In this document: piece by piece, positions 1 through 64,000 of the stretch | Numbering within the stretch: position 1 is the first letter of the stretch | Layout: every line of letters starts with the position of its first letter | Sequence record: OZ035790.1 | DNA from: Felixounavirus LF110P4 | DNA length: 64,000 bases | Direction: 5' to 3' (one strand) | Made by a program: the position numbers and the translations under genes | The notes under the pieces: model-generated | What the model was told of the DNA's origin: nothing | Seen by the model: only the letters and a program-made list of their open reading frames with translations | The model's database searches: none

Positions 1-29
1 CTGAATAATTCTATTTGCGGAGGCGCTTA

Positions 30-1631
30 ATGGACTTAAATGCTGTTAAGCAGAAGCGAGTGGAAGATGTTAGGAAAGTCCTAGCTGGAGAGTTGGGGCT
101 TTCTGATGAAGTAAAAGAAATTATCAAATCATTCGGTAAAGACCCCTCTAAATTCCTTCCAACTCAAATTCTGACTTTATTAAGATACACACCAGACCAA
201 GTTCGCCTCATCTTTAAATTGATGACTGATAAGAACTATGTAGCCCCTCAGCCGGGTTCTCAAGAGGTCTTTTTAAATACTAATGCTGACTTGGTTCTCT
301 ATGGTGGTGCTGCTGGTGCTGGTAAAACTGCCGCATTGTTAATGGACTCTTTAAGATTTATTGAAGACCCTAACTATAATGCTGTATATTTCCGTCGAAA
401 TACAACACAGTTACAAGGTGGTTTATGGCCTGCTGCAAAGAAACTATTTGGTAAGTTTGGTGGGATTCCTCACGAGCAGAAAATGACTATCACATTCCCT
501 TCTGGGGCGACTATCAAGTTTACCTACCTAGAACTTGAAAAGCACGCTGAAGGTCATCAGGGTATTGAATACTCAGCTATTTACTTTGACGAAGGTACAC
601 ACTTCTCTGCTTCACAGATTTCATACCTACAGACCCGTCTACGTTCTGGTGCTGAAGGTGATTCATACATGAAGATTTCTATGAACCCAGATAGAGACCA
701 CTTCATTTATGATTGGGTAGAGCCATTCTTAGATGAAGAAGGTTACCCAGACCCTGAGAAATGTGGTCGTATTCGTTGGTATGTTATGAATGATGGTGTG
801 ATGGTTTCTGATTGGGAGAGAGACAAGATTCTTGAAATGTTCCCTATTGAGATTCCTCAAACATACACCTTCATCTCTGGTACGATTGATGATAACCCAA
901 TCCTTGACTTCTTAGAGCCTAAGTACCGTGGTAAGTTGGAAAACAACACCCCTGTAAACGTTGCAAGACTTCGTTTCGGTAACTGGAAGGCTCGTGCAGA
1001 AGGTTCAAACTACTGGCAAAGACAATGGTGTGAGATTGTTGATTCACTCCCAGAAGATGTATTTGATGTTAGAGCATGGGACTTAGCAGCAACTTTACCA
1101 TCTGAGATTAACCCTAATCCAGACTGGACAGCAGGTGTTAAGATGGGTAAATCTAAAAAAGACGGTTGCTATTATATCATTGATGTAGTAAGATTTAGAG
1201 ATAGACCCTCTGGAGTCGAAACACAAATTAATTTGACTGCTGAAAGTGACGGTAAGCGAACTGGTATTTTTATCCCTCAAGACCCAGGCGCTGCTGGTAA
1301 ATCCTACGCAACATCCCTCATCAGGAAACTTGCCGAGAAAGGCTATCGAGCAAGAGCTAAACCAACAAATAAAGATAAAGTTACCCGCTTTGCGGGATTT
1401 TCTGCTGCTTCTGAGGCTGGACTTGTAAAAGTCTTGAGAGGTAGTTGGAATGAAGCTTACTTTCAAGAGCTTGAAGGCTTTTGTGGTGATGGCAAAACTA
1501 AAGATGACCAAGTGGATGCTACCAGTGATGCTTTCAACAGTCTTAACGAAGTTAAATTATTCAAGCCACCATCAATGGGTGCTCACACAGACTTAGTGAG
1601 GGGAAACCCATATGAGGGGCTTAGACGTTGA
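30..1631 (+). CDS. terL: terminase large subunit
   Basis: ORF 15..1631 (TTG in track; first ATG at 30). Walker A P-loop GGAAGAGKT near the N-terminus; first gene of the head module, followed by portal. Confidence 0.85.
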   Translation: MDLNAVKQKRVEDVRKVLAGELGLSDEVKEIIKSFGKDPSKFLPTQILTLLRYTPDQVRLIFKLMTDKNYVAPQPGSQEVFLNTNADLVLYGGAAGAGKTAALLMDSLRFIEDPNYNAVYFRRNTTQLQGGLWPAAKKLFGKFGGIPHEQKMTITFPSGATIKFTYLELEKHAEGHQGIEYSAIYFDEGTHFSASQISYLQTRLRSGAEGDSYMKISMNPDRDHFIYDWVEPFLDEEGYPDPEKCGRIRWYVMNDGVMVSDWERDKILEMFPIEIPQTYTFISGTIDDNPILDFLEPKYRGKLENNTPVNVARLRFGNWKARAEGSNYWQRQWCEIVDSLPEDVFDVRAWDLAATLPSEINPNPDWTAGVKMGKSKKDGCYYIIDVVRFRDRPSGVETQINLTAESDGKRTGIFIPQDPGAAGKSYATSLIRKLAEKGYRARAKPTNKDKVTRFAGFSAASEAGLVKVLRGSWNEAYFQELEGFCGDGKTKDDQVDATSDAFNSLNEVKLFKPPSMGAHTDLVRGNPYEGLRR

Positions 1632-1647
1632 TAGCTAGGTGAGAAGA

Positions 1648-3114
1648 ATGGCAGATATTACAGAAACACAAGAAAGCTTACCACCATTTAGAATGGGTGA
1701 AGTAGGTTCTTTGGGTCTGAAGGTTAAGAATGGAAGAATCTATGAAGAACCTCGTCAGGCACTAAGGTTCCCTGAAAGTATTAAAACTTTCCAATTAATG
1801 ATGCGTGACCCTGCTGTAGCAGCATCTGTAAATATTATTAAGATGTTTGTCAGAAAAGTCAACTGGAGATTCGTACCTCCAAAGGGAAAAGAGCAAGACC
1901 CTAAAATGCTTGAAAGAGCAGACTTCTTTAATTCTTTAATGGATGACATGGAGCATGATTGGGCAGATTTTATTAATTCTGTAATGTCATTCTGCACTTA
2001 TGGGTTCTGTGTTAACGAGAAAGTTTATAAGAAGCGTCAGGGTAAGAAAGGAAAGTACCAGTCAAAATTTGATGATGGTCTAATTGGATGGGCTAAATTA
2101 CCAATCAGAAACCAGTCAACGCTTGATAAGTGGTATTTTGACGAAGACTTTAGAAAAGTTACTGGTGTTAGGCAGAATCTTAGAAATGTTTCACATATTG
2201 CTGGAGCAATTAATCTTGGAGAAAGACCACTAACAAGAAAACTCCCACGAGCTAAATTCATGCTGTTTAAGTATGACGATGAATATGGAAACCCAGAAGG
2301 TCGTTCACCATTACTTAATGCCTATGTGCCGTGGAAGTATAAAGTTCAGATTGAAGAGTACGAAGCAGTCGGTGTTTCAAGAGACTTGGTAGGTATGCCA
2401 AAAATTGGTTTACCACCAGATTATCTGGATGAAAATGCAGAACCTGAAAAGAAAGCTTTCGTACAATACTGCAAAACTGTTGTTAACGATATGATTGCTA
2501 ATGATAGAGCAGGCTTAATCTGGCCTAGATATATCGACCCAGATACTAAAGAGGATATTTTCGAGTTCTCATTAGTTTCTAGACAGGGTGCTAAAGCATA
2601 CGATACAGGTTCTATTATTGACAGATATTCCAAGCAGATTATGATGGCATTTATGTCAGATGTTCTTGCTATGGGTCAGTCAAAATATGGTTCATTCTCT
2701 CTTGCAGATTCTAAGACAAGCTTACTAGCAATGTCAGTAGATATTCTGCTTAAGCAGATTAAGAACGTAATTAACCGTGATTTAGTTGCACAGACTTATG
2801 CTCTTAATATGTGGGACGATGAAGAACATGTACAAATCACTTATGATGATATCGAAACTCCAGACCTTGAAGCAATTGGTTCTTATATCCAGAAGACTGT
2901 TGCAGTAGGTGCTTTGGAAGTTGACAAAGAGCTATCTAACAAGCTTAGAGAGCATATTGGTCTTCCTCCTGCTGATGAGTCTCAGCCAGTATCTGAAAAG
3001 CTTTCTCCAAATAGCCAAAGTCGTTCAGGAGATGGTTATAAGACCGCTGGAGAAGGTACTGCAAAGACACCTTCAGCGAAAGACCCAAGCACAGCAAATA
3101 AGGCAAATAAATAA
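1648..3114 (+). CDS. portal protein
   Basis: ~490 aa ORF directly after terminase; ATG 1648 preceded by aggtga RBS; acidic/basic C-terminal tail; position and size typical of portal. Confidence 0.65.
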   Translation: MADITETQESLPPFRMGEVGSLGLKVKNGRIYEEPRQALRFPESIKTFQLMMRDPAVAASVNIIKMFVRKVNWRFVPPKGKEQDPKMLERADFFNSLMDDMEHDWADFINSVMSFCTYGFCVNEKVYKKRQGKKGKYQSKFDDGLIGWAKLPIRNQSTLDKWYFDEDFRKVTGVRQNLRNVSHIAGAINLGERPLTRKLPRAKFMLFKYDDEYGNPEGRSPLLNAYVPWKYKVQIEEYEAVGVSRDLVGMPKIGLPPDYLDENAEPEKKAFVQYCKTVVNDMIANDRAGLIWPRYIDPDTKEDIFEFSLVSRQGAKAYDTGSIIDRYSKQIMMAFMSDVLAMGQSKYGSFSLADSKTSLLAMSVDILLKQIKNVINRDLVAQTYALNMWDDEEHVQITYDDIETPDLEAIGSYIQKTVAVGALEVDKELSNKLREHIGLPPADESQPVSEKLSPNSQSRSGDGYKTAGEGTAKTPSAKDPSTANKANK

Positions 3115-3614
3115 TGGCTGAAGTTATCTCTATTTCAAATGCTACACGGGTGCATTCGTATAGAGGTGTTCTTATCATCACTGACAAGTTATCTGTAGAG
3201 GCTGGCTCAAGGGTCAGCCTTTCAGGTTATGTAAGTGATGGTGGAGCCTCTGACGTTTTCACTATTTGTAGGTTACTTGATGCACCAATGAGTGGAAAAC
3301 CGTTTATTTCAGGAAATTGTAGTGAAATTGTTAAAATTCCATTTGACAGTTCATGCCTTTTGGGTGTAAAGTTATATAACTGCGAGAATAAACGTATCAA
3401 TGTTAATAGCATTGAAGCCGCTTTCATTACCCTCGACACTGCATTTCAATCTCCAATGACAGTTAATAAAGAAACAAACAGACTTGAATACATTTTTTCA
3501 CAAAATGATTACAAAGTACTTGTCAAAGGCAAAGTATATGATATGATTGTAAATGTGGTAGATGAATCTGGTAACCATTCAACAGTCCTTAAACAAAAAG
3601 TAAGGTTTAATTAA
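3114..3614 (+). CDS. hypothetical head-module protein
   Basis: 166 aa ORF between portal and prohead protease; no recognisable motif. Confidence 0.4.
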   Translation: MAEVISISNATRVHSYRGVLIITDKLSVEAGSRVSLSGYVSDGGASDVFTICRLLDAPMSGKPFISGNCSEIVKIPFDSSCLLGVKLYNCENKRINVNSIEAAFITLDTAFQSPMTVNKETNRLEYIFSQNDYKVLVKGKVYDMIVNVVDESGNHSTVLKQKVRFN

Positions 3615-3946
3615 TGGGAACATTAACTATTGATGGTAAGAATAAAATCCTCGCCACGCTAACCCCAACGACTATTATTTTACACAATGTAGACCCAACG
3701 GCAGACCCTACAGCAAATAAGGTTACTCAGCCAGTGGCTATTTATTTTTCTGAACCGGATAATGGCTTAATTGCCTCAGAAGATACAGTTAATATTACTG
3801 TTCCAGCTTCTGCAACGGTCTCACACTATAGCTTGTGGGATGCTAACGATAAATGCGTGGCAACTGGTGCTCTTAGCAAACCTCAATTCTTTGCTGAAGA
3901 AGGTATCTATGTTATCTCTTCAGTCTCTGTAGATTTAAACAAATAG
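3614..3946 (+). CDS. hypothetical head-module protein
   Basis: 110 aa ORF, start overlaps upstream stop; head module context. Confidence 0.4.
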   Translation: MGTLTIDGKNKILATLTPTTIILHNVDPTADPTANKVTQPVAIYFSEPDNGLIASEDTVNITVPASATVSHYSLWDANDKCVATGALSKPQFFAEEGIYVISSVSVDLNK

Positions 3947-3957
3947 GGTGAGTAAAA

Positions 3958-5304
3958 ATGAGTTCGAATATCTTCAGACTTGCTGATAGATTATTCAACC
4001 AACCTTTACTAGCCACTGAATCATTAGCTCACTCAGCAGCAACTTATGTGAATAACAGATTGCTGGGTGATGTCCAAGCAGCAGTAAACTTTGATAAACC
4101 CAAAGGTGAAGCAAGAAGTCTTTTAAAAGTAAAAGATGACATTGCTATTATTCCTATTATGGGTGGTTTAACCCATCGTATGACATTCATTGATGCAATG
4201 TGTACTGGTGGATTAAGCTCTTATGAAGGTTTGCGTAGAGGCTTTGACGAAGCTTTAGCAGATGAGTCAATCAAGACTATTGTTCTGCATATTGATTCCG
4301 GTGGTGGTGAAGCTTCAGGTTGCTTTGAATTAGCACGTCACATTATGGCTTCAAGAGGCCAAAAGAAAATTATTGCTTATGTAGATGAGTTCGCTTGTTC
4401 CGCTGCATACGCTCTTGCATCTTCTGCTGAAGAAATTATTGCATCACCAGATGCAGATGTTGGTTCTATTGGTGTAATTATGGTTCATCAGGAATTAACT
4501 AAGGCATTTGAAAAGAATGGCGTAACAATTAACGTCATCAAAGCTGGTGAGTTTAAAGGTATGGGTTCACCATTCCAAGCACTCTCAGAAGAAAGCAAAG
4601 AAAGACTTCAAAAGAGAATTAATGATACCTACGCAACCTTTACAGGTTTTGTAGCCGAATCTCGTAATCTCTCTGAAGAAGCTGTAAAGAATACTGAGGC
4701 GAATGTTTATTCTGCTCAGGAAGCTCTTGAACTTGGTTTAATTAACTCAATCATGTCTCAAGATGATTTCTTAAATTACTTACAAGGTTCTGAAGAGGCT
4801 CCTGTAAGTTTAAACGTTAACAATTCAGGTGAAGAAATGACTGAACAAGAAAAGCAAGAACTAGAAGCTTTGCGTCTTCAGGTTGCTCAAATGAAAGCTA
4901 AAGAACAGGAAGCTGCTTTGTCAGATTTGACTAATAAGATTTCTGCTTCTGCTGAAGCTTTTGGATTTGATGCAAAAGAAGCTGCAACGACTATTTTAGG
5001 TGCTGGTCTTGATAACCCTCTGAGTGTTCTATTTATGAATGCTATGGAAGGTGCTAACCAGAAACTTAATGAAACTATCGCGTCCCATGCTTCTGCAATG
5101 GAAGAAAAAGAATCAGAAATTACCAAGCTGAAAGAAACTGCTGGTGCTGTTCTTGAACATTCCAACGCTATGGAAGAAGTGGGTAATGACGGCGAAGCTG
5201 ATTTGGTTGAAGAAGAAAAAGAACCAGCTAAGAATGCTTCCGAAGACACCGCTGAACAACGCAAACTGGCTCTCCAGAATGCTCTAAAATCTCTTATCAA
5301 ATAA
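3958..5304 (+). CDS. prohead protease / scaffold fusion (S49 ClpP-like peptidase with C-terminal coiled-coil acidic scaffold domain)
   Basis: N-terminal half resembles S49/SppA-type serine peptidases (HIDSGGGEASG, VDEFACSAAYALAS); C-terminal ~170 aa is E/K/A-rich and coiled-coil-like; sits between portal and capsid. Confidence 0.7.
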   Translation: MSSNIFRLADRLFNQPLLATESLAHSAATYVNNRLLGDVQAAVNFDKPKGEARSLLKVKDDIAIIPIMGGLTHRMTFIDAMCTGGLSSYEGLRRGFDEALADESIKTIVLHIDSGGGEASGCFELARHIMASRGQKKIIAYVDEFACSAAYALASSAEEIIASPDADVGSIGVIMVHQELTKAFEKNGVTINVIKAGEFKGMGSPFQALSEESKERLQKRINDTYATFTGFVAESRNLSEEAVKNTEANVYSAQEALELGLINSIMSQDDFLNYLQGSEEAPVSLNVNNSGEEMTEQEKQELEALRLQVAQMKAKEQEAALSDLTNKISASAEAFGFDAKEAATTILGAGLDNPLSVLFMNAMEGANQKLNETIASHASAMEEKESEITKLKETAGAVLEHSNAMEEVGNDGEADLVEEEKEPAKNASEDTAEQRKLALQNALKSLIK

Positions 5305-5315
5305 GGAACACAATA

Positions 5316-5693
5316 ATGGCATATCAAGGTTTTACTAAGTTAGGTAACAGAGAACCTCTGAATGATATCATTCTTTGGGAACAGATTACCCCAACAGGCC
5401 ACTCTCGTAAAGAGTACACTCCAGTTGCTTCAACAGAATACCGTGTAGGTGAAGTTCTGAAAGCAGATGGTACTAAGGTACAAGCTGGAGAAGAAGCCCA
5501 AGCAGACTCTGTATGTATCGTTAATTTCTACGCAGACCTGCAACTGTCTTATCATGGTCAGTTGAAAGTGGTAGGTATCCACCGTGATGCAGAACTAAAA
5601 GACCTGCTGACTCTTGAATCAAGCGTTAATGCTGATGAAGTCAAGAAAGCTTTGGCTGCTAAAGGTATCGATTTCGTACCAACTGGCCTGTAA
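5316..5693 (+). CDS. putative head decoration protein
   Basis: 125 aa ORF between protease and major capsid gene (lambda C-D-E-like order); optimal-codon-rich. Confidence 0.4.
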   Translation: MAYQGFTKLGNREPLNDIILWEQITPTGHSRKEYTPVASTEYRVGEVLKADGTKVQAGEEAQADSVCIVNFYADLQLSYHGQLKVVGIHRDAELKDLLTLESSVNADEVKKALAAKGIDFVPTGL

Positions 5694-5726
5694 TAACAAT
5701 AATAAGACCTTCTGGAGAATTTTACA

Positions 5727-6833
5727 ATGTTGACTAATTCTGAAAAAAGCAGATTTTTCCTTGCTGACCTGACTGGTGAAGTCCAGTCTATCCCAAATAC
5801 TTATGGGTATATTTCCAACTTAGGTCTGTTCCGTTCAGCACCAATCACCCAAACGACTTTCCTTATGGACTTGACTGATTGGGATGTTAGCTTGCTTGAT
5901 GCGGTAGACCGTGATAGCCGTAAAGCAGAGACTAGCGCACCTGAGCGTGTTCGTCAAATTAGCTTCCCAATGATGTATTTCAAAGAAGTTGAAAGCATCA
6001 CTCCTGATGAGATTCAGGGTGTACGTCAGCCAGGCACTGCAAACGAACTGACTACTGAAGCTGTAGTACGTGCTAAGAAGCTGATGAAGATTCGTACCAA
6101 GTTCGATATTACTCGTGAGTTCCTGTTTATGCAAGCTCTGAAGGGTAAAGTTGTCGATGCTCGTGGTACTCTGTACGCTGACCTGTACAAGCAGTTCGAC
6201 GTTGAGAAGAAGACTGTTTACTTCGACCTTGACAATCCTAATGCTGACATCGATGCTTCTATCGAAGAACTGCGTATGCACATGGAAGACGAAGCTAAGA
6301 CTGGCACTGTAATCAACGGTGAAGAAATTCACGTAGTTGTTGACCGTGTATTCTTCAGCAAACTGGTTAAGCATCCTAAGATTCGTGACGCTTATCTTGC
6401 ACAGCAGACTCCACTGGCTTGGCAACAGATTACTGGTTCTCTGAGAACTGGTGGTACTGACGGCGTTCAGGCTCATATGAACACCTTCTACTACGGTGGT
6501 GTTAAGTTTGTCCAGTACAACGGTAAGTTCAAAGACAAGCGTGGTAAGGTTCACACTCTGGTGAGCATTGATAGTGTAGCAGCAACTGTTGGTGTTGGTC
6601 ATGCCTTCCCTAACGTATCTATGCTGGGTGAAGCTAACAACATCTTCGAAGTGGCATATGGCCCATGTCCTAAGATGGGTTATGCAAATACACTTGGTCA
6701 GGAACTGTACGTATTCGAATACGAAAAAGACCGTGACGAAGGTATTGACTTCGAAGCTCACTCTTACATGCTGCCATACTGCACTCGTCCTCAGTTGCTG
6801 GTAGATGTTCGCGCTGACGCTAAAGGTGGCTAA
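5727..6833 (+). CDS. major capsid protein
   Basis: 368 aa ORF after protease and decoration genes; strongly biased codon usage (CTG, CGT, GGT, AAC) suggests high expression; synteny. Confidence 0.7.
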   Translation: MLTNSEKSRFFLADLTGEVQSIPNTYGYISNLGLFRSAPITQTTFLMDLTDWDVSLLDAVDRDSRKAETSAPERVRQISFPMMYFKEVESITPDEIQGVRQPGTANELTTEAVVRAKKLMKIRTKFDITREFLFMQALKGKVVDARGTLYADLYKQFDVEKKTVYFDLDNPNADIDASIEELRMHMEDEAKTGTVINGEEIHVVVDRVFFSKLVKHPKIRDAYLAQQTPLAWQQITGSLRTGGTDGVQAHMNTFYYGGVKFVQYNGKFKDKRGKVHTLVSIDSVAATVGVGHAFPNVSMLGEANNIFEVAYGPCPKMGYANTLGQELYVFEYEKDRDEGIDFEAHSYMLPYCTRPQLLVDVRADAKGG

Positions 6834-6853
6834 TAAACTTAGGAGGGTTATGA

Positions 6854-7303
6854 ATGTGTTATACAGGCGACCCAGCCAATAACCCTCTTGATAGAGTAAG
6901 AATCCTCTGCACAGACACCAATAATGATGAAATTCTTATTGAACAGTCTGTGCTAGAGTGGTTCTATCTAGAATCTGGAAAGGATGAAAAGAAAGCAGCC
7001 ATCAAAGCTCTTAAATATTTACTCTTTCAAGTAGCCAAGATGGGAGATGAGAAGGTTGGTGGTGTTTATTTACGTAACTCTTCCAGATTCAAATCTCTGA
7101 AAGCTGTTTATGATGACCTTGTTAAAAGCTCTGTTTCAGGACTACCCTATGCAGGTGGTATTAATCAGTGTGATATTGATATGCGTCGTCAGAATCCTTG
7201 CTCTGTCAAGAAATACACAGAATATGGTGATGCTGCCAGATACGAAGGCAGAGATTACTGCAACCGTGTTAATGGCGTATTTATTATCGAGCGAGATGAA
7301 TAA
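6854..7303 (+). CDS. hypothetical head-tail joining protein
   Basis: 149 aa ORF with strong aggagg RBS; between capsid and sheath. Confidence 0.4.
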   Translation: MCYTGDPANNPLDRVRILCTDTNNDEILIEQSVLEWFYLESGKDEKKAAIKALKYLLFQVAKMGDEKVGGVYLRNSSRFKSLKAVYDDLVKSSVSGLPYAGGINQCDIDMRRQNPCSVKKYTEYGDAARYEGRDYCNRVNGVFIIERDE

Positions 7304-7785
7304 TGGTTAAAAGGGTTATTCACCCCGCGAGAGCAAAATTAGTCGGGGCTATGAAGAACTTGCAAACGGCTAATGCTCAAGTTGGGTATTTTCAAGAACA
7401 AGGTCAACATAGCTCTGGTTTTTCTTATCCTGCTTTAATGTATTTACAAGAAGTTATTGGGGTTCCTTCAGCTTCTGGTAAAGTATATCGTAGGTTGTTT
7501 GAAATCACTATGATGCTAAACAAACAGACCTTGTTAGAGCAGACTAAGAAGAATCTATATAAGCAACTTAGCAGTCTCAACACAGACCCTTCAAATACCT
7601 TAGAAGCATTTGCAAAGAATGCTCAAAAGGCAATTAAAAGAGGTTTTGGTAATTCTGCTATCCTCCCTCCTAACGCACCTTCCACAGTCAAGAAAAAAGG
7701 CTTTAACGCACCTCTTGTTGAGACAGGTGACTTAAGAGATAACCTTGCTTATAAAATTTCTACTAAGAAGGGTATTAAGAAATGA
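7303..7785 (+). CDS. hypothetical head-tail connector/completion protein
   Basis: 160 aa ORF, start coupled to upstream stop; synteny. Confidence 0.4.
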   Translation: MVKRVIHPARAKLVGAMKNLQTANAQVGYFQEQGQHSSGFSYPALMYLQEVIGVPSASGKVYRRLFEITMMLNKQTLLEQTKKNLYKQLSSLNTDPSNTLEAFAKNAQKAIKRGFGNSAILPPNAPSTVKKKGFNAPLVETGDLRDNLAYKISTKKGIKK

Positions 7786-8183
7786 GACTCTTAAACAGAC
7801 ACAGCTTTGTAGTAAAGCGTAAAGTCTCTGAAGACGGCTATTATAATGATGATGGTGATTGGGTAGCTTCACAAGATATTGTAGAGGTTAACTGCAAAGG
7901 TAATATCCAGCCATATATCAAAGGTTCTGTAAAGAATGGTACACAGATTGCTTTACCGGAAGGTATTAGACTCACCGATACAAGAATCCTGTATACCACA
8001 TATAAACTTAGAACTTCAGATGATGTAGAGTGGAATGAGTCTGATATTGTTATGATTGATGGTCATGAGTATGAAGTATTTATGACTATGGATTGGTCAC
8101 AGCAATTAGCCCATACGTCCCATTATGAATATATCATTATTAGAAGGGATAAAATGAATGCAGTTAGAAACAGCAGAACTTGA
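7782..8183 (+). CDS. hypothetical head-tail connector/completion protein
   Basis: 133 aa ORF overlapping neighbours by a few nt. Confidence 0.4.
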   Translation: MRLLNRHSFVVKRKVSEDGYYNDDGDWVASQDIVEVNCKGNIQPYIKGSVKNGTQIALPEGIRLTDTRILYTTYKLRTSDDVEWNESDIVMIDGHEYEVFMTMDWSQQLAHTSHYEYIIIRRDKMNAVRNSRT

Positions 8184-8757
8184 AAAAGGTCTAGTTAGAA
8201 CCTTAGTGGATGTTATTGGTCACAGATTAGCTCGTGATAAAAATAATAGACCAAACGTAATTAGAGCTTACCCTTCTGATAACTCAAATGACAAAGGTTT
8301 AAAACCTGACCAGCCATTTATCACCGTATATTGTCAAGATGCTGCAACACCTTATGGTTGGGTTCTGGATAAGTTTGTTGAGGATGATGTAGTTTGCTAC
8401 AGAATTGCTTTTCAGATTCCAGTATTAATTACGGTGAATGGTAAAGGTGCTCACAGTATTATGCTTGAGCTTAAACAACGATTAGAGATGAGTTCAGTCA
8501 GAGATTTAATCCTTGAAGAAACAGGGGCTACAGTACTAGACACTGGAGCAATCCCGAATGACTATACTTATCTCAATACAGATTTCGAAAATTCTGCACC
8601 TCTTGTTGTAACTCTTGTAAAAAACTCAGTCCTGAAAGATGAACGTGGAAGTATTATTGAGCGTGTCATTGTTGATGGTGAGTTGGTTTATGAAGAAGGA
8701 CAAGAGCCACCAGAATATACTATCCATCTAGATGTAGACTCCAAAGGGGTAAAATAA
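8158..8757 (+). CDS. hypothetical tail completion protein
   Basis: 199 aa ORF directly upstream of sheath gene. Confidence 0.4.
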   Translation: MQLETAELEKGLVRTLVDVIGHRLARDKNNRPNVIRAYPSDNSNDKGLKPDQPFITVYCQDAATPYGWVLDKFVEDDVVCYRIAFQIPVLITVNGKGAHSIMLELKQRLEMSSVRDLILEETGATVLDTGAIPNDYTYLNTDFENSAPLVVTLVKNSVLKDERGSIIERVIVDGELVYEEGQEPPEYTIHLDVDSKGVK

Positions 8758-10110
8758 ATGTGGAATCCAATTGTTAATGTAGATATTACATTGAACACCG
8801 CAGGAACTACAAGAGAAGGTTTTGGCTTGCCACTATTCTTAGCTTCAACAGACAACTTTGAAGAAAGAGTCCGTGGTTACACTTCCTTAACTGAAGTTGC
8901 TGAAGATTTCGATGAAAACTCTGCTGCATATAAGGCTGCTAAACAACTTTGGAGTCAGACTCCTAAAGTAACTCAGCTTTATATTGGTAGACGTGCTATG
9001 CAGTACACTGTATCAATCCCTAATGCTGTTACTGAAAGTACTGACTATTCAATTACTGTAGCTGCTGGCGGTGGAATTTCTCAACCATACCAGTACACAG
9101 CACAAGATTCAGACACTGCTGAGAACGTGTTGCAACAGTTTAAAACACAGATTGAAGCTGACCCAACAATCAAAGATAAGGTTTCTGTGAACGTAACTGG
9201 TAGCAATGGTTCTGCCACAATGGTTATTACCAAAGCTGGTGATAATGACTTTGTGAAAGTAACAACTACAGCACAGACTGTATATATTGCAAGTACAACT
9301 GCCGATACAGCATCAACTGCTCTGGCAGCTATTGAAGCTTATTCTACTGACTGGTATTTCATTGCAGCAGAAGATAGAACTCAACAGTTTGTCTTAGCAA
9401 TGGCTTCTGAGATTCAGGCTCGCAAGAAAATCTTCTTTACAGCTAACTCCGATGTAACAGCACTGCAAGGTACAGAGTTAGCCAGTGCAAATGATGTTCC
9501 AGCACAGCTTGCTAAGAGTATGTATACTCGCACAGTTTGCTTGTGGCATCACACAGCGGCAGAAGATTATCCAGAGATGGCATACATTGCTTATGGTGCT
9601 CCATATGATGCAGGTTCAATTGCTTGGGGTAATGCTCAGCTAACTGGTGTAGCTGCTTCTCTACAGCCAGCTAATAAGAGACCTCTGACAAGTATTCAGA
9701 AGTCAGCTTTAGATGCACGTCACTGTAACTTTATTGACCTTGATGGTGGTGTTCCAGTGGTTCGTAGAGGGATTACTTCTGGTGGGGAGTGGATTGATAT
9801 CGTCCGTGGTGTTGACTGGTTAGAATCAGACCTGAAAACTTCTCTGAGAGACTTGCTAATTAACCAGAAGGGTGGTAAGATTACTTATGATGATACTGGT
9901 ATTACCCGTATTCGTCAAGTCATTGAAACCTCTCTACAAAGAGCAGTCAACAGAAACTTCCTGTCATCTTACACAGTTAATGTTCCTAAAGCCTCTCAAG
10001 TTGCTTTAGCAGACAAGAAAGCACGTATCCTAAAAGACGTTACCTTCGCAGGTATCTTAGCAGGTGCTATCTTGGATGTTGACTTGAAAGGTACAGTGGC
10101 TTACGAATAA
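8758..10110 (+). CDS. tail sheath protein
   Basis: 450 aa ORF followed by a ~150 aa tube gene, chaperone pair and tape measure: canonical contractile-tail order. Confidence 0.65.
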   Translation: MWNPIVNVDITLNTAGTTREGFGLPLFLASTDNFEERVRGYTSLTEVAEDFDENSAAYKAAKQLWSQTPKVTQLYIGRRAMQYTVSIPNAVTESTDYSITVAAGGGISQPYQYTAQDSDTAENVLQQFKTQIEADPTIKDKVSVNVTGSNGSATMVITKAGDNDFVKVTTTAQTVYIASTTADTASTALAAIEAYSTDWYFIAAEDRTQQFVLAMASEIQARKKIFFTANSDVTALQGTELASANDVPAQLAKSMYTRTVCLWHHTAAEDYPEMAYIAYGAPYDAGSIAWGNAQLTGVAASLQPANKRPLTSIQKSALDARHCNFIDLDGGVPVVRRGITSGGEWIDIVRGVDWLESDLKTSLRDLLINQKGGKITYDDTGITRIRQVIETSLQRAVNRNFLSSYTVNVPKASQVALADKKARILKDVTFAGILAGAILDVDLKGTVAYE

Positions 10111-10125
10111 TAGAGGTAAATTGGA

Positions 10126-10572
10126 ATGGCTATGTATCAGCAATATTCCCCTAAAGACGTTGTATGTAGCTGGAATGGTATTGCCATTGAAGGCTTTGCC
10201 CCAGACTCATTCTTGCGTCTACAGAGAACATCACCACTTGTGACACCAGTTGTTGGTGCAGGTGGTCAGGTTGCTCTGACAAGAAATGCAGACAAGACAG
10301 GTACTATCGAGATTGAGTTAATGCAGACTTCTCTCTCTAACCAGATGCTTTCTGCAATTCAAGCTAAACAAGACAATATGGAACTTGAAGAAGACATCTC
10401 TTCTAACTTCGTAATCTACGACCCATCAGGCTCTGTTCTGGCAACTGGTATTAATGCTTGGTTGCAGGAGTTACCACAGATTGAACTTGGTCGTGACCAG
10501 AACTCTAAAACTTGGATTTTTGGTTGTGAGAAGCTAGACTACACTTCTACAATTCCAGCGTCAAGTGTTTAA
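10126..10572 (+). CDS. tail tube protein
   Basis: 148 aa ORF after sheath; followed by intrinsic terminator. Confidence 0.6.
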   Translation: MAMYQQYSPKDVVCSWNGIAIEGFAPDSFLRLQRTSPLVTPVVGAGGQVALTRNADKTGTIEIELMQTSLSNQMLSAIQAKQDNMELEEDISSNFVIYDPSGSVLATGINAWLQELPQIELGRDQNSKTWIFGCEKLDYTSTIPASSV

Positions 10573-10584
10573 TAAATCCTATAA

Positions 10585-10616
10585 GGGGGAGACTTTAAAA
10601 GGTCTTCCCCTTTTTT
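10585..10616 (+). terminator. intrinsic terminator after tail tube gene
   Basis: gggggagac-loop-ggtcttcccc then TTTTTTGTTT. Confidence 0.65.
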
Positions 10617-10645
10617 GTTTCTTTTAAAAGTATTAAGGAATCACA

Positions 10646-11044
10646 ATGAAAACAGAATCTAGAGTAATTAATGGTAAGAAAGTAAATATCGTTCTGCTTG
10701 GGGCAAGAGATGGTATTAAGATGTCTATGAAGTTGGGTAAAATTGTTGTTCCAACTTTTGCACAGATGCTGTCAAGTCTGACTGACAAGGGTAAGAAAGA
10801 AGCTCCAATGGTTCCATTTAAAGAACTTGTTGAAGCTTGTTTTGACAGAATTGAAGAAATTAACCTTGAAGAAATGGCTACCCTGTTATTTCAAGGAGCA
10901 ACTGTTGATGACTTCCCACTTAATATTGATACATACTTCCAAGCAAACTATGGTGAATTTATTGATTACTTAGCATTTGCGCTGGAGGCAAACTTCGGAA
11001 GTTTTTTCGAAGCAAGCATTTTCAAAAGCCTAACTTCTCAGTAA
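10646..11044 (+). CDS. tail assembly chaperone (G-like, zero-frame product)
   Basis: 132 aa ORF between tube and tape measure; contains slippery heptamer near its 3' end. Confidence 0.6.
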   Translation: MKTESRVINGKKVNIVLLGARDGIKMSMKLGKIVVPTFAQMLSSLTDKGKKEAPMVPFKELVEACFDRIEEINLEEMATLLFQGATVDDFPLNIDTYFQANYGEFIDYLAFALEANFGSFFEASIFKSLTSQ

Positions 11045-11285
11045 ACATGGGTAACACTCTACAGACACCACTAACTGATGCTGCTGTAGAGGCAACCTAT
11101 GAAGAAGCAGACGAGATGAAATTTGTGCTTGCTATTTATGGTATGGAAGGGTGTAAAGAAACACTTGACCAACTCTTTGCTATGACATTCTCTGATTTAT
11201 TATCATTGAGACAATTTCTTGAAATTCAGAGGTCGTATAAAGAGGAAATTGCTTACAACGAACTTAGAAGAGCAGGAAAAATGTA

Positions 11286-11286
<1 letters not shown>
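10646..11286 (+). CDS. tail assembly chaperone -1 frameshift fusion product (GT-like)
   Basis: -1 frame is open from 10966 to 11286 and overlaps the end of the 10646 ORF; T_TTT_TTC slippery site at 11002-11008; canonical position upstream of tape measure. Confidence 0.5.
11002..11008 (+). other. candidate -1 programmed ribosomal frameshift slippery heptamer (T TTT TTC)
   Basis: zero-frame codons agT TTT TTC; -1 frame continues into the ORF annotated 11047..11286. Confidence 0.5.
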
Positions 11287-19305
<8,019 letters not shown>

Positions 19306-19307
19306 TA

Positions 19308-20495
19308 ATGGCAGTAGGTGAAATTCAAATTAGTGCCTTGCCTCAAGCAGCCTTACCAATTGACCTTAGCGATATCTTCCATCTTAAGCAGGGTATTGAG
19401 GATAAGAGGTGCACTCTTGAGCAATTGCTTGCTCCACACTCAAGCCTAAGAAATAACCCTCATGGTGTTACTAAAACACAAATTGGTTTAGATAATGTTA
19501 TTAATGCTCTTCAGTTAGTTGCTGCAAATAACTTATCAGATGTTGCTAATGTCGCTGAGGCAAGGGCAAATTTACAGATTATGTCTTCAGAAGAGGTTAA
19601 TAATCTTGTTCAACAGCATATTCAGGACAAGAGCAACCCACACAATACAACTAAGGCACAGGTAGGGTTGAGTAATGTTCAGAACTGGACAACATCGAAC
19701 CTTTATAACGAAGATGCAGATAAGTATGCTACAGCAAGAGCAGTAAATAACTTGTACAAGGCTGTTCAGGCTTCTTATCCAGTAGGTACTATCCATCTTT
19801 CCATGAACTCTGCAAACCCTTCTACGTATTTAATTTGTGGAGGAACTTGGGAGTTAGTTTCAAAAGGTAGAGCATTGGTTGGTTATGACTCTGAAACAAG
19901 ACCAGCAGGTTCTGTATTTGGTGCTTCAACTGTCACTTTGTCAGTTAATAACATGCCTCAACACTCTCACTCTGTGTCTCTTAGTGGTGGTGGTCACACC
20001 CATAATGCAACGGTGTCAATTTCAGCTTTTGATTATGGAACTAAGACTACCAACTCTTTTGACTATGGAACAAAGACCACTAACACGACTGGTAACCACA
20101 ACCATGTGGGCAGTGGGTCAACAAATGCGGCTGGTGCTCACAACCACAGATTGACCTATGAAGCAGGTGGTGGTTTATCGGAAAGACCTGCAATGGTTTG
20201 GTCTACAAGGAATGACCAATCATGGTACTCAGCAGATGCTGTCTGTGAAGTCGCTGGTTCACACACTCACTCTTTCAGTGTTACCACTAACACGACTGGT
20301 AACCACAGCCACACGGTTGGTATTGGTGCTCACAGCCATACGGTCGGTATTGGTTCACATACACACAATGGTACTGTGGCAGTTTCTTCTTCTGAGCATA
20401 CACATAGCGGGAACACTAACAGTGTTGGTGGTGGACAAGCTTTCAACATTGAGCAGCCATCCTTCGTACTGTATGTATGGCAGAGAACAGCTTAA
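19308..20495 (+). CDS. tail fibre protein (short) with phage tail-fibre repeat and HxH-rich tip
   Basis: Two NPHGVTKTQIGLDNV / NPHNTTKAQVGLSNV repeats; C-terminal HSHS, GHTHN, NHNH, SHTHS, AHSHT, SHTHN, EHTHS motifs resembling T4 gp37/gp12 metal-binding tips. Confidence 0.75.
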   Translation: MAVGEIQISALPQAALPIDLSDIFHLKQGIEDKRCTLEQLLAPHSSLRNNPHGVTKTQIGLDNVINALQLVAANNLSDVANVAEARANLQIMSSEEVNNLVQQHIQDKSNPHNTTKAQVGLSNVQNWTTSNLYNEDADKYATARAVNNLYKAVQASYPVGTIHLSMNSANPSTYLICGGTWELVSKGRALVGYDSETRPAGSVFGASTVTLSVNNMPQHSHSVSLSGGGHTHNATVSISAFDYGTKTTNSFDYGTKTTNTTGNHNHVGSGSTNAAGAHNHRLTYEAGGGLSERPAMVWSTRNDQSWYSADAVCEVAGSHTHSFSVTTNTTGNHSHTVGIGAHSHTVGIGSHTHNGTVAVSSSEHTHSGNTNSVGGGQAFNIEQPSFVLYVWQRTA

Positions 20496-20504
20496 TTTCT
20501 TTAC

Positions 20505-20527
20505 AGGGGCTTGATAGCCCCTTTTAA
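20505..20527 (+). terminator. intrinsic terminator after short tail fibre gene
   Basis: aggggc-ttgata-gcccc then TTTT. Confidence 0.5.
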
Positions 20528-20541
20528 GAGGAAAATTTATA

Positions 20542-22926
20542 ATGGCAGATTACAAGTTGAGTGAATTAAACTCAATCGATACAATCCGTTCAGATGACCT
20601 TCTTCATGTCAGAGTTAAAAAGAGACCTGAAATGCTGGGTGATGAAGACCGTCGAATGACCTATCAAGACTTCTTAGCTTCTTTTAAACTTGAAAGATTT
20701 GTTCAGATTGCTGGTAGCACTATGACTGGTGACTTAGGGATTGTTAAGTTACTTTATGGTGGTAAGGCAGTCTTTGACCCAACAGGCTCTTCTGAGATTA
20801 CTATTGGGGATGTTTTAAAGACTTTTAAAATCAACGCAAATGGCCTTAAACTAACTATTGCAGATGCTTCAAGGTCGGCAACTGTTTATCATACTCTGAA
20901 TAAACCAAGCCCTAATGAACTTGGGATGAGAACTAATGAAGAGAATGATGCAAGATACTCAAGATTAGCGGCAAATAACATCTTTACCTTCCAGCAAGTT
21001 ATCCAAGCAAATGGTGAAGCTATTAGGTTAAAAAACTCTTCTGAGAACTCACCGTTGTATATCAGAGGTCAGGATAGTGCTGGGGTTAATAGGTGGTATG
21101 TAGGTAATGGTTCAGGGAATGATGATGTTATTATCTACAACTACAAGACCGGTTCCCAAGTTAATCTTACTAATGATATTGCTATCAATAAAACACTAAG
21201 AATCACTGGTCAAGTTCAACCTTCTGACCTCTCTAACTTAGATGCTAGATACTTTACTCAGACAGCAGCTAATCAGAGATTTGCACAGTTAACTGCGAAT
21301 AACACTTTTAGTGGTTTAAACACCTTCAGCAACTATATTAGTGTTAGCTCTAATGCTGCTGCTATCATGCTAAAAAATAAAGCTGTTAATGAGTCTTTGT
21401 TCATCCTAGCAAAAGATGTTGAAAACAATAATCTGTGGTATATCGGTAAAGGTGATGCAAATGACAATATCACATTTTACGATTACAAAGGCAATACCTC
21501 AATTGTCTTAAACTTGTCTGGTGTTGCGTTTAATAAGGATGTAAAAATCACTGGCCAAGTTCAGCCATCTAATTGGTCTAACATTGATTCTCGATACATT
21601 CCAGCAGCTACTTTGAGTAATCTCCCTAAACTTAATGTGGCAAACACTTTCGTGAATGTGCAAACTATCGTATCAAATAACGAAGGTGTAGTATTAAGAA
21701 ACTTGACACAGGGGCAGCCACAATATATCCGTGGTGTTGATACTGCGAATGTATCTAGGTGGTGGGTAGGTGTAGGTGGCACAAATTCTACTGATGTAGC
21801 CTTAAACAACAGCTACTCTGGGACTCAAATTACTCTTATGCCTTCAGCGATTAAGGCTAATAAGAATCTAACCATTACTGGTCAAGTTCAACCTTCTGAT
21901 TGGTCTAACTTAGATGCTAGATATTTTGTTAAAACTCAGTTATTAAACCAATCCTTAATGACTGTCTCTGTAGATAACCTTGGAAACCCTTCAGGTTTTA
22001 ATCTTGGATATTCAGGTTTTGTCAGAAACAATCAGGTTACTAGTGGACTGAAAGAATTGGCAATTCATGTTGCTCACTCTAATAAGACTGCTGCACATGC
22101 AAGAGGAATCTCTTTTGTGTATGGCTCAAATGGACTGGCAACATTTACCTATGCCTATGACAAAGACGGCAGATATGCTGGAGAAGCACAGATTTATACA
22201 ACTGCCTTTAAACCAACCCCTTCAGATATTGGTGCATACACTAAAGCTGAAACTGACCAGAAGATTGCACAGGCAGTAAGTGACTCTACAGACCTTAATA
22301 AAATCTATCCAGTAGGTATTGTAACGTGGTTTAACAGCAACGTTGACCCTAATACAGCACTTCCTGGTCTAACTTGGACGTACCTGAACAATGGTGTTGG
22401 GAGAACTATTAGAATTGCAGCAGCAAATGGTTCAGATGTTGCTACAACTGGTGGTTCAGATTCTGTGACGTTAGCTGTTGGTAACTTGCCATCACACACC
22501 CATAGTTTCTCTGCTACCACTTCATCTTTTGATTATGGTACGAAGGGGACTAACAGTACGGGTGGTCACACTCACTCCGTAAGTGGCACAACAAGTGCTG
22601 CTGGCAACCACGCTCACCACTTAGGTCTGCTATTAGTTAACGGTGGTGATGCTCTGTACGGGTATACAACCGTTGGTAACAGTCTGCCTAGAACACTTGA
22701 CTGGCTTGACAGAAGAGACAATAAATTTCCTAACACTAACACGACTGGTAACCATACACACACATGGTCTGGTACTACAAGTGGTGCTGGTGACCATTCC
22801 CACTCTGTAGGTATTGGTGCTCACAGCCATACAGTTAGTGGTAACACTGGTAGTACGGGTTCTGGTTCAGCGTTTAGTGTTACTAACCAGTTCTACAAGT
22901 TAATGGCTTGGGTGAGGACTGCTTAA
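20542..22926 (+). CDS. tail fibre protein (long) with three internal ~110 aa repeats and HxH-rich tip
   Basis: 794 aa; three repeats each ending ITGQVQPS(D/N)(L/W)SN(L/I)D(A/S)RY(F/I); C-terminal HxH cluster; shares a 23-nt identical stretch with the 19308 gene. Confidence 0.8.
20950..21930 (+). repeat. three tandem ~330-340 bp coding repeats inside long tail fibre gene
   Basis: repeat ends at ~21203-21250, 21546-21600 and 21874-21927 encode near-identical ITGQVQPS...RYF motifs. Confidence 0.7.
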
Positions 22927-22933
22927 TCCCTTG

Positions 22934-22962
22934 TTGACTGATTGTTAAGATGGTGTTAATAT
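22934..22962 (+). promoter_or_regulatory. sigma70-like promoter (TTGACT-17-TAATAT)
   Basis: ttgact at 22934-22939, taatat at 22957-22962, upstream of 23006 ORF. Confidence 0.4.
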
Positions 22963-23005
22963 TCTTTATGGGTATTCTCACCATCTTGGCTGATGAGGTG
23001 ATTAA

Positions 23006-23200
23006 ATGCCTACAATCCTAGCAATTCTTCTAAAAAATCTAGGTAGCTTCTTCTGGAAACTCATTTTATCCCTTCTAAGTGAATACATGATTGAGAAAGT
23101 GTTCTTTAAGCTTGCAAGATACCTTGCGAGTAAAACAGACACACCTATTGATGATGAGTTCGTAGATAACTTAGAAAAAGCTTTTAAGGGGGAGAAATAA
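23006..23200 (+). CDS. small membrane protein (possible holin-like)
   Basis: 64 aa; gaggtga RBS; hydrophobic N-terminal segment ILAILLKNLGSFFWKLILSLL; downstream of tail fibres. Confidence 0.45.
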   Translation: MPTILAILLKNLGSFFWKLILSLLSEYMIEKVFFKLARYLASKTDTPIDDEFVDNLEKAFKGEK

Positions 23201-23566
23201 ATGAAGTGGCTAGAGGAAGCTTTTAAAAATAATATTGGTGCAATTGTAGTTGGTATTTTTAGTGTTATTGGGATGTATACCACCATGCAAGTTTCGGATG
23301 GTAAGCAAGAAGTGTCTGTCACAACAAAGTTACAGCAGCTAGATAATTACAGCAAAGCTAATTACTCAGCTATTCGTGATTTACAGTCTGACATGAGACT
23401 GATTCAGCTAGGGATGGAGAACCAGAAAGTTCAGTTAGAGAATGTTAAGGGTGAAAACGCAAAACTTACCAAAACTCTTGATAAATTCTCTGACAGTGTA
23501 AATAATCTGGCTCAATCAGTATCAGCCCTCCAAGCTATTACTGAGAAGAACACAAAAGAACACTGA
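23201..23566 (+). CDS. membrane-anchored coiled-coil protein (possible lysis-related or fibre assembly)
   Basis: 121 aa; aagggggag RBS; one TM helix (IGAIVVGIFSVIGMY) then coiled-coil-like region. Confidence 0.45.
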   Translation: MKWLEEAFKNNIGAIVVGIFSVIGMYTTMQVSDGKQEVSVTTKLQQLDNYSKANYSAIRDLQSDMRLIQLGMENQKVQLENVKGENAKLTKTLDKFSDSVNNLAQSVSALQAITEKNTKEH

Positions 23567-23574
23567 AAATAAAA

Positions 23575-23612
23575 TTTTAAGGCTCCTTTTTACGGGAGCC
23601 TTTTTTGTTTTT
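23575..23612. terminator. bidirectional intrinsic terminator between convergent gene blocks
   Basis: ggctcc-tttttacg-ggagcc hairpin flanked by an A-tract upstream and T-tract downstream. Confidence 0.7.
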
Positions 23613-24510
23613 ACTTACCTACTGACAAAGGTGCTTCAATCTTTCCTGCATGTTTGTAGTTGTTGATGCCACCAATAAAGTCACTTGCAGTAAGATGTTT
23701 AAGGTCACTTAGAGTGTTAAGCTGTACACCAATCTCAAAAGTAGGTGCATGGAACTCTTCATTGTTCATCAGTTCATAAACCTGCTTCATATGGTTCTGA
23801 TAAATTTGAGTATCTCCAAAGACACCTATCAAGTATCGTGGAGTGTATCCAGTCATCTTACAAAGAACTTCTAAGATAAAGCCATAAGACGCAATATTAA
23901 ACGGAAGTCCTAAAAAGGTGTCTACAGAACGCTGATACCATTGTAAGTCAACTTCACCTTCGTTAGTGATATAAATCTGAAACAGTACATGACAAGGTGC
24001 TAAAGCCATCGAGTTAGCTGCAATATCTGCTGCATTCCAAGCATTAACAAGCATGTAGCGGTCTGTAATATCACCCTTCATCTTCGTTACTAAGGTCTCT
24101 AACTGGTCTACAACACAACCATTATGACCTTCAAAGTTTCTCCACTGAACCCCGTAGATTCTCCCACCTGCATCTTCTAACCAGTCTTGTTCAGAAGAAT
24201 AGTTAGAGCTTAACCAGCGTTTAAAATCATCTGACCAGATAGTCCAGCGTTCCCCATCATTTTCACCCCAAGTACGGTAACGGAGTTCGCCAAGTTTATT
24301 CTCACCATTCAGGAACCATAAAGCTTCCCCGATAACTTGCCGTGTAAACACCTGTTTAGATGTTAAGAGTGGGAAACCAGTACGCATATCAAAACGAAAT
24401 TGTGGTGGAGCAAATGCAGAGATAACATCTCCAGTTCGTGTAGTACGCAGTTCACCAACGGATAAAACATGGTTCAGGATATTTTTGTAACTCAAATCAG
24501 CTTGTGACAT
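23611..24510 (-). CDS. thyA: thymidylate synthase
   Basis: ThyA signature including active-site ALAPCH and LQWYQRSVDTFLGLPFNIASYG motifs; 299 aa, colinear. Confidence 0.95.
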   Translation of the reverse strand: MSQADLSYKNILNHVLSVGELRTTRTGDVISAFAPPQFRFDMRTGFPLLTSKQVFTRQVIGEALWFLNGENKLGELRYRTWGENDGERWTIWSDDFKRWLSSNYSSEQDWLEDAGGRIYGVQWRNFEGHNGCVVDQLETLVTKMKGDITDRYMLVNAWNAADIAANSMALAPCHVLFQIYITNEGEVDLQWYQRSVDTFLGLPFNIASYGFILEVLCKMTGYTPRYLIGVFGDTQIYQNHMKQVYELMNNEEFHAPTFEIGVQLNTLSDLKHLTASDFIGGINNYKHAGKIEAPLSVGK

Positions 24511-24511
24511 A

Positions 24512-25057
24512 TCAAAAGTGTCCTTTTACTTGTGGAACATAAATCTCAAAGGTTGCTTTACCATCATCTGAGGGTCTTGACTGCACCTTTGCAAATACAC
24601 GGCTATCATACAGTTTATCGAAGAAGTTTTCAAAAGGTAAATGTACAGTGACCTCTTCAGTAACTTTATGGAAAACAGTATGGAACACTACATCAGCATA
24701 TGGTAAAGCATTGACAAGGACACCTGCACCACCAATTACAAAGACATCTTCATCAATAGAGCTATCAAGATACTTCAAAAATGCTCCAAAGGATTCTTTG
24801 CTGGCCTTAGCATACATTACATCATCTTTGCCAAAATCTATGCCTAAATATGGTACAGAATTTGTTAAGATTAGGTTTGCACGTTCTGGTAATGGTTTGC
24901 TACCCAGAGTCTTAAAAGTCTCATTACCCATCACTACTAAGTTGTTTTTAGTGAGTCTCTTAAACTCTTGCATATCTTGCTTATGTCGAGGCCACGGCAT
25001 ACCAGTTGGAGTACCAAATTCACCGTTTTCACCACTTGCAAATATTAGCTTAATCAT
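24512..25057 (-). CDS. frd: dihydrofolate reductase
   Basis: 181 aa; DHFR-like N-terminus IKLIFA...GMPW and VVMGNETFKTLG motif; adjacent to thyA. Confidence 0.85.
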   Translation of the reverse strand: MIKLIFASGENGEFGTPTGMPWPRHKQDMQEFKRLTKNNLVVMGNETFKTLGSKPLPERANLILTNSVPYLGIDFGKDDVMYAKASKESFGAFLKYLDSSIDEDVFVIGGAGVLVNALPYADVVFHTVFHKVTEEVTVHLPFENFFDKLYDSRVFAKVQSRPSDDGKATFEIYVPQVKGHF

Positions 25058-25314
25058 TTTGTAAACCCTTTCTTAATGAACCAGTTGATGACACTCTTCA
25101 CAACTTTACTACGATGGTAGATAAAATGTGGAGAGGGTTGGTATGAACCATAAGCCCAGAAAGCGATAATTTCATTACACCCTGTGCATCGGGTACTTTC
25201 TTCAGCAATATGACCGTTGACTATTTCACTTACCTCACCTTGTAAGTCTGTACACCCACAATGTGGGCATCGGATAGGTGTTCCATCAGACTCATAGCAG
25301 TGTTCAATTTTCAT
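25054..25314 (-). CDS. small zinc-ribbon protein
   Basis: 86 aa with CPHCGC ... CTGCNE cysteine pairs. Confidence 0.45.
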   Translation of the reverse strand: MKIEHCYESDGTPIRCPHCGCTDLQGEVSEIVNGHIAEESTRCTGCNEIIAFWAYGSYQPSPHFIYHRSKVVKSVINWFIKKGFTK

Positions 25315-25830
25315 TTACTTAACCTCAAAAACTGGCTCAAGAACCAATATAAAGTCTACACAGTCATCTTCTTCATCCAGAATACCATCAAAGTTCTTAG
25401 GAACGAAGTCGAAGAGGCTCATCACAAAGCAGTCAGAAGTGACCTTGATAGTTCCTCCCATGTTCTCTACAGTTAACACTGTACGACTTTCTTTTACCTC
25501 CCTCAGAAGATTACCCACAAAGTCATCTAAGAAGTACTTCATCAGTGACTTAAAACCTTTAGGATAATCTGTACCAGAGTATGTTTCAATCTGAGGCACA
25601 AGCTTAACATTTATACTAGTCTTTGTTAAGAACGTGTTAGAGAACATACTATCAGGTAGTTTGCAAACAATCTTTCCAGTACCTTCATGTTCAATCTCAA
25701 CAAAACCAGCTTCGTCGCCACATGTAACTATTTTAAAAGATGCTTCATTCTCATACTGTGAAGCCATAAACTTTTTAAGCATCTCTTTAAGGAAATCTGC
25801 ATGAGCATCTTGTAAGTAGATATCAATCAT
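25315..25830 (-). CDS. hypothetical protein
   Basis: 171 aa ORF in compact leftward operon. Confidence 0.4.
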   Translation of the reverse strand: MIDIYLQDAHADFLKEMLKKFMASQYENEASFKIVTCGDEAGFVEIEHEGTGKIVCKLPDSMFSNTFLTKTSINVKLVPQIETYSGTDYPKGFKSLMKYFLDDFVGNLLREVKESRTVLTVENMGGTIKVTSDCFVMSLFDFVPKNFDGILDEEDDCVDFILVLEPVFEVK

Positions 25831-25843
25831 AGTTAATCACCTA

Positions 25844-26203
25844 TTATGGGAACAGACACTTAATGTCATCATTTTTGAAAACGAAACTTGTGTAGTTGTG
25901 ACCGTCAACATCCAGCCAAACAGCCTGAACATCTACACCATCAAGATTCTGGTAAAGCTCTTTGATGAAGTGGTCTTTCACAACCTGACTGCTAGTTGTT
26001 TCCAGTTTAATGTTTGAGATTGCTGAGCCTACAGCCATATAGCCCATGACACGTTTCTTCTCAGTGTGCTTAATCTTACCATCTTTGTAAGCCATAATGA
26101 GATTGGAGAGAATCTTCACACCATAATACTTTTCAAGGTGAGTTGGTACGCCATAAAAGCCTAATGCGAAGTTTTCAGAGTGGATAATGTTTTCACGTTT
26201 CAT
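25844..26203 (-). CDS. hypothetical protein
   Basis: 119 aa ORF. Confidence 0.4.
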   Translation of the reverse strand: MKRENIIHSENFALGFYGVPTHLEKYYGVKILSNLIMAYKDGKIKHTEKKRVMGYMAVGSAISNIKLETTSSQVVKDHFIKELYQNLDGVDVQAVWLDVDGHNYTSFVFKNDDIKCLFP

Positions 26204-26204
26204 A

Positions 26205-26504
26205 TTAATCTGCCAACCTTAAATTGAAATTAACACCAAATTTTTCACATACTTCCAACATATACTCAAGGGAGACGTTACCAGTGAGATGGATTATGTT
26301 GGATACACGAGCCTGAGAGATACCACAAATTTTAGCAACTTGCTCTTGAGAAAGACCTCTGGATTTAATCTCTCTCTTAAAACGATGTGCAACGAAGTCT
26401 CTCATTTCGTCTACATCCATTGGACAAATATAACTCTCCATTTCAGCCTCTCTATCAGCCTCCCAATCATCTTGTGGGGCATAAGGGTCAAAAACCTCAT
26501 TCAT
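26205..26504 (-). CDS. XRE-type helix-turn-helix protein
   Basis: HTH-like segment GLSQEQVAKICGISQARVSNIIH; likely ATG at 26504 with ggaag RBS (track ORF extends to 26534). Confidence 0.5.
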   Translation of the reverse strand: MNEVFDPYAPQDDWEADREAEMESYICPMDVDEMRDFVAHRFKREIKSRGLSQEQVAKICGISQARVSNIIHLTGNVSLEYMLEVCEKFGVNFNLRLAD

Positions 26505-26709
26505 CTTTCTTCTTCCGTTTGCGTGAAGTGTCAATTAATGAATCTATGTTTGTAGCCCTAACCTTTTCACGTTCATCGTTAAGATAATCATCAAGAGCCT
26601 TTTCAATCTGTGAATCATCTTGACAGATGACTGTAAAGACTGTAAAGCCGTCTGTATCGTCAATTATCTTACCATAACCGCTTCTGGGATGTAACTTTTT
26701 AAGAGCCAT
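26497..26709 (-). CDS. hypothetical protein
   Basis: 70 aa ORF with basic C-terminus. Confidence 0.35.
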   Translation of the reverse strand: MALKKLHPRSGYGKIIDDTDGFTVFTVICQDDSQIEKALDDYLNDEREKVRATNIDSLIDTSRKRKKKDE

Positions 26710-26710
26710 A

Positions 26711-27094
26711 TCAGATACCTGTGCAGCTTCTGTTTTCTAAGAAATACTCAACACCATACATGGCTTTTTGCATCAAATCTTCTTTAAACTGAATACGATG
26801 ATTGAGCATAGTTTGTACATCAATATCGTCATGGTGTTTCTCTTTAATATTTGCAGATTGTAGGAAATACTCTGCAAGAACACGATACTGATAGTCAGTT
26901 ACCTTATCAGTCATCTCTGTTAAAGACTCTTCAGAGATTGGTTTCAGTAGCTCACCATTAGCTAGAGCAACACCTTTTACAATCTGGCAAGTATCTTCTG
27001 GAACACCTGACAAGTCCACATTTGGGAGTTCTGTTGCATTGACTGGTAAATTCATTGCCATAACCATTGCAGCAGCTAATAAAATCTTTTTCAT
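26711..27094 (-). CDS. secreted (periplasmic) protein of unknown function
   Basis: 127 aa; N-terminal Sec signal peptide MKKILLAAAMVMAMNLPVNA; has its own promoter. Confidence 0.55.
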   Translation of the reverse strand: MKKILLAAAMVMAMNLPVNATELPNVDLSGVPEDTCQIVKGVALANGELLKPISEESLTEMTDKVTDYQYRVLAEYFLQSANIKEKHHDDIDVQTMLNHRIQFKEDLMQKAMYGVEYFLENRSCTGI

Positions 27095-27132
27095 AATGAC
27101 CTCAAAGTTATATTAAATTTTGTATTACATTG

Positions 27133-27167
27133 AGTATAAAAATAAGCTATAACACCTGACTTGTCAA
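27133..27167 (-). promoter_or_regulatory. sigma70-like promoter (TTGACA-17-TATTTT, TATACT further downstream)
   Basis: minus-strand ttgaca at 27167-27162, ~40 nt upstream of the 27094 start codon. Confidence 0.45.
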
Positions 27168-27189
27168 CAGATTTTATAGCTTATTTGGC

Positions 27190-27592
27190 AGATTTTTTAT
27201 AAGGCTACTGCCATCCTTCCATACCCTACCTTACCACACCTAACCATACCTAACCAAACTACACCATACAATACCTTATTAAAAGACCCTCTTAAAGACC
27301 TTTTAAAAAGGTAAGTCTCATTTTAATGTAGCTCCGATTAACTACCCACACCTTACCTCACCTGACCTGACCTGACCCTACCTAGCATTACCGTGCCACA
27401 CCTCACTTAAAAACCCTCTTAGAAGACTCTTAAGTGATGTAATCGGATTTTAATGTAGCTCCGATTAACTACCCGCACTTTACCAAACCTCACCCTACCC
27501 TACCAGACCTTACCTAACCGCGCCGTACCTCATTAAAAGACCCTCTTAAAGACCTTTTAAAAAGGAGCCTCCGAAGAGGCTACCTAGTCAAC
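27190..27592. repeat. composite non-coding repeat region A (NNACC pentamer tracts, conserved hairpins, 33-nt and 37-nt direct repeats)
   Basis: no ORF; exact 33-nt repeat at 27279-27311 and 27533-27565; 37-nt block 27403-27439 recurs at 28969-29005; pentamer tracts 27211-27276, 27344-27402, 27471-27531. Confidence 0.8.
27560..27587 (-). terminator. intrinsic terminator after the 27593 gene
   Basis: minus-strand agcctc-ttcg-gaggct hairpin followed by TTTTT. Confidence 0.6.
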
Positions 27593-28033
27593 TTAGAAAG
27601 GTTTTCTACGTTGCTTGTTAATGTTAGCTTTCATAGCAGCTAAATGGTTTTGCTGTTCAATTAGTCGTGAACGTTCTTGATGGCTAAGTACCATAGTGTT
27701 CACATTCTCAATCGCTTGAGTGGCTTGCTTTAAAGCACGACCAATCTTACCAGACATTTTACGTTTTGCAATAGTTGCTTGATGCTTAGGTTCAACCACA
27801 CGATAACCAACACCCATTGAAGCAACCAGATAAATCTTCTCTTCTTTAAGAAGCTTCTCAATAAACTTCTCAAGTCGATTTAAGCGTGTAAGCGCATAAG
27901 CCTTCATTTCATCTTCGTACTTAACAATGTCACCTTGATAAGTTGGCTTCACAATACCTAAGAAGGTGTCCATCTCAGAATGTGATACAGTGTCACCGTA
28001 ACTAAACTTTGCTGCTAATGCTTTTGTATTCAT
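27593..28033 (-). CDS. hypothetical protein (repeat-flanked cassette gene 2)
   Basis: 146 aa, basic C-terminus; start is 2 nt from upstream stop. Confidence 0.5.
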   Translation of the reverse strand: MNTKALAAKFSYGDTVSHSEMDTFLGIVKPTYQGDIVKYEDEMKAYALTRLNRLEKFIEKLLKEEKIYLVASMGVGYRVVEPKHQATIAKRKMSGKIGRALKQATQAIENVNTMVLSHQERSRLIEQQNHLAAMKANINKQRRKPF

Positions 28034-28035
28034 AA

Positions 28036-28641
<606 letters not shown>

Positions 28642-28654
28642 TTAGTTGATTGTT

Positions 28655-29005
28655 AAGTTGTTTGTAAAGAACCCTCAATAGAAGACTCTTTAGAAACTTG
28701 GTAGATTTTTAACGTGGCTACTACCATCCACCCACACTTTGCCATACCTCACCGCGCCTTACCCGACCTGGCTGCACCTTGCCTTGCCAAACATCACTTA
28801 AAAACCCTATGAGATACCCTATCGAGTATAATTTAAAGGCTCTTAAGTGATGTAAGTCTCATTTTAATGTAGCTGAGACTAACTACCCATACCCTACTTT
28901 ACCTTGCCGTACCGTACTTTACCCGACCACACCGGACAATACTTAACCCTACCTCACCCGACCGGACATCACTTAAAAACCCTCTTAGAAGACTCTTAAG
29001 TGATG
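28655..29005. repeat. composite non-coding repeat region B (NNACC pentamer tracts plus hairpins with 10-bp arms)
   Basis: hairpins with catcacttaa / ttaagtgatg arms at 28792-28852 and 28967-29005; stem-loop 28855-28880; pentamer tracts 28724-28790 and 28884-28966. Confidence 0.8.
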
Positions 29006-29035
29006 CTGGTGAGTACCCGTTGGTCTATGCTGTTC

Positions 29036-29063
29036 AGTATACTCACCAAATTTTCTATGTCAA
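29036..29063 (-). promoter_or_regulatory. sigma70-like promoter (TTGACA-16-TATACT) driving the repeat-containing leader and cassette
   Basis: minus-strand ttgaca (29063-29058) and tatact (29041-29036), immediately downstream of the ligase stop. Confidence 0.45.
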
Positions 29064-29069
29064 CAACTT

Positions 29070-30173
29070 TTATTCATAATCTCGTATAATGAGACCAACA
29101 GGGAACTGTAAAGAACCCTTACGAGTCATCTTCTGGAACTGAACCGTTAAAGGTTTCCCGATAAACTCTTCAGGATGCTCAGCAAGATACTGTTTCTTCT
29201 CATGAGTAGTCTTCCATGAGACATCTACAAAGACGTTAGGAAGAGTCTCTACAACGAACTTACCATGACCACGTTTATCAGTCTTTACACCAGTAACTTT
29301 AAACTCTTCAGTGTGCATCTTCTTGTGCTTAATCAAGAAGTATGAACGGTGGCCACACTCATAGAAAGATTCTTCAGAGATTGAACGGTACATTGCACCT
29401 TCAAACTTAGCTTCAACCCACTTATCATGAGCTTCATCAAATTCTTCCCAAGAATTTACACGACGAGACTTAACAGGAATAACTTTACAGCCATCTCTGA
29501 AGTCATTCAATGGTGAAGTCTCAATAATATCTCTACGCTCAGGCCACGTCTTAGTGCTGTCACAGATATCGTACCAGTAAAACTTGAGTAAATGTCGGTC
29601 AGGATTGTCTTCATTTTTAATCATGGAGACAATATCTTCTAAGTCCAACCCGTGAGCATAGATTTCACCATCAAATTCATCAACGTCTTTATGGAGCCTC
29701 AACATTGCCATAATGTCAGGTATTAGCTCAGTAGGAATTTTATAAATAGTGTTCTCACGAGAATATGCTGTAAATACGCTGCCAATACTTAAGTGTCTTG
29801 AAATTCTACAACGGACACCATCAAGTTTTGGTTGAGCATCAGCAGGGAACTTCAGATACTTTGCATGGCTAACCTTTGCAGCATCATGAGCAAGCTGTAC
29901 ACCTACCTTCTCAGTATTCTGTGCAGACTCTTTTGTGTAAGAATAACCTTTGCGGTCAACTTGCTTTTTATACTTAGCAGCAACTTCAAAGAGGGCTTGC
30001 TGTTCAGTGTTACGCTCATTCTTTTTACCGATGTTTTTAGGTTCTGCTGTATACTCTTCAAACATCATCTTGCCATTTTCTTTACCGTAGGTTGTAATAA
30101 CTTTGTCACCTACAGCAACGCATGACCAGACGTTGAAGGAACCGTCTTTATTTTGTTTGTACAGAATTGTCAT
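29070..30173 (-). CDS. ATP-dependent DNA ligase
   Basis: adenylation motif KLDGVR; ATG at 30173 with gaggt RBS (track ORF extends to 30209). Confidence 0.85.
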   Translation of the reverse strand: MTILYKQNKDGSFNVWSCVAVGDKVITTYGKENGKMMFEEYTAEPKNIGKKNERNTEQQALFEVAAKYKKQVDRKGYSYTKESAQNTEKVGVQLAHDAAKVSHAKYLKFPADAQPKLDGVRCRISRHLSIGSVFTAYSRENTIYKIPTELIPDIMAMLRLHKDVDEFDGEIYAHGLDLEDIVSMIKNEDNPDRHLLKFYWYDICDSTKTWPERRDIIETSPLNDFRDGCKVIPVKSRRVNSWEEFDEAHDKWVEAKFEGAMYRSISEESFYECGHRSYFLIKHKKMHTEEFKVTGVKTDKRGHGKFVVETLPNVFVDVSWKTTHEKKQYLAEHPEEFIGKPLTVQFQKMTRKGSLQFPVGLIIRDYE

Positions 30174-30366
30174 TTTTAACCTCTGAGTGATACCAAGTGT
30201 CACAAGCATTACATGCGTAAAGCTCTAAGTCGTTTTTATCTGGTTTATGGAAACAGTTTGACCCACAACGACACCGGAATAACTTACCATCAACACGAAG
30301 AATGAATGTTTCAAGCTCACCATCTTCTGTAAGAACTGCGTTCTTAAATTTATCTTCTACAGTCAT
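30148..30366 (-). CDS. small zinc-ribbon protein
   Basis: 72 aa with CRCGSNC ... CNACD cysteine pairs. Confidence 0.4.
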   Translation of the reverse strand: MTVEDKFKNAVLTEDGELETFILRVDGKLFRCRCGSNCFHKPDKNDLELYACNACDTWYHSEVKNDNSVQTK

Positions 30367-30569
30367 TTTCTCTTACCACCAATCTCTACGTCAATAACTT
30401 GAACATCACCAGCAACATCAAACTTATGAATGATGCTTTCCACAGTGTAAGTCCAACCATCAATGCGAACCAACTCACCTTCTCGTGGAACTATTGGATT
30501 ACGTTGAGCTACGGTTGTAGTGGAGTGAACAACATCATAACAGTAGATATAGTTTACTAGAACTTCCAT
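30363..30569 (-). CDS. hypothetical protein
   Basis: track ORF 30363..30668 trimmed to internal ATG to avoid 89-nt overlap with the lipoprotein gene. Confidence 0.35.
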   Translation of the reverse strand: MEVLVNYIYCYDVVHSTTTVAQRNPIVPREGELVRIDGWTYTVESIIHKFDVAGDVQVIDVEIGGKRK

Positions 30570-30579
30570 CTTGAGCACC

Positions 30580-30837
30580 TCACTCAATAACAGTAGTGTG
30601 TGATTGACCATTTTTGCCATAGCTATAAGATGTTGTTGTTTGAGAGTTTGGACACCTGACAACAACAATGTCTCTGCTTATGGCATCACCATGTAACTTA
30701 TAGACTCTGCAATCTTGCATCTCTGGTGGGAGGCTATAAGAAGCGTTTTTGTCCTCGTAAGAGGGATTACAGCCAGATAGAAAAATTACTCCAAGTGCAA
30801 CCATTGCTTTCACACAACTCTCAACCTTATTGTTCAC
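30580..30837 (-). CDS. small lipoprotein
   Basis: 85 aa; signal peptide with lipobox LSGC; GTG start preceded by gagagg RBS. Confidence 0.5.
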   Translation of the reverse strand: MNNKVESCVKAMVALGVIFLSGCNPSYEDKNASYSLPPEMQDCRVYKLHGDAISRDIVVVRCPNSQTTTSYSYGKNGQSHTTVIE

Positions 30838-30969
30838 GATAGTCTACCTCTCTGTATGTTTTTAAATAGTGAGTGATGAGTTCTGGTAATTCACTACGTT
30901 TAACGTTTGAACGAAGAAGTGTCCAGTCAAAACCTTTACCAACCCTTCCCCAGAGACTGTACATTTTCT

Positions 30970-31203
30970 TCATAGCAACTCCAGAATATCAATACGTTCA
31001 CCTTTGAGTACTCCAGTACGGTCTTTTGCAATCTTACCTTCAACAATAAGAATGTGTGCAGACCTTAAAGTGTCACTGTTAAAGGCTTTTACGAACTTGC
31101 TAGGCATCACTACAATACACATCTCCTGAATCAACTCTGGAGTATAGCAGTTGTCGTGAAGTTGCTGAATAACGTCTGCAAGTGTCATTTTTGATGTCTC
31201 CAA
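30970..31203 (-). CDS. hypothetical protein
   Basis: 77 aa ORF. Confidence 0.35.
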   Translation of the reverse strand: METSKMTLADVIQQLHDNCYTPELIQEMCIVVMPSKFVKAFNSDTLRSAHILIVEGKIAKDRTGVLKGERIDILELL

Positions 31204-31394
31204 TACTCAATGTCAATAAGTTCTTGTGCAATGCTTTTCAGATTACCTTTCAAGAAAACCTTCTCAGAACCTGAAAGAGATGAATTGTCAATTAACCTGT
31301 TCATTCTCTCAAACAACTTCTGCTTACGATTTTTGATAGTCTCCTTTGAAGCACCTTTCATCATCGCTGCATGGGTTCTTCCACGATGGCTCAT
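31185..31394 (-). CDS. hypothetical basic protein
   Basis: 69 aa ORF. Confidence 0.35.
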   Translation of the reverse strand: MSHRGRTHAAMMKGASKETIKNRKQKLFERMNRLIDNSSLSGSEKVFLKGNLKSIAQELIDIEYWRHQK

Positions 31395-31445
31395 AAGCCC
31401 TCCTATACAAGATACAGTATAAGGTACTCTTCCCTGAGCACCTTG

Positions 31446-31961
31446 TCAACTTAGTTTTGCAAACTCTCCGTGGAGTTTCACAGCAGCTTCACAGTAAGCT
31501 TTATGGGCTTCTTCTTCCGTTGTGTATGTCCCTATATGTATAGTCTTGCCATTATGGTTAATCTGGGCTATCCACTTACCAGACTTGCTTCTACTTGTGC
31601 CTTTTAAGTTTTTTGATGTTCTAGGTTGTCTCCTGTTAGACATGTTCTGTTCTTTTGTGGCCTCTCTTAGATTGTCCCAAGCATTATTCAAACCATCTCC
31701 ATCTTTGTGGTCAATATGTTTATCAGGCCACTTACCTGTCATCCAGAACCAAGCAATTCGGTGATTACCTGTCCTGTACCCTAAAATCTGTGTGTGCATA
31801 TACACACCAGACCTTGTGCGCTTAATTGCTCCAGCTTGGCTTCCAATAACCACCCTACTACTATGTGGAGGTCTGCCAATCCATGTTAAGACCCCTGTTT
31901 CGGGGTCATAATCTAACCAAGACTTTAACTGTTCATGTGTGAATCCACAATCTCTCATCAA
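31446..31961 (-). CDS. HNH homing endonuclease with AP2 DNA-binding domain
   Basis: HNH_3-like IDHKDGDGLNNAWDNLR plus AP2-like GTSRSKSGKWIAQINHNGKTIHIGTYTTEEEA; overlaps DNA polymerase gene by 4 nt. Confidence 0.8.
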   Translation of the reverse strand: MMRDCGFTHEQLKSWLDYDPETGVLTWIGRPPHSSRVVIGSQAGAIKRTRSGVYMHTQILGYRTGNHRIAWFWMTGKWPDKHIDHKDGDGLNNAWDNLREATKEQNMSNRRQPRTSKNLKGTSRSKSGKWIAQINHNGKTIHIGTYTTEEEAHKAYCEAAVKLHGEFAKLS

Positions 31962-34657
31962 TGCACCTCATACCAGCTCTTACCAACCTTACCTGTGCCA
32001 GTTACAAGTGTCTCACTCTTCAAACCTAAATTCTTAGATGCCTGACCATACATCCAGTCAGTTATGGCTTTAACTTCTTGAGTCATACTTTCTGGGCATT
32101 CCCAACTGTTTTCATCGTGGTATGCCAGCAAAAGCCTAGCACCAATTGCTGGTTTTCGTCCATTTAATTTTGTCAGTCCTTCTTCACATGCTCTTCTACA
32201 AGCAAGGTTAATTGCCTCATTTTGAATCTGAGCCTCCGAACCCATAAGCAAATAATTCAATAACTTATGTGGAGATTTGCACCACAACCAAGCTCCAGCA
32301 ACTTTTACAAAGCCCCCTTTAGAGATTGCAGCAGTCTTACCAAACACCTCTTCAAGTGCCTTTTTAGTTGCTTTGTAGTCAGCTTCCAAATCATCCAGCA
32401 ACTTCTTAATTTTAGGCAAACGGATAAAGTAAGTCTGCTTAGTCAGTGCACCTTCCTGAGTAGTTGCAGCTTTAATCGTCTTAGCAAACTTCTCATCACC
32501 TGCACCGAACAGCAGTGCATAGATACCGTTCTTAGCTTTCTTACGACCTTTGCTAATCTCATGAAGAAGGTTCTCATCCTGAGTAGCTCGACAAGTCAAG
32601 ATGTCCTGCTCATCGTTCAAGCTAAAGTAAATACTGTTCAGTGTATGTGCATCAGTCCCTGAATAGACAACGTACAGGTCATTCTCAGAGTCATAGCGAA
32701 GGTACTTATCAATCTCTGGGTTGAGGTACTCATCAAAGTGTTTGCAGTAATAGCGTCTATCTTCTTGACGAATAAACTCAATCTCTTCTTTACCTTGCGT
32801 TACCGCTTTGGTGAAGTCTTTGTCACCCATAAAGTTACAAAGGAGGACTAGCTGGGCTGAGTTCATGTCTACAGAGACAACGTTAGTACCTTCTTCACAA
32901 ATCCACACTGCCCTCATTGGTTCCCCATAGACAGCAGCACCAGACGGTACGTTTACAATACCGTACTGTGTCATACGTCCAGTTGAAGTACCAAACACCA
33001 TTGCACCAGCACTAAGGCGACCATCTGGACGAATCTGGTTCAACCAACCTTTTTCATCATCCTTTGAGTTCTCAATAGTTCTGCGTCGGTGCATCAAAGT
33101 GTAGTATTTAGCAATCTTCTGTCCAAGCTCACCTTCAATCGTATCGTAAGATGATTCAGTAAGTTTTGGTGAAGTACGGATTAAGCAAGGCTCAAGCAAA
33201 TCTGTGTACTTCTTCACAGACCAGTTATGCTCAATGTACTGGACGCCTTCGTGTTCAACATAACTCAAACCACACCGCTCAACCATTTCCTGCCACTTAG
33301 GATGCTTTGTAATCATCTTTTTATTGTCTTTGAAACGACAAACTTTGACAGGGCGACCATCAGAGTCTTTCTTGTAGTTCCAGTCATCTGGAATCCAACC
33401 AACTGATTTCAAGTAGTCTTTAACAACTGCTACCTGAGTCATACGAGAAACTTCAAACTCAATTGGTGTATATGGTGCATCAATCAAACCTGTGTAGCGA
33501 CTTGACTCAAGTTCAAAGTGGTTAACAACGTGGCTGTTATAGTACTTCACAGTTTTGACTGTTTTTACTGGCTTCCAGTCTTTGCATTTCTTACCAATCT
33601 TTGCGTTCAACTCATTGCAAATTGCACGAGCATCCTTCATTGCTACAAAGCCTTCCTTGTACTCTTCACCAGTTACAGTGTTGGTTGGTGTATAGCAATT
33701 CCTTTTTTCAATGTTAAAAATCTTTGTAGTTGGCTTACCAAATGGTTTGATTTCGTATGTCTGCATCTCGCCATTACGTACCTGCTGACGATACTTTGTC
33801 TTAGGGTACTTGGTAATTCTTTTCAGTCCATCTGCATGACCAAATGTTTCAACATACTCATTCCAAGCTTTTGCAAACTCTTCTCCAGTGACTTTACCTT
33901 TGGTCTTAATAGTTGGAGGTAGATGCGGTTCAACTTCTGAAGCAAGTTCATTAGTCAACTTGTCAAGTTCCTTTACATGGAACTCCATAAGCTCTTTATC
34001 AGCTTTCCAACCATTGATAGCCTGTTGACTCATCCAGAAAGATGTTTCTTTAGCTCGCATGTAAGTTTCATAAGTGTCTATACCACACTTCTTAAGCTTG
34101 AGATACTCGTTATCAAGTGCCCGTTTAGTTTTGGCGTTAATACGGATATCTTCTACAACACGAGTGAAGATTTCTGCATTCCACACACCCCAATGCTCAA
34201 TCTCTGGCTTACGAACACCAACACGAGCACCCCATGCAGCCAAACCATGAGCACCTTTATAACCCTTTGGAGTTGGTCTATCCATCCACTGAACACGAGA
34301 CTGGATAAGAGAATCCTGAAAGTAATTACTCCACGGTTTACACTTTGGGTTATCAAAGTTCCATAAATCAGGTGCAATGTGATTAAAAACCCACCAGTCA
34401 TAACCGAGACCGTTATGGATGCAAAGACGTTTTGCCTTTAACGCAAATTCAACACCTTCACGTAAACCACCCTTAATGTACTTGGTATACTTGTGACCGA
34501 GGATAGGTTCATCTGTAAAGACCCATACAGGTGGCTCTTCATCGTCAGATTTATAGTCTGCGAAAGCCATTACGTGCACTTTAGTGAACTCAAGGAGTAA
34601 ACCATCAGTTTCTGTATCACCAACTAAATGTAAGTTTTTAAAATCTACGTTTTCCAT
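31958..34657 (-). CDS. DNA polymerase, family A, with 3'-5' exonuclease domain
   Basis: ExoI DTETDG; motif A DMNSAQL; motif B KNGIYALLFGAG; motif C YHDE; ATG at 34657 with agagggag RBS (track ORF extends to 34687). Confidence 0.9.
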   Translation of the reverse strand: MENVDFKNLHLVGDTETDGLLLEFTKVHVMAFADYKSDDEEPPVWVFTDEPILGHKYTKYIKGGLREGVEFALKAKRLCIHNGLGYDWWVFNHIAPDLWNFDNPKCKPWSNYFQDSLIQSRVQWMDRPTPKGYKGAHGLAAWGARVGVRKPEIEHWGVWNAEIFTRVVEDIRINAKTKRALDNEYLKLKKCGIDTYETYMRAKETSFWMSQQAINGWKADKELMEFHVKELDKLTNELASEVEPHLPPTIKTKGKVTGEEFAKAWNEYVETFGHADGLKRITKYPKTKYRQQVRNGEMQTYEIKPFGKPTTKIFNIEKRNCYTPTNTVTGEEYKEGFVAMKDARAICNELNAKIGKKCKDWKPVKTVKTVKYYNSHVVNHFELESSRYTGLIDAPYTPIEFEVSRMTQVAVVKDYLKSVGWIPDDWNYKKDSDGRPVKVCRFKDNKKMITKHPKWQEMVERCGLSYVEHEGVQYIEHNWSVKKYTDLLEPCLIRTSPKLTESSYDTIEGELGQKIAKYYTLMHRRRTIENSKDDEKGWLNQIRPDGRLSAGAMVFGTSTGRMTQYGIVNVPSGAAVYGEPMRAVWICEEGTNVVSVDMNSAQLVLLCNFMGDKDFTKAVTQGKEEIEFIRQEDRRYYCKHFDEYLNPEIDKYLRYDSENDLYVVYSGTDAHTLNSIYFSLNDEQDILTCRATQDENLLHEISKGRKKAKNGIYALLFGAGDEKFAKTIKAATTQEGALTKQTYFIRLPKIKKLLDDLEADYKATKKALEEVFGKTAAISKGGFVKVAGAWLWCKSPHKLLNYLLMGSEAQIQNEAINLACRRACEEGLTKLNGRKPAIGARLLLAYHDENSWECPESMTQEVKAITDWMYGQASKNLGLKSETLVTGTGKVGKSWYEVH

Positions 34658-34687
34658 TTTTACTCCCTCTAAAATCATTAACCTCAT

Positions 34688-34914
34688 ACATTACTGCAAA
34701 AAATTATAAAAAGCAAGTTGACAATGCACTTGACAAGGTGTTAATCTTTGCGAAGTGGGTTTTTACTTAAAAGGTTACTTAACAGTTTAACTATACAGAT
34801 ACTTTAAAACTCTTAAAAGATTATTTAATAGCTTTTAAAAAGCTTTAAAGTATAACGTATAGAATACGTTAAGATAAAAGATTAAAACTTAATAGTTACT
34901 TAAAAGAGGCTTAC
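34688..34914. promoter_or_regulatory. divergent control region between leftward and rightward gene blocks
   Basis: TTGACA boxes at 34718 and 34730 (+), minus-strand TATAAT at 34703-34708, repeated cttaaaag motifs, palindrome aacgtat-aga-atacgtt at ~34853-34869. Confidence 0.5.
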
Positions 34915-35337
34915 ATGCAGAAAATGTTTGTTCACCCAGACATAGCTGACTTTGTTAGAGCTTTGCAGAAGTTGGAAGAACTTGACATTGCTGCTCAACG
35001 GGAATATGCTCACCATCACAGGAGAATGGTTGATATACAACATGAAATAGAGTTGTCTGAAAACTATGAAGATGACTTAAAATGCTCTGTATTTGAGCAT
35101 ATGAAAGATGTTGCTACAGCAAGACGTAAAGCTAAAGACACAGTTGCTTTACTAGATTCTCTTAAAAAGAGGTTGCAAAGTGGTACAGACCTGTGTAATC
35201 TAGCGTCACTGATTAACGATGTTGAAACTTCTTGGGATAGGCACTATTATCCACGTTCTGAAAAGACACTTGACTTTTCTTCATCAGAAAACTTAAAATG
35301 TTCTAGAAAGAAACTTAACCAACTGAGAGAGAAATAA
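34915..35337 (+). CDS. hypothetical protein
   Basis: 140 aa ORF, first gene of rightward block. Confidence 0.4.
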   Translation: MQKMFVHPDIADFVRALQKLEELDIAAQREYAHHHRRMVDIQHEIELSENYEDDLKCSVFEHMKDVATARRKAKDTVALLDSLKKRLQSGTDLCNLASLINDVETSWDRHYYPRSEKTLDFSSSENLKCSRKKLNQLREK

Positions 35338-35338
35338 T

Positions 35339-36151
35339 ATGAATATCAATGTGGAACAGATGCTTGAAGAGAAAGGTGTTGATGAAGCATTCTTAATCAA
35401 TGCCGTAGAAAGCATGGCTATGATTCTTCGTGGAAATAACTACACAGAACAGTTTATGCCTGCAAGCTACAACTTACCTGAAGACAAGTCTGATAGTAGT
35501 GCTTTTGCAGAGCAGGTTAATATGATGCTGTGTGACAAAACGCTTGCTTTAGCATCTATCGTTGTAGGTGTCGATGCTCTTGCAGAGTTCATTTTTTATG
35601 AGATGCAGAAAAATGACTATATTGCCATGACATCTGAAGAAAAAGACTCGCTGCTGCTCTTAGATAATGATGAGCTAGTTGGCCTGTTAATTTCTTCAAC
35701 GAGTGCTGTTATGGCTGCTCTTGAGAAGCGTATGAATGAGAAGTTGTCACGGTATGAAAAACTTGATTGGGGCGTAGAAGAATTAAACCCACGAATCAAA
35801 GAGATTATCCAGCAAACCAAAGCTTCTTTGGAAGAAGCTGTGAAAGATGATTATGTAGCTGGCATAGAACCACTACAGGTGAAAGTTGCATTGATGATGC
35901 CAGCTATCTCTACGATGATGAATATCGTTGCATTAATCCAGCTTTCACAGATGATGGGTACAACCATCGAGTTCATTGAGAGTATGACTGGTGGTGTCAG
36001 TATGCAAGCAATCAATGATGTTTTGGTGAGCATTGGAGCTTCAATCATTGAAGAGAAACTGCGCATTAACTTTGGTGACGATTTTGTGAAGCAAATCGCA
36101 GCTATGGCTGAAAAAGAACACTCACAGATTACCACTGAACAACTGCACTGA
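35339..36151 (+). CDS. hypothetical protein
   Basis: 270 aa ORF, coupled to upstream gene. Confidence 0.4.
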   Translation: MNINVEQMLEEKGVDEAFLINAVESMAMILRGNNYTEQFMPASYNLPEDKSDSSAFAEQVNMMLCDKTLALASIVVGVDALAEFIFYEMQKNDYIAMTSEEKDSLLLLDNDELVGLLISSTSAVMAALEKRMNEKLSRYEKLDWGVEELNPRIKEIIQQTKASLEEAVKDDYVAGIEPLQVKVALMMPAISTMMNIVALIQLSQMMGTTIEFIESMTGGVSMQAINDVLVSIGASIIEEKLRINFGDDFVKQIAAMAEKEHSQITTEQLH

Positions 36152-36169
36152 GTTTTTATAAATATTACA

Positions 36170-36196
36170 AGCCTCCTTAGTTGGGGGCTTTTTAGT
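36170..36196 (+). terminator. intrinsic terminator
   Basis: aagcctcc-ttagtt-gggggctt hairpin then TTTTT. Confidence 0.5.
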
Positions 36197-36212
36197 AATT
36201 AAGGGAGATAGA

Positions 36213-36956
36213 ATGAGTAATATTATCGCATTTACTGGAAAGGCACGCTCTGGAAAAGACACCTCATGTTCTATTGTGAAGAACATCTTAGAGGATGAGT
36301 ACGGCTACAATGTTGCTGTAATGGCCTTTGCAGACAACCTTAAAATGTCTGCATCAAAGATATTTGACCTGACTTGGAATGACCTGTATGGTGAAACTAA
36401 AGAGACTCCACAGGTATTTGACTTATCATATCCTGAACTGATGTTTAAAGTTACGGAAGCTATGGAGTTCACCTTCAGAGATGAACGTTACCATATGGAC
36501 TTCAAGCTTATGTCAGAGTTAACCGGACGATTAATCATGGAGCTTAAGAAGGTTGCTAAACCGACTCTATTGACACGTCTGGGGTTTAGTAAAAAGTATA
36601 AATTCTCATCAAGACAAATTCAACAGATTTGGGGTACTGAAGTTGTCCGTAAAGTAATGGGCGACAAGTTCTGGTCTAAAGACCTTGAAAAAAGAATGGT
36701 TAGATTCCATGAAATGTGCTCACTTAGAAATCAATATGGTTTTGTCTTAATCAGTGATTTAAGATTTGACTCTGAAGCTGAATGGCTGAGTAGATTTGCA
36801 CACCAAACTATTGAAGTAAAAAGAGACAATGTGGACAAAGTTTCATCACATGTTTCAGAAAATGGGATTTCTACAAAATATGAGCGTGACATTATTCATA
36901 ATAATGGTACTCTTGCAGACCTTGAGAACAAGCTAAGAGCCATCATTAAAGTTTAA
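36213..36956 (+). CDS. deoxynucleoside monophosphate kinase (T4 gp1-like)
   Basis: N-terminal P-loop IAFTGKARSGKDT and C-terminal HNNGTLADLENKLRAIIK resemble T4 dNMP kinase. Confidence 0.7.
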   Translation: MSNIIAFTGKARSGKDTSCSIVKNILEDEYGYNVAVMAFADNLKMSASKIFDLTWNDLYGETKETPQVFDLSYPELMFKVTEAMEFTFRDERYHMDFKLMSELTGRLIMELKKVAKPTLLTRLGFSKKYKFSSRQIQQIWGTEVVRKVMGDKFWSKDLEKRMVRFHEMCSLRNQYGFVLISDLRFDSEAEWLSRFAHQTIEVKRDNVDKVSSHVSENGISTKYERDIIHNNGTLADLENKLRAIIKV

Positions 36957-36964
36957 AAGAGAGA

Positions 36965-37165
36965 ATGAAGATGAGAGTAAAAGACAATTTTAAAGTTATT
37001 GACCACCGTTTAGTGGAACTCTCATCTCTTTCCAATGAGGTAATGATTGAACGTCTTAAGAGAGTTGAATCACGAAGGAAAGAGATTGCAGATGAAATTC
37101 ATGAACTGGACAAGATTGAAAACGGATTGAAGGCAGAACTACAACGAAGAGGTGCTAATGTCTAA
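36965..37165 (+). CDS. hypothetical coiled-coil protein
   Basis: 66 aa ORF. Confidence 0.35.
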   Translation: MKMRVKDNFKVIDHRLVELSSLSNEVMIERLKRVESRRKEIADEIHELDKIENGLKAELQRRGANV

Positions 37166-39143
37166 AGGTCGTAAATTGAAAGAGGCTGGTCAGTTTGTTG
37201 GTCATTGCGCATGTCCACGTTGTGGTTCATCAGATGCTGGTTCAATCTATCATCATGACGATGATTCTTATTCAATGACTTGCTTTAGTTGTAACAAAGG
37301 TTTCCCAGAGTGGGATTTTGATAAAGGACAAATCGTGAGCACTTATTCTACTGGTTCAGACAATAAAAACCGTACTTTCCGTGGAATGGATTTAGACGAT
37401 GTAAAAGAAAACCTTGAAGCAATGGACTTAAAAGACAGGAAGATTCCTGCAAAAGTTCTTGAGCGATTGGGTATCAAGGTTGACATTGACAGTGACGGTG
37501 AAATTGACGCACATTTCTACCCAACTTACAAACGCAATGAAGATGGCAAGCTAGAGCATGTTGGCTACCGTGTTCGGCACCGTTACCCAGAAGACCATCC
37601 AAAAGAGCACCTACGTGGTAAGTTAAAAGACTTTTCTGGTGGTGTTGGAGACATTAAAGGTGAGCTGGCAATGTTCGGTTCATGGATTGCTCCAGAAGGT
37701 GGTAACCGTCTATTCATCTGGGAAGGTGAGATGGAATGTGCGACAGCAATCTATATGACTTCTCTTGCGATTAAAGACAAGTCTCGTCGTAAGAATTACT
37801 GTCACGTATCTGTTCCATCAGGTGCAAACATCAAGTCTATCAAAGATAACTATCAGTACATTACATCATTTGATGAAATTTACTTGTGCTTTGATAACGA
37901 TGAAGCAGGTGCTAAAGCCACTAAAGAGGCTGCTGGTATCCTACCTATTGAGAAGGTTCGTTTATTCCAGTATCCAGAAGGTGTAAAAGACCTTAACGAA
38001 TGGTGGACAAAGTTCTATAAAGAGAAAGACACAGTTCTGGAAGGATTTAAGCAGCGTATCTACAATGCACCTCGTTACTGTCCTGCTGGTATCAAGAACT
38101 TTGCAGACGGTTTTGAGGCAATGAAGAATCGTGGTCAGATTCCATTGATTCCTTTCCCAGAATCTTTCGGGGATTTGAACAGACTGACTTATGGTGGTTA
38201 CGGTTTAGGCGAGATTACGACTATTGCAGCACCATCTTCAGTAGGTAAGTCAGCTTACACTCGTGAGATGATTTATTCAGCTTGGAAAGAGACTGAATAC
38301 AACATCGGTGTAATTCCGGTAGAGGATACCTATGAAGAGTTGATGGAGATGCTCTGTGCAATCCACCTGAGCAAGCAGATTTCTGAGATTCCTTATGATG
38401 AACGAGATTGGGATGAATTAAAGGGAGCACACGCCGAGCTTTCAAAAGGTCGTCGCATTCATATCGTTGACCATCAAGGGGCAATTGACCAAGATAACCT
38501 GCTGGAGTTTGTTGACTATCTTGTTAATAGTTTAGACTGTAAGATTATCATTCTTGACCCTATTACGTTGGCTCTGTCACGTTCTGATACGGATGAAGAA
38601 GAAGTCTTGTCTGAGTTATTGCGTCGTTGCAAACGCTACCAGTATGCGCAGGTAAACGTATGTCACGTTCGTAAGAGTGCAGGTGGTCAGAAAGCTAACT
38701 CTGAAGGTGGGGATATCTCTGAAGAGGATATCAAGGGTTCTGGTGCGTATTTCCAGATTTCCATGAATAATATTTTGTTAATGCGTAACAAGGTTGACCC
38801 AGACCCTGTTAAGAAAAACTTGACAAAAATCAAGTTAACTAAGTGTCGTCGTCATGGTAAGTCAACAGGTATTGCTGGTCATACTTGGTACAATCCAGAT
38901 ACAGGTCGTCTTATCAAAGCTTCTGGATGTGGTGTTGACATTGATGGTGCAGCAGAAAATATTCGTCAACAGTTTGGTATTGGCGAAGCTGAAGACCATT
39001 ATGATGACTCTTTGCCACATTATGAGGATGAAGTGTTTGACCGTGAGACTGGTGAAGTCTATACTGAAGAGCAGCGTCAAAGCTCAACGATTCCACCTGT
39101 ATTAAGTGAGGATGCAGATGACTGCCCGTTCGAAACTGAGTGA
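37158..39143 (+). CDS. DNA primase-helicase (T7 gp4-like)
   Basis: zinc ribbon CPRCGSSD ... CFSCNKG; TOPRIM-like CFDNDEAG; helicase Walker A APSSVGKSAY and Walker B IIILDP; ATG 37158 with gaggtg RBS. Confidence 0.85.
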   Translation: MSKGRKLKEAGQFVGHCACPRCGSSDAGSIYHHDDDSYSMTCFSCNKGFPEWDFDKGQIVSTYSTGSDNKNRTFRGMDLDDVKENLEAMDLKDRKIPAKVLERLGIKVDIDSDGEIDAHFYPTYKRNEDGKLEHVGYRVRHRYPEDHPKEHLRGKLKDFSGGVGDIKGELAMFGSWIAPEGGNRLFIWEGEMECATAIYMTSLAIKDKSRRKNYCHVSVPSGANIKSIKDNYQYITSFDEIYLCFDNDEAGAKATKEAAGILPIEKVRLFQYPEGVKDLNEWWTKFYKEKDTVLEGFKQRIYNAPRYCPAGIKNFADGFEAMKNRGQIPLIPFPESFGDLNRLTYGGYGLGEITTIAAPSSVGKSAYTREMIYSAWKETEYNIGVIPVEDTYEELMEMLCAIHLSKQISEIPYDERDWDELKGAHAELSKGRRIHIVDHQGAIDQDNLLEFVDYLVNSLDCKIIILDPITLALSRSDTDEEEVLSELLRRCKRYQYAQVNVCHVRKSAGGQKANSEGGDISEEDIKGSGAYFQISMNNILLMRNKVDPDPVKKNLTKIKLTKCRRHGKSTGIAGHTWYNPDTGRLIKASGCGVDIDGAAENIRQQFGIGEAEDHYDDSLPHYEDEVFDRETGEVYTEEQRQSSTIPPVLSEDADDCPFETE

Positions 39144-39399
39144 TAGTTATAAAAGAGAGGGGTTCACACCCTTCTTTGAAGAAAAAAGTTTAAATAAATT
39201 TCAGGAAGAGTGTTTGACAAAGATTGATAGGTTCTATAGAATGCTCTACATGAAATGTGATGGAGGTGTTGAGGTAGAAGAAAAGTTCCATCACAGCATA
39301 ATCACAGTCACTATTACTACACCTAAACATAATATTGGTTGGCTGTTTGTAATAAAAGAAAATGTGTTTGAATATCAAGTATATCGGAGAATATCATGA
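39118..39399 (+). CDS. hypothetical protein
   Basis: track ORF 39106..39399 trimmed to ATG 39118; overlaps primase-helicase 3' end. Confidence 0.35.
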   Translation: MTARSKLSDSYKREGFTPFFEEKSLNKFQEECLTKIDRFYRMLYMKCDGGVEVEEKFHHSIITVTITTPKHNIGWLFVIKENVFEYQVYRRIS

Positions 39400-39545
39400 A
39401 ACACTCTAAAGCATTTGAAAAAGTTTTTGGGGATTCCTTAAAAGCCACTGCTGGAAAACCAGCAAAATACTATGAAGAAAAACGTGTAAGAACTGGAAAA
39501 ACTGCACGTAAAGCAGCTTCTAAAGATAAGCACAACTTCCAGTAA
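39396..39545 (+). CDS. small lysine-rich protein (49 aa, absent from the >=60 aa track)
   Basis: ATG 39396 preceded by ggaga RBS; MKHSKAFEKVFGDSLKATAGKPAKYYEEKRVRTGKTARKAASKDKHNFQ. Confidence 0.45.
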   Translation: MKHSKAFEKVFGDSLKATAGKPAKYYEEKRVRTGKTARKAASKDKHNFQ

Positions 39546-39552
39546 TTAGTGT

Positions 39553-39581
39553 TTGACAATAGAGTATCAACAAACTAGAAT
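39553..39581 (+). promoter_or_regulatory. sigma70-like promoter (TTGACA-17-TAGAAT)
   Basis: ttgaca 39553-39558, tagaat 39576-39581, upstream of the SSB-like gene. Confidence 0.5.
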
Positions 39582-39617
39582 TGGTACTCTTCATAAATTG
39601 AGATAGAGGTTTAAATA

Positions 39618-40475
39618 ATGTCTAAAGTTGTTAAAATGAAAGCTCCGGTAGAGAAGTACAACGGTACTGAACGCCAAACTCTGCGTTACCTGCTGAAAGA
39701 TGTCTGGTTTTATTACCTGAACACTTCACCACGTCCGGGAAAAGGTAAATCCATTGATAAGAAATTCCCAGGAAAAGACTGTAACTACAGCGTATCAATT
39801 CTGGCAGAAGACGGTAACAAGCTCTTTAAAGAGTTTACTAAGTCTAAGAAGAACCCAGAAGGTTGGGATAAAGTTACTACTGAAGCAGTTGATGCAGATG
39901 ACTTCGAAGAGAAGTTTGGTTGCAAACCACCATTTGAAGCAGACACTTACTACATCTTGAAAGTAAGTCGTGCAGCAGCTTATAAAGATGGTGCTGTGTG
40001 GACAGCTAAACAGTCATTCCCTGTAATGCTGATTGAAGAAGTAAATGGTAAACGTGTAGCTGTTAAACAGCCGATGAAGAAAATCAAAGCTCAAGCATCC
40101 GATAAACATGAAGATGACAAGAACTATGATGTAATTCATCCAGATATTGCAGTTGGTAACGGTTCTTTTGGTAGTGTGATTCTTTCTACTCACTTCTACA
40201 CTTTTGAGAACAATGTTCTGACAAAACCTATTCAGGAACAGTTTATCATTGATACTCTTGTCCCTTACACTGGTGGTAATGGTGCTAACGGTGAACCTGA
40301 ACTGGATGAAGATGAACTGGCTATGCTTGGTCTTGATGGTGTTGAAGATAACGGTGAAATCACTGAAGAAGACGCAAAAGACCACAAACCTTCGAACGAT
40401 TCTGATGATGGTGATGATGAAGATTTGCCAGACCCAGATGACGAAGAAGATGAAGACTTCGATACAGAAGACTAA
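39618..40475 (+). CDS. single-stranded DNA-binding protein (T7 gp2.5-like, acidic C-terminal tail)
   Basis: 285 aa, biased codon usage; extremely acidic C-terminus DDGDDEDLPDPDDEEDEDFDTED; replication module context. Confidence 0.55.
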   Translation: MSKVVKMKAPVEKYNGTERQTLRYLLKDVWFYYLNTSPRPGKGKSIDKKFPGKDCNYSVSILAEDGNKLFKEFTKSKKNPEGWDKVTTEAVDADDFEEKFGCKPPFEADTYYILKVSRAAAYKDGAVWTAKQSFPVMLIEEVNGKRVAVKQPMKKIKAQASDKHEDDKNYDVIHPDIAVGNGSFGSVILSTHFYTFENNVLTKPIQEQFIIDTLVPYTGGNGANGEPELDEDELAMLGLDGVEDNGEITEEDAKDHKPSNDSDDGDDEDLPDPDDEEDEDFDTED

Positions 40476-40493
40476 TCTCTAAAAGTTACTTTA

Positions 40494-40522
40494 AAGCCCT
40501 GTACTTAGTATGGGGCTTTTTC
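40494..40522 (+). terminator. intrinsic terminator
   Basis: aaagccc-loop-gggcttt hairpin then TTTTT. Confidence 0.55.
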
Positions 40523-40537
40523 ATATGGAGAGTCACA

Positions 40538-41584
40538 ATGGAGAAGTACACATTAAAAAAACTTCCCGATTCAGTTACACATGTCTTTATTGACTCTGAC
40601 AGTATTGCCTATAAAGGTGCTTGTGTAGTTGAGAAAGCAAAATATAAATATGTCAATAAACTCACAGCAGAAGAATCTGAATCATTTGATAATGCAAAAG
40701 ATGCTGCAAGATGGTTAGCAGACCAGAGAATCCTTGTAGAAGAGCTTGGCCTAGCATTTGATGAAGATGAATGGGAAAGACAGACTTGGAAAGAAGCTAA
40801 GAGTGAAAAAGAAGCTATCATGGCTACTCAGCAGGTTCTTCAGGAATGGCTTAAGGTTGTTGGTAAAGAAAGAACTTGGGTAGGTTATTTAACAGAGAAA
40901 GGTGTGCATAAACATAAAGACATTAAAGGTCTTGAGCACCAATATCAAGGGAACCGTAAAGATGCTGTCACACCAACACACTTAGTTGCTTGTCGTGAAT
41001 ACCTTCTGTCAAGACCAGAGTTCAAATTGATTCTTGATGGATTTGAAGCTGACTCTATCGTTATTGCTAAAGCTGAAAAGATGGGTAAAAAGGCTGCCTT
41101 AATGAGTATTGATAAAGACCTTCGCCAAGCTGAAGGGACTTACTGCATTGATATGACCTATGAAAAGTCGCCTTTGATTTTCATTGCTGATAACAACGTA
41201 GGTGAAATTTGGGATTGCCCAATAAAATCGACACCAAAAGCTAAGAAGACAGTTGGGGTAGGTTTTAAATTTCTTTGCTATCAAGCCGTGGCTGGTGATA
41301 ATGCGGATAATTATTTTGGCTTAAAGGGTGTTGGCAAGGTTACTATAATGAAAGCCCTTGAAGGCAAAACCACCTACAAAGAGTGTCTTGATGCAATTTA
41401 TGAGCTTTATGCTAAGAAAGAGTCATACACTTATATCTCGTGGGATGGTCAAACAATTACCAGAACACCTTTAGAGTTAATGCAGCAACACTTTTTCTTA
41501 GCTTATCAGGAAAGAAACAAGAAAGATGATTTCACTTTTGATAAGTATGGATGGACACCAAATGTTAACCCAACAAACTCTTAA
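40538..41584 (+). CDS. 5'-3' exonuclease / flap endonuclease (RNase H-like)
   Basis: N-terminal acidic PIN-like FIDSDSIAY; H3TH-like GLKGVGKVTIMKAL. Confidence 0.6.
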   Translation: MEKYTLKKLPDSVTHVFIDSDSIAYKGACVVEKAKYKYVNKLTAEESESFDNAKDAARWLADQRILVEELGLAFDEDEWERQTWKEAKSEKEAIMATQQVLQEWLKVVGKERTWVGYLTEKGVHKHKDIKGLEHQYQGNRKDAVTPTHLVACREYLLSRPEFKLILDGFEADSIVIAKAEKMGKKAALMSIDKDLRQAEGTYCIDMTYEKSPLIFIADNNVGEIWDCPIKSTPKAKKTVGVGFKFLCYQAVAGDNADNYFGLKGVGKVTIMKALEGKTTYKECLDAIYELYAKKESYTYISWDGQTITRTPLELMQQHFFLAYQERNKKDDFTFDKYGWTPNVNPTNS

Positions 41585-42053
41585 AGAATACCTACACTAT
41601 GACCCCGAAACAGGGGTCTTTACTTGGATTAAGAAGTCTGCTAGACACACAAAAATTGGCTCTGTTGCAGGTACAAACTTAAGAGGGTACACCAGAATTT
41701 ATTTGTTTGGTAAGGGTTATTATGCACATACTCTAGCTGTTCTGTATATGGATGGATACCTACCTGAGTGTGTTGACCATAAAAATCATGTAACACTAGA
41801 CAATCGATGGGTAAATCTTAGGGCATGTACATTATCAGAGAACCAATGCAATAGGTTGCTCAATAAGAACAATAAATCAGGTGTTAAAGGTGTGTACTAC
41901 AAAAAACAGTATGGTAAGTGGTCTACACAGATAACTTTTAAGAAGAAAGTTTACTTCTTCGGAAACTATGACACTATTGATGAAGCAGCAGAGGTTGTAA
42001 ATAGGGAACGCCAACGTTTACACAAAGAGTTTGCTAATAAAGGTGATGAATGA
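41547..42053 (+). CDS. HNH homing endonuclease with AP2 domain
   Basis: YDPETGVFTW, HNH_3-like VDHKNHVTLDNRWVNLR, AP2-like GVKGVYYKKQYGKWSTQITF; paralog of the 31446 and 55269 genes. Confidence 0.75.
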   Translation: MDGHQMLTQQTLKEYLHYDPETGVFTWIKKSARHTKIGSVAGTNLRGYTRIYLFGKGYYAHTLAVLYMDGYLPECVDHKNHVTLDNRWVNLRACTLSENQCNRLLNKNNKSGVKGVYYKKQYGKWSTQITFKKKVYFFGNYDTIDEAAEVVNRERQRLHKEFANKGDE

Positions 42054-42550
42054 GAAAAATAAAAGGTTTTGGCAATTGCCCTGAATATGGACATTGGGTT
42101 TCACTATGTGGTGAAGTTGACCCAGCAAAGCACTTTGGTTTTGTCTACCTAGTATACTGCAAAAAGACCGGACAGTACTATTTGGGTAAGAAACAGCTTA
42201 ACAGTGTGACCAAAAGAAAAGTTGCTGGGAAGACTCGGAAGAAGGTAGTCACTAAGGAGAGTGATTGGATGACTTATGAGACTTCTTCTGAGTATATTAA
42301 AAAAGATATTGAGAGCTTTGGAAAAGAATTTTTTGACTTTTACATTATCCAAACCTACTACACAAAAGGTGGCCTAGTCTATGGTGAAGCAAACCTTCAA
42401 CATAAATTCGATGTAATGACAAAAAGGATTGACTCTAAGCTCAGACTCTTCTACAATGCCAACATTGCAGCAATTAAGTTTATCACTAAAGAAACTTATG
42501 AAGATGCTGAAAAAAGAATCCATAAGGTAATGAAAGCGAATTGTGCTTGA
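42050..42550 (+). CDS. hypothetical protein, possible GIY-YIG-like nuclease
   Basis: FGFVYLVYCKKTGQYYLGKK loosely resembles a GIY-YIG motif. Confidence 0.3.
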   Translation: MRKIKGFGNCPEYGHWVSLCGEVDPAKHFGFVYLVYCKKTGQYYLGKKQLNSVTKRKVAGKTRKKVVTKESDWMTYETSSEYIKKDIESFGKEFFDFYIIQTYYTKGGLVYGEANLQHKFDVMTKRIDSKLRLFYNANIAAIKFITKETYEDAEKRIHKVMKANCA

Positions 42551-42571
42551 TAACTATTGAGAGAGAATAAA

Positions 42572-42802
42572 ATGTTTAACAAAAGTAAAGCTGTGAGTCA
42601 TGTAGCAAAGGTTGACAGCAAGATTGAAGAACTTGAGCGCATTCTTGCAAATGCCAGAGAGTCAATAATTAAAGAAGTTGAAGCTGTTGAATCTCAAATG
42701 CAACACCTAATGCTTAAACGTCAAGAGTTACGTGAGCATCTGGAATATATTGAAACACGAGAGCTAAAGGTTAACAGATTTTTAAGGAGTCCAAATGTTT
42801 AA
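42572..42802 (+). CDS. hypothetical coiled-coil protein
   Basis: track ORF 42557..42802 trimmed to first ATG. Confidence 0.35.
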   Translation: MFNKSKAVSHVAKVDSKIEELERILANARESIIKEVEAVESQMQHLMLKRQELREHLEYIETRELKVNRFLRSPNV

Positions 42803-43550
42803 CTCAAGAGAAGCAGTAAAAAACTGGAATCTTCGTTGTGGAAACACTCAAAAGCAACCTTACAGTGATGAGTATTGGGAATCTTTAAAATCCCAGTCTC
42901 TGTGTATGCTTGAAGAAGCAAAAGAGCTTGTAAAAGCAATTGAAGAGAAAGACCCCATTGAGACACTGGATGCTCAGGCAGATTTGCAATATGTTCTTGA
43001 TGGTCTGATTTATCTGTCACAACATGACCATAACGGTGCTATGAAAGCTGTTTGCCATAATAATGACCTGAAGTACACAGATGACTATGAAGAAGCTTTA
43101 AAGCGTCTTGTAGATGTTGAGAAGCGTACTGGTCAAGAGTGTATCATCAGAATGTCAGTGGTTGATGGTAAAGAGTGGTATGCGATTGTCCGTGCAGCCG
43201 ATGGGAAGATTATGAAGCAATCAAACCTCCCTAAAGTGCAGCTTGGTGAATACATTGTAGAGCTTGAAAGCCAAGAACTTTTTGTGGTAGTATCTGAGAC
43301 ATGCGTTATCTGCAAAGGTATTGTAGGTAGCTTAAAGGATTTGGGTGTAGATGGTTTTGTAGAAGTTAATCCAATTACCTCTAAAGCAGATAAAGATTTC
43401 TGTAAAGAGAATGGACTATGGATTGCAGATATTGTCTACTATGATGGTGAGCAGTTCCATGTAACCTCATACCCGAAACTGAATTATGATGCTAATAACC
43501 TGAAGTGCTGGTTAAAAGGGGTTGGTTATAATGGATTCACAGAACATTAA
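42795..43550 (+). CDS. hypothetical protein (N-terminal region with weak MazG-like acidic helices)
   Basis: 251 aa; EEAKELVKAIEE ... DLQYVLDGL pattern only weakly suggestive. Confidence 0.3.
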   Translation: MFNSREAVKNWNLRCGNTQKQPYSDEYWESLKSQSLCMLEEAKELVKAIEEKDPIETLDAQADLQYVLDGLIYLSQHDHNGAMKAVCHNNDLKYTDDYEEALKRLVDVEKRTGQECIIRMSVVDGKEWYAIVRAADGKIMKQSNLPKVQLGEYIVELESQELFVVVSETCVICKGIVGSLKDLGVDGFVEVNPITSKADKDFCKENGLWIADIVYYDGEQFHVTSYPKLNYDANNLKCWLKGVGYNGFTEH

Positions 43551-43854
43551 TAAAGAGGGTGTGGCTCAGAAGAGCCACTTCTCAAACTACAATATTTCTA
43601 TGACGGTGTTTATGAATGACCCGTTACTAGAAAAATATGGTGAGACTCCAGATACACTTCTGGACAATGAACAAGTTTTAAAAGCAGTCCTGTACAAATA
43701 TGGGATTGATATTGAGAAAGAGTATTCTTTTGAAATCTGCCAACACAGGAATACTTTCGGTAAAGTTGTGATGGCTCCGCTCTTTATGGGTGTAGAAAGG
43801 ACTGACTATGGTTGGCTGTATCTGAAAAGAAACTTGGAGAAATACCGTGTTTAA
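43531..43854 (+). CDS. hypothetical protein
   Basis: track ORF 43522..43854 (TTG) trimmed to ATG 43531. Confidence 0.35.
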   Translation: MDSQNINKEGVAQKSHFSNYNISMTVFMNDPLLEKYGETPDTLLDNEQVLKAVLYKYGIDIEKEYSFEICQHRNTFGKVVMAPLFMGVERTDYGWLYLKRNLEKYRV

Positions 43855-44182
43855 AGCAAAAAAGCTATCTTATGATGATATCATTTCTGGCGCTAAATTA
43901 GGTGTTGACAGTCTCGGACAAGACGTTAAACACGGAGACACAGTGATGTACTGTGATGACCGAAGAGGAAGAAGTGCAATCTTGTTTGGAAAAGTTGTAT
44001 GTAAAATACGCGGTAATTATGTTGTTTCAGATATGGATGTCAACGTCGCACAAAAGCTCAAAACAATCATGGATAGCAAGATTTCATCATGGCTCTTAAA
44101 TTGTATGCACGCATCGTCAATCACAAAGGTAAGTGATAAGTTTTACGATATGTGGCAGAATGAGCAAATTTTCAAGATTTAA
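43847..44182 (+). CDS. hypothetical protein
   Basis: 111 aa ORF followed by terminator. Confidence 0.35.
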   Translation: MFKAKKLSYDDIISGAKLGVDSLGQDVKHGDTVMYCDDRRGRSAILFGKVVCKIRGNYVVSDMDVNVAQKLKTIMDSKISSWLLNCMHASSITKVSDKFYDMWQNEQIFKI

Positions 44183-44187
44183 ACTAG

Positions 44188-44212
44188 GGAGCCTCTTCGG
44201 AGGCTCTTTTCA
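44188..44212 (+). terminator. intrinsic terminator (UUCG tetraloop)
   Basis: gagcctc-ttcg-gaggctc then TTTT. Confidence 0.65.
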
Positions 44213-44228
44213 TCTGTAGGATTTAAAA

Positions 44229-46463
44229 ATGATTAAGACAATTAAAAAATCAAACGGTACAGTAGTAAGCTTTGACCCAGAAAGACTGAATAAATGGGCA
44301 TCATGGGCAGATAAGCGTGGAATTATCTGGTCAGAAGTCACTATGGAAGCTATGAAACGTGTCTATGAAGGTTGCACTACAAAAGAGATGCACCAAGCCA
44401 TGATTGATGTTTGTGTTGATAAACAAACTCAAGAGTACTCAGATATGGCTGGACGGCTACTTCTAGGAATTATCTACAAAGAAGCCTTTGGAGGCTTTAC
44501 TAAGGTTCCTACGCTGGTTACCTTCGTTAAAAATATGGAGAGAGCAGGACTTTGGGAGAAGATGGACTATTCTCAGGAAGAGCTTGAATACCTGCAAGGG
44601 TACATTGTGCACTCAAAAGATATCTCTTATGGTTATGCAGTCCTGAAACAGTTCAGAGACAAGTATGGTATCCGTGATATTAAAACTGGAAGACTTTTTG
44701 AGTCACCACAATTTATGTTTATGGGTATGGCTATGAAAGCCTTTGAGAAGCAACCAAAGCACCGTAGACTGCAAGATGTTATCAAGCTGTACACTTACCT
44801 ATCTGACCTGAAGATTAACGCTCCTACGCCCTATTTAAACGGTTTAAGAGCAACTAAATCGGGCTATGCGTCATGCTGTTTGATTAAGGCAAATGACACT
44901 GCTGAATCACTTGGTATTGCTGCAAAGGTTGCTTATGATATGACTACAAAGCAAGCTGGTATCGGTATGCTGATGGAGACTCGCACTATTGGTGATGGTA
45001 TCCGTCAAAACACTATCGAACACATGGGTAAACTGCCTTATTACAAGCTTGTACGTTCATCTGTAGAGGCAAACAAACAGAAGAGTCGTGGTGGTTCAGC
45101 TAATAACTTCTACACTGCTCTAGACCCGCAGATTGAAGATTTACTGCGTTTGAAGCACCCTACAACGGTTCCTTCTAAACGTATTAATGAGATGGACTAC
45201 TCATTCGGCACAAACGATTATTTCTGGCAGTGTGTTCAGTATGATACAGATTGGTTGCTATTCTCTTACAAAGATGCACCAAAACTCTATGACATGTTCT
45301 ACACAGCATCTGCTGATGAGTTTGCTATGGCAGTTGGTCACGCAGTACATTCAGGAGTTAAGCACAGACGAGTCAAGGCTCGTGAAATTGCTAAGCTGTT
45401 TATTCAACAGCGTTATGCTACAGGTCGTGTGTATCCATTCTTCACTAACAATGCAAACACACATACACCATTTAAAGAACCATTGAAGATGTCAAATCTT
45501 TGTATGGAAATTGTGTTGCCAGTGTATGGTTTTGAGAAAGAGACAGACCTTTACAGAGACGATGCTGTGAAAGAGGATGGTGAGGTGGCTCTTTGCTTCC
45601 TAGCTAGTTTGGTTGCAGGGAGAATTTCAGAAGATGAATACGCTGACGTTGCTTATTATGCTCTTGCAATGGTTGACTCCGTTATTGACCTTATGGATTA
45701 TCCGTATCCGTCGATGTGTAACCATGTTCAGAAGCGTCGTTCTGTTGGGATTGGCCTTACAAATGTGGCTCATTACCTTGCGAAGAACTACGTGAACTAC
45801 TCTTCACGAGCAGGTAAAACGAAACTTCATGAACTTGCAGAGATGCACTCTTACTATCTGCATGAAGCCTCGCTGAGACTTGCTAAAGAGCGTGGCGTTC
45901 CAGAGTACATGAAGTTCACTAAGTATCCTGAAGGCTGGGTTCCTCCAAAGACAGCTAACAAGAAGATTGATGAGAAGCATGATGCAAAACTGAGATATGA
46001 TTGGGATGACTTAGCACAACGTATCAAAGAAAACGGTGGCATCCGAAACTCTGTACTTGAGGCTTATATGCCTAATGAGAGTTCTTCACTGGCAACTAAT
46101 ACGACAAATGGCTTGTACCCAATTCGTGACTTTATTTTAACTAAAAAGTCTGCAACTGGTAACGTGCTGTTTATTGTTCCAGATTATGAAGAGTTGAAGT
46201 ATGTATATGAAATTGCTTGGGGTATTGACACCTTTGACCTGATTGATTGTTATGCAATTGTTCAAAAGTTCACTGGTCAAGCTATCTCTTCAGATTTCTA
46301 TGTTGACTACGCAAAAGCTAAGAAGGTATCATTGGCTCAAGCTTTGAAGTACATGATTTATGCCAACTCGGTAGGTATGAAAACCATGTACTACCTTAAC
46401 AGTCGCATTGGTGTAGGTAAATCTGCACTGCAAGATGCTTATTGCGAGGGCTGTGGTGTTTAG
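44229..46463 (+). CDS. nrdA: ribonucleoside-diphosphate reductase alpha subunit (class Ia)
   Basis: N-terminal ATP-cone; catalytic NLCMEIVLP; C-terminal cysteine pair CEGCG; 744 aa colinear. Confidence 0.9.
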   Translation: MIKTIKKSNGTVVSFDPERLNKWASWADKRGIIWSEVTMEAMKRVYEGCTTKEMHQAMIDVCVDKQTQEYSDMAGRLLLGIIYKEAFGGFTKVPTLVTFVKNMERAGLWEKMDYSQEELEYLQGYIVHSKDISYGYAVLKQFRDKYGIRDIKTGRLFESPQFMFMGMAMKAFEKQPKHRRLQDVIKLYTYLSDLKINAPTPYLNGLRATKSGYASCCLIKANDTAESLGIAAKVAYDMTTKQAGIGMLMETRTIGDGIRQNTIEHMGKLPYYKLVRSSVEANKQKSRGGSANNFYTALDPQIEDLLRLKHPTTVPSKRINEMDYSFGTNDYFWQCVQYDTDWLLFSYKDAPKLYDMFYTASADEFAMAVGHAVHSGVKHRRVKAREIAKLFIQQRYATGRVYPFFTNNANTHTPFKEPLKMSNLCMEIVLPVYGFEKETDLYRDDAVKEDGEVALCFLASLVAGRISEDEYADVAYYALAMVDSVIDLMDYPYPSMCNHVQKRRSVGIGLTNVAHYLAKNYVNYSSRAGKTKLHELAEMHSYYLHEASLRLAKERGVPEYMKFTKYPEGWVPPKTANKKIDEKHDAKLRYDWDDLAQRIKENGGIRNSVLEAYMPNESSSLATNTTNGLYPIRDFILTKKSATGNVLFIVPDYEELKYVYEIAWGIDTFDLIDCYAIVQKFTGQAISSDFYVDYAKAKKVSLAQALKYMIYANSVGMKTMYYLNSRIGVGKSALQDAYCEGCGV

Positions 46464-46518
46464 TTTTAACAACTATGAGGGTCGTAAAAGACCCTCTAAA
46501 AATAACTTTGGAGAGACC

Positions 46519-46776
46519 ATGAAAGATTTAATAGAAAAACATGAGCGACCAATATACTTGCTCTACAAACCCCGCAAAACATTGTACTATGTGAGCAGCA
46601 CAGGTATCATGATAAAGCAGAATGATGACTTATGGGTCACTGGAGCCTCTTACATCTCTACAGCAGATGGTAAAATCTACGCAAGACCTTATGAGATGTT
46701 TAACAAAGAGAATTGGGAAGTTTTAGACAGAAAACAAGCCTTAGAAATGATAAAGAAAGGAGAAATCACGCTATGA
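46519..46776 (+). CDS. small protein between nrdA and nrdB
   Basis: track ORF 46435..46776 trimmed to ATG 46519; stop overlaps nrdB ATG (ATGA). Confidence 0.4.
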   Translation: MKDLIEKHERPIYLLYKPRKTLYYVSSTGIMIKQNDDLWVTGASYISTADGKIYARPYEMFNKENWEVLDRKQALEMIKKGEITL

Positions 46777-47846
46777 TTAACCAGCACCCAATCTTTTTAG
46801 GTGGTGAGAGAAAAACTTTTGACTCACTCAATAAGCACTACCCAAAAATCTTTGAACTTTATAAACAACAAAAAGCACAAGACTGGTCAGAAGATGAGTT
46901 CCCTTTTGAACAATCACGTCTTGATTTTGAGAGTGTCCCAGCATCAATGTCAGGTGTAATGCTTGAGATTCTTAAGTGGCAATGGGAAGCAGACACTCAA
47001 GTTGCTAAGAGCTTGGCATTTGCCTTTGCACCTTTTATCTCTGATGACATTTATGCAACTGCAATTATGAAGCAGTCTGAGATTGAAAACCTACATGCTC
47101 TTACTTACTCAGAGATTGTAAGACAATGTATTAAAAACCCTGAAACAATCTTAGATGAGATTAACCAGAATGTTGCTGTGCAAGACCGATTAAAAACTGT
47201 GAATCGTGTTCTTGAAGAATTACTGGATGAAGGTATAAACTATCGTCTGAGTTATGTGCGTGACTCACTTCTGGACAAAGACCCTTTACACTTCCATAAA
47301 GTGATTCTGAAAGGTCTATTTGCAGTGACTGCACTGGAAGGAATATCTTTTATGGCATCCTTTGCATGTACTTTTGCACTTGATGCTCAAGATAAATTTC
47401 AAGGTATTGCTCAAGCTGTCCAGAAAATTATGCTTGACGAAATCCTTCACACTAAAATTGATATTGAAGTTTTAAAAGAAACTTTAAGAGATGATGAGTG
47501 GCAAAAAGCTTTCCAACAAATTCTTCCAGAGATTAAAGTAATCTTAGATGAAGTAGTTGAAAGTGAAGAGAAATGGTCGTATTATATCTTCTCCGAAGGA
47601 CGTGCTGTAGTTGGGTTAAATACAAAGCTTCTTCATGAGTGGGTTTACTATAATGCTGCCCCACTGTATGATATGTTTGGCATTCCCAGAGATTTTGTAG
47701 CTCCTAAAGAACCACCTTTGAAGTATATGATTAAGAAGATGGAAATTGATAAAGAGCAGAATGCTAATCAGGAGCAACAGAACGGTGCGTATTTATTGAA
47801 TACTGTTGTAGATGATTTGAATAGTGGATTTTTAGAGGTTCCTTAA
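46773..47846 (+). CDS. nrdB: ribonucleoside-diphosphate reductase beta subunit
   Basis: 357 aa after trimming to ATG 46773; ferritin-like helical protein between nrdA and a glutaredoxin-like gene. Confidence 0.8.
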   Translation: MINQHPIFLGGERKTFDSLNKHYPKIFELYKQQKAQDWSEDEFPFEQSRLDFESVPASMSGVMLEILKWQWEADTQVAKSLAFAFAPFISDDIYATAIMKQSEIENLHALTYSEIVRQCIKNPETILDEINQNVAVQDRLKTVNRVLEELLDEGINYRLSYVRDSLLDKDPLHFHKVILKGLFAVTALEGISFMASFACTFALDAQDKFQGIAQAVQKIMLDEILHTKIDIEVLKETLRDDEWQKAFQQILPEIKVILDEVVESEEKWSYYIFSEGRAVVGLNTKLLHEWVYYNAAPLYDMFGIPRDFVAPKEPPLKYMIKKMEIDKEQNANQEQQNGAYLLNTVVDDLNSGFLEVP

Positions 47847-48088
47847 TGACTTATGTAATTTACTCCAAAACTGGATGCCCTCAGTGTGAGACTGCAAAGA
47901 ATTTTGCGAAAGCTCGTGGTATTGACCATGTTGTGAGAATGTTAGGGCAGGATTATGAACTGCCAGACCTGATGGATATTGCACAGATGCCAGTTCGTCA
48001 GATGCCATTCATCATGAAAACTGACGGTCAAAACCTAAAACCTGTTGGGACGCTACAGAATTTTATGGCAGAGGTGAATAATGCTTAA
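47846..48088 (+). CDS. glutaredoxin/NrdH-like redoxin
   Basis: 80 aa with N-terminal CPQC active-site motif; adjacent to nrdB. Confidence 0.75.
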   Translation: MTYVIYSKTGCPQCETAKNFAKARGIDHVVRMLGQDYELPDLMDIAQMPVRQMPFIMKTDGQNLKPVGTLQNFMAEVNNA

Positions 48089-48287
48089 ACGCATTTGGGA
48101 AGGTTTGGTTGTTGATGCACCAGCTATTGTGATTGGTATGCTGATTGTTAACCTATTTACTGACTTTGAACAAGGTTCATTGTTTGGAGCCATGTTACTA
48201 TGGGTTATCTTCGAAATATTAGAGATACAGCTAGGCATCACTGAAAAACTAAGAAAACTCGTTTCAAAGTTTTCTAAAAAGATTTAA
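48081..48287 (+). CDS. small membrane protein
   Basis: 68 aa, two hydrophobic segments; gaggtga RBS. Confidence 0.4.
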   Translation: MLKRIWEGLVVDAPAIVIGMLIVNLFTDFEQGSLFGAMLLWVIFEILEIQLGITEKLRKLVSKFSKKI

Positions 48288-48292
48288 AATGA

Positions 48293-48318
48293 AAGGGTCT
48301 CTTCGGAGACCTTTTTAG
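48293..48318 (+). terminator. intrinsic terminator (UUCG tetraloop)
   Basis: gggtctc-ttcg-gagacc then TTTTT. Confidence 0.65.
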
Positions 48319-48335
48319 CATGTAAAGGGGCAATA

Positions 48336-50480
48336 ATGAACAAAGTACAGATTATTAAAAAGAATGGCTCACTTGAAGAACCTGATATCAAAAAAGTTTT
48401 AGCAGCAGTAACTAAGTCAGCTAACAGGGTTGGATATAAAGAACTCCCACCAGATGTTACCCAAGCTCTTGAGTCAGCATTTATGAGGATTCTGGTAAAG
48501 TCCACTAAACAGAATAATTTGCTAATTTCGGTAAATGATATTCACAGTATTGTTGAGGGTGCTTTGGCAGAAGTCAATCACGAAATCTATGAGTCTTACT
48601 CAACATATAGAAATTACCGTAAAGAAGTTGCTCAAAATTGGGATGAACTCTACCAGAAGACCAGAGATACACTCTTCTTAGGTGACAGAGAGAATGCTAA
48701 CTTTGACAGCAGTTTAATTTCTACAAAAGGTTCAATTATTCGTGGTTACCTGACTAAAGAAATCTTTAAGCAGTACCATTTAACACCAGAGGAACTTGAA
48801 GCCATTGAAAAAGGGTTTATCTATATCCACGATTTAAGAGACCTGATTTTTGGCGGCATTAACTGTTGCTTGTTTGACATTGGTAAAGTACTGAAAGGTG
48901 GCTTTGAGATGTCTGGCATCGAATACTGTGAACCGAAGTCTGTGCTGTCAGCCTTACAGGTTATTGGTGATGTAGTTCTTTCAGCAACTGCACAGCAATT
49001 TGGTGGATTTACTTTAGCAGAGATTGATAAGGTGCTTGTACCGTATGCTAAAAAGTCTCTACGCTACCATGCTGAGAAAGCAGCATCTTACGGTATTCCT
49101 AAAGAACATTACCACAATTATGTCATGGAGCAGCTACAGCTTGAATTAACTCAGGGTTTCCAGTCACTCGAAATGAAACTAAATACTGTACCTTGTAGCC
49201 GTGGTGATTTTGCATTTACAACTTTGACATTTGGATTACTTGACTCAGATATGTCTAATGAAGACAACCGACTGCAATACATGATTGCAAACACCATTCT
49301 TGATGTTCGCATGAATGGACAAGGTAAGAGTAAGAAGCCTGTTGTATTCCCTAAACTGGTTTATATTCATGACCAGAAGAGACACGATGAGAATATCTGT
49401 CAAGGCCAACTGTACAGTAAAGCTATAGAGTGTTGCTCTAAAGCGATGTATCCAGATTTCTTAAGTGTATCTGGTCATGGTGCTGTAGCAGAAGCTTTTG
49501 AGCGTTCTGGCAAGGTAATCTCGCCGATGGGTTGTAGAGCCTTCTTATCTCCATATCTTAACGAGGATGGGGAAGAGTTCTACGTTGGTCGTGCTAACAT
49601 TGGTGCTGTATCTTTGAACTTACCAATGATTTACCAGTATTCTAAAGAGAATGGTTTAGATTTCTGGAAAGAGCTTGATAAGTACCTAGAGATGATTCGC
49701 AACTTCCACAAGAAACGCTACGAAATGATTGCTAATATGCCAGCAAGTTCTAACCCTCTTGCGTTCACACAAGGTGGTCTGTACAAAGGAACTAAGAAAC
49801 CTACTGACAAGGTTGGTTGGGATATTGTGAAGTCCTTCACAGCTTCTTTTGGTGTTACTGCGCTTGATGAGTTGTCTGTTCTTGCTGAAGGTAAACGACT
49901 TCATGAAGTTGGAAGCTATAGTTTTGCATATGATGTTCTGGCATACATTAACATGAAAACCGAAGAGTTTAAAAATGAAGATGGCTTCTTATATGCCGTC
50001 TATGGTACTCCAGCAGAATCACTATGTGGGACTCAGCTAAAACAGTTCAGAGATATGTTTGGGGTTATCAAAGGTGTTTCCGATAAGGAATACTTTACAA
50101 ACAGTTTCCATATGAATGTTGTAGCAGACATCTCACCATTTGAGAAGCAGGACTTAGAAGAGCCATTCTTCCATATCTGTAGAGGCGGTAGAATCCAGTA
50201 TGTAAGAGTAGCTAACCCAGAAAACTTATCAGCACTTAAGAGCTGTATTACAAGAGGAATGTTGAAAGGTTTCTATCAGGGACTTAACTTTGACTTAGCA
50301 ATCTGTGAACATTGTGGTAACAGGCCAAAGGCTGATGTTGAAGAATGTGAAGTTTGTCACTCACATGATATCTCTGTGATTAACAGGGTGTGCGGGTACT
50401 TGTCATTCACAAAAATTAAAGGTCAGTCTCGAATGAATGACGCTAAGATGGCAGAAATTAAGGATAGGGTTTCTATGTAG
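48336..50480 (+). CDS. nrdD: anaerobic ribonucleoside-triphosphate reductase
   Basis: N-terminal ATP-cone; zinc ribbon CEHCGN...CEVC; glycyl-radical motif RVCGYLS near C-terminus; 714 aa colinear. Confidence 0.9.
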   Translation: MNKVQIIKKNGSLEEPDIKKVLAAVTKSANRVGYKELPPDVTQALESAFMRILVKSTKQNNLLISVNDIHSIVEGALAEVNHEIYESYSTYRNYRKEVAQNWDELYQKTRDTLFLGDRENANFDSSLISTKGSIIRGYLTKEIFKQYHLTPEELEAIEKGFIYIHDLRDLIFGGINCCLFDIGKVLKGGFEMSGIEYCEPKSVLSALQVIGDVVLSATAQQFGGFTLAEIDKVLVPYAKKSLRYHAEKAASYGIPKEHYHNYVMEQLQLELTQGFQSLEMKLNTVPCSRGDFAFTTLTFGLLDSDMSNEDNRLQYMIANTILDVRMNGQGKSKKPVVFPKLVYIHDQKRHDENICQGQLYSKAIECCSKAMYPDFLSVSGHGAVAEAFERSGKVISPMGCRAFLSPYLNEDGEEFYVGRANIGAVSLNLPMIYQYSKENGLDFWKELDKYLEMIRNFHKKRYEMIANMPASSNPLAFTQGGLYKGTKKPTDKVGWDIVKSFTASFGVTALDELSVLAEGKRLHEVGSYSFAYDVLAYINMKTEEFKNEDGFLYAVYGTPAESLCGTQLKQFRDMFGVIKGVSDKEYFTNSFHMNVVADISPFEKQDLEEPFFHICRGGRIQYVRVANPENLSALKSCITRGMLKGFYQGLNFDLAICEHCGNRPKADVEECEVCHSHDISVINRVCGYLSFTKIKGQSRMNDAKMAEIKDRVSM

Positions 50481-50487
50481 AATACAA

Positions 50488-51066
50488 ATGAATTACGAAC
50501 TAATATATAATGCAATTATTAAAAAGGCACATTCTGAAAGGGGTGTGCCTCTCACATACTACAAATGTCAAGGTAAGGGTTATGAAAGACACCATATCAT
50601 ACCAGTATGTCTAGGTGGCGATAAAATTAGTGGAGATAACATTGCTTTACTTACACCTAGAGAGCATTATATAGCTCATAAATTACTGGTTAAGATGTAT
50701 CCAAACAATCATAAGTTATGGTTTGCATGGAGCAGGTTAGCTCATGATGGCCTAGATAGGAAAATATCATCCAGAGACTATGAAAAGGTAAGGGCTTTAA
50801 ACTCGAAAGCTCTATCGATTGTGAATAAAGGTAGGGTTTTCACTGAAGAGCATCGAAGACGATTAGGAGAAGCTCAAATAGGTAATACAAAGTCAAAAGG
50901 TTGTAAAAGGTCTATGGAAACAAGGAAGAAGATGTCAGAAGCCGGAAAAAAGCCAAAGAAAAAGAAAACTTGCCCGCATTGTGGCATGACTGGTGGTGCT
51001 GGTAACATGACTCGATATCATTTTGACAATTGTAAGAAAAAAAAAATAACCTTATGTAAAACTTGA
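50488..51066 (+). CDS. HNH homing endonuclease with NUMOD-like repeats
   Basis: HNH motif RHHIIPVCLGGDKISGDNIALLTPREH; NUMOD3-like FTEEHRRRLGEAQIG and SMETRKKMSEAGKK; between nrdD and nrdG. Confidence 0.75.
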   Translation: MNYELIYNAIIKKAHSERGVPLTYYKCQGKGYERHHIIPVCLGGDKISGDNIALLTPREHYIAHKLLVKMYPNNHKLWFAWSRLAHDGLDRKISSRDYEKVRALNSKALSIVNKGRVFTEEHRRRLGEAQIGNTKSKGCKRSMETRKKMSEAGKKPKKKKTCPHCGMTGGAGNMTRYHFDNCKKKKITLCKT

Positions 51067-51121
51067 CAAGGTGGTGTGGGTCTTGATAGGCTTACATCAC
51101 CTTTTTATTTGGAGTTACATT

Positions 51122-51457
51122 ATGGACTTGTGGCTTTATGTAGCAGTTTGTGGGATTGTATGTCTGATAATCTTATTTATTCTTGGAATAATGCGATTTA
51201 GAGACATCATACAGTCAGATTTTTTGCCTGAGTTTGCCATGATGGTTGGAGTTATTGCACTTTGTGTCTTGGCGGTGTTCTATTCATACAAAACTGTGAT
51301 ATGGATGAAGTCAAACAATTGTGTAAAAACTCATCAACATCGTGAGGTTACTTATTTTGTGAGTGTACTTAGTGGGAACACCACTGTACTTGTCCCACAA
51401 ACTTCTGTAGAGTATCTTTACACATGTGATAATGGTAAAACTATATGGTGGAATTAA
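51122..51457 (+). CDS. small membrane protein
   Basis: two predicted TM helices; track ORF 51071 (GTG) trimmed to ATG 51122. Confidence 0.35.
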   Translation: MDLWLYVAVCGIVCLIILFILGIMRFRDIIQSDFLPEFAMMVGVIALCVLAVFYSYKTVIWMKSNNCVKTHQHREVTYFVSVLSGNTTVLVPQTSVEYLYTCDNGKTIWWN

Positions 51458-51459
51458 CA

Positions 51460-51660
51460 ATGGCAACACTCTTAAAGGTATTGACACCCACACTACACAT
51501 AGTAATCTTCTTCTTTGGGGTTAGTGTTATGGTATGGGGTTTTTCAGACCCACAATGGAGTTTCTCATATCATGGTCAGATGGATTTATGGTCATGCTTC
51601 AAACCATTTTTAGGGTTAGTCATAGCATTCAGTGCATTACCAACTAAGGTGAAATTATGA
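51460..51660 (+). CDS. small membrane protein
   Basis: hydrophobic segment HIVIFFFGVSVMVWGF. Confidence 0.35.
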   Translation: MATLLKVLTPTLHIVIFFFGVSVMVWGFSDPQWSFSYHGQMDLWSCFKPFLGLVIAFSALPTKVKL

Positions 51661-52052
51661 TTAAGTTGAGCCAAAAACAGTTAGAGTGGATTAAAGATTA
51701 TGCCTCAGAGTGTGGCTCTTGTGAAAAGAATCACGTAAGATACTCAACATTCCACACGGTCTTCACATTGTATATCGGCGACAATGTTCTAAGTGATTCT
51801 GTAGAAGATGGTGTAGCATTGCCTAATGAATTGCTTGACAAATTAGCTGTAGTCACTGGAACTTGGTCTGAAGAAGATGGTCACGAACTATCTGATGATG
51901 TTGTCTTCTACAGTCTTGAAAACATCATGAATCCAGAGTACATTATGCTAATGACTTGCGCACAAGATTGTGTACCATTACAAAACTTCATTAAAGAGCA
52001 CTGTGAAGAATTTATTACTAAACAGGTTCCTTGTCAGGTGGTGTTTGAATGA
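51657..52052 (+). CDS. hypothetical acidic protein
   Basis: 131 aa ORF. Confidence 0.35.
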   Translation: MIKLSQKQLEWIKDYASECGSCEKNHVRYSTFHTVFTLYIGDNVLSDSVEDGVALPNELLDKLAVVTGTWSEEDGHELSDDVVFYSLENIMNPEYIMLMTCAQDCVPLQNFIKEHCEEFITKQVPCQVVFE

Positions 52053-52348
52053 GTAAAACAATTCGAAGAAAAGGTTTAAAGAACGTTCATGGACTCTATG
52101 AGTGGAGAAATGAGGTACGTAACAGAGAAAATGCTTCAGATGTCTACTTCCATTCTGATATGATGTCCAGAAAAGGTGGCTCTTACGACTTCACAAGCCA
52201 GCCTTGTAGAGAGATTAAGAAGGCCACTAAACGTCTTACAAGAACACAAATAAGGCAGCTTTCTAAGACATCCTTCTTAGATGAAGATTTTGATATTGAT
52301 AGCAAGTCTCCAAAGAAATCCGCTAAGAACACTTATATGTATTGGTGA
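52049..52348 (+). CDS. hypothetical basic protein
   Basis: 99 aa ORF. Confidence 0.35.
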   Translation: MSKTIRRKGLKNVHGLYEWRNEVRNRENASDVYFHSDMMSRKGGSYDFTSQPCREIKKATKRLTRTQIRQLSKTSFLDEDFDIDSKSPKKSAKNTYMYW

Positions 52349-52357
52349 GGTAACTAG

Positions 52358-52843
52358 ATGAATTACATGGAGATTCGACCATTTGACACAGCTAATGGTG
52401 AAGGGGTTCGTGTAAGCCTCTTCGTAGCTGGTTGTAAGCATCACTGTGAAGGTTGCTTTAATAAGGAATCTTGGAAGTTTAATGCTGGTAAAGAGTTCAC
52501 TTATGCAAACCTTTATGGCATCATTAAGTTAATGGATGATAATGCCATCAGTGGGCTGTCAATACTTGGTGGAGAACCTCTGGATGATAGAAACATTCAA
52601 GAGGTTACCAACATATGCAAACGTATTAAAACCGTTTACCCAGAAAAATCTATCTGGCTCTGGACAGGTTTTCAGTTACATGAAAAAATTCACCTTGATG
52701 TGATGAAATATGTTGACGTGGTGATTGATGGTAAGTATGATTCATCTAAACCAACAGTTAAACCGTATCGTGGTTCAGATAACCAAAACCTCTGGAGAAA
52801 AGAGTACGGATGGCAAGGTGATTGTCAGTGGAGAGCAGAGTGA
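52358..52843 (+). CDS. nrdG: anaerobic ribonucleotide reductase activating enzyme (radical SAM)
   Basis: radical-SAM cluster motif CKHHCEGC near N-terminus; 161 aa; ggtgagg RBS. Confidence 0.85.
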   Translation: MNYMEIRPFDTANGEGVRVSLFVAGCKHHCEGCFNKESWKFNAGKEFTYANLYGIIKLMDDNAISGLSILGGEPLDDRNIQEVTNICKRIKTVYPEKSIWLWTGFQLHEKIHLDVMKYVDVVIDGKYDSSKPTVKPYRGSDNQNLWRKEYGWQGDCQWRAE

Positions 52844-52939
52844 TTATTCTGGCAAATGGACTAAGGTATAACTCCAATTGGTATCACTGAAGAAGAACTT
52901 CATAAGTTCTGTATTAAACTTTAATGAGAGAGACTAAAA

Positions 52940-53206
52940 ATGGGAATTTTAGGTAATATGAAAGCTGGATTCTTAAAGGCACTGGAAAAAGCAGCAGCAA
53001 TTGTTTCTATGACTGGAAAGCAGGTCGGTGTAGATGCTTCAGCGGTTGCACAGGTTCTTGCAAGCCAAATTGAACAGCAGCCTTACATCTACGTAGGACG
53101 TGGTAAAGGTGGTAAGAAACAAGCCCACCGCCAATCTGGTGCAGCAGCTATTAAACGAGCAGCTAAGAAAGCTCGTAACCGTAAACGTAACAAGAAGGTT
53201 AAATAA
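52940..53206 (+). CDS. hypothetical protein with basic C-terminal tail
   Basis: 88 aa ending KKARNRKRNKKVK. Confidence 0.35.
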   Translation: MGILGNMKAGFLKALEKAAAIVSMTGKQVGVDASAVAQVLASQIEQQPYIYVGRGKGGKKQAHRQSGAAAIKRAAKKARNRKRNKKVK

Positions 53207-53208
53207 CC

Positions 53209-53529
53209 ATGAGCAAAGTTTATAACACTCGTAAATTACAGATTTTCGTACTGTGCCAGTTTATGGCTAAAGAATGCAACTTCTACTATTGTGGTACAGG
53301 TTTTATTAGCGATGATGATGGCTCATACCTCCCATTCAAAGAAGCTGTAAAACTCTTTAATGAAGAGAAAAGCTCTAAGAAAGATATTGAAAAGGTTAAG
53401 CTAACCTACAGCAAGAAAGATAAGAAGATTATCTGCCTAGATAACTTTGTGAAAGTTACTGGAGAAGCAAAAGAGTTTATGGATGAGAGTGAGATTTCAT
53501 TCACAAGCATCTTGAAAGTAGCTCAGTAA
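53209..53529 (+). CDS. hypothetical protein
   Basis: 106 aa ORF. Confidence 0.35.
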   Translation: MSKVYNTRKLQIFVLCQFMAKECNFYYCGTGFISDDDGSYLPFKEAVKLFNEEKSSKKDIEKVKLTYSKKDKKIICLDNFVKVTGEAKEFMDESEISFTSILKVAQ

Positions 53530-53540
53530 ACAGATACTAT

Positions 53541-53573
53541 AAGGGGACTGTAAAGGTTCCCTTTTTATTTTGG
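53541..53573 (+). terminator. intrinsic terminator
   Basis: aagggga-loop-tccctt then TTTTTATTTT. Confidence 0.5.
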
Positions 53574-53580
53574 AGGTAAA

Positions 53581-54096
53581 ATGTATCTGTCAAACCTGAA
53601 ACGTTCGGTTGCAATGTCAGTTCTAAGACTCAGCTTTGATGAGCGTCAAGAGTTTATAGACTCCCACAAATATGACCCTTCAAATTCTAATCACATGGTT
53701 CTTTGGAATCGTGATAACTTCCGTGAAAGAGCACTTGTCCGTTATTACCCACACTACACAATAGATAACCTGTATGAATGGTGTGTTGTGAAGAACACCA
53801 TTGCAACACTGAACAATCTTTGCAGGTATACGGGTAAGCAAACATTTACATTAGGTCATCACAAACCTGTTACAAAAGGTGGTGAACATCACTGTGCAAA
53901 CTGGTTTATCCAAACTAAAGCTGATAACCAGAAGCAAGGAGATAGCCTCCTAAGTATCCCTAAGATGACCTATGAAGAGCAAGAGAAATATATCAAAAAT
54001 AATATGCCAGATGTGCTTGACAACAACTATACAGATTTGGCAATATCTCTCCTGTTGAAGTTCGAGACAGTTTATAGGGCAACTTATAATGGCTAA
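53581..54096 (+). CDS. hypothetical protein with HNH-like motif
   Basis: LGHHKPVTKGGEHHCANWFIQTKADNQKQG resembles an HNH nuclease core. Confidence 0.4.
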   Translation: MYLSNLKRSVAMSVLRLSFDERQEFIDSHKYDPSNSNHMVLWNRDNFRERALVRYYPHYTIDNLYEWCVVKNTIATLNNLCRYTGKQTFTLGHHKPVTKGGEHHCANWFIQTKADNQKQGDSLLSIPKMTYEEQEKYIKNNMPDVLDNNYTDLAISLLLKFETVYRATYNG

Positions 54097-54367
54097 AGAA
54101 AAGTGGGAGATTTTAACATTAGTCAGTGAAGGAGGTAATGGTTGTGAAATGTACATGATACGTGGTCATGTTCCAGAGCCAATTGCACTTGAGATGGTAA
54201 ACAACTTTACAGATGGTTCTTACAAAGACTTAGGCGAACCAACTGTCAAGCAACAATGGGTTAAACCTGTACCAGACAGCACAGGTAACTGTAGTGTACT
54301 TTATCACGTTGTAGACCCTGCAAAATGCAAATCTGCAATGGCAGTAACAAACGTAACTTTTGATTGA
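54089..54367 (+). CDS. hypothetical protein
   Basis: 92 aa ORF. Confidence 0.35.
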   Translation: MAKEKWEILTLVSEGGNGCEMYMIRGHVPEPIALEMVNNFTDGSYKDLGEPTVKQQWVKPVPDSTGNCSVLYHVVDPAKCKSAMAVTNVTFD

Positions 54368-54378
54368 GAGAGAAAACT

Positions 54379-55260
54379 ATGAAAACATCTATCCGTGTTA
54401 CAGTTCATTCACCAACTAAAGGAACTCATGAAGAAGAGTTTAACATCATCCAATTTCCTTCTGGTGAGATTGGTGGACACTTTTCGCCAGAGTTTGTTGA
54501 TTTCACTGCTTATGCAGCATCATCCATCAACAATGTGATTATGATTGTAAAAGGTTATGATAAGGACACTTTGTTTGCTGTGGCACTTGCTAAAGAAGCA
54601 ATTGATGATTTAATTCCTCATGATTATGCTTTAAAGACTGTCATCTTTTACTACTTACCAAATGCACGTTATGACCGTCACATGTTTAAAGGCGACGCAG
54701 CAGCTTTAAAGGTTTTTGCTAAACAGGTAAATGCAATGGGATTTGGTGCAGTCTGTGCAGTTGACCCTCACAGTTACGTTCCAGATAACCTGTTTAACTG
54801 CTTCCAGAGTATTCCTCAAAAGGAGATTGCAGTCCACTATGCAAATGACCCACTGGTTGATTACTTAGTAGCCCCAGATGCAGGTGCTGCTAAGAAGGTT
54901 GCAGAGACCGCTAAAGAGGTGGATAAACCATATATCACAATGTCTAAGGTGCGTAACCTTAAGACTGGTGAAATTACTGGTATGCGAATCCTTGATGATG
55001 TTGATTTGACAGATAAAACCGTCATGATTCTGGATGATATCTGTGATGGTGGTCGAACCTTCATAGAAGCAGCTAAGCATCTTCGTGAAGCAGGTGCAAA
55101 ACGTGTGGAACTCTATGTAACACATGGTATCTTCTCTAAAGATGTTGAAAACCTTCTTGACAATGGTATTGACCACATCTACACTACAAACTCTTTAGGG
55201 GAAGCTAAAGACCGTGGTTTAACACATTATGGTCAAGTTACTGTAGCAAATTTGGACTAG
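54379..55260 (+). CDS. prs: ribose-phosphate pyrophosphokinase-like protein (PRPP synthetase family; candidate NARP1 Adps)
   Basis: phosphoribosyltransferase PRPP-binding motif VMILDDICDGGRTF; ~294 aa; paired with NAMPT-like gene. Confidence 0.75.
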   Translation: MKTSIRVTVHSPTKGTHEEEFNIIQFPSGEIGGHFSPEFVDFTAYAASSINNVIMIVKGYDKDTLFAVALAKEAIDDLIPHDYALKTVIFYYLPNARYDRHMFKGDAAALKVFAKQVNAMGFGAVCAVDPHSYVPDNLFNCFQSIPQKEIAVHYANDPLVDYLVAPDAGAAKKVAETAKEVDKPYITMSKVRNLKTGEITGMRILDDVDLTDKTVMILDDICDGGRTFIEAAKHLREAGAKRVELYVTHGIFSKDVENLLDNGIDHIYTTNSLGEAKDRGLTHYGQVTVANLD

Positions 55261-55268
55261 GTAACAGT

Positions 55269-55760
55269 ATGAATAAGGGTTATTTTGAAAAATACCTAAT
55301 ATATGAACCAGATACAGGTTTATTAATTTGGAAAGTAACCCTTTGCAGTACCGCTATTGCTGGTAATGTGGCTGGCACAAGGTCTAAGAAGGGTTATATC
55401 CAAGTCCAGATAAATAAGAAGAGGTACTATGCACATAATATTGCATGGATTATGTCTGGGGGTGAGATACCAAGTGGATATGAGATAGACCACATAGACC
55501 TTGATAAAGCTAATAATAAGTTGGAGAACTTAAGACTTAGCACAAAGTCACAAAATCAGAGGAATAGGGGTATACACAAGAATAATAAGACTGGTGTGAA
55601 GGGTGTAAGTTTTTGTAAACAAACAGGTCTTTACAAAGCAAGAGTCATGCTTTACCATAAAGAATACTTTTGTGGAAGATTTAAAACAGTAGAAGAAGCA
55701 AAAGAAGCTGTAATTAAAAAGCGAATAGAACTTCATGGTGAGTTTGCAAGACATAACTAA
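55269..55760 (+). CDS. HNH homing endonuclease with AP2 domain
   Basis: YEPDTGLLIW, HNH_3-like EIDHIDLDKANNKLENLR, AP2-like GVKGVSFCKQTGLYKARV; inserted between prs-like and NAMPT-like genes. Confidence 0.75.
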   Translation: MNKGYFEKYLIYEPDTGLLIWKVTLCSTAIAGNVAGTRSKKGYIQVQINKKRYYAHNIAWIMSGGEIPSGYEIDHIDLDKANNKLENLRLSTKSQNQRNRGIHKNNKTGVKGVSFCKQTGLYKARVMLYHKEYFCGRFKTVEEAKEAVIKKRIELHGEFARHN

Positions 55761-55776
55761 GAGAGAGAGATAAAAT

Positions 55777-57558
55777 ATGAGTAAGTCACTTTACGCAGTA
55801 CCAGCAGGTCTTAATGCAGATGCTTACAAGGCATCACATATATATCAGTATCCAGATGCTACACAGTATCTTATGTTGAACCTGACACCACGTAGTGACA
55901 AATGGTTTAACAGCCCCTTAGCAATTGACGGTGTAGTGGCTTTTGGTATTCAACGTTTTGTTAAAGACTACCTGATAGACCACTGGAATGCCACCTTCTT
56001 TGAACGTGACAAAAAAGAAGCAATTGACGAAATCTTAGAAGTCATGAACGGTGTTCTGGGTAAAGATGCTATTGGTCGAGAACATTGGGAAGCACTTCAC
56101 GACTTAGGTTATCTACCAGTTGAAGTATACGCTGTAGAAGAAGGTACAGTTGTTCCTATGCGTGTACCAATGATTGTCTTCCAGAATACTGTTTCAGGTT
56201 TCCATTGGGTAGCGGGGTATCTGGAAGATGCTTTCTCTGCTGAGATTTGGAAGGCTTGTACCATTGCAACTATTGCATTGCACTACAAACGTATCTGTAA
56301 GAAGTGGTCTGACCTTACTTGTGACAACGACTTGCATTTGCCTTATCAGTGCCATGATTTTGCTATGCGTGGTATGTCCGGCTTTACCGATGACGCATTT
56401 AACGCTGTAGGCCACTTAACCAGCTTTAAAGGAACTGATAGCTTCCCTGCTGTGTATACGGCTAAACGAATCTATGGACAGTCTTACCCAATATCTGATA
56501 TTGGTAGCTCTGTACCAGCCACTGAGCACTCTGTAATGTGTGCAAACATTGCTTGGGAAGGTGGTAATGAGTTGATTGAAGAAGAAAGACGCTTTAAAGG
56601 TGAGTTACAAACCTTCCGTCGTTTCTTAACAGAAACTTACCCAACTGGTATTGCAAGTATTGTTTCAGATACTTATAACTTCTGGAGAACTGTGTCAGAA
56701 ATCTTACCAGCACTCCGTAAAGAAATTATGGAACGTGATGGTAAACTGGTAATTCGCCCTGACTCTGGAGACCCTGTACATATTGTCACAGGTTATAAAG
56801 CAATCCACTTAGAGTGTGCTAAAAAGGCTTATTACGAGCACCTAAGCAAGCTTGAAGCCAGCGACACAATGTTGAATGCTGTTCTGAACATGAAGCTTGA
56901 AAACATCAACTATGGTATTGCTGGATGGCTACTGTCAGAAGGCTACGAAATGGTTGTTGACAGAGAAGACTTTGAAGTTGCTGATACAGTGCTGTTGAAA
57001 AACGCTTATATGGTTGGTTCTGCAAACGTTGTAACACGTCCTGTAGCGGAGATTGATGGAGCTATCAAGACACTGTATAACATCTTTGGGGGAACTATTA
57101 ACTCTAAAGGGTTTAAGGTACTGGATGAGCACATCGGCCTTATCTATGGTGACTCTATCACGCTGGAACGTGCAAACGAAATCCTGAAGCGTCTGTATGA
57201 AATGGGTTTTGCAAGCTCTAACGTAGTATTTGGTGTAGGCTCTTACACTTACCAGTACATGACTCGTGACACCTTTGCATTTGCTGTCAAAGCAACTCTT
57301 GCAAGCATTGGTGGTAAAGAGATTATGCTTGCAAAAGACCCTAAAACAGATAGTGGTGTTAAGAAATCTGCCTTTGGTGGTGTAGCACCTATGTGGGATG
57401 GTGAAAATCTGAAAGCTGTAGATGGCTATGGGTTCCAGAGCTTTGCAGATGCACTTGAACACCCAGCTTGTGCTTTACGTCTAGTCTTTAGTGACTCTGA
57501 GCAGTTCGGCTACACAACTCTTGGTGATATTCGAAATAATATTGACAAGCAGCTTTAA
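55777..57558 (+). CDS. nadV: nicotinamide phosphoribosyltransferase-like protein (NadV/NAMPT family; candidate NARP1 Namat)
   Basis: 593 aa; overall resemblance to NAMPT and genomic pairing with PRPP-synthetase-like gene. Confidence 0.7.
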   Translation: MSKSLYAVPAGLNADAYKASHIYQYPDATQYLMLNLTPRSDKWFNSPLAIDGVVAFGIQRFVKDYLIDHWNATFFERDKKEAIDEILEVMNGVLGKDAIGREHWEALHDLGYLPVEVYAVEEGTVVPMRVPMIVFQNTVSGFHWVAGYLEDAFSAEIWKACTIATIALHYKRICKKWSDLTCDNDLHLPYQCHDFAMRGMSGFTDDAFNAVGHLTSFKGTDSFPAVYTAKRIYGQSYPISDIGSSVPATEHSVMCANIAWEGGNELIEEERRFKGELQTFRRFLTETYPTGIASIVSDTYNFWRTVSEILPALRKEIMERDGKLVIRPDSGDPVHIVTGYKAIHLECAKKAYYEHLSKLEASDTMLNAVLNMKLENINYGIAGWLLSEGYEMVVDREDFEVADTVLLKNAYMVGSANVVTRPVAEIDGAIKTLYNIFGGTINSKGFKVLDEHIGLIYGDSITLERANEILKRLYEMGFASSNVVFGVGSYTYQYMTRDTFAFAVKATLASIGGKEIMLAKDPKTDSGVKKSAFGGVAPMWDGENLKAVDGYGFQSFADALEHPACALRLVFSDSEQFGYTTLGDIRNNIDKQL

Positions 57559-57570
57559 AAGTATATGATA

Positions 57571-57597
57571 AGAGGCTCCTACGGGAGCCTTTTTAAT
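57571..57597 (+). terminator. intrinsic terminator
   Basis: gaggctcc-tacg-ggagcc then TTTTT. Confidence 0.65.
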
Positions 57598-57611
57598 TTC
57601 TGGAGAATGCT

Positions 57612-57956
57612 ATGGACAACCTTTCCATATGGTTTAACAAGAAACCTGTGCAACCGAAATACTTACAAGTTGCCTATACAGACATCCTTGAAGTTCTCGG
57701 TAAAGAAAAGTTTGAAAAGTTTTGTGAAGGTATCTACAATCACCACTGCCAATTTGCTACAAAAGAAGGTATGTTTGTCATAGAACAGTTCTTTGGCAGA
57801 GACCCAGATGACTACGAAGAGATTAGCTTTGTAATGAAATACATGATAGAGTATATTGAAAATCGTGGATTCGAAGTTAATCCTGAATTTTATGAACATG
57901 AGGGTGTGCCTTTAGCAAAAGGTTTTGATGGCATACTCGTTAACTGGACTTGGTGA
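57612..57956 (+). CDS. hypothetical protein
   Basis: 114 aa with ggag RBS. Confidence 0.4.
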   Translation: MDNLSIWFNKKPVQPKYLQVAYTDILEVLGKEKFEKFCEGIYNHHCQFATKEGMFVIEQFFGRDPDDYEEISFVMKYMIEYIENRGFEVNPEFYEHEGVPLAKGFDGILVNWTW

Positions 57957-57961
57957 AAATT

Positions 57962-58297
57962 ATGAAAATCAAAGAGATGAACATCAACATTGTCTTAGAA
58001 GAGCGTTGGGAGAACATCAAGAAACCTGAAAATGGTCATAAGTTCCTTAACAAAATCTTGGTAGCAGCTAAAGAAGAACTGACTGGAAAGGTTGCAGCAG
58101 CAATCACAATAAAGGTTTGTGTAAAAGGTCTTCCACAACATCACCAGTTTGCACTTGACGAGTTTAAAGAAAGCTTCTACAATCCAAACAAACAGATGCT
58201 TGAAAGTAACTTTGCAGTATCTACAAGTATCGTTCATGACAGAAGCTTTATCCTTTACAAAAATATGAGAGGTGAGTCATGCAAGCATATTGGATAG
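57962..58297 (+). CDS. hypothetical protein
   Basis: track ORF 57950 (TTG) trimmed to ATG 57962. Confidence 0.35.
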   Translation: MKIKEMNINIVLEERWENIKKPENGHKFLNKILVAAKEELTGKVAAAITIKVCVKGLPQHHQFALDEFKESFYNPNKQMLESNFAVSTSIVHDRSFILYKNMRGESCKHIG

Positions 58298-58455
58298 AAA
58301 TTTTACTGTCACTTGGTAGTGTAGCAGTATTTGTTTACCTCCTTTGTAAGTACTTTGCAGAGCACAAAAAATGTGACTACTGTAATGGAGAGGGGTACAT
58401 AAGGGCAGGATGTTGCCCTATGTGTGGTGGTTCTGGTAAAATGTTTAATAAGTAA
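58279..58455 (+). CDS. small membrane-anchored cysteine-rich protein (58 aa, absent from the >=60 aa track)
   Basis: ATG 58279 after aggtgag RBS; one TM helix (WIEILLSLGSVAVFVYLL) then two DnaJ-type CxxCxGxG motifs (CDYCNGEG, CPMCGGSG). Confidence 0.5.
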   Translation: MQAYWIEILLSLGSVAVFVYLLCKYFAEHKKCDYCNGEGYIRAGCCPMCGGSGKMFNK

Positions 58456-58483
58456 TTTAACAGTAAACTAAGAGGAAAGTATT

Positions 58484-60850
58484 ATGCGCATGGTAAACGA
58501 CCACGCAGAAGTGATTAAGAGTTCAACTTCTTTAGAGACGTCTCAAGCACAGATTACAATGACACCTGAAATGTTCAGCCTTTTGAGTTCTGGTGTATAT
58601 ACCTTTAAAGAGAGGGCAGTGATTCGTGAACTGTCATGTAACGCAGTAGATGCTCAGAAAGAAGCTGGAAAAGAGAACATCCCGTTCCATGTGCATTTGC
58701 CTACTCGTTTTGAGCCTTACTTTGAAGTTCGTGATTTTGGAACTGGATTGACTCATGATAAAGTTATGAGTTTGTATCTGAACTACGGAGCTTCTACGAA
58801 GAATGACTCTAATGATTACATTGGTGCAATGGGTATCGGCTCAAAGTCACCATTTGCAATTGCTCAGTCATTCACAGTATCTAGCTATGTTGATGGTGTT
58901 GTTAATAAGTACTCTGTTTATCTTGAGAATGGTATTCCTCAAGTAACTAAGCTGACAACTAACCCAACAAAAGAACCTAATGGTTTAGCTGTACGTGTGG
59001 CAGTTGCTGACCACCGTATCTCAAAGTTCTTTGAAGAAGCTGGTAATGTATACTCATACTTTGCTGTAAAACCAGAAAGTAATATTGTGTACGACGATGT
59101 ATTAGCAGATATGAACGTCATTGCCCGTGAAGAGGGTGTTTATGATGCCATGATTCATAAGCTAAGCTGGCGTTCTAGTGATAACAGGACAGAGTTTAAT
59201 GTGGTGATGGGTAACATTGCCTACCCTGTTAACATGGAAGCATTACTTGGTGATGATTTCTTCAAAGTATTGCCAGAATTTTTCCGTAGGAGCGTAGACC
59301 TTGTAAACATCTACATGCCTATTGGTTCAGTTGCTATTGCAGCTTCTCGTGAAGCATTGCAGATGAATGATACGACAAAAAATGTCATCATTGAGGCTAC
59401 CAAAAAGATAACTGAAGCCATTACAAAGGATGTTATCAAGAAAGTTAATAACCAACCTACACTCATGGATGCTGCACAGGCTTATGCTGAGTTACGTTTG
59501 AACTCACGAGAGATGTTTAATGCTGTGTGTCCAAAGCTAGAGTGGGGCGGTGTTAAGCTTGATTCTCTGGAAGAAGAATTGCTAAACATTCGTCGTGGGA
59601 TTATCTACGCAGAAGACGGCTCAGTCATTTATGAACGTGACGGTAAAGGTAATATTAAGGTTGATAGGAACGGAAACAACATCCCTAAAGTAGATTATCT
59701 TTATAACCCAGTTGCTTATGTCAAGTTCAACTCTTTAGAGAGTAAGATTCGTGCAACAGCACTTTCCTACACTCAAGAGGCAAGTATGTTCAATATCTTT
59801 GGTGCAATGCGTAAAAGCCAAATTGAACAGTTTTTGTTCGTGATTAATGACCGTCGCAATAAAAACGGTACTGAGAAGACTGTAGGACGCAATCAAATCT
59901 TGCGTGGTGCATGTCGAGACTACGCTAACGAGTCAAGTCTGTTCCACAGATACAATGGTATTGTGTTTGTATTCTCGACTGAAAAAGAGTTAGATGATTT
60001 AATCAATCTACACAAACTTGATAAAAGCTTGTTAAAGATTGTGAAAATGTCTGATAAGGAGCACCATTACCAGCGCAAAGAAGCTGTAAGGGGTGTGGTA
60101 AAACTCTGGAAAGCTGTTCCAGCAGAAGGTGTAGCTGCCTATAAAGAGGTTTCAGAGGACTTCGATACAATTGAAGAACCTCAGCTTTACATTAAGGCAG
60201 TTGGTGATACAGTTGATGGCGAATGTTTTTGCTCATCTCCAGAAGATGTAGCCAAGTCAGTTGCTAATGTTACAGGGAAGACAGTCTATGTTTTCCGAAA
60301 AGCAAATTGGAAAAAGATACCAGAAGACTGGATTGAAGTAGATGAGAAACTCTTGAACGACAGCTTAACTGATGTTCATTGGATTAATCATAACAGGTAT
60401 ATGACACGTATCTATATGAATGGTGTCCTTGACCTTACAAGCAGTTGGATTATTGCCAGAAACTTTACGTTCAATAACAGGAAGATTTCTCGTGGCTATT
60501 GCTATTCACGGGATACAAACAAAACTATCTTCCTAGAAGGAAATGAAGAGGCTGTAGAGGCAATGTTCGGTAAAATCCAATACGTTGCTGCACCATTTGC
60601 ATACACTTATACCATTAGTGTATTGAAAACTTTGAAAGACTGTCTTGACAACGATACAAAGCTTTACAAGAAAATTAAGAAAGCTGGTGACCGTATGGTT
60701 ATTAAGGTGACAAACTATCTTTCAAAAAGAAAACAAGAAAACTTCTTGCTTTCTCATTTAGATTGGAATAAAGTGTCACCCATCGAAGTGAGTAAGTTCT
60801 TAGGTTTTGATGTAAAATGTGTTCCAGAAGGGACTACAATTTACGATTAA
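58484..60850 (+). CDS. rIIA: rIIA-like protein (GHKL ATPase domain)
   Basis: GHKL motifs: N-box ELSCNAVDA, G1 VRDFGTGL, G2 GAMGIGSKS; 788 aa; followed by rIIB-sized gene. Confidence 0.7.
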   Translation: MRMVNDHAEVIKSSTSLETSQAQITMTPEMFSLLSSGVYTFKERAVIRELSCNAVDAQKEAGKENIPFHVHLPTRFEPYFEVRDFGTGLTHDKVMSLYLNYGASTKNDSNDYIGAMGIGSKSPFAIAQSFTVSSYVDGVVNKYSVYLENGIPQVTKLTTNPTKEPNGLAVRVAVADHRISKFFEEAGNVYSYFAVKPESNIVYDDVLADMNVIAREEGVYDAMIHKLSWRSSDNRTEFNVVMGNIAYPVNMEALLGDDFFKVLPEFFRRSVDLVNIYMPIGSVAIAASREALQMNDTTKNVIIEATKKITEAITKDVIKKVNNQPTLMDAAQAYAELRLNSREMFNAVCPKLEWGGVKLDSLEEELLNIRRGIIYAEDGSVIYERDGKGNIKVDRNGNNIPKVDYLYNPVAYVKFNSLESKIRATALSYTQEASMFNIFGAMRKSQIEQFLFVINDRRNKNGTEKTVGRNQILRGACRDYANESSLFHRYNGIVFVFSTEKELDDLINLHKLDKSLLKIVKMSDKEHHYQRKEAVRGVVKLWKAVPAEGVAAYKEVSEDFDTIEEPQLYIKAVGDTVDGECFCSSPEDVAKSVANVTGKTVYVFRKANWKKIPEDWIEVDEKLLNDSLTDVHWINHNRYMTRIYMNGVLDLTSSWIIARNFTFNNRKISRGYCYSRDTNKTIFLEGNEEAVEAMFGKIQYVAAPFAYTYTISVLKTLKDCLDNDTKLYKKIKKAGDRMVIKVTNYLSKRKQENFLLSHLDWNKVSPIEVSKFLGFDVKCVPEGTTIYD

Positions 60851-60854
60851 AGTG

Positions 60855-60884
60855 TTTGACAAGGGGCTTCAAAGCCCCTTAAAA
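60855..60884 (+). promoter_or_regulatory. candidate promoter whose spacer is a stable hairpin (TTGACA-hairpin-TAAAAT)
   Basis: ttgaca 60855-60860; aaggggcttcaaagcccctt hairpin; taaaat; upstream of rIIB-like gene. Confidence 0.35.
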
Positions 60885-60929
60885 TAGCATCACAAAATGA
60901 TTTATTAACTAACAAGAGAGAGTAATAAG

Positions 60930-62039
60930 ATGACTACTAAAACTAAAGCACAGATTGACGCAGAAATTTACAAACTGGTTAAAGAAGGTAAGCTGACTAA
61001 AACAGCTATTGCACAGAAATTTAATACTTCAACCCGTTCAGTCGGTCGTGCTGTAGAGCGTCATGAAGCAACCTTAAAAGGGAATAAGAAGGCAACTTCT
61101 ACACCAGCTACGAAGACTTTGAAACAAGTTGCTAAGACCTTTAAGAAGAAAGCTGGAAAACCAGTTGAAAAGGTAGTTAAAGACGCTGTACAGAAAGCTC
61201 CAGTAAATAAACTGCACGAAGCTATGCAGAAAGATGACAAGATTGAGTACATGATTACTGGTGATTCTGTAATTATGACTTATGGTTCAGAATCTGAAAT
61301 TGTTGAGTCTACTCATCCGAACTATCAAGAGATTGTAGTTCATGTTGTGAAAGGTGAGTTCAAGAAAGCATTTGAACTGATGAACATTCGTAAGTCTATC
61401 GAAAACTTCACTCAGGGTGCTATCACAATCAAAGGCGACAAGCTATTCTACGGTGCTGTTGAGATGCGTTCTACTCTGGTTGACCGTATTCTTCACATGA
61501 TGAAGACTGGAGACAAAGGTTTTGAACGCCTTGTGATGTTCTTCGAAAAACTGATGGAAAACCCATCTAAAGACTCTGTAGAACAACTTTGGGGCTTCGT
61601 ATCTCACCTTGATGTCGAAATTGATGAGGAAGGCTACATCATTGGTTGGAAGAAAGTATCCACTCGTGAAGGCAAGCTGGTTGACTCCCACACCTACAAA
61701 GTACCTAATGATTTGGGTAACGTTGTAGAAATGCCACGTTGGATGGTTGATAATAACCGTAACGTGACTTGCTCTCAAGGTCTTCACGTTGGTGCTTGGG
61801 ATTATGTTCGTTGCTTCTCAGGTGATACAATTCTGAAGGTTCGTGTCCATCCACGAGATGTTGTATCTGTTCCAACTGATTACAATGATATGAAGATGCG
61901 CTCGTCTCGTTATGAAGTTGCAGCAATCGTTGATAATCAACGTAAGGTACTGAAAGCGTGGGATGGCAAGACTGAAGCTCTGCATGTCATCGTTGGCACT
62001 GCTGGTGAACTTATCTCTCAGCGTAAACGTGAAATCTAA
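60930..62039 (+). CDS. rIIB: rIIB-like protein
   Basis: 369 aa directly downstream of rIIA-like gene; biased codon usage; call by synteny only. Confidence 0.45.
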   Translation: MTTKTKAQIDAEIYKLVKEGKLTKTAIAQKFNTSTRSVGRAVERHEATLKGNKKATSTPATKTLKQVAKTFKKKAGKPVEKVVKDAVQKAPVNKLHEAMQKDDKIEYMITGDSVIMTYGSESEIVESTHPNYQEIVVHVVKGEFKKAFELMNIRKSIENFTQGAITIKGDKLFYGAVEMRSTLVDRILHMMKTGDKGFERLVMFFEKLMENPSKDSVEQLWGFVSHLDVEIDEEGYIIGWKKVSTREGKLVDSHTYKVPNDLGNVVEMPRWMVDNNRNVTCSQGLHVGAWDYVRCFSGDTILKVRVHPRDVVSVPTDYNDMKMRSSRYEVAAIVDNQRKVLKAWDGKTEALHVIVGTAGELISQRKREI

Positions 62040-62053
62040 TAAGTAATTTCTTA

Positions 62054-62083
62054 AAAGGCTGCTTCGGCGGCCTTTTTTATTTG
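62054..62083 (+). terminator. intrinsic terminator (UUCG tetraloop)
   Basis: ggctgc-ttcg-gcggcc then TTTTTTATTT. Confidence 0.65.
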
Positions 62084-62108
62084 TATTTTGTGCAGAGTGC
62101 TGTATAAT
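62081..62108 (+). promoter_or_regulatory. sigma70-like promoter (TTGTAT-16-TATAAT)
   Basis: ttgtat 62081-62086, tataat 62103-62108, upstream of 62140 gene. Confidence 0.45.
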
Positions 62109-62139
62109 TGTTGTCACGATAAACTAAACAGGAGAACCA

Positions 62140-62688
62140 ATGAAGAAATTGATTCTAGGTTTGTGCTTAATGTTTACAGCACACTTATCTTATGCAGTTG
62201 ACTGCCCAGAGCTATCAATTAGCCAAAAAGTAAACATGTTAAAAGCTTACCAGTATGGTGAGAATAACATGGGTAAAGGTTGGGGTATCACTCTAGCTGC
62301 TATAGCCTTACAAGAGTCAGAGTTAGGTCTGAAGGTAGAGAATAAAAAGACACATGATTATGGTATTTTCCAGAATCACTTGAAGACTGTTGTAAAGCGT
62401 AACAAAATTAGTCCTAATGTGGCTAAAAAGAAACTCTTAAAAGACTTTGACTATGCTGCAAAGGAAACGCACAAAGAACTTGAATTTTGGACAAAGGTGC
62501 ATGGTCAGCCAAAGTCAAAGAAGACTTTACAAAAAGTTTTAGCATCATATAATGCTGGGTATTCGTACAGAATCCCTAAAGCTAAGAAATATTCTCAAGA
62601 TGTCTATAACAACATGAAAGTCATCGCTCAATGTGAATTTGCAACAAACATTTCTAAGGTAAACCATGAAAAAATTAAGAAAGTCTGA
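62140..62688 (+). CDS. secreted lytic transglycosylase (SLT domain)
   Basis: signal peptide MKKLILGLCLMFTAHLSYA; SLT family-1 motifs: catalytic ES (IALQESELG), GIFQ (GLMQ-like), SYNAG (AYNAG-like). Confidence 0.65.
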   Translation: MKKLILGLCLMFTAHLSYAVDCPELSISQKVNMLKAYQYGENNMGKGWGITLAAIALQESELGLKVENKKTHDYGIFQNHLKTVVKRNKISPNVAKKKLLKDFDYAAKETHKELEFWTKVHGQPKSKKTLQKVLASYNAGYSYRIPKAKKYSQDVYNNMKVIAQCEFATNISKVNHEKIKKV

Positions 62689-63361
62689 TGAAGTCCTGTG
62701 TCATGCTTATGACTTGCATCCTCATGAGTTTGGTCTTGATTCCTGTGTATGGACTCCAGAACAGTGCAGGGATTTTGAAGACACAGCAAGAGAAGTTGTA
62801 TGTTCACTTGAAGAGTTCCACACATCAGAGCCAATTGTGAATGTTGTAGATAAAGAGACTGGACAAACTATAGGGGTAAGTCGTGATAGTTTAGTCATAG
62901 TCAATAAAGACCTTGTAGAAAAAGGTAACCTCATCTTAGCAGATATTGATGGTGTTCTTACAAATTTTAATCACGAAGATTGCTCAACGGAATTGACTGA
63001 TGGGTCATTCTCACAGTACACTAATCTTCTTGACTCTGTAAGAGCAAAACCAACGTATGTTTTTAGTATTATTGATGCAATTGCTAATCATGCTGCCATT
63101 GGACTCTTGACAGCGAGAGGTGAATCTCAGAGAATACCTACTGAGATGTTTTTAAGGCATAACATAGAGCATGACTACATGCTTTTTATGCGTGGTTTTG
63201 GAACTAACTCTATAAGTGCAGAAAGTTTGAAAGTGAGGATGATTCAGTCTTGCATCCTGCCTTACTTTAATATAGTATGTTTTATAGAAGACACAGAGAA
63301 GAATGTGCAGAAGGTGAACAGAATCCTTCCACACATTAAAACCATGTTAGTTAAACATTGA
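62666..63361 (+). CDS. hypothetical protein, possible HAD-like phosphatase
   Basis: LILADIDGVLTNF resembles HAD motif I (DxDGx); weak. Confidence 0.3.
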   Translation: MKKLRKSDEVLCHAYDLHPHEFGLDSCVWTPEQCRDFEDTAREVVCSLEEFHTSEPIVNVVDKETGQTIGVSRDSLVIVNKDLVEKGNLILADIDGVLTNFNHEDCSTELTDGSFSQYTNLLDSVRAKPTYVFSIIDAIANHAAIGLLTARGESQRIPTEMFLRHNIEHDYMLFMRGFGTNSISAESLKVRMIQSCILPYFNIVCFIEDTEKNVQKVNRILPHIKTMLVKH

Positions 63362-63371
63362 GAGAAAACTT

Positions 63372-63836
63372 ATGAACAATATCATTACGGTAGCACTGGA
63401 CGATACGGTAAACAAATCTGCAATAGTTCGTAAAATGATTCAAGGTAACTTTGAAGGTAAAATTTTTCGTGCTGTTAATGTAAAAGCTGATGGCAGCATT
63501 CGTGAATATCGTGCATTATTGAATGTTAAAAAACACGTAAAAGGTGCTGGTTCAACGACTGCACACAAAGAAAACCTGATGACTATCTATGATATGGGTA
63601 AGGCTTCAGAGTTAGGTGCTGAAGGTATCGTTAAAGAAGGTGCTCCGTATCGCTCTTTCAATCTGGAAACTACTCTTATGCTTTCCTTTACAAGTGATTC
63701 TAAAACAATCACTTACCTCTTTACTGATGCTGCAACGGTATCTGCTATTAAGGATAGCACTGTCAAAGCTGGCGTAGTTGCTGCTGCAAAAGCTTCTTCG
63801 ATGGCTGCGAATATCCTTGCTAAAGTCCTCGGTTAA
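63372..63836 (+). CDS. hypothetical protein
   Basis: 154 aa ORF followed by terminator. Confidence 0.4.
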   Translation: MNNIITVALDDTVNKSAIVRKMIQGNFEGKIFRAVNVKADGSIREYRALLNVKKHVKGAGSTTAHKENLMTIYDMGKASELGAEGIVKEGAPYRSFNLETTLMLSFTSDSKTITYLFTDAATVSAIKDSTVKAGVVAAAKASSMAANILAKVLG

Positions 63837-63846
63837 GGTTAAGATA

Positions 63847-63873
63847 CAGGCTCCTTCGGGAGCCTTTTTCATT
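63847..63873 (+). terminator. intrinsic terminator (UUCG tetraloop)
   Basis: ggctcc-ttcg-ggagcc then TTTTTCATTTT. Confidence 0.65.
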
Positions 63874-63888
63874 TTAGGAGATTGTTAA

Positions 63889-64000
63889 ATGACATTTAAA
63901 GAGTTCTGTCAAGCTACTTTCATAATTGTTTTCTTAGTTGGGGCAGGTGTCTGGGGAGGATACTCTTACAGAGACTACCAAGTTGCTGAAACTGAGCTAA
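63889..64000 (+). CDS. hypothetical membrane protein, 5' fragment truncated by window end
   Basis: ATG 63889 after aggag RBS; hydrophobic N-terminus; no stop before window end. Confidence 0.4.
   Translation, partial: MTFKEFCQATFIIVFLVGAGVWGGYSYRDYQVAETEL

Follow-up and report, generated by a model that had tools for sequence, protein, structure and literature searches.

A predicted HNH-AP2 homing endonuclease gene abutting the DNA polymerase gene of a Felixounavirus, one of three paralogs

The DNA polymerase gene of Felixounavirus LF110P4 is followed directly by a gene (HEG #1) which very probably is a free-standing homing endonuclease gene of the HNH_3+AP2 type, borne by neither an intron nor an intein and homing in the manner proposed below. 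The sequence analysed, hereafter the window, is the whole stretch of 64,000 nucleotides from record OZ035790.1. An earlier note, made from the sequence alone, had described an HNH-AP2 homing endonuclease ORF abutting the polymerase gene, and this is upheld by Pfam domains, by a TGATG overlap of the two genes and by a signature of mobility. The finding is correct but already known, because Felix O1 carries such genes at the same sites, they figure in its genome paper and in the AP2-HNH literature, and an identical protein is annotated in phage Andreotti.

Genomic Context and Relatives

The window is a Felixounavirus genome sharing 94–95% nucleotide identity with its best Escherichia and Salmonella phage matches (Andreotti and SeKF_63). 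A 7-kb stretch around HEG #1 matched 263 phage records, nearly all of them Felix O1-like myoviruses (Ounavirinae); the matched Ounavirinae are phages of Escherichia, Salmonella, Shigella and Citrobacter, and a 25-kb query had the same outcome. The comparison set consisted of syntenic loci of ~30 kb from SeKF_63, Si3, Alf5, HY02, ST11, SUSP1, Michonne and Felix O1 (n = 8), to which the pol 3' junctions of Moogle and Sf15 were added, giving loci from 10 relatives in total. Michonne, Moogle and Sf15 are Moogleviruses, and SUSP1 is of another genus than the window, with a background nucleotide identity of ~79%. Genes were called present or absent by tblastn and pairwise alignment of the syntenic loci.

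In annotated relatives the order of genes is ligase, small ORFs, HNH, DNA polymerase, dNMP kinase, primase/helicase, exonuclease, HNH and “NAD synthetase,” followed by nrdA/B, nrdD, nrdG, prs, HNH, nadV and rIIA. This confirms the placing of the nuclease genes beside polA, the exonuclease gene, nrdD and prs/nadV that had been proposed from the window itself.

Domains, Paralogy and Catalytic Residues

HEG #1 (31446–31958, minus strand) specifies a protein of 170 amino acids and lies directly downstream of pol. HEG #2 (41547–42053, plus strand; candidate starts 41526, 41547 or 41562) overlaps its neighbors on both sides, namely the exonuclease gene at its 3' end and an ORF of the GIY-YIG type at its start, while HEG #3 (55269–55760, plus strand) is situated between prs and nadV. 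That the three are paralogs, as claimed in the earlier note, was borne out by multiple alignment: the proteins are 36–38% identical over their full length, with 41 invariant columns that include Y18, P20, T22, G23, W27, D84, H85, N97, N106 and N109. The N-terminal Y.P.TG...W motif and the C-terminal LH.EFA are invariant in all three, as are the catalytic HNH residues D84, H85, N97 and N106, so that the common architecture of N-terminal motif, HNH_3 core and AP2-like C-terminus stands, with the AP2 match below threshold in HEG #2 and #3. Pairwise tblastn comparisons among the three gave E-values of 1e-22 to 1e-30, and no further or degenerate HNH-AP2 copy was found in the window by tblastn. The family as a whole is widespread; a tblastn search (E ≤ 1e-10) of 50,697 phage records located it 2,611 times, in 1,844 records from many host genera.

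Pfam HNH_3 (PF13392; cut-off 24.8 bits) is matched by HEG #1 [1.3e-14, 53.9 bits], HEG #2 [1.3e-11, 44.4 bits] and HEG #3 [5.5e-19, 68.0 bits], and PHROG 99 (“HNH endonuclease”) by all three, at about 5e-64 (HEG #1) to 1e-70. Pfam AP2 (PF00847) is above the gathering score in HEG #1 [9.7e-9, 35.8 bits against a cut-off of 33.3] and below it in HEG #2 [3e-4, 21.4 bits] and HEG #3 [5e-4, 20.7 bits], both of which align with HEG #1 throughout. A profile built from the three paralogs matched I-HmuI [1u3e, 4.6e-5] and also the plant AP2 protein WRI1 [7e-8]. In the pairing with I-HmuI, whose residue numbers were counted from the printed alignment, D84-H85 correspond to D74/H75, the Asn of the NLR motif (N97) to N87, and N106 to N96.

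An AlphaFold model made from the three-sequence alignment had a mean pLDDT of 63. Its AP2 region was modelled at pLDDT 78–91 and superposes on the AP2 domains of TEM1 and ERF96 at 1.6–2.2 Å with a probability of 1.0; HNH residues 85–116 reached pLDDT 38–47. A PDB fold search with this model recovered the AP2 part alone and no HNH structure, because the HNH core is poorly modelled from three paralogs. The HNH fold therefore rests on sequence profiles, and it is these that settle the predicted family of the trio. HEG #1 is in addition predicted to possess an AP2/ERF DNA-binding domain, by a profile match above threshold and by the modelled fold, a three-stranded sheet with a helix.

The Junction with the Polymerase Gene

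The family A DNA polymerase gene of the window (31958–34687, minus strand, 909 amino acids) is uninterrupted. HEG #1 is co-oriented with it in another frame and exactly occupies the interval from the stop codon of pol to the transcription unit that comes next. The ORF was correctly recognized in the earlier note; its start at 31961 was not, the TTG at that position being merely the first mechanical start. The gene probably begins with the ATG at 31958, which overlaps the TGA stop of pol by one nucleotide (TGATG) and is preceded at a distance of 7 nt by a GAGG Shine-Dalgarno sequence lying within the last pol codons. Annotated relatives use the equivalent start.

These last pol codons and the stop (31958–31975, minus strand), which carry both the GAGG and the TGATG, are recoded relative to HEG-less genomes. 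The window reads TAT GAG GTG CAT TGA and Michonne TAC GAG GTA CAT TGA, as against TTA GAA GTT CAC TAA at the empty site of Moogle. Between Michonne and Moogle all five terminal codons, the stop included, are changed, whereas the preceding kilobase is nearly identical; recoding of the Michonne type creates both the ribosome-binding site and the start codon of the homing endonuclease gene. The empty junction of Moogle and Sf15 reads ...TGGTTAGAAGTTCACTAATAGTGTTGACAAGG....

The other end of HEG #1 lies in a conserved TTGACAAGGTG box (31439–31449, minus strand), the TGA of which is the stop codon of the gene and which is also found at empty sites; the insertion at the pol site spans exactly the interval from the pol stop codon to this box. 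Exact copies of TTGACAAGGTG occur in the window at 31439–31449 (−), 34730–34740 (+) and 51063–51073 (+), all intergenic; if one mismatch is tolerated, the matches number 8, where 2.0 would be expected. The TGA of two unrelated nuclease genes, HEG #1 and an HNH-NUMOD3 gene, is supplied by exact copies, and these are kept at the matching empty sites. The box was not called as a sigma-70 promoter by a consensus scan, and its −10 candidates are poor. Location of HEG #1 within an intron or intein was rejected: no Rfam family reached its gathering score in the window, and the ORF comes after the stop codon of pol and is read in another frame.

Presence and Absence of Four Nuclease Genes

In amino acid sequence HEG #1 is 100% identical to a protein of phage Andreotti (QHR70864.1) annotated as “homing endonuclease,” and it is 98–100% identical across phages from Denmark and Canada with E. 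coli or Salmonella Infantis as hosts, among which the pol 3' end beside it differs by 20–28%. Downstream of pol, all the Felixounavirus and Suspvirus relatives sampled have an HNH-AP2 sequence of one lineage or another, that of ST11 being truncated, so that within the genus no naive target came to light. The pol site is empty in Moogle and Sf15 and occupied in their congener Michonne by an allele 88% identical to that of the window, the insertion consisting of the ORF only.

HEG #2 is absent from Alf5, SUSP1 and Michonne, and shows 97.6–99% amino acid identity to its counterpart in HY02. HEG #3 is present in Si3, ST11, SUSP1 and Felix O1 (ORF128) and absent from SeKF_63, Alf5, HY02 and Michonne. 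The fourth gene, of the HNH-NUMOD3 type, lies downstream of nrdD (50488–51066, plus strand) and matches PHROG 655 (“homing endonuclease”) [8.6e-58] and NUMOD3 [2e-6, above gathering]; it corresponds to a 579-bp indel, the exact length of the ORF, that is missing from SeKF_63, Alf5, HY02 and Felix O1. Among ~260 related genomes the window alleles were found at full length in 49 records for the pol site, 20 for the exonuclease (exo) site, 61 for the prs site and 51 for the nrdD site.

Insertion polymorphism, which the earlier note had suggested looking for, was thus found at all four sites, and the identification of the four window genes as patchily distributed selfish nuclease genes is supported by these sequence comparisons. 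Of the four to six such genes originally envisaged, four stand on ORF-sized polymorphism; six do not, the two remaining candidates being present in 8/8 relatives.

Decay is also seen in this group. The HNH-AP2 gene at the exo site has shrunk to an annotated CDS of 177 nt in Si3 and ST11, and ST11 is without ~1 kb across the HEG #1/pol junction, either through a real deletion or through an assembly artefact (decay coordinates 15680–15856 in the Si3 locus, L004, and 4447–4692 in the ST11 locus, L007).

Allele Diversity and Flanking Tracts

Between lineages the alleles at the pol site are only 39–54% identical, while their flanks exceed 90%; within lineages identity is 87–99% (window, SeKF_63, Si3 and Michonne) or 85% (HY02 and SUSP1). 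All nonetheless share the same final ~24 residues. At the nucleotide level the region 31440–31500, which covers the last ~60 nt of HEG #1 with the adjoining downstream sequence, is 92–97% identical in Alf5, HY02, SUSP1 and Felix O1, whereas outside this shared 3' end the alleles of these phages are ~50–65% identical. The shared end is either a common recombination arm or the result of some constraint. Three lineages (53–58% identity) occupy the exo site and a single one (90–98%) the prs site.

By Nei-Gojobori comparison with relatives, dN/dS was 0.03–0.06 for HEG #1 and 0.07–0.10 for HEG #3, and both proteins are therefore under purifying selection. The pol-site alleles of HY02 (L006 3850–4383) and SUSP1 (L008 3556–4083) have Ser at the metal-binding Asn position equivalent to N106 (...DFQSAWNK...), which could mean impaired catalysis or recourse to a different ligand.

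The earlier note had also proposed a search of the adjacent genes for substitutions linked to the nucleases. Such substitutions occur, in that the terminal pol codons are recoded and tracts in nadV and nrdD are largely, if imperfectly, linked to the neighboring homing endonuclease gene. Haplotypes of these flanks were surveyed over 252–260 records. The first 150 nt of nadV are 81–83% identical to HEG-less but 97% identical to HEG-bearing genomes, and the next 600 nt are 94–95% identical in both. The tract largely linked to HEG #3 (55777–55900, plus strand) is nearly bimodal database-wide, with 81 records at ≥95% and 153 at <90%. Similarly, the last 123 nt of nrdD, the tract associated with the HNH-NUMOD3 gene (50358–50480, plus strand), are 98% identical to Si3 but only 78–79% identical to HEG-less genomes, after 600 nt that are 93–96% identical in all; over 260 records this tract is strictly bimodal (92 at ≥95%, 0 at 90–95% and 168 at <90%). 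As to the imperfection of the linkage, ST11 has the linked nrdD haplotype yet is without the gene at that site, and REP5 and A132, which seem to be without HEG #3 (as judged only by where the alignments end), nevertheless have nadV tracts 95–96% identical to that of the window. Imperfect linkage fits the cycle of gain and loss expected of homing endonuclease genes.

At the pol site the 3' ~1 kb of the polymerase gene (31960–32940) forms a mosaic tract, in which identity to Si3, HY02 and Felix O1 falls to 67–88% from the 93–100% seen on either side; its breakpoints coincide with the HEG boundary. SeKF_63 possesses the same HEG #1 (97%) but a divergent pol tail (72–78%); Alf5 has an identical pol tail (98–100%) but a different HEG allele. 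The exonuclease 3' end of the window matches Felix O1-type genomes, and its exo-site nuclease gene matches that of HY02.

Proposed Mechanism and Alternatives

The steps of homing proposed here follow what is established for free-standing homing endonucleases of phages and for HNH enzymes of the I-HmuI type; for the HNH-AP2 proteins of the window we infer cleavage, homing, target site and the chemistry of nick versus break from sequence and by analogy. HEG #1 would be translated by coupling to pol, and its product would bind DNA through the C-terminal AP2 domain together with an N-terminal beta-hairpin region. A single beta-beta-alpha-metal site (D84/H85/N97/N106) would then nick or cut the pol-downstream junction of co-infecting relatives in which the gene is missing or represented by another allele. 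When the damage was repaired by recombination with the HEG-bearing genome, the gene would be copied along with the adjacent recoded pol codons, the outcome being super-Mendelian inheritance and local mosaicism. HEG #2 at the exo/GIY-YIG junction, HEG #3 between prs and nadV, and the HNH-NUMOD3 gene that follows nrdD, which is unrelated to them, would act likewise, each at its own site.

One might instead regard HEG #1 as a nuclease or DNA-binding protein that has been retained or domesticated for the benefit of the phage, whether in excluding competitor genomes or as an AP2-type regulator at the TTGACAAGGTG box. We think this unlikely. The strong purifying selection on the gene would suit it, as would the seeming translational coupling to pol and the presence of some HNH-AP2 sequence after pol in every sampled Felixounavirus and Suspvirus genome; Moogle and Sf15, however, are viable phages with an empty pol site, and the divergence of the alleles between well-conserved flanks speaks for turnover rather than conservation of a single function. 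The stop codon of HEG #1 does lie inside a conserved motif recurring at two other intergenic sites, but that motif is unchanged where the nuclease gene is missing and no promoter was called there; competitor exclusion, for its part, hardly differs from homing in practice. Still less probable, to our minds, is an inactive relic, once mobile and now decaying in place. The shortened exo-site genes of Si3 and ST11 and the truncated pol-site gene of ST11 show decay in the group, and the HY02/SUSP1 allele has Ser at the position of a metal-binding Asn. Against this, the three HNH-AP2 ORFs of the window are full length with all catalytic residues kept, dN/dS is 0.03–0.10, and HEG #1 is almost invariant across distant isolates that differ considerably in the adjoining pol 3' end. 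A role in packaging like that of the HNH protein gp74 of HK97 was also rejected, on the weak grounds of location in a replication and nucleotide-metabolism cluster and of patchy distribution.

Homing thus remains the preferred reading for HEG #1, and an extension of it may be offered tentatively. The divergent lineages, of which at least four occupy the site in different phages, the almost identical ~24 final codons that they share and the TTGACAAGGTG box downstream suggest rival alleles displacing each other. The site downstream of pol might accordingly be viewed as a cassette-exchange slot, in which HNH-AP2 lineages replace one another by way of the shared 3' end and the pol arms; we are inclined to doubt this rather than to accept it, though such exchange could be the cause of the extreme mosaicism found in the final ~1 kb of this essential polymerase gene.

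Two Conserved Nuclease-Like Genes

The two other ORFs that had been counted as possible selfish nucleases are, by the presence/absence test on these sequences, fixed core genes and not currently mobile. The GIY-YIG ORF (42050–42550, plus strand) is of the SegE type [Pfam SegE_GIY-YIG, 8.9e-27, 94.2 bits against a cut-off of 25] and occurs in 8/8 relatives from three genera with 87–99% amino acid identity, which equals the background. A domain search detected no second or DNA-binding domain in it, and this, together with its fixation across three genera of Ounavirinae, raises the possibility of a domesticated nuclease. PHROG 447 and most GenBank records label its homologs “NAD synthetase,” which looks like a misannotation passed on from record to record.

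The second ORF (53581–54096, plus strand) has an HNH-like motif (GHHKPVTKGG...N...N) and belongs to PHROG 3500 [function unknown, 4e-93]. It matches the HNH family PHROG 2214 weakly [2.3e-6], gave no match to Pfam HNH even at E ≤ 5, and has a dN/dS of 0.12–0.15. It too is present in 8/8 relatives, with an amino acid identity of 76–99% that tracks the genomic background.

Relation to Known Systems

Felix O1 ORF95, ORF106 and ORF128 occupy the same three sites as the trio (after pol, after the exonuclease gene and at prs/nadV) and have the same HNH_3+AP2 architecture; annotated orthologs of theirs are found in genomes of Felixounavirus, Suspvirus and Mooglevirus. HEG #3 is 91% identical to ORF128, whereas the pol-site and exo-site alleles of the window belong to other lineages than those of Felix O1 (39–41% and 57–58% amino acid identity). 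The genome paper of Felix O1 (PMC3185647) counts six homologs of HNH homing endonucleases and no introns, and PMC5318435 groups this phage with RB49, Trichodesmium and Tetrahymena as carriers of AP2-HNH homing endonucleases, citing Magnani 2004 and Wuitschick 2004. Felix O1 is among the founding examples of that class. A comparison of Felixounaviruses had earlier noted variation at three HNH regions (PMC9951933). HNH-AP2 homing endonucleases of Felix O1 have therefore been in the literature since 2004 and 2010, and no new biological question is opened here.

Barth et al. 2023 described nuclease genes of the HNH+AP2 type that lie close to essential genes of phages and at the boundaries of exchange, with interchangeable occupants per site (PMC10448857). 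The ICP1-like “IPA-HNH” and AP2-HNH enzymes resemble the window trio in having an N-terminal HNH and a C-terminal AP2 domain and in lying beside essential genes. They differ in that the IPA-HNH domains of ICP1 are too divergent for Pfam HNH_3, which the window trio matches strongly, and Felix O1-type phages are outside the lineages highlighted in that study (PMC10448857).

Like HEG #1, I-HmuI and the intron endonucleases of SPO1, SP82, Bastille and Twort have a core of the HNH_3 type with the D-H...N...N set of residues and a DNA polymerase gene as host locus. I-HmuI, however, resides inside a group I intron and binds DNA through NUMOD and helix-turn-helix elements, whereas HEG #1 is free-standing and has AP2. 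Enzymes of the I-HmuI type are monomeric and nick one strand. The free-standing Seg and Mob enzymes of T4 offer another parallel, namely intergenic insertion of an ORF alone beside conserved genes and intronless homing with co-conversion of the flanks, a pattern which the HNH-NUMOD3 gene after nrdD fits. The T4 enzymes have other DNA-binding modules and were experimentally tested, while those of the window are known from sequence.

For annotation, the analysis confirms four mobile nuclease genes and assigns two look-alikes, one of them widely mislabelled “NAD synthetase,” to the fixed core. Felix O1-like phages serve in phage therapy and in the typing of Salmonella; their phylogeny is distorted by local gene conversion at the 3' ends of pol, nrdD and exo and at the 5' end of nadV.

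Other Insertions in the Region

Between the HNH-NUMOD3 gene and nrdG lies a block of small ORFs (window 51106–52339) that Si3 and ST11 lack and that is variably present in the others; it is another hot spot of accessory genes adjoining a nuclease gene. Just 3' of nadV there is a 350-bp indel (window 57605–57954), present in the window and Alf5 and absent from SeKF_63, Si3, HY02, ST11 and Felix O1, which encodes a small ORF of 114 amino acids (57612–57956, plus strand).

In Si3-type relatives an 801-bp insertion splits pol within the conserved KNGIYA|LLFGAGDE motif (equivalent to window position 32514) and carries an ORF with an Endonuclease_7 domain [9e-20]. A 742-bp insertion holding an HNH_3 ORF splits nrdD in the same relatives and in Alf5 (equivalent to window position 49532). 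In locus L004 the insertion coordinates are 5513–6276 and 23342–24163. Both gave matches to Rfam group I introns on the coding strand that are below the gathering score of 50 [26.2 bits, 2e-4, and 33.1 bits, 2e-6]. The pol and nrdD alleles of the window are uninterrupted, and in GenBank the split halves are annotated as two “DNA polymerase” or “nrdD” CDSs.

Follow-up and report, generated by a model that had tools for sequence, protein, structure and literature searches.

A conserved pair of back-to-back promoters and a repeat-rich leader mark a putative divergent early control region between the DNA polymerase gene and the gp97 homologue of a Felix O1-like phage

The polymerase/gp97 gap and its boundaries

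The region under study is a gap between two oppositely oriented groups of genes in a 64-kb window (the whole stretch of DNA that was analysed) of a Felixounavirus. Of the 257 phage records matched by a 1.8-kb query around the gap, 205 had an identity of 95-99%. Nearly all of the matches were to Felix O1-like phages (genus Felixounavirus, subfamily Ounavirinae) of E. coli, Salmonella and Shigella; the window is itself Felixounavirus, with 97-99% identity to many Felix O1-like phages. These phages are widely used in Salmonella typing, biocontrol and therapy. As annotated in the relative ASO1A, the DNA polymerase gene, read leftward, lies on one side of the gap and a rightward operon on the other, with genes for a hypothetical protein of 140 aa, a so-called 'minor tail protein', a dNMP kinase and a primase/helicase; in Felix O1 numbering, gene 96 and gene 97 flank the gap.

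The gap had been placed in an earlier note at 34688-34914 (227 bp), and its left boundary was wrong. Judging from a conserved ATG and its strong ribosome binding site (RBS), the polymerase starts at 34657 and not at 34687, where the longest open reading frame begins; the in-frame ATG at this upstream position is lost in both Suspvirus and Mooglevirus. The gap is thus 34658-34914, 257 bp with a GC content of 26% compared with 39% for the window. The features found in and around it are collected in Table 1.

Table 1. Features of the gap, its flanks and the candidate regulator gene, in window coordinates
Feature	Position	Strand	Remark
DNA polymerase gene, true start codon ATG	34655..34657	-	equivalent start annotated in all annotated relatives
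DNA polymerase RBS, GAGGGAG	34669..34663	-	read from sequence
P_L, leftward promoter of polymerase operon	34688..34716	-	TTGCTT-N17-TAATGT
P_L -10, TAATGT	34693..34688	-	TAnnGT invariant in three genera
P_L -35, TTGCTT	34716..34711	-	invariant in three genera
P1, rightward promoter	34718..34747	+	TTGACA-N18-TGT-TAATCT
P1 -35, TTGACA	34718-34723	+	invariant in three genera
Second TTGACA box	34730..34735	+	inside P1 spacer, within invariant CTTGACAAGGTG
P1 extended -10, TGT-TAATCT	34739-34747	+	TGn / TA(A/G)TCT invariant in three genera
AT-rich leader	34756..34905		20.7% GC, least stable DNA of the 64-kb window
Repeat unit U1, CTTAAAAG-GTTA-CTTAACAG-TTT	34766..34788	+	two TTAANAG boxes 12 bp apart
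Repeat unit U2, CTTAAAAG-ATTA-TTTAATAG-CTT	34812..34834	+	83% identity to U1
Pal-A, imperfect 26-bp dyad TTTAA-T-AGCTTT-TAA-AAAGCT-TTAAA	34824..34849		nearly invariant
Pal-B, TAACGTAT-AGA-ATACGTTA	34853..34871		perfect 8-3-8 palindrome
-10-like TAGAAT	34860-34865	+	centre of Pal-B, 50 nt before start codon
Repeat unit U3, CTTAATAG-TTA-CTTAAAAG-AGG	34888..34909	+	last box runs into RBS
RBS AAGAGG of first rightward gene (ATG 34915)	34904-34909	+	overlapped by last U3 box
First rightward gene, Felix O1 gp97 homologue, 140 aa	34915..35337	+	phrog_4039 (function not annotated)
XRE-type HTH protein, 98 aa, candidate regulator	26205..26504	-	Pfam HTH_3, E = 4.8e-10; PHROG 'transcriptional regulator'

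The gene of the gp97 homologue always lies directly downstream of the gap region. We considered its product as a candidate binder and rejected it: the family is restricted to the Ounavirinae, its AlphaFold model is an uninformative helical hairpin (pLDDT 72), and Foldseek searches for structural neighbours against PDB and BFVD gave no informative matches.

Back-to-back sigma70-type promoters

That the gap is a divergent control region, as had been claimed earlier, is borne out by cross-genus comparison, which points to one leftward and one rightward sigma70-type promoter (P_L and P1) placed back to back, with their -35 hexamers 1 bp apart. P1 reached a PWM score of 13.1 bits, equal to that of the other intergenic promoters of the phage, and is the sole strong site in the gap; those other promoters stand ~37-50 nt from their start codons, compared with ~160 nt for P1. 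P_L is weak (7.5 bits), and no minus-strand site in the gap scores high. Across three genera, its 17-nt spacer varies freely while both of its hexamers stay invariant.

The pair recurs in every Ounavirinae lineage examined, including Kolesnikvirus, the Pectobacterium phage Arno162 and a metagenomic relative (L041). These three are too diverged for reliable alignment with the window, and their rightward promoter, which scores 12.6-14.4 bits, is found 146-198 nt upstream of the gp97 homologue. A P1 equivalent of the form TTGAC(A/T)-N17/18-TAnnnT lies within this same range in all lineages, with the -35 of the leftward promoter located 1-5 bp from the rightward -35. As far as sequence analysis permits, we regard the pair of P_L and P1 as established; the start of P1 is predicted near 34754, and for P_L we infer a start near 34681.

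Two further promoter-like elements had been described in the gap. Of a pair of TTGACA boxes said to overlap, both are indeed present, but they do not overlap, their starts being 12 bp apart. No usable -10 partner was found for the second box, the hexamer at N17 being AAGTGG; its 11-mer TTGACAAGGTG recurs in the window as the -35 region of the promoters at 31449 (-) and 51063 (+). The part of the P1 spacer which holds this second box is invariant too across relatives. The other element, a minus-strand TATAAT, exists as a hexamer (34708..34703, ATTATA on the plus strand) but does not hold as a promoter element: it falls inside the P_L spacer and is not conserved, its position reading TGAAAC or TGAAGA in Suspvirus and Mooglevirus, and the PWM scan found no -35 partner for it, the best candidate being GTGCAT at N15 with a score of 5.5.

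The authors of the Felix O1 genome paper supposed divergent early promoters to lie between gene 96 and gene 97 but saw no obvious promoter sequence there; they also report that genes 96, 101 and 105 are transcribed within 5 min (PMC3185647). The back-to-back pair appears to be a subfamily-wide trait and is located in that same gap. A literature search for Ounavirinae transcriptomes, transcript ends or origins retrieved none, and the CRISPRi-ART paper on SUSP1 does not address the gap region.

In our reading, 34658-34914 probably serves the replication-gene module of this Felix O1-like phage as its divergent early promoter and control region; we put the probability of this reading at roughly 0.55. 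Host RNA polymerase with sigma70 would use both promoters: transcription from P_L would run leftward, through ~24 nt of leader, into the polymerase operon, and that from P1 rightward through a leader of ~160 nt and ~21% GC, followed by the gp97 homologue, the dNMP kinase and the primase/helicase. The arrangement resembles divergent sigma70 promoters placed back to back in bacterial and phage early regions: each strand carries a host-type promoter, the -35 hexamers adjoin, and the hexamers are canonical at N17/N18, with an extended -10 in the rightward promoter. It differs from them in the rightward leader, which is unusually long (~160 nt), highly conserved and repeat-rich, and in the second invariant TTGACA box within the P1 spacer. 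We take it to be a real but fairly ordinary control region, and transcript mapping, engineering and origin mapping could make use of its defined elements: both promoters, the second, invariant -35 box, the phased boxes and the palindrome with its compensatory changes.

Conservation of the gap

Between the window and Suspvirus or Mooglevirus the gap has an identity of 0.82-0.875, whereas the third codon positions of both flanking genes have 0.53-0.68. Since the identity of the gap across genera exceeds that of the flanking third codon positions, this comparison indicates that the whole gap is under purifying selection, which is strong in the leader. Within Felixounavirus, an identity of 99% or more over the gap together with its near flanks is seen in 148 of 258 records.

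Conservation of this degree is far above what two promoters need.

An AT-rich leader with phased boxes

The stretch at 34756-34905 is the window-wide minimum for both GC content and nearest-neighbour stability; the latter amounts to -126 kcal/mol per 120 bp, ~5 sd off the mean of -154 (sd 5.5). Over 26 kb more of the genome of a close relative, the lowest GC content of any 150 bp was 24.7%, so that nothing more AT-rich than the leader was found there.

At least four copies of the motif cttaaaag had been reported in the gap. We found three exact copies of CTTAAAAG, at 34766, 34812 and 34899, together with the close variants CTTAACAG (34778), CTTTAAAAC (34802), CTTTAAAG (34843) and CTTAATAG (34888). 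The genome search proposed for this motif was run and did reveal an excess, with 16 copies of CTTAAAAG in the window against 5.2 expected, a count which none of 100 shuffles reached; 13 of these 16 lie outside the gap, mostly in coding DNA. A broader motif defined post hoc, TT[AT]A[ACT]AG, has 7 oriented copies in the 167-nt leader compared with 0.8 expected (0/2000 shuffles). In eight relatives, including four that diverge too far for reliable alignment, the leader has 4-8 copies of the same motif where 0.25-0.9 would be expected. The TTWANAG boxes of the leader are mostly 11-12 bp apart, mainly as three 23-bp units (U1 to U3), and the polymorphisms seen within Felixounavirus fall between the boxes, none of them within a box.

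The leader also holds the dyad Pal-A, whose covariation is uninformative because it is nearly invariant, and whose RNA fold is no better than that of shuffles (z = -0.5). Folding the whole leader as RNA gave z values of only -1.8 and -2.0 for the two strands, and a Rfam scan of 34300-35300 returned a single chance match to a snoRNA (E = 0.71). Neither DnaA nor IHF sites were found in the gap, and Fis sites were limited to look-alikes with 2 mismatches.

The palindrome and its candidate binder

A perfect 7-3-7 palindrome had been described near the right end of the gap. It is perfect and begins at 34853 as reported, but each arm is one base longer (8-3-8), so that it ends at 34871. The search of the genome for further copies, also proposed earlier, was carried out and found none, either in the window or in a further 26 kb from the genome of a close relative. 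A perfect palindrome with 8-bp arms and a loop of 3-5 nt arises in 7.4% of dinucleotide shuffles of the gap and is not significant alone; its significance comes from conservation with compensatory changes rather than from its occurrence per se.

Four variants bear on this point. The palindrome reads TAACGTAT-AGA-ATACGTTA in Felixounavirus, TTACGTAT-AGA-ATACGTAA in relative L029, aTACGTAT-AGA-ATACGTAa in SUSP1/2, L033 and L034, and TATGTAT-AAC-ATACATA in Mooglevirus. Two compensatory double changes are seen, C:G to T:A at position 5 and A:T to T:A at position 7, each one in both arms. In the alignment 95% of the cells are paired, and covariation was 0.219 compared with 0.077 in shuffles (0/500) and 0-0.057 in slid controls. 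The two double changes preserve the dyad symmetry, which is thus itself under selection. Compared with the remainder of the gap the palindrome has diverged more quickly: by hand count, Felixounavirus and Mooglevirus differ at 7 of its 19 positions. It is degenerate in Kolesnikvirus and Arno162, though the leader is retained in both.

Our tentative preference, held at somewhat less than even odds, is that the palindrome, lying over TAGAAT, serves as an operator for a dimeric DNA-binding protein, which would modulate rightward expression after the early phase. It shares with the operators of Cro/CI-type (XRE) HTH dimers a perfect 19-bp dyad with half-site centres 11 bp apart, placed over a -10-like hexamer, and the genomes concerned also have a gene of the XRE family. 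Unlike those systems, the phage has a single site rather than a set of operators, no site beside its XRE gene, which sits in an operon 8 kb away, and palindrome variants that go without co-variation of the recognition helix; the operator is thus a putative one.

A protein site would seldom diverge so fast unless its protein co-evolved with it.

Nearly as likely as the operator, and doubtful in its own right, is an RNA stem-loop in the P1 leader, situated at ~+100 from the P1 start and 44 nt before the start codon, which would act on how the mRNA is processed or translated or on its stability, possibly by binding a protein as a hairpin, with DNA-protein recognition uninvolved. Two independent compensatory double substitutions hold the pairing while primary sequence and loop (AGA to AAC) drift, and the faster divergence of the palindrome compared with its surroundings is typical of a constraint on structure only; moreover, the isolated stem-loop folds better than shuffles (z = -3.4 to -2.2). 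However, as RNA it is weak, at -5.8 to -3.5 kcal/mol, and is weakened further by the Mooglevirus change; it is absent from the minimum-energy fold of the whole leader (z = -1.8); no G-U intermediates occur among the palindrome variants; and Kolesnikvirus and Arno162 have kept the leader with a palindrome that is degenerate.

The compensatory changes are accounted for by a hairpin as well as by an operator.

If the palindrome is an operator, the only visible candidate for its binder is the XRE-type HTH protein encoded at 26205-26504, the presence of which had been claimed before and is confirmed by its Pfam assignment (Table 1). The gene turned up in Felixounavirus, Suspvirus and Mooglevirus alone, which are also the three genera with the palindrome; this co-occurrence amounts to a single clade. 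It was not found in the Erwinia/Pectobacterium relatives without the palindrome. No co-variation of the recognition helix, ISQ(A/S)RVSN, with the palindrome variants was detected, and no autoregulatory site upstream of the XRE gene, where the DNA is coding and free of inverted repeats. The link between operator and XRE protein is thus circumstantial, and we consider it rather unlikely that this protein binds the palindrome. A metagenome scan with flank anchors for more variants of the palindrome gave none that was homologous among the at least 120 loci listed, and its AT-rich pattern produced chance matches.

A second array of boxes and a possible replication origin

Boxes related to those of the leader fill a second locus, located outside the window and analysed in the close relative OZ035744.1. 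This is a stretch of ~1.6 kb without any ORF of at least 50 aa, lying between converging genes, each of which has a predicted terminator at its end (ASO1A annotation). The boxes CTTAACAG, CTTAACAA, CTAACAAG and CTTTTAAG are arranged there in a ~11-bp register, and counts over the 1.67-kb array were 9 for CTTAAAAG and 5 for CTTAACAG. The motif CT[ACT]WW[ACT]A[AG] has a density of 26/kb in the array and 60/kb in the leader, compared with a background of 3.9/kb, with spacing peaks at 10-12, 20-23 and 31-33 bp. The overlap in 8-mers between array and gap is partial, TCTTAACA being dominant in the array and absent from the gap. Kolesnikvirus has an equivalent junction of 1.4 kb with arrays of TCTTAACA/TGTTAAGA and of CTTCTAAG.

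The array region was also looked at as a possible site of the 608-bp terminal repeat; the UAB_Phi87 record opens in the tRNA cluster, not in the array region.

From the helical-repeat spacing, and from the site between predicted terminators of converging genes, we infer that the boxes act on DNA rather than on RNA. Those of the leader may form a phased array for protein binding or bending, or make up intrinsically curved DNA. Should one and the same protein bind the phased boxes and the 1.6-kb array, this would amount to a regulatory or architectural system new to the Ounavirinae.

These features also bear on a reading compatible with that of a promoter region, in which the gap is a replication origin between the polymerase and primase/helicase operons: transcription from P1 would enter the least stable DNA of the genome, and the phased CTTAAAAG/CTTAACAG boxes would act as iterons for an initiator or architectural protein. 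The leader is the stability minimum of the window, with no 150 bp more AT-rich in 26 kb more of genome; a strong promoter lies directly upstream of it; it contains phased repeats and dyads; its conservation goes far beyond what two promoters require; and the gap is at a strand switch between replication genes, where GC skew changes sign. However, GC skew follows gene orientation throughout the window and is therefore uninformative as an origin marker; there are no DnaA, IHF or good Fis sites in the gap; no recognisable initiator is seen, the fold of gp97 being uninformative; and the 1.6-kb array is at least as good a candidate for an origin. An AT-rich unwinding element, adjacent repeats and a promoter are all present, a combination that is necessary but not specific for an origin. 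We consider it improbable that the gap is an origin. Equally speculative is the extended form of this reading, in which the gap is the origin or one of two, and a putative factor common to the Ounavirinae binds the ~11-bp-phased CTTAAAAG/CTTAACAG boxes, coats the 1.6-kb array and couples the expression of the replication genes to the array locus.

The primary origin of T7 consists of promoters 1.1A/1.1B plus an AT-rich stretch, and T4 oriF/oriG of a middle promoter plus an unwinding element. The gap is similar to these in that a promoter, here with a tandem -35 box, is placed directly upstream of the most easily melted DNA, and in adjoining genes for a family A polymerase and a primase/helicase. 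It differs in that the host polymerase would transcribe this candidate origin, and in its phased short repeats and dyads, which are closer to iteron origins. With the iteron arrays of lambda ori and of plasmid/P1 origins it shares short direct repeats in helical register beside an AT-rich stretch, and a second, larger array of related repeats is present elsewhere in the phage genome; unlike those arrays, the phage boxes are 7-8 bp long and degenerate, with no identifiable initiator gene and no DnaA boxes.

A second rightward promoter, and chance

The hexamer TAGAAT (34860-34865) could also be the -10 of a second, activator-dependent rightward promoter (P2), for which the boxes upstream would be activator sites in the manner of T4 MotA; AGCTTTA, 13 bp upstream of TAGAAT, is one example of such a box. 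A hexamer of this type is found at a similar place in all lineages, as TAGAAT in Felixounavirus, Suspvirus, Arno162 and L041, as TAACAT in Mooglevirus and as TATAAT in Kolesnikvirus; its distance to the ATG matches that of the other promoters of the phage, and in Kolesnikvirus a strong promoter lies proximally, 59 nt upstream of the ATG. On the other hand, P2 has no -35 (score 4.6), TAnnnT is common by chance in DNA so rich in AT, and lineages differ in where the nearest upstream box stands. Moreover, the combination GCTTT[AT]-N11-14-TAnnnT does not recur upstream of other genes, which argues against a P2 regulon. We hold a functional P2 to be unlikely.

Two T4-type elements were considered and rejected. 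A MotA middle promoter has one look-alike, AGCTTTA-N13-TAGAAT, with no TGCTT core and no recurrence at other genes, and the T4 late promoter motif TATAAATA is absent.

It is very improbable that, beyond the promoters, repeats and palindrome are functionless chance products of AT-rich spacer DNA: perfect 8-bp palindromes do appear in 7.4% of the gap shuffles and most CTTAAAAG copies of the window are in coding DNA, but chance is contradicted by the conservation of the gap, in which genera with 53-68% identity at synonymous sites share 82-87%, and is opposed by the recurrence of motif arrays in lineages too diverged for reliable alignment and by the compensatory changes in the palindrome.

Genes flanking the divergent promoter region

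The sign of the GC skew reverses exactly at both strand switches (24000 and 34700), matching the direction of transcription across the entire window, in which the segment from 24 to 34.7 kb is a leftward gene block amid otherwise rightward genes. In Kolesnikvirus (loci L008 and L010), the polymerase gene is separated from the divergent promoter region by an inserted HNH endonuclease gene, which comes first among the leftward genes in its stead. On the rightward side, the gene annotated as minor tail protein lies between gp97 and dNMP kinase within the early replication-gene operon; this position and the absence of any Pfam match make its label look doubtful.

Salmonella phage S.Kent 1-2-1 displayed a mixed arrangement, its XRE protein being of the Felixounavirus type (99% identical to that of the window) and its polymerase/gp97 gap of the Mooglevirus type (79% identical, with the Moogle-type palindrome); this record reflects either natural recombination or a chimeric assembly.

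Location of the features described
Feature	Location	Remark
HNH endonuclease gene, Kolesnikvirus	L008 187-663; L010 185-661	
"Minor tail protein" gene	window 35339-36151	label from PHROG 4251 and GenBank relatives
S.Kent 1-2-1	OR850874.1 (loci L007 and L045)	flagged UNVERIFIED_ORG
11-mer TTGACAAGGTG	window 34730-34740 (+), 51063-51073 (+), 31449..31439 (-)	three copies
Tandem -35 boxes TTGACAATGGTATTGACC	window 55157-55174	in coding DNA
Promoter TTGACA-N18-TAAAAT	window 60856-60885	
1.6-kb non-coding junction	L046 8866-10533 = OZ035744.1 68865-70532	outside window; close relative
ASO1A counterpart	MZ726791.1 ~14733-16270	
Fifi318 (Kolesnikvirus) equivalent, 1.4 kb	PQ051114.1 75767-77173	

Promoter-like sites and a non-coding junction

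At two of its three sites, the 11-mer that begins at the second TTGACA box of the divergent region supplies the -35 region for a good promoter (-10 elements N17 TACCTT and N18 TAGGCT); the copy at 34730 is without a -10 partner. The tandem -35 arrangement of the divergent region recurs at 55157-55174, likewise with 12-bp spacing, and is followed by TACACT at N17 (14.4 bits). The spacer of the TTGACA-N18-TAAAAT promoter is a perfect GC-rich palindrome, AAGGGGCTT-CAAA-GCCCCTT (60861-60880).

The 1.6-kb junction, within which no ORF of at least 50 aa was detected, is flanked by converging genes with predicted terminators at their ends, and is packed with the short boxes CTTAACAG, CTTAACAA, CTAACAAG, CTTTTAAG and TGTTAAGA, phased at ~11 bp. 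Its conservation within Felixounavirus is 90-93%, and its possible roles include those of an origin, a packaging signal or an architectural site.

Follow-up and report, generated by a model that had tools for sequence, protein, structure and literature searches.

The interval between nrdD and nrdG in the window, that is, the whole stretch of 64,000 nucleotides analyzed here from the FelixO1-like phage Felixounavirus LF110P4 (sequence record OZ035790.1), probably consists of two layers: a promoter-less homing cassette of the MobE family that directly follows nrdD (50481–51059), and four small resident genes that precede nrdG (51104–52348). The features concerned are as follows:

48336–50480, + strand: nrdD, class III anaerobic ribonucleotide reductase (Pfam NRDD 2.2e-114, with ATP-cone and Gly_radical)
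50399–50462, + strand: A tract, the recoded 3' end of nrdD linked to the homing endonuclease gene (HEG), defined by fixed differences from the B allele
50481–51059, + strand: putative homing endonuclease insert of 579 nt, delimited by junction alignments
50488–51066, + strand: predicted free-standing, MobE-like HNH+NUMOD3 homing endonuclease CDS of 192 aa (PHROG 655, NUMOD3)
51037–51046, + strand: A10 homopolymer at the 3' end of the HEG
51068–51112, + strand: nrdD terminator with a 16-bp stem, a 4-nt loop, and a T-rich tail (terminator scan)
51122–51457, + strand: M1, membrane protein of 111 aa (PHROG 8826 6e-37; hydropathy; 9/34 loci)
51460–51660, + strand: M2, membrane protein of 66 aa (PHROG 11929 'membrane protein' 2e-44; hydropathy; 26/34 loci)
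51657–52052, + strand: P131, acidic soluble alpha+beta protein of 131 aa (pI 4.4; 33/34 loci)
52049–52348, + strand: P99, basic protein of 99 aa (PHROG 1774 2.5e-28; pI 10.0; 15/34 loci)
52358–52843, + strand: nrdG, radical-SAM activase of NrdD (Fer4_12 1.8e-43, Radical_SAM)

The gene order is nrdD, the HNH+NUMOD3 gene, the terminator hairpin, M1, M2, P131, P99, and nrdG, and every ORF was found where the initial annotation, made from the letters alone, had placed it. The distance from the nrdD stop to the nrdG start, put there at ~1.9 kb, measures 1877 nt, compared with 1298 nt in phage heid. Among 34 Ounavirinae loci, its length varies between 550 and 1877 nt, the longest being that of the window, and 15 ORF layouts occur before the HEG state is counted; a comparison of relatives reveals no strict conservation, and the proposed hotspot of variability is borne out. 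The premise that nrdD and nrdG are normally adjacent does not hold in Ounavirinae, in which the pair is never adjacent. NrdG resembles its T4 counterpart (phmmer 6e-49), and its gene, closely packed 3' of the four small genes, possesses a good Shine-Dalgarno sequence, GGTGAGG. The nrdD of the window is uninterrupted, without an intron, and ends in a TAG stop codon (50478–50480). Its terminator, the hairpin RNA of which folds at -27.7 kcal/mol (z -5.1), is kept directly 3' of nrdD in all HEG-less Ounavirinae and 3' of the HEG in HEG-bearing genomes; the hairpin sequence is absent from the FelixO1 terminator table of Whichard et al. 2010. Because Rfam returned zero matches in 47500–54000 at E ≤ 1, no group I intron is recognized in that region, and an intron-encoded homing endonuclease was ruled out from the unbroken nrdD and the lack of an intron-model match. 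Separately, the nrdD of relatives can contain a group I intron at about codon 400 (RF00028, 55.1 bits, in locus L030), which encodes a different endonuclease of the HNH_3 type.

The resident layer lies 3' of the terminator. M1 comprises two hydrophobic segments and a soluble tail of ~50 aa, with a conserved Cys-containing C-terminal domain, while M2 displays one clear transmembrane segment and a second, weaker one; hydropathy thus agrees with the two small membrane proteins that had been predicted at these positions. For M1, the ATG at 51122, with GGAG 8 nt upstream, is preferred because the GTG of a longer version (51071) falls within the terminator hairpin. The anticipated pair of small acidic or basic proteins corresponds to P131 and P99, in accordance with their isoelectric points. 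The start of P131 overlaps the M2 stop, and its cysteines are not conserved; an alignment-based AlphaFold model reaches a pLDDT of 91, the single-sequence model (pLDDT 40) being unusable. No solved homologue of the P131 fold was found, the BFVD matches being uncharacterized phage proteins only, and searches for relatives returned Ounavirinae only. P99 falls into PHROG 1774 together with T4 gp55.5 (4.7e-48 for the latter), to which BLASTP aligns it over the full length at 28% identity (E 2e-7), and on these matches it is a distant relative of gp55.5. Its match to Pfam DUF5499 (21.8 bits) is below the gathering cut-off of 27, sub-threshold DUF5499 matches occur in 3/7 remote P99 homologues, and a deep search recovered 9 clusters among 1.8 billion representatives. 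Neither PADLOC nor NCBIfam gave a match for any of the five interval proteins.

The initial annotation counted these four small ORFs among the insertions, a view that is not upheld. P131 is found just upstream of nrdG in 33/34 loci, representing several Ounavirinae lineages; P99-less genomes retain remnants of the P99 start and end, with two independent internal deletions; and two cassettes alternate at the M1 position, the longer of which (~51104–51505) contains M1, with most relatives encoding a 41-aa one-TM protein instead. Because P131 is near-constant, P99 leaves remnants, and the M1 cassette alternates, the variation is attributed to the loss and replacement of resident genes, and M1, M2, P131, and P99 are dispensable accessory residents rather than insertions. 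Consistent with dispensability, one phage contig of 84,419 bp has lost all four while keeping nrdD and nrdG. The four genes are translationally packed before nrdG, and vary by cassette swap (M1 versus the 41-aa protein) as well as by microhomology-mediated deletion (P99, and all four genes in one phage).

A further role for two of these residents is conceivable though unlikely, namely that M1 and M2 serve as morons in host takeover or superinfection exclusion, their allelic turnover reflecting an arms race. Such a role would accord with the transmembrane segments predicted in both proteins and with the alternative cassettes, M1 or the 41-aa protein, at one site. The PHROG category 'moron, auxiliary metabolic gene and host takeover', in which M2 is placed together with the 41-aa protein, points the same way; however, such a category is a label given in annotation and no test of function, and neither M1 nor M2 has a match in PADLOC, NCBIfam, or Pfam.

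The cassette layer is built around the gene at 50488–51066. Residues 1–185 of its product match PHROG 655 'homing endonuclease' (E 1.2e-56), and a Pfam NUMOD3 domain (PF07460, 28.0 bits against a cut-off of 20.4) follows C-terminal to the nuclease at residues 115–150; of the HNH endonuclease with NUMOD3-like repeats that had been described, the two domains stand, and the repeats shrink to this one stretch with no clear array. The match to the Pfam Col-Pyo_DNase HNH model is weak and below cut-off (E 0.0042). The HNH motif itself (His...Asn...His), ERHHIIPVCLGGDKISGDNIALLTPREHYIAH, aligns with the DNase motifs of pyocin AP41 and colicin E9 (E 0.004–0.01) and also with the HHIIP...DN...H residues of T4 MobC and MobE. 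The C-terminal motif CPHCG...YHFDNCK is common to T4 NrdB.1, the C-terminal part of MobE. The protein is 35% identical to T4 MobE over 133 aa (E 5e-22) and 30% identical to NrdB.1 over 73 aa (E 4e-10), and tblastn searches reach 96% query coverage in the 'homing endonuclease' genes of T-even and Klebsiella phages. The ORF begins 7 nt past the nrdD stop and finishes before the terminator. Judged from its sequence, 50488–51066 is a free-standing HNH homing endonuclease gene of the MobE family, for which cleavage is predicted.

The 3' end of this gene differs among phages. In most relatives, an A6 run leads into a TAA stop, resulting in a 185-aa protein; in the window, the A10 run shifts the frame, adds seven residues (KITLCKT), and moves the end to a TGA within TTGACA. 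The insert alignment lengths of the closest records, 579 versus 581, differ by 2 nt, and the A10 run may be a product of slippage or a sequencing error. Intact HEG copies exhibit a dN/dS of 0.04–0.26 with dS up to 0.30, and the gene is under purifying selection; the frameshifted copies in warpig and VpaE1 fit the decay phase expected of a homing gene with function otherwise retained, and lend the homing reading support.

Junction alignments place the insert exactly between the nrdD stop and the nrdD terminator, as the right flank 'aacTTGACA' abuts the stop in HEG-less relatives. The 3' end of the insert, 'ttatgTAA', echoes the end of nrdD, 'ctatgTAA', and no terminal repeats flank the cassette beyond this 6–7-nt echo. 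The HEG is present in 10/34 loci and in 48/260 related phage records, invariably right after the nrdD stop and with an insert identity of 93–100% in the 48 phage records, which vindicates the earlier description of the HNH gene as a selfish insertion. For each of the HEG-bearing loci compared (8/8), the nearest neighbor by nrdD body is HEG-less, and the window is 98% identical to one HEG-less locus (L006) on either side of the cassette; the distribution of the HEG is patchy and uncoupled from the flanking phylogeny. The nrdD stop codon is TAG in 8/10 HEG-bearing loci and TAA or TGA in every HEG-less locus.

The presence of the HEG is accompanied by a recoded end of nrdD. The first position of the A tract is the final base of the codons for the glycyl-radical motif RVCGY (50385–50399). 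Over its 64 nt, 20 differences from the common B allele are fixed, and the amino-acid changes are GW>SF, E>Q, I>M, and R>K. The divergent region is 70–74% identical to the B allele against a background of 95%, and over the last 120 nt of nrdD, HEG-bearing loci are mutually 99.0–99.6% identical and 70–81% identical to typical HEG-less loci; upstream of -150 the two groups are alike (0.95 vs 0.95), the differentiation being restricted to the last ~120 nt of the gene. In raw counts uncorrected for shared ancestry, the A tract is joined to the HEG in 48/48 HEG-bearing records; a HEG beside the B tract, the ancestral allele, was found in none of these 48 among the 260 records, and the A tract occurs without a HEG in ~45 records. 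Moreover, a locus from another Ounavirinae lineage (L024), encoding a HEG protein 74% identical to that of the window, has the same SF, Q, and K codon changes relative to its own HEG-less sisters. Read from the sequences, this linkage is the footprint of homing with target-site immunity, cleavage being predicted, and both recognition by the endonuclease and immunity are predicted to lie in the A tract. An origin of the A tract in a distant foreign nrdD found no support, since A and B are equally far from the nrdD of an unrelated phage contig, L034 (66% vs 65%).

According to the homing model, the HEG would be cotranscribed with nrdD, extending its message at the 3' end, because the cassette is wedged between the nrdD stop and its terminator. 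No sigma-70-like + strand site was found in the nrdD 3' end, nor a promoter of the HEG's own; TTGACA (51063–51068) was rejected as a promoter, as its -10 candidate matches at 3/6 positions and the motif, present once in the window, is not above chance. Translation would be low and would probably proceed by termination-reinitiation, given an ATG 7 nt past the stop with no Shine-Dalgarno motif upstream. The RNA across the A tract and the HEG start folds no better than shuffles (z +0.71), for which reason RNA structure was discarded as a cause of A-tract conservation or translation control. In a mixed infection, the target of the enzyme would be the B allele of nrdD that lacks the HEG, with a nick or cut predicted just 3' of the RVCGY codons; repair from the HEG-bearing genome would then copy the HEG plus the adjoining recoded 64-nt A tract, which would confer immunity on the carrier. 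A literature search returned no report of cleavage or biased inheritance for the HEG of the window. Against the model, the distance covered by the three codon clusters linked to the HEG, ~57 bp, is large for one recognition site, and the boundary of the divergent tract is identical in all genomes; co-conversion tracts usually vary in length.

It is improbable that the HNH gene has instead stopped homing, whether as a nuclease that is resident or domesticated or as an inert relic, and that the A/B dimorphism is an old linked polymorphism or a recombination-imported patch unrelated to cleavage. The A-tract records that lack any HEG remnant have a clean terminator junction, and the HEG could have happened to enter a polymorphism older than itself, the tract then not being a product of co-conversion; yet the linkage is one-way, and the second lineage shows the same three codon clusters altered beside its own HEG. 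Similarly, allele dS values reaching 0.30 mean that the HEG is old in the genus, which would suit a resident gene, and activity has never been demonstrated for T4 MobC. However, strong purifying selection speaks against a relic, the patchy distribution is independent of flank phylogeny, and the divergent tract adjoins the catalytic motif that is most conserved in NrdD, a location typical of homing targets. Homing with target-site immunity is preferred over this alternative.

One property of the A tract calls for separate treatment. The tract is ~tenfold less diverse than the adjoining HEG, and the ~100-nt nrdD end is 99.5% identical across genomes in which the adjacent HEG has a dS of 0.25–0.30; simple co-inheritance is no explanation for this difference, which counts against the homing model. 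A speculative extension, to which little probability is assigned, holds that the ~100-nt nrdD end of HEG-bearing phages is a nucleotide-level functional element of the cassette and, separately, that P131 is a partner of NrdG. The endonuclease could bind this element, which would be an immunity site and at the same time an operator or a reinitiation signal; if this is true, the mobile unit would comprise the HEG and, with it, a recoded version of the part of its target gene that encodes the glycyl-radical C-terminus. P131, the fold of which is confidently modeled, could be a phage-specific NrdG partner. Improbable as well is the proposal that all four small genes, chiefly P131, are no accessory genes but are co-expressed with nrdG as anaerobic reductase partners that help to activate, reduce, or localize NrdD, for although P131 lies directly 5' of nrdG in several lineages, the five genes are packed behind one terminator with overlapping stops and starts, and the P99 relative gp55.5 is likewise near nrdG and nrdH in T4, one phage contig without all four keeps nrdD and nrdG, P99 has been deleted at least twice, the P131 cysteines are unconserved, and T4 and bacteria do without these proteins.

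Current understanding of homing is left unchanged by the two-layer reading, which adds support to the view that ribonucleotide reductase genes are preferred homing targets and offers a sharp target prediction, namely three codon clusters directly 3' of the glycyl-radical motif. Near-isogenic HEG-bearing and HEG-less phages exist in nature. Felixounaviruses serve in Salmonella biocontrol, and for annotation and phage engineering, one selfish gene can now be told apart from four dispensable resident genes.

A variable arrangement between nrdD and nrdG is of a kind already known from phage T4. P99 and gp55.5 are both basic, ~97–99 aa in length, and encoded near nrdG, although the P99 gene lies upstream of nrdG and that of gp55.5 ~1 kb downstream. 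T4 MobE and the HEG product are alike over their full length, with an N-terminal HNH, a NUMOD3-type linker, and a C-terminal CxxC...HxDxC; both genes are free-standing, and both start at, or a few nucleotides from, the stop of an upstream nrd gene without a good ribosome-binding site. Each adjoins a ribonucleotide reductase gene, the target being demonstrated for MobE and predicted for the HEG, and flank co-conversion, known for MobE, can also be read from the A tract linked to the HEG; MobE is thereby a precedent for a nick with co-conversion (Wilson & Edgell 2009, PMC2790892). In contrast, mobE lies between nrdA and nrdB and its product nicks the 5' end of the downstream nrdB, whereas the HEG is 3' of nrdD, a class III reductase gene, and the target predicted for it lies on its upstream side, at the 3' end of nrdD.

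The slot itself is occupied in T4 by mobC, which follows the nrdD stop, overlapping it with its ATG, and precedes nrdG; Edgell et al. 2010 (PMC2988022) list it as free-standing at nrdG/nrdD and count it among seven T4 cassettes that lack a promoter. MobC and the HEG product belong to the same HNH class, both begin with MNY(E/D), and share 35% identity over the N-terminal 103 aa, the region from which the phmmer score of 38.7 bits arises, but their C-terminal DNA-binding halves are unrelated. Orthology with MobC was rejected, as only residues 1–103 align and the rest is without significant alignment; by sequence and position, the HEG is best described as a positional analogue of mobC. In T4, unlike in the window, nrdG follows mobC with neither small genes nor a terminator in between. 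In a second phage lineage, Ounavirinae, a MobE-type endonuclease appears to have colonized the nrdD-nrdG slot independently, where T4 has mobC. In T4-related phages, SegH replaces mobC (Sandegren, Nord & Sjoberg 2005, as cited in PMC2988022); SegH is a GIY-YIG enzyme, unlike the HNH-type HEG product, and, as far as that citation goes, the gap between nrdD and nrdG has therefore been invaded repeatedly by different homing endonucleases. In the unrelated contig L034, of 154 kb, a different homing endonuclease (PHROG 3339) lies immediately 3' of nrdD.

The gene order around the anaerobic ribonucleotide reductase of the window, which belongs to a Felixounavirus (FelixO1-like, Ounavirinae), is as follows:

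ahead of nrdD, in this order: nrdB, a glutaredoxin gene and a 68-aa membrane ORF
48336-50480, plus strand: nrdD
50488-51066, plus strand: HNH/NUMOD3 ORF (PHROG 655, Pfam NUMOD3), a homing endonuclease gene (HEG)
51122-51457, plus strand: M1, small membrane protein with two hydrophobic segments by hydropathy
51460-51660, plus strand: M2, small membrane protein with one clear and one weaker hydrophobic segment by hydropathy
51657-52052, plus strand: P131, 131-aa acidic protein, pI 4.4
52049-52348, plus strand: P99, 99-aa basic protein, pI 10.0
52358-52843, plus strand: nrdG

The ORFs that the initial annotation had described between nrdD and nrdG are thereby confirmed by coordinates, hydropathy and pI. 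A 4.6-kb query covering nrdD through nrdG matched 260 phage records, headed by Felixounavirus LF82P2 (95.6% identity, 99% of the query covered).

The HNH ORF is assigned to PHROG 655 "homing endonuclease" (1.2e-56) and matches Pfam NUMOD3 over threshold, and colicin and pyocin DNases align with its HNH motif. Its similarity to T4 MobE (35% over 133 aa, E 5e-22) and to T4 NrdB.1 (30% over 73 aa, E 4e-10, with a shared CPHCG...YHFDNCK motif) together spans the whole protein. By these matches the ORF is a homing endonuclease gene of the MobE type, and because intron models gave no match in the nrdD-nrdG region of the window, it is a free-standing one.

The point of insertion can be defined by comparison with loci that lack the gene (HEG-). 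In every HEG- locus, an element made of an "aacTTGACA" sequence and a hairpin with a T-run stands directly 3' of the nrdD stop; its copy in the window occupies 51063-51112, with a 16-bp stem (-27.7 kcal/mol, z -5.1). Loci with the gene (HEG+) carry an insert of 575-579 nt exactly between the nrdD stop and this element, and the 3' end of the insert, "ttatgTAA", echoes the end of nrdD. The HEG begins with an ATG 7 nt past the nrdD stop; on inspection of the sequence, no Shine-Dalgarno motif was seen ahead of this ATG, and one is present at each of the four small genes and at nrdG. The close spacing, the missing motif and the placement before the terminator suggest that the HEG is a passenger in the nrdD 3' UTR, transcribed with nrdD and probably translated by reinitiation. 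An A10 run in the window (51037-51046) shifts the HEG frame and adds 7 residues (192 vs 185 aa); at this point, A6 and a TAA stop are found in most relatives. In alignment length across the insert, the closest records differ by 2 nt, and the run could reflect slippage or a sequencing error.

A putative footprint of homing is found at the 3' end of nrdD. Over the last ~120 nt of the gene, HEG+ loci are 99.0-99.6% identical to each other, and their identity to typical HEG- loci drops to 81% and then to 70-74%; no difference between the groups is seen upstream of -150 (0.95 vs 0.95). Within this region, 20 fixed differences are packed into 64 nt (50399-50462, the A tract), the first of them at the final base of the RVCGY glycyl-radical codons; they produce the changes GW>SF, E>Q, I>M and R>K plus many synonymous ones. 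The alternative allele, B, is common to HEG- genomes of every Ounavirinae lineage sampled and is on that account ancestral. The HEG occurs in 48 of the 260 phage records, in all 48 of which it is joined to the A tract and in none of which it stands beside a B tract; the A tract occurs by itself in about 45 records, and the other ~167 were assumed to be B-type because the A-tract query gave no high-identity match. Similarly, a contig of another Ounavirinae lineage (L024), whose HEG is 74% identical at the protein level, also has the SF, Q and K codon clusters when compared with its HEG- sisters, with the sisters' synonymous states elsewhere.

The HEG+ genomes do not form a clade, as the nearest neighbour by nrdD body is HEG- in eight of eight cases. 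For instance, the window is 98% identical to the HEG- locus L006 over 45532-50482 and 98.5% over 51481-52841, and across the interval essentially the A tract, the HEG and the cassette containing M1 differ. Purifying selection acts on the intact HEG copies (dN/dS 0.04-0.26, dS up to 0.30); the copies of the relative phages warpig and VpaE1 are frameshifted. Taken together, the tract linkage, the scattered HEG+ genomes and the purifying selection match the classical picture of homing by a free-standing endonuclease that has its predicted target close by and an immune donor allele, for which the nicking of T2 nrdB by MobE, with co-conversion, is a precedent (PMC2790892). A 7-bp inverted repeat (ATCTTGG...CTAAGAT) spans the Gly-Trp codons at the nrdD 3' end of a B allele (L005:4866-4884) and is destroyed in the A allele; it may be relevant to recognition by the endonuclease.

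The A tract is itself unusually uniform, with ~1 variable column in every 50 nt, where the flanks have 4-16. Among HEG+ genomes, a diversity valley at 50381-50480 (99.5% identical) is bordered on both sides by sequence of 94-97% identity, and the adjoining HEG in the same genomes has diverged to dS 0.25-0.30. At least 99% identity to the window is retained over 110 nt by 71 of 92 A-type records; of the HEG copies, only 5 of 48 are as similar as this. No promoter was found in the nrdD 3' end region, and RNA structure does not account for the low diversity. What remains as a candidate explanation is either a constraint on the nucleotide sequence itself, from immunity or an operator, or a recent sweep of one haplotype.

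The initial annotation had read the interval as a likely hotspot for selfish or accessory insertion inside the nrd operon. To compare it across relatives, the window proteins were mapped onto 31 viral-contig loci fetched with a NrdG query and four annotated phages, and strict conservation is clearly absent: the distance between nrdD and nrdG in 34 Ounavirinae loci is anywhere from 550 to 1877 nt, the longest being that of the window, and ORF clustering gives 15 layouts even with HEG state not counted. P131 is present in 33 of the 34 loci, M2 in 26, a 41-aa one-TM protein in 25, P99 in 15, the HNH gene in 10 and M1 in 9; all five interval genes occur together only in the window and in warpig, with the HNH gene of the latter frameshifted. 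The variability therefore stands, and insertion holds for the HNH gene, at one site, but not for M1, M2, P131 and P99.

These four genes follow the terminator and run up to nrdG in a tight array in which stops and starts overlap. Where P99 is missing, its first 15-40 nt and its last 9-15 nt are still there, in two different deletion forms; an 84,419-bp contig (L032:5361-6001) has kept the HEG and lost all four small genes, the terminator T-run being fused to the P99 end via ATTGG microhomology. M1 and the first ~15 codons of M2 constitute a 400-nt cassette that alternates with a 155-nt cassette encoding the 41-aa protein. These remnants, deletions and exchanges argue that the small genes are resident and dispensable, lost or swapped rather than inserted. 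P131 relatives are confined to the Ounavirinae; a model from a 25-sequence alignment is confident and alpha+beta (pLDDT 91.4), and its cysteines are not conserved. P99 shares PHROG 1774 with T4 gp55.5, the founding DUF5499 protein, which is encoded near nrdG and nrdH, and its family is very small, with 9 clusters in a search of 1.8 billion representatives. PADLOC, NCBIfam and Pfam assigned no function to any of the four. Just 3' of nrdG, 52842-53086 of the window does not align to the near-identical L006 and is on that basis another replaced patch; in this region, some relatives annotate an ORF overlapping the end of nrdG.

Other endonuclease genes and introns were observed nearby or in relatives. 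A second free-standing HNH endonuclease gene (55269-55760, 163 aa; Pfam HNH_3 5.5e-19 and a weak AP2 match) lies between genes for ribose-phosphate pyrophosphokinase (54364-55260) and a NAMPT/NAPRTase-like protein (55777-57558), and is missing in the otherwise collinear loci L005, L006 and L009. The conserved 171-aa product of the gene at 53581-54096 belongs to PHROG 3500 and shows a weak HNH-like similarity to PHROG 2214 (2.3e-6; motif GHHKPVTKGGEHH...N); since every relative examined has it, this gene is no mobile copy. In many relatives, nrdD is split at about codon 400 (L030:3408-3705; L004:2737-3556) by 305 nt without an ORF, identified in L030 as a group I intron by RF00028 (55.1 bits), or by ~730 nt that contain an HNH_3 ORF; the nrdD of the window has no intron. 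Split nrdD genes were already reported for UAB_Phi87, HB-2014 and JH2 (PMC4837284).

In T4, mobC fills the exact same nrdD-nrdG slot, its ATG overlapping the nrdD stop, and the alignment of MobC with the window HEG is confined to the N-terminal 103 aa. Free-standing mobC at nrdG/nrdD is listed with activity not determined and target unknown, and is counted among seven cassettes that have no promoter and make use of those upstream; nrdD and nrdG are targets of seg as well as mob endonucleases (Edgell, Gibb & Belfort, PMC2988022). In an unrelated 154-kb viral contig (L034:1606-6001), nrdD and nrdG are 4.4 kb apart. Only 50 nt separate nrdD from the gene of a 547-aa homing endonuclease (PHROG 3339, Pfam DUF7487), and five more ORFs, one for a DUF285 protein and then four others, come before nrdG. 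Several GenBank records already label the gene "MobE-like HNH homing endonuclease", and homing endonuclease numbers are reported to vary among Felixounavirus phages (Felixounavirus papers); in the papers searched, neither the tract at the nrdD 3' end nor homing at the nrdD-nrdG site was found described. The initial observation is correct and the phenomenon an ordinary one, for which the window HEG gives a precise, testable prediction of its target.

Follow-up and report, generated by a model that had tools for sequence, protein, structure and literature searches.

Analysis of a 64,000-nucleotide stretch of Felixounavirus LF110P4 (sequence record OZ035790.1; hereafter the window), a phage of the Ounavirinae, revealed a pair of genes that very probably constitutes NARP1 (NAD+ reconstitution pathway 1) of Felixounavirus, as judged from orthology and conserved residues. 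The first gene, adps (54379..55260), would encode an ADP-ribose pyrophosphate synthetase with a Prs-like fold, and the second, namat (55777..57558), a nicotinamide ADP-ribose transferase with a NAMPT fold. The locus is already known, being an orthologue of the archetypal NARP1. A previous sequence-only reading of this DNA had proposed NARP1 (Adps plus Namat) as the function of the pair, and orthology to phage Bas63 together with the residue checks described below supports that proposal; its novelty had been overrated, since what this phage lineage carries is the pathway's published archetype.

Three open reading frames on the + strand, the strand of all features described here, had been named in that reading, and all were found at their positions as described: a Prs-like protein of 293 amino acids, an HNH/AP2 protein of 163 amino acids (55269..55760) and a NAMPT-like protein of 593 amino acids. 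The family matches of these three frames represent strong homology and are no chance effect.

Comparison with Bas63

The discovery of NARP1 came from a deletion of genes 79-80 in Felixounavirus Bas63 (JohannRWettstein). Plated on SIR2-HerA cells, the deletion mutant gave plaque numbers lower by about 20-fold with deeper NAD+ depletion, ADPR-PP (m/z 720.010) was found solely with the wild-type phage when the defence system was present, and Bas63 overcame SIR2-HerA in a host lacking pncC and nadR (bioRxiv 10.1101/2024.02.11.579819). In the Bas63 reference used here (GenBank MZ501086), bas63_0079 is Adps and bas63_0080 is Namat. Bas63 belongs to the same genus, and its pair lies after nrdG and four small genes and before rIIA/rIIB, as in the window.

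Both proteins align with their Bas63 counterparts without gaps and at equal length, Adps with 78% identity (230/293) and Namat with 97% identity (576/593). All catalytic and specificity residues checked are identical between the two phages, and an insertion of about 85 amino acids in Namat is shared. The differences are concentrated in particular segments. The N-terminal two thirds of Adps represent an allele that differs from that of Bas63 (57-79% nucleotide identity), with amino acid identity of 58-75% in residues 1-180 versus 92-98% in residues 181-293, and the first 90 nucleotides of namat are only 78% identical. The two genes are adjacent in Bas63 and in Felixounavirus LF82P1, and within this lineage Adps never occurs without Namat; the operational definition of Adps in the literature is that a phage encodes it beside Namat.

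Analysis of Adps

The Prs-like frame extends over 54364-55260 when read from a TTG codon, and the ATG at 54379 gives the protein of 293 amino acids. This ATG lies 7 nucleotides downstream of the Shine-Dalgarno-like run GAGAGAGA, and the same start is annotated in Bas63. The protein is 100% identical to that of LF82P1. It matched Pribosyltran (8e-12) and Pribosyl_synth (4.6e-10) in Pfam and PHROG 619 'ribose-phosphate pyrophosphokinase' (1.6e-96), and the PRPP-binding motif quoted in the sequence-only reading, VMILDDICDGGRTF, was located at residues 215-228.

Identity to the Adps homologues of phages SPbetaL1 and ICP1 is 31-33%. Comparison with Adps of the Vibrio phage ICP1 (33% identity, by alignment to the GenBank gene only) revealed conservation of the Prs-like fold elements, the catalytic lysine, the DDICD segment and the phenylalanine, arginine, histidine and aspartic acid that contact ADPR. 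In ICP1 Adps the counterpart of Lys190 (54946..54948) is the catalytic Lys185, whose K185A substitution abolished ADPR-PP formation (PMC13586617). Residues F26, R97, H131 and D167 align with ICP1 F18, R87, H121 and D161, and the donor-site 'PP loop' DDICDGGRTF (residues 219-228; 55033..55062) carries D219-D223 and F228 at the positions of ICP1 D212-D213-I214-C215-D216 and F221. The counterparts of all these ICP1 residues are thus present in the window protein. Two further ICP1 contacts are changed, F92 to M102 and F223 to E230, and the Bas63 protein, which is validated genetically, has the same substitutions. The ADPR contact residues alone have no discriminating power because most of them are also conserved in Prs of Escherichia coli.

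The PP loop is a region of difference from canonical Prs. Alignment places DDMIDTGGTL of E. coli Prs at this position, and the canonical pattern DxxIDTGGT is replaced by DDICDGGRT in the window protein; a catalytic lysine in the beta-hairpin and a remodelled donor PP loop are conserved among Adps homologues (PMC13586617). Furthermore, the protein is 22 amino acids shorter than E. coli Prs and has a different C-terminus; canonical Prs carries regulatory helices at this end. It reached no NCBIfam equivalog threshold for ribose-phosphate diphosphokinase, the best such model giving 104.5 bits where 296 are required, and passed only the broad TIGR01251 subfamily model (122 bits; cut-off 113). NCBIfam holds no model specific to Adps or Namat and can therefore serve as a negative test for Prs only. 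A PDB sequence search with Adps found canonical Prs structures only (best 4twb, 3e-18), the searched copy being one without the ICP1 Adps structures.

Analysis of Namat

Namat matched NAPRTase (6.9e-35), NAMPT_N (9.5e-6) and PHROG 448 (2e-201) and exceeded the NF006629 equivalog cut-off (469 versus 405 bits). The assignment as Namat comes from orthology to Bas63_0080 and from the predicted structure. The AlphaFold2 model (pLDDT 93) found its best structural matches in the crystal structures of SPbetaL1 Namat, 9w5x and 9w5w, with a target TM-score of 0.93-0.95. All catalytic residues are kept (D15, Y17, F195, R198, D221, H251, R327, D329, G458-D459 and T496-R497-D498), and G488-S489 also align with their SPbetaL1 counterparts.

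The selectivity-clamp helix (SCH) of Namat proteins follows the consensus pattern GS-X-Phi1-X-Phi2-X-Phi3-TRD, in which the X at positions 3 and 7 is aromatic (PMC12774641). The window protein fits it with GSYTYQYMTRD at residues 488-498 (57238..57270), where methionine occupies Phi3 and asparagine or valine is more usual; SPbetaL1 Namat has GSFTYQYNTRD and the Xanthomonas Nampt has GGALLQKVDRD at the same site. The selectivity-clamp loop (SCL) consists of Lys42-Trp43 (55900..55905), which align with R40-V41 of SPbetaL1. According to PMC12774641, a lysine or tyrosine at the third SCL position goes with stacking of the fourth residue against adenine; Lys42-Trp43 are identical to the residues of Bas63 Namat, which is cited there as the example of the lysine type. 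Preference for ADPR-PP over PRPP has been demonstrated for SPbetaL1 Namat only, and Namat homologues possess residual PRPP-to-NMN activity in vitro (PMC12774641). The comparison of substrate-binding residues that the sequence-only reading had suggested came out on the side of NARP1.

The insertion of about 85 amino acids (residues 339-427; 56791..57057) is specific to the Ounavirinae; neither SPbetaL1 Namat nor NAMPTs possess it. The insertion is confidently folded in the model, and no structural relative of it was recognisable. In our assessment this insertion is the sole unexplained detail of the pair.

Salvage alternatives and accessory genes

Pfam, PHROG and NCBIfam label the two proteins as Prs and NAMPT/NAPRTase, and the passing of NF006629 by Namat agrees with these labels. 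The labels fit a classical salvage pathway, which the sequence-only reading had kept as its alternative, or a NARP2-like pathway. Prs would then produce PRPP and NAMPT would produce NMN, which host NadR, or PncC and NadD, or an unseen phage NMNAT would convert to NAD+. The enzymes of NARP2 (NadV/NatV of KVP40) and of canonical Prs/Nampt salvage are homologous in fold, and both routes likewise end in NAD+. NARP2, however, consumes PRPP and depends on an NMNAT/Nudix enzyme; no such gene was found in the window, and the signatures of the two proteins are of the Adps and Namat type. This alternative is very unlikely in view of the evidence against it: Bas63 defeats SIR2-HerA without host NadR and PncC and makes ADPR-PP in vivo, the window Namat has the adenine-clamp signature that is missing in canonical Nampt, and Adps falls far below the Prs equivalog thresholds and has a remodelled DDICD loop. 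In addition, Nampt genes of the NARP2 type occur in phages without Adps in the published phylogeny.

The observation that no NMNAT is visible in the window held in Pfam scans of the other 80 open reading frames of at least 60 amino acids (complete family lists, E ≤ 0.001), in which no CTP_transf_like (NMNAT), Nudix or NadR-type domain was found. As a proxy for the approximately one quarter of this genome that lies outside the window, about 26 kb of Bas63 past the region matching the window was used; its 24 larger proteins included no NMNAT, Nudix or NadR match among the matches listed (25 of 28 families).

The pair lies shortly downstream of nrdA, nrdB, nrdD and nrdG, a position that would suit a Prs-like enzyme that belongs to the neighbouring nrd/thymidylate-synthase module of nucleotide metabolism and raises PRPP levels for the synthesis of phage DNA. 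Such a supply of nucleotide precursors is scarcely credible as the function of the pair, as it meets the same counter-evidence as classical salvage and Adps always accompanies Namat in the lineage. Furthermore, SPbetaL1 Adps has been tested with ribose-5-phosphate and ADPR, and ADPR is the named pathway substrate.

Other accessory genes were also searched for. No Macro domain was present in the other 80 frames of the window, and the flanking regions 53209-54367 and 57612-58297 gave no Pfam or NCBIfam match, so the locus contains no Macro-domain ADPR-1''-phosphatase (Adpp) within two genes of Adps/Namat, the arrangement that characterises NARP1-AP. Bas63 has a Macro-domain gene about 8 kb downstream, past the position of the window end. 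The RyR domain PF02026, found in the RyDEP cADPR glycosidase family (bioRxiv 10.64898/2026.05.28.727677), had no match in any open reading frame of the window.

Probable transcription unit and the HNH endonuclease gene

The adps, HNH and namat genes follow one another closely, separated by 8 and 16 nucleotides, and terminator-like hairpins occur on both sides. A consensus scan identified the upstream hairpin at 53541..53563, where a T-run comes after a 9-bp stem (RNA folding energy -14.1 kcal/mol, z = -2.0); this hairpin probably bounds the transcription unit of adps and namat on its upstream side. The downstream hairpin, a putative terminator at 57570..57593 with a 10-bp stem ahead of a T-run (RNA folding energy -16.6 kcal/mol, z = -2.9), was identified by the same scan and begins 12 nucleotides past the namat stop codon.

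Two small genes (53581..54367), conserved as bas63_0077 and bas63_0078, occupy the interval between the upstream hairpin and adps. They encode proteins of 171 amino acids (53581-54096; PHROG 3500) and 92 amino acids (54089-54367; PHROG 4726), neither of which had a match in Pfam or NCBIfam searches; the 171-amino-acid protein showed only a weak HNH-like PHROG match (2.3e-6). The gene for the latter, considered as a candidate conserved accessory of NARP1, is found in Phapecoctavirus too; there it lies upstream of possibly Adps- and Namat-like genes at a distance of about 2 kb, with a helicase gene between and unreliable annotations. An exact-sequence look-up found one independent metagenomic contig of 6.7 kb with an identical Namat and the same gene order.

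Between adps and namat, which lie 516 nucleotides apart on the same strand, the HNH gene is the only gene. Its product matched HNH_3 (5.5e-19) and PHROG 99 'HNH endonuclease' (1.5e-68). The AP2-like assignment is weaker because its score (5e-4, 20.7 bits) is under the Pfam cut-off of 33.3 bits. Accordingly, the claim that the pair is split by an HNH-AP2 homing endonuclease stands for the presence of an HNH gene between the two genes; the AP2 part falls below threshold, and the gene is intergenic, neither coding sequence being interrupted. The possibility that this gene lies in a group I intron or an intein was rejected, as it is intergenic and has its own start codon 8 nucleotides past the adps stop.

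The endonuclease gene occurs in 61 of approximately 258 related phage records, including Felix O1, and is thus a presence/absence polymorphism. Bas63 and LF82P1 lack it and have at this site a 45-nucleotide spacer with a GC hairpin, which indicates a clean insertion; in the window the gene replaces this small G+C spacer hairpin. The first 104 nucleotides of namat are bimodal among the related records, with at least 95% identity in 80 and 60-80% identity in 112. Two paralogues of the endonuclease, with 37-39% identity, are present elsewhere in the window. From its intergenic position, polymorphism and diverged flanks, 55269-55760 is assigned as a free-standing HNH homing endonuclease gene. The same kind of small, intergenic, polymorphic HNH_3 gene with diverged flanks is known as the free-standing HNH endonucleases of Felix-O1-like and T4-like phages, a group in which the present gene would have a putative cleavage specificity and mobility and an AP2-like domain under the Pfam threshold. 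Felixounavirus genomes contain variable numbers of free-standing HNH genes (PMC8300805).

The replacement of the native spacer and its hairpin, together with a promoter-like TTGACA-17-TACACT found by consensus scan within the 3' end of adps, might suggest that the insertion broke the operon and left a decaying or uncoupled remnant whose pathway is not expressed as a unit. We regard this as highly improbable. Both frames are full length with every key residue, the ribosome-binding site of namat, GAGAGAGAGA, is kept despite the insertion, and the consensus scan found no terminator-like site of any strength between adps and namat. The arrangement is, moreover, kept in 61 sequenced phages, Felix O1 among them. 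The HNH gene would instead be a selfish spacer insertion and no component of the NARP1 pathway, with both frames and the namat ribosome-binding site left intact.

Proposed pathway and its significance

In the NARP1 pathway as predicted for this phage, an NAD+-depleting defence, such as SIR2-HerA, type I Thoeris, DSR1/2 or SEFIR, would cleave NAD+ into ADP-ribose and nicotinamide. Adps would then move the beta-gamma pyrophosphate of ATP onto the 1'' position of ADP-ribose to form ADPR-pyrophosphate, and Namat would join this product with nicotinamide to give NAD+ directly. Such a route would involve neither an NMN intermediate nor an NMN adenylyltransferase, and the phage could complete its replication. 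For the window, the chemistry and the anti-defence effect are inferred from orthology and conserved residues, both having been demonstrated in close or distant homologues. The enzymology of ADPR pyrophosphorylation comes from SPbetaL1 and ICP1 Adps.

NARP1 of SPbetaL1 represents the same two-gene pathway with the same catalytic residues, SCH signature and Namat fold. Its Namat is 37-38% identical to the window protein by structure-based alignment; for Adps the value is about 31%. With a length of 491 amino acids, SPbetaL1 Namat lacks the insertions of about 85 and of 15 amino acids found in the window Namat, and its SCL uses Arg40 where the window protein has Lys-Trp.

An added layer in the NARP1 of the Ounavirinae is a speculative idea that we consider rather unlikely. 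The Namat insertion might act as a regulatory, oligomerisation or ligand/partner-binding module tuning NAD+ rebuilding, and, separately, the loss of the attenuator-like hairpin might alter Adps/Namat stoichiometry in endonuclease-positive phages. The new questions raised by the locus are limited to the Namat insertion and the endonuclease-linked polymorphism.

The main value of the finding is correct annotation, since databases still describe the product of adps as 'ribose-phosphate pyrophosphokinase' and that of namat as 'nicotinamide/nicotinate phosphoribosyltransferase'. No resistance is predicted to aRES, whose product is ADPR-1''-phosphate, unless a phosphatase acts in trans. For host range and the use of Felix-O1-like phages in phage therapy, the presence of the pair lets one predict resistance to NAD+-depleting systems, among them SIR2-HerA, type I Thoeris and DSR1/2.

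Gene content of the locus

Analysis of 54379-57558 (+) revealed three open reading frames (ORFs), all in the same orientation. The reading frame of the first, adps, opens at a TTG (54364). It encodes 293 amino acids from the ATG at 54379, which is preceded by the ribosome-binding run GAGAGAGA and also serves as the annotated start in relatives. Its Prs-like product matches Pribosyltran and Pribosyl_synth in Pfam and PHROG 619 (1.6e-96), and the motif VMILDDICDGGRTF quoted in the sequence-only reading corresponds to Adps residues 215-228. The middle gene (55269-55760, +) encodes 163 amino acids with an HNH_3 domain (Pfam, 5.5e-19), and namat (55777-57558, +) encodes a 593-amino-acid protein matching NAPRTase and NAMPT_N in Pfam and PHROG 448 (2e-201). 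Pfam and PHROGs thus upheld the Prs-like, HNH and NAMPT-like genes described from the sequence alone; the HNH-AP2 label of the middle gene held for HNH, and its AP2 match was sub-threshold.

Terminator-like hairpins at 53541-53563 and 57570-57593 enclose five genes, namely adps, the HNH gene, namat and two small unknowns (53581-54367; 171 amino acids with a weak HNH-like match, and 92 amino acids) that belong to the apparent adps-namat transcription unit. Terminator-like sites of any strength were not found between adps and namat. Promoter-like matches numbered 33, twice the shuffled expectation of 16.4, in an A+T-rich stretch and are no evidence of function. Members of the 171-amino-acid gene's family are also present in Phapecoctavirus, where they precede possibly Adps- and Namat-like genes by a few genes.

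Orthology with the NARP1 pair of Bas63

NAD+ reconstitution pathway 1 (NARP1), in which Adps makes ADPR-pyrophosphate and Namat joins nicotinamide to yield NAD+, was discovered in a Felixounavirus, Escherichia phage JohannRWettstein (Bas63; genome MZ501086), through deletion of genes 79-80 (bioRxiv 10.1101/2024.02.11.579819). According to the same study, the deletion mutant formed about 20-fold fewer plaques on SIR2-HerA cells, its infection led to deeper NAD+ depletion, and ADPR-pyrophosphate (m/z 720.010) was seen only for wild-type Bas63 combined with the defence system. Bas63 still overcame SIR2-HerA in a host lacking NadR and PncC, and the pathway does not yield NMN.

The window proteins are equal in length to bas63_0079 (293 amino acids) and bas63_0080 (593 amino acids), and the pair lies downstream of nrdG and four small genes and upstream of rIIA/rIIB, in exactly the order found in Bas63. 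Gap-free alignments gave 78% identity (230/293) for Adps and 97% (576/593) for Namat. Felixounavirus LF82P1 encodes an Adps 100% identical to the window protein. Compared with Bas63, adps is a mosaic, with 57-79% nucleotide identity in its 5' two thirds (noted at 54379-54830) and 86-96% in its 3' third, and the genus therefore holds two Adps alleles. Adps fell into classes of 121 records with at least 95% amino acid identity and 91 records at 60-80%; a genetic test exists for the Bas63 allele only.

Substrate-specificity residues of Adps and Namat

In the ICP1 Adps structures, Lys185 is catalytic, the donor loop (Cys215-Ser220, with D212/D213/D216) is remodelled, and ADPR is contacted by F18, R87, F92, H121 and D161 (PMC13586617). 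Alignment of Adps from the window, Bas63, ICP1 and SPbetaL1 with Escherichia coli Prs showed that K190, D219-D220-I221-C222-D223, F228, F26, R97, H131 and D167 are conserved in the window Adps. The equivalents of ICP1 F92 and F223 are replaced by Met and Glu, as they are in Bas63 Adps. The window protein scored far under all Prs equivalog thresholds in NCBIfam (e.g. 104.5 vs 296 bits) and passed only the broad subfamily model TIGR01251; Adps is therefore Prs-like in fold and no bona fide Prs.

Namat of SPbetaL1 combines a conserved catalytic core with a selectivity clamp composed of a loop (SCL) and a helix (SCH), the latter with the consensus GS-X-Phi-X-Phi-X-Phi-TRD, where X is aromatic (PMC12774641). 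The window Namat carries the signature of this clamp. Its SCH signature is GSYTYQYMTRD (residues 488-498), compared with GSFTYQYNTRD in SPbetaL1 Namat and GGALLQKVDRD in Xanthomonas Nampt, and its SCL is K42-W43, a Lys-type arrangement illustrated by Bas63 Namat (PMC12774641). All catalytic residues could be mapped (D15, Y17, F195, R198, D221, H251, R327, D329, G458-D459 and T496-R497-D498). An AlphaFold2 model built with 38 homologues (pLDDT 93) was closest to the Namat crystal structures 9w5x and 9w5w (target TM-score 0.93-0.95), with Haemophilus ducreyi NadV and mammalian NAMPT scoring behind them.

Ounavirinae Namat proteins carry insertions of 15 (258-272) and about 85 (339-427) amino acids relative to SPbetaL1 Namat and NAMPTs. 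The longer insertion is predicted confidently (pLDDT 93-97 in context, 93.7 alone) and is confined to Felix-O1-like phages (253 records; lowest identity 44%, in Citrobacter and Shigella phages). No comment on it was found in the main text of the Namat structure paper (PMC12774641); it is a feature of a known protein, since it is equally present in Bas63 Namat. Chromosomal proteins of about 496 amino acids from Klebsiella, Cronobacter, Kosakonia, Phytobacter and Erwinia (P0069, P0072, P0088, P0109 and others) share 46-48% identity with the window Namat, bear the Namat-type GS(Y/F)TYQYNTRD and are annotated 'nicotinate phosphoribosyltransferase', which suggests mis-annotated Namat-like enzymes.

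Orthology with Bas63 and residue conservation support the proposal of NARP1 made from the sequence alone, and from these we infer that the window phage would use this mechanism. The mechanism itself was demonstrated by genetics and metabolomics for Bas63, and by enzymology and structures for SPbetaL1 and ICP1.

NMNAT and accessory modules

The other 80 window ORFs of at least 60 amino acids were scanned against Pfam in three batches, with fewer than 25 families each and complete at E <= 0.001. CTP_transf_like, NUDIX, Macro and RyR domains were not found among them, bearing out the absence of NMNAT from the window. As a proxy for the genome beyond it, 24 larger annotated proteins from about 26 kb of Bas63 past the window-matching region were used, and NMNAT was not present among the 25 of 28 matching families listed for them. 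Classical NAD salvage, the alternative reading of the pair, is not supported because these scans gave no NMNAT and because of the published delta-nadR delta-pncC result (bioRxiv 10.1101/2024.02.11.579819).

Some NARP1 operons add a Macro-domain ADPR-1''-phosphatase (NARP1-AP; bioRxiv 10.64898/2026.01.28.702374) and others an RyR-domain cADPR glycosidase (bioRxiv 10.64898/2026.05.28.727677); neither gene lies within the window NARP1 locus. About 8 kb downstream of its NARP1 pair, Bas63 encodes a 261-amino-acid Macro-domain 'putative phosphatase' (Bas63 stretch L006, 2279-3064) from a phage Poa1p-like Macro family that is very widespread and has some members adjoining Adps genes. This protein could have a putative Adpp-like action (NARP1-AP) in trans. 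Synteny predicts that an orthologue would lie at about 65390-66175, starting about 1.4 kb past the window end.

The HNH endonuclease gene between adps and namat

In LF82P1 (stretch L007, about 4380-4425) and Bas63 (stretch L002, 13629-13673), about 45 nt separate adps from namat, at a site corresponding to window 55261-55776. Within this endonuclease-free spacer, a 6-bp G+C hairpin with UUUU behind it (AGGGGCUUAAAAGCCCCAUUUU; fold z = -3.2) precedes the namat ribosome-binding site; the hairpin could be an attenuator or RNA-stability element. In the window it is deleted and the HNH gene stands in its place, beginning 8 nt past the adps stop codon and ending 16 nt ahead of the namat ATG, with the namat ribosome-binding site GAGAGAGAGA kept beside it.

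The element occurs in 61 phage records, Felix O1 included, against about 258 carrying the locus. Its flanks are dimorphic (window 55246-55880): the last adps codons show synonymous differences across Felix-O1-like genomes, and identity to the window over the first 104 nt of namat is bimodal (at least 95% in 80 records, 60-80% in 112), the diverged class being about 76% identical. Of the 17 positions at which Namat differs from Bas63, 7 lie in residues 2-34. As judged from sequence comparison, these flanks match what would be expected of a homing-endonuclease allele, and the tract looks like a co-conversion or target-immunity tract. Two HNH_3 + AP2 paralogues (31446-31961, -; 41526-42053, +) share 37-39% identity with the NARP1-locus HNH. 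Pfam also flagged a SegE-type GIY-YIG ORF within 23.6-44.2 kb and a NUMOD3 ORF within 44.2-63.8 kb. Felixounaviruses are known to vary in their homing-endonuclease content (PMC8300805). The HNH element is best read as selfish DNA within the operon and as no component of the pathway.

Phage lineage

Megablast of the 4-kb region matched 258 phage records, almost all Felix-O1-like phages of Escherichia, Salmonella, Shigella and Citrobacter (best 96.7% identical); in a 24-kb comparison the top records were 95-96% identical and none was identical. The remaining window genes form a Felix-O1-type set (terminase, capsid, tail, thymidylate synthase, DHFR, DNA polymerase A, NrdA/B/D/G and rIIA/B). Window nrdD (48336-50480) is one uninterrupted 714-amino-acid ORF; in Bas63 the annotation joins nrdD from two pieces, and the intron between them carries a homing-endonuclease gene. 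ARAGORN found no tRNA genes in window 1-64000, and the 26 annotated tRNA genes of Bas63 cluster outside the window-matching region. The window pair belongs to an already described, archetypal system, NARP1, in its home lineage.

Follow-up and report, generated by a model that had tools for sequence, protein, structure and literature searches.

Among the T-even phages, freestanding homing endonucleases include SegF, SegG, MobE, SegH and Hef. The seg- and mob-like genes of these phages are intergenic nuclease genes that are polymorphic among relatives and are accompanied by the co-conversion of adjacent markers, while their donors are protected by sequence differences (Petrov et al. 2010). Cleavage and homing have been demonstrated experimentally for the T-even enzymes, which belong to the GIY-YIG or to other HNH types and carry different DNA-binding modules, whereas we infer both activities for the protein described here. 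HNH-AP2 genes make up one of the homing-gene classes tabulated for T4-like phages by Petrov et al. 2010, who also describe intronless homing. The family is very large, with tblastn matches in 2956 phage records. T7 gp3.8, the product of gene 3.8 (included in those matches; 34 % identity by tblastn), and the HNH-AP2 endonucleases of the T4-related phages RB49, RB43, RB16 and JSE have the same two-domain architecture as the protein under study, although the T4-related and T7 genes occupy other insertion sites in phages of other hosts and show less than 45 % identity to it. Our literature search, which was not focused on that question, found no biochemically characterized phage HNH-AP2 enzyme.

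Felix O1-like phages are known to carry several HNH endonuclease genes, and the gene described here is already known and annotated. Felix O1 has six HNH endonuclease genes, which were left uncharacterized (Whichard et al. 2010), and a later review, with reference to Magnani et al. 2004 and Wuitschick et al. 2004, names Felix 01 and RB49 as carriers of HNH endonucleases with an AP2 domain. Comparative papers on Felixounavirus report that the number of homing endonucleases is variable, in an analysis that does not cover the prs-namat site. In Felix O1, the same gene is found at the same site (AF320576 ORF305, AAQ14742), and the record notes similarity to T7 gene 3.8; about 60 other Ounavirinae, including Mushroom, VpaE1, pinkbiff, Si3 and phiSUSP1, have it at that site with 90–99 % amino acid identity. 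In GenBank, the ORF is entered for these relatives as 'HNH (homing) endonuclease', and the copy described here shows no material difference from the annotated ones beyond a few residues. What the present analysis adds is population evidence for mobility, the anatomy of a replacement, a linked haplotype of the downstream gene and the splitting of an anti-defence operon.

That operon is NARP1, which in the Felixounavirus Bas63 consists of genes 79–80: Adps makes ADPR-pyrophosphate, and Namat joins ADPR-pyrophosphate to nicotinamide (NARP1 preprint). The pathway rebuilds NAD+ and so defeats NAD+-depleting defences, and deletion of both Bas63 genes results in sensitivity to SIR2-HerA (NARP1 preprint). 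Homing is not mentioned in that preprint. The enzymology of NARP1 was performed on SpbetaL1 homologues, and the gene pair described here is assigned to the pathway by homology.

The stretch of DNA that was analysed, referred to as the window, comprises 64,000 nt of Felixounavirus LF110P4 (OZ035790.1). Its relevant features are as follows.

54364..55260, + strand: prs-like gene, homologue of Adps (ADP-ribose pyrophosphate synthetase of NARP1); Pfam, PHROG, Bas63_0079
55261..55268, + strand: 8-nt spacer, GTAACAGT, from the prs-like TAG stop to the endonuclease ATG, left edge of the insert; sequence, junction alignments
55269..55760, + strand: freestanding HNH-AP2 endonuclease gene, very probably a homing gene; ORF call, Pfam, PHROG, alignment, model
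55425..55562, + strand: HNH (beta-beta-alpha metal) nuclease core, residues 53–98; Pfam HNH_3, alignment, I-HmuI fold match
55590..55739, + strand: predicted AP2-type DNA-binding domain, residues 108–157; sub-threshold Pfam match, model, superposition
55761..55776, + strand: 16-nt spacer with the downstream gene's ribosome-binding stretch, GAGAGAGA; the insert has its right edge at the 5' end of this spacer
55777..57558, + strand: NAMPT-like gene, homologue of Namat (nicotinamide ADP-ribose transferase of NARP1); Pfam, PHROG, Bas63_0080
55777..55875, + strand: hapA, the insert-linked haplotype, approximately codons 1–33 of the Namat gene; putative co-conversion tract

The upstream gene, whose start is placed at the ATG at 54379 in the annotation of relatives (293 aa), matches Pribosyltran and Pribosyl_synth in Pfam and PHROG 619 at 1.6e-96, and its product is 78 % identical to Bas63_0079. 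The downstream gene matches NAPRTase and NAMPT_N in Pfam and PHROG 448 at 2e-201, with 97 % amino acid identity to Bas63_0080. The preliminary description, which was made from the sequence alone, had named these neighbours as two NAD-pathway genes of prs-like and NAMPT-like type; the domains fit, but the pair corresponds to Adps and Namat of NARP1 rather than to classical Prs and NadV. The Bas63 operon has a homologous gene pair in the same order, contiguous across a 45-nt hairpin spacer and with the haplotype termed hapB below, whereas the endonuclease gene interrupts the operon in the window, where the haplotype is hapA.

The endonuclease gene and its protein

The ORF at 55269–55760 on the + strand starts with ATG, ends with TAA and encodes 163 aa. 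The HNH_3 profile (PF13392) aligns over all of its 46 positions with residues 53–98 of the product (E 5.5e-19; 68 bits against a cut-off of 24.8 bits), and PHROG 99, 'HNH endonuclease', is matched at 1.5e-68; no NCBIfam model matches the protein. In an alignment of the window protein with 63 homologues of 32–80 % identity, D74, H75, N87, R89, N96 and N99 are invariant, the last of these lying just outside the HNH core, while H56 and N83 are almost invariant. The conserved HNH residues are kept in all 11 orthologues compared. For the C-terminal part, the AP2 profile (PF00847) gives E 5e-4 on residues 108–157 with a score of 20.7 bits, below the cut-off of 33.3 bits, and precomputed PF00847 matches are present in many homologues of the endonuclease.

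An AlphaFold2 model built from the homologue alignment has a mean pLDDT of 93.8. The HNH part is predicted to comprise strands 71–75 and 88–92 and helix 93–97, all with pLDDT above 90, and the C-terminal domain to consist of three antiparallel strands (113–116, 121–128 and 131–138) and a helix (141–159). The modelled C-terminal domain superposes on the AP2 domains of TEM1 (7et5; rmsd 1.2 Å over 54 columns) and AtERF1 (1gcc; rmsd 1.4 Å over 51 columns), in both cases with a probability of 1.00. The best PDB match of the whole model is I-HmuI of the Bacillus phage SPO1 (1u3e; Foldseek E 1.3e-4, probability 1.00), with which it shares the N-terminal sheet and the HNH beta-beta-alpha metal core at 18 % identity and a TM score of approximately 0.48. 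I-HmuI differs in being encoded by an intron and in having a C-terminal DNA-binding part of a type other than AP2, whereas the ORF in the window is freestanding and its product has an AP2-type domain in the model. The protein sequence matched no PDB chain, even at E values up to 1, and the structural tie to I-HmuI and to AP2 domains comes entirely from the predicted model. The label HNH-AP2 stands, its AP2 half being a prediction supported by the modelled structure and by homologues and not by the protein's own Pfam score.

The ORF call, Pfam, PHROG and the AlphaFold2 model bear out the earlier reading of a freestanding HNH-AP2 ORF between a prs-like and a NAMPT-like gene. An intron-encoded origin was rejected after an Rfam scan of 54300–57700 at a permissive threshold returned three chance-level matches and no intron, and an intein is ruled out by the stop codons on both sides of the ORF. 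Beyond the ORF itself, the insert contains only 24 nt. A paralogue at 31446–31961 of the window scores 35.9 bits for AP2, above the Pfam threshold.

Junction anatomy and distribution among relatives

The gap that holds the ORF had been described as flanked by 16 nt, which is correct for the downstream spacer (55761–55776; GAGAGAGAGATAAAAT) but not for the upstream one, which measures only 8 nt (55261–55268). Similarly, the notion of an insertion into the gap between the two genes is right as to position, but the gap was not empty, as about 30 nt including a hairpin were replaced. At insert-free junctions the prs gene ends in TGA, followed by AACTTTATA-GGGGCTTGAAAGCCCC-ATTTT and then by GAGAGAGAT..ATG. 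The junction alignment shows the GAGAGAGAT...ATG stretch to be common to insert-bearing and insert-free alleles, and the two classes part at the second stop-codon base (TAG vs TGA) and agree again only at the shared GAGAGAGA stretch. The insert-free spacer between the two genes is 45–46 nt long and contains a GC-rich hairpin with a folding energy between −11.5 and −12.8 kcal/mol and z scores between −2.5 and −3.7. This hairpin is conserved in Felixounavirus and in Mooglevirus Sf19, has the same sequence in Bas63, and is absent from insert-bearing alleles together with the rest of the approximately 30 nt missing from the spacer. Loss of the ORF by deletion would not restore the hairpin, and for this reason the allele with the hairpin is regarded as the ancestral, uninvaded state; as the hairpin is conserved across genera, deletion was likewise rejected as the main origin of insert-free alleles.

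A terminator scan of L008, an insert-free locus, passed over the hairpin, which has only four T residues 3' of it; for these reasons it is named here a conserved hairpin and not a terminator. The promoter scan near the ORF yielded only weak consensus matches, and as the promoter-like match at 55157–55185 is also present in L008, no dedicated promoter can be claimed for the endonuclease gene. The fold at the ORF start that would sequester the ribosome-binding site is no better than that of shuffled sequence (z −0.93).

The 5-kb stretch around the ORF finds matches in 258 phage records, nearly all of them Escherichia, Salmonella, Shigella and Citrobacter phages of the Felix O1 group (Ounavirinae), and the best full-length match is 96.6 % identical. 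Insert typing relied on a junction-spanning query, for which flank-only matches span 645–649 nt and matches with the insert 1118 nt. By this measure, the ORF is present at the junction in 61 GenBank records, while the two genes are adjacent in about 190 Felix O1-like records; with the 251 records in which the namat 5' end alone is found as the denominator, insert carriers amount to approximately 24 %. In IMG/VR, 6 of 28 loci have the insert and 22 lack it. The polymorphism extends to close relatives, as the insert is present in pinkbiff and absent from Alf5, the namesake of the species to which pinkbiff is assigned; Bas63 also lacks it. Orthologues with at least 90 % amino acid identity occur in about 60 records, and in every insert-bearing locus inspected the gene occupies the same junction. 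The same is true of an 80 %-identical orthologue on a metagenomic contig and of a 57 %-identical one in the Pectobacterium phage Arno162, both of which lie between the same two genes. The existence of insert-free variants among relatives had been predicted, and comparison of the prs-nadV junction across related genomes had been suggested as a check; the counts from both databases confirm the prediction, and the comparison reveals an ORF that is polymorphic at one precise site. The NARP1 operon is thus split in about one quarter of these phages.

Independent history and rival explanations

The ORF is very probably a freestanding HNH-AP2 homing endonuclease gene, selfish and mobile, located between adps and namat. 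Intronless homing, as originally proposed, is supported by the polymorphism of the insert, by a divergence decoupled from that of the flanks and by a flanking tract that accompanies the gene. The second of these is apparent from pairwise comparisons with other insert-bearing loci. Between the window and L012, amino acid identity is 98.7 % for prs, 92 % for the endonuclease and 99.5 % for Namat, and dS is 0.45 in the gene and 0.16–0.20 in the flanks. Between the window and L030, which is the Suspvirus phiSUSP1, the order is inverted, with 76 % identity for prs, 93 % for the endonuclease and 76 % for Namat. The dS of the gene is 0.22 between L012 and L030, against 1.2–1.3 for the flanks, and 0.04 between the window and L016, against 0.23–0.30. 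The decoupling of dS from the flanks shows that the gene moved between lineages, and even between genera, long after their split. Since phage genomes are mosaic through ordinary recombination, this incongruence alone does not prove nuclease-driven movement.

The endonuclease gene appears from its sequence record to be a live or recently live homing gene, and nuclease activity and self-favouring inheritance in mixed infections would be attributed to it by analogy. In the manner of the seg and mob genes of T-even phages, homing would begin when one cell is co-infected by a phage that has the insert and a phage that lacks it. The AP2 domain may then bind a specific sequence located at the insert-free junction or close to it, and the HNH domain may nick or cut that DNA; recombinational repair would copy the nuclease gene from the insert-bearing genome, carrying along about 100 nt of the namat 5' end and displacing the approximately 30 nt that contain the conserved GC-rich hairpin. 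A clean double-strand break is not assured, because I-HmuI, the closest structural relative, is a nicking enzyme. Any drive is presumably weak, opposed or limited by resistant alleles, since only about 24 % of relatives carry the gene.

Homing could also have consequences for the operon that hosts the gene. That the endonuclease is more than a bystander in NARP1, in that it spreads an N-terminal variant of Namat by conversion and removes the hairpin, is considered unlikely. The variant concerned would consist of six residue changes beside the nicotinamide-contacting Asp and Tyr. If this were true, homing would change an anti-immunity phenotype of Felix O1-like phages or help it to spread among them, or would arm their rivalry during co-infection.

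It is very unlikely that the gene is a passive passenger, that is, a former homing endonuclease that was inserted once, long ago, and has since been exposed to ordinary homologous recombination and to replacement by insert-free alleles. Such a history would agree with the occurrence of the gene in only 61 of about 250 relatives and with the generally mosaic nature of Felix O1-like genomes (illustrated by the 78 and 97 % identity of prs and namat to Bas63), but the transferred segment has sharp boundaries, the left one at the stop codon and the right one about 100 nt inside namat, which points to targeted transfer. The orthologues of 57–80 % identity at the same site in distant lineages, whose divergence tracks that of the flanks, do suggest long vertical residence, whereas between genera the dS of the gene is approximately six-fold below that of the flanks. 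Moreover, all 11 copies compared have 163 codons with no stops or frameshifts, their pairwise dN/dS values are 0.05–0.20 (pairs with saturated dS included) and the catalytic residues are invariant, none of which is expected after loss of function. To judge from these coding sequences, purifying selection argues against a decaying remnant.

The same selection fits selfish drive and phage benefit alike, and does not distinguish between them. A domesticated or dual-use nuclease, kept because it benefits the phage by cutting rival phages in the same cell (interference competition) or by altering NARP1 expression via the AP2 domain or the removal of the hairpin, is nevertheless very unlikely: the flanking anti-defence genes are engaged in an arms race, and the lost hairpin together with the 8-nt and 16-nt gaps would permit co-transcription with adps and namat, but approximately 76 % of relatives do without the gene, including Bas63 with its working NARP1 operon, promoter and terminator scans gave nothing decisive, and benefit is inseparable from selfish drive by sequence, as active homing alone maintains purifying selection.

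The insert-linked Namat haplotype and the candidate homing targets

A homing gene of this kind may be expected to be accompanied by a linked flanking tract, and a linked tract is seen here on one side only. Insert-associated sites were defined by a difference in major-allele frequency of at least 0.6 between insert-bearing and insert-free alleles among 19 Felixounavirus-type loci. Within 55776–55872, which comprises the last base of the spacer and the first 96 nt of the downstream gene, 21 such sites were detected; the 1.4 kb upstream contained none, and the other 1.7 kb downstream contained three. The variants of the tract comprise proximal SNPs at 55781, 55785 and 55794 and a distal cluster at 55829–55872. 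The insert-linked haplotype, hapA, is present in all insert-bearing loci examined (the window, six IMG/VR loci, Felix O1, pinkbiff and phiSUSP1) and encodes S2, A/S19, S20, I22, D27 and Q30, whereas hapB, the common insert-free type, encodes T, S, G, V, S and E at the same six positions. Of the 17 Namat differences between the window and Bas63, 7 fall in the first 34 residues, inside the tract.

L030, the Suspvirus locus, is 93 % identical to the window in the tract and 76 and 82 % identical on either side; against its insert-free congener L028, the tract is 88 % identical and the sequences on either side 96–97 % (Fisher p 0.0007 to 0.015 for these contrasts). These identities suggest that the transferred unit extended from the prs stop codon to approximately 55850–55880. 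Over 251 GenBank records, tract identity to the window is bimodal, reaching at least 95 % in 80 of them and falling to 60–80 % in 112, and mosaic tracts are seen in loci L011, L013 and L020 and in 20 GenBank records at 90–95 %. As 80 tracts are of the hapA type and only 61 records have the insert, at least about 19 records must have hapA without the insert. One example is SP2, which has the hairpin spacer and no insert, yet carries hapA with only 2 differences in the first 100 nt. In its sequence pattern, the tract of approximately 100 nt looks like the product of co-conversion, and it holds candidate target or immunity polymorphisms; given that hapA also occurs without the insert, the linkage could instead reflect which allele is invadable.

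Three natural alleles are therefore available at the site: hairpin with hapB, hairpin with hapA, and insert with hapA. The first is represented by Bas63, the second by SP2, SEP1 and RPN213, and the third by phages such as pinkbiff, ekra and skuden. Phages with these alleles, among them Bas63 of the BASEL collection, grow on E. coli K-12, and this trio offers a handy system in which an HNH-AP2 homing enzyme could be studied biochemically and genetically for the first time. As the Namat 5' haplotypes are tied to a mobile element, the existence of two of them is worth knowing when NARP1 is compared or engineered, and for therapeutic Felix O1-like phages the region should be masked in phylogenies and recombination analyses.

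Within the homing interpretation, two candidate targets are about equally probable on sequence alone. In one case, the hapB-type namat 5' end, at approximately codons 18–33, would be cut, and hapA would be the immune variant that enters along with the gene. This is favoured by the strong one-sidedness of the linkage (no associated site upstream of the insert, 21 in the roughly 100 nt downstream of it) and by the entry of the tract into Suspvirus together with the gene. Homing enzymes typically target conserved, functionally constrained sequence, and the tract encodes the conserved, catalytic motif NADAYK-x-x-H-x-YQYP. In SpbetaL1 Namat, Asp13 and Tyr15 contact nicotinamide (NARP1 structure paper), and the motif holds the equivalents of both residues. 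However, if hapB were readily cut, the insert would be expected to be commoner than 24 %.

In the other case, the hairpin spacer and the first namat codons of hapA would be recognized, the insert would destroy the site and hapB would be resistant. Alleles with hapA and no insert do exist, the insert was never seen on hapB, and its frequency has a ceiling of 24 %, all of which would agree with recognition of the hairpin and hapA. The hairpin consists of a G-run and a C-run, and a cyanobacterial HNH-linked AP2 domain reportedly binds runs of G and C; in addition, the divergent Arno162 orthologue adjoins a KSGH-type sequence. On the other hand, the densest cluster of linked substitutions lies 70–85 nt from the insertion point, too far for a protein of 163 aa that would have to span the hairpin as well. 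On the opposite side of the insert, the last prs codons in the window form a synonymous variant of their own (AAT TTG GAC), which is partly shared by L012 only.

Mosaicism of the NARP1 operon

The Adps-like (prs-like) gene of the NARP1 operon at 54364-55260 shares only 78 % identity with its counterpart in Bas63 (L040 12747-13625), a relative in which the two operon genes are contiguous, whereas the neighbouring Namat gene is 97 % identical between the window and the same phage. Most of the divergence of the Adps-like gene resides in the N-terminal 180 residues, and the operon itself is thus a recombinational mosaic. Such mosaicism is independent of the insertion of the studied gene, which encodes a freestanding HNH-AP2 endonuclease.

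At the 3' end of the prs-like gene (55249-55260), the window reads AAT TTG GAC TAG, while most relatives, whether insert-bearing or insert-free, have AAC CTT GAT followed by TAG or TGA. The three synonymous changes are clustered against the left edge of the studied insert, and the only relative resembling the window at this site is L012 (AAT TTG GAT TAG), a related locus that carries the insert.

Further endonuclease-like ORFs

The window contains two additional HNH-AP2 ORFs and, in the nrdD region, an ORF with a different motif.

41526-42053, plus strand: second HNH-AP2 ORF, 175 aa (Pfam HNH_3, 1.3e-11; AP2 weak)
31446-31961, minus strand: third HNH-AP2 ORF (Pfam HNH_3, 1.3e-14; AP2, 35.9 bits)
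50437-51066, plus strand: NUMOD3 ORF, 209 aa (NUMOD3 motif, 2.4e-6; weak colicin/pyocin DNase-like match)

The second ORF, immediately preceded by a 348-aa ORF (40538-41584), exhibits 39 % identity to the studied 163-aa endonuclease. Bas63 lacks the stretch 41549-42045, and this ORF is therefore a further presence/absence insert. The third ORF (37 % identity to the studied protein), whose AP2 match exceeds the curated cut-off, adjoins a 909-aa ORF on the same strand (31958-34687).

The 209-aa ORF is probably a freestanding homing endonuclease of a family other than HNH-AP2. Directly upstream lies a 714-aa ORF (48336-50480) that aligns with nrdD of Bas63, and the NUMOD3 ORF falls within a block of approximately 1 kb (50482-51489) missing from that phage. 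The Bas63 nrdD is interrupted by a 742-nt insertion (L040 7828-8570). Its annotation is that of a split CDS, inside which lies bas63_0068, a 'putative homing endonuclease'. This insertion is absent from the window, and nrdD is thus uninterrupted at the matching point (~49533).

ORFs bordering the operon

53209-53529, plus strand: 106-aa ORF (DUF7390)
53581-54096, plus strand: 171-aa ORF of unknown function (PHROG 3500; weak HNH PHROG match, 2.3e-6)
within 57950-58297, plus strand: 115-aa ORF of unknown function

The record of the related phage pinkbiff describes the 106-aa ORF as a 'putative HNH homing endonuclease', a designation that looks unfounded because DUF7390 is the sole match of the window copy. 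Pfam gives no match for the 171-aa ORF, in place of which two shorter ORFs are annotated in ULIM3.

The stretch 57950-58297 (~350 nt), immediately past the Namat gene and its next ORF, is a further small accessory indel. Most relatives lack it (93 % coverage of the 5-kb query around the studied gene, with a record span ~351 nt shorter), and ULIM3, D4, I14.1 and Z31 retain it.
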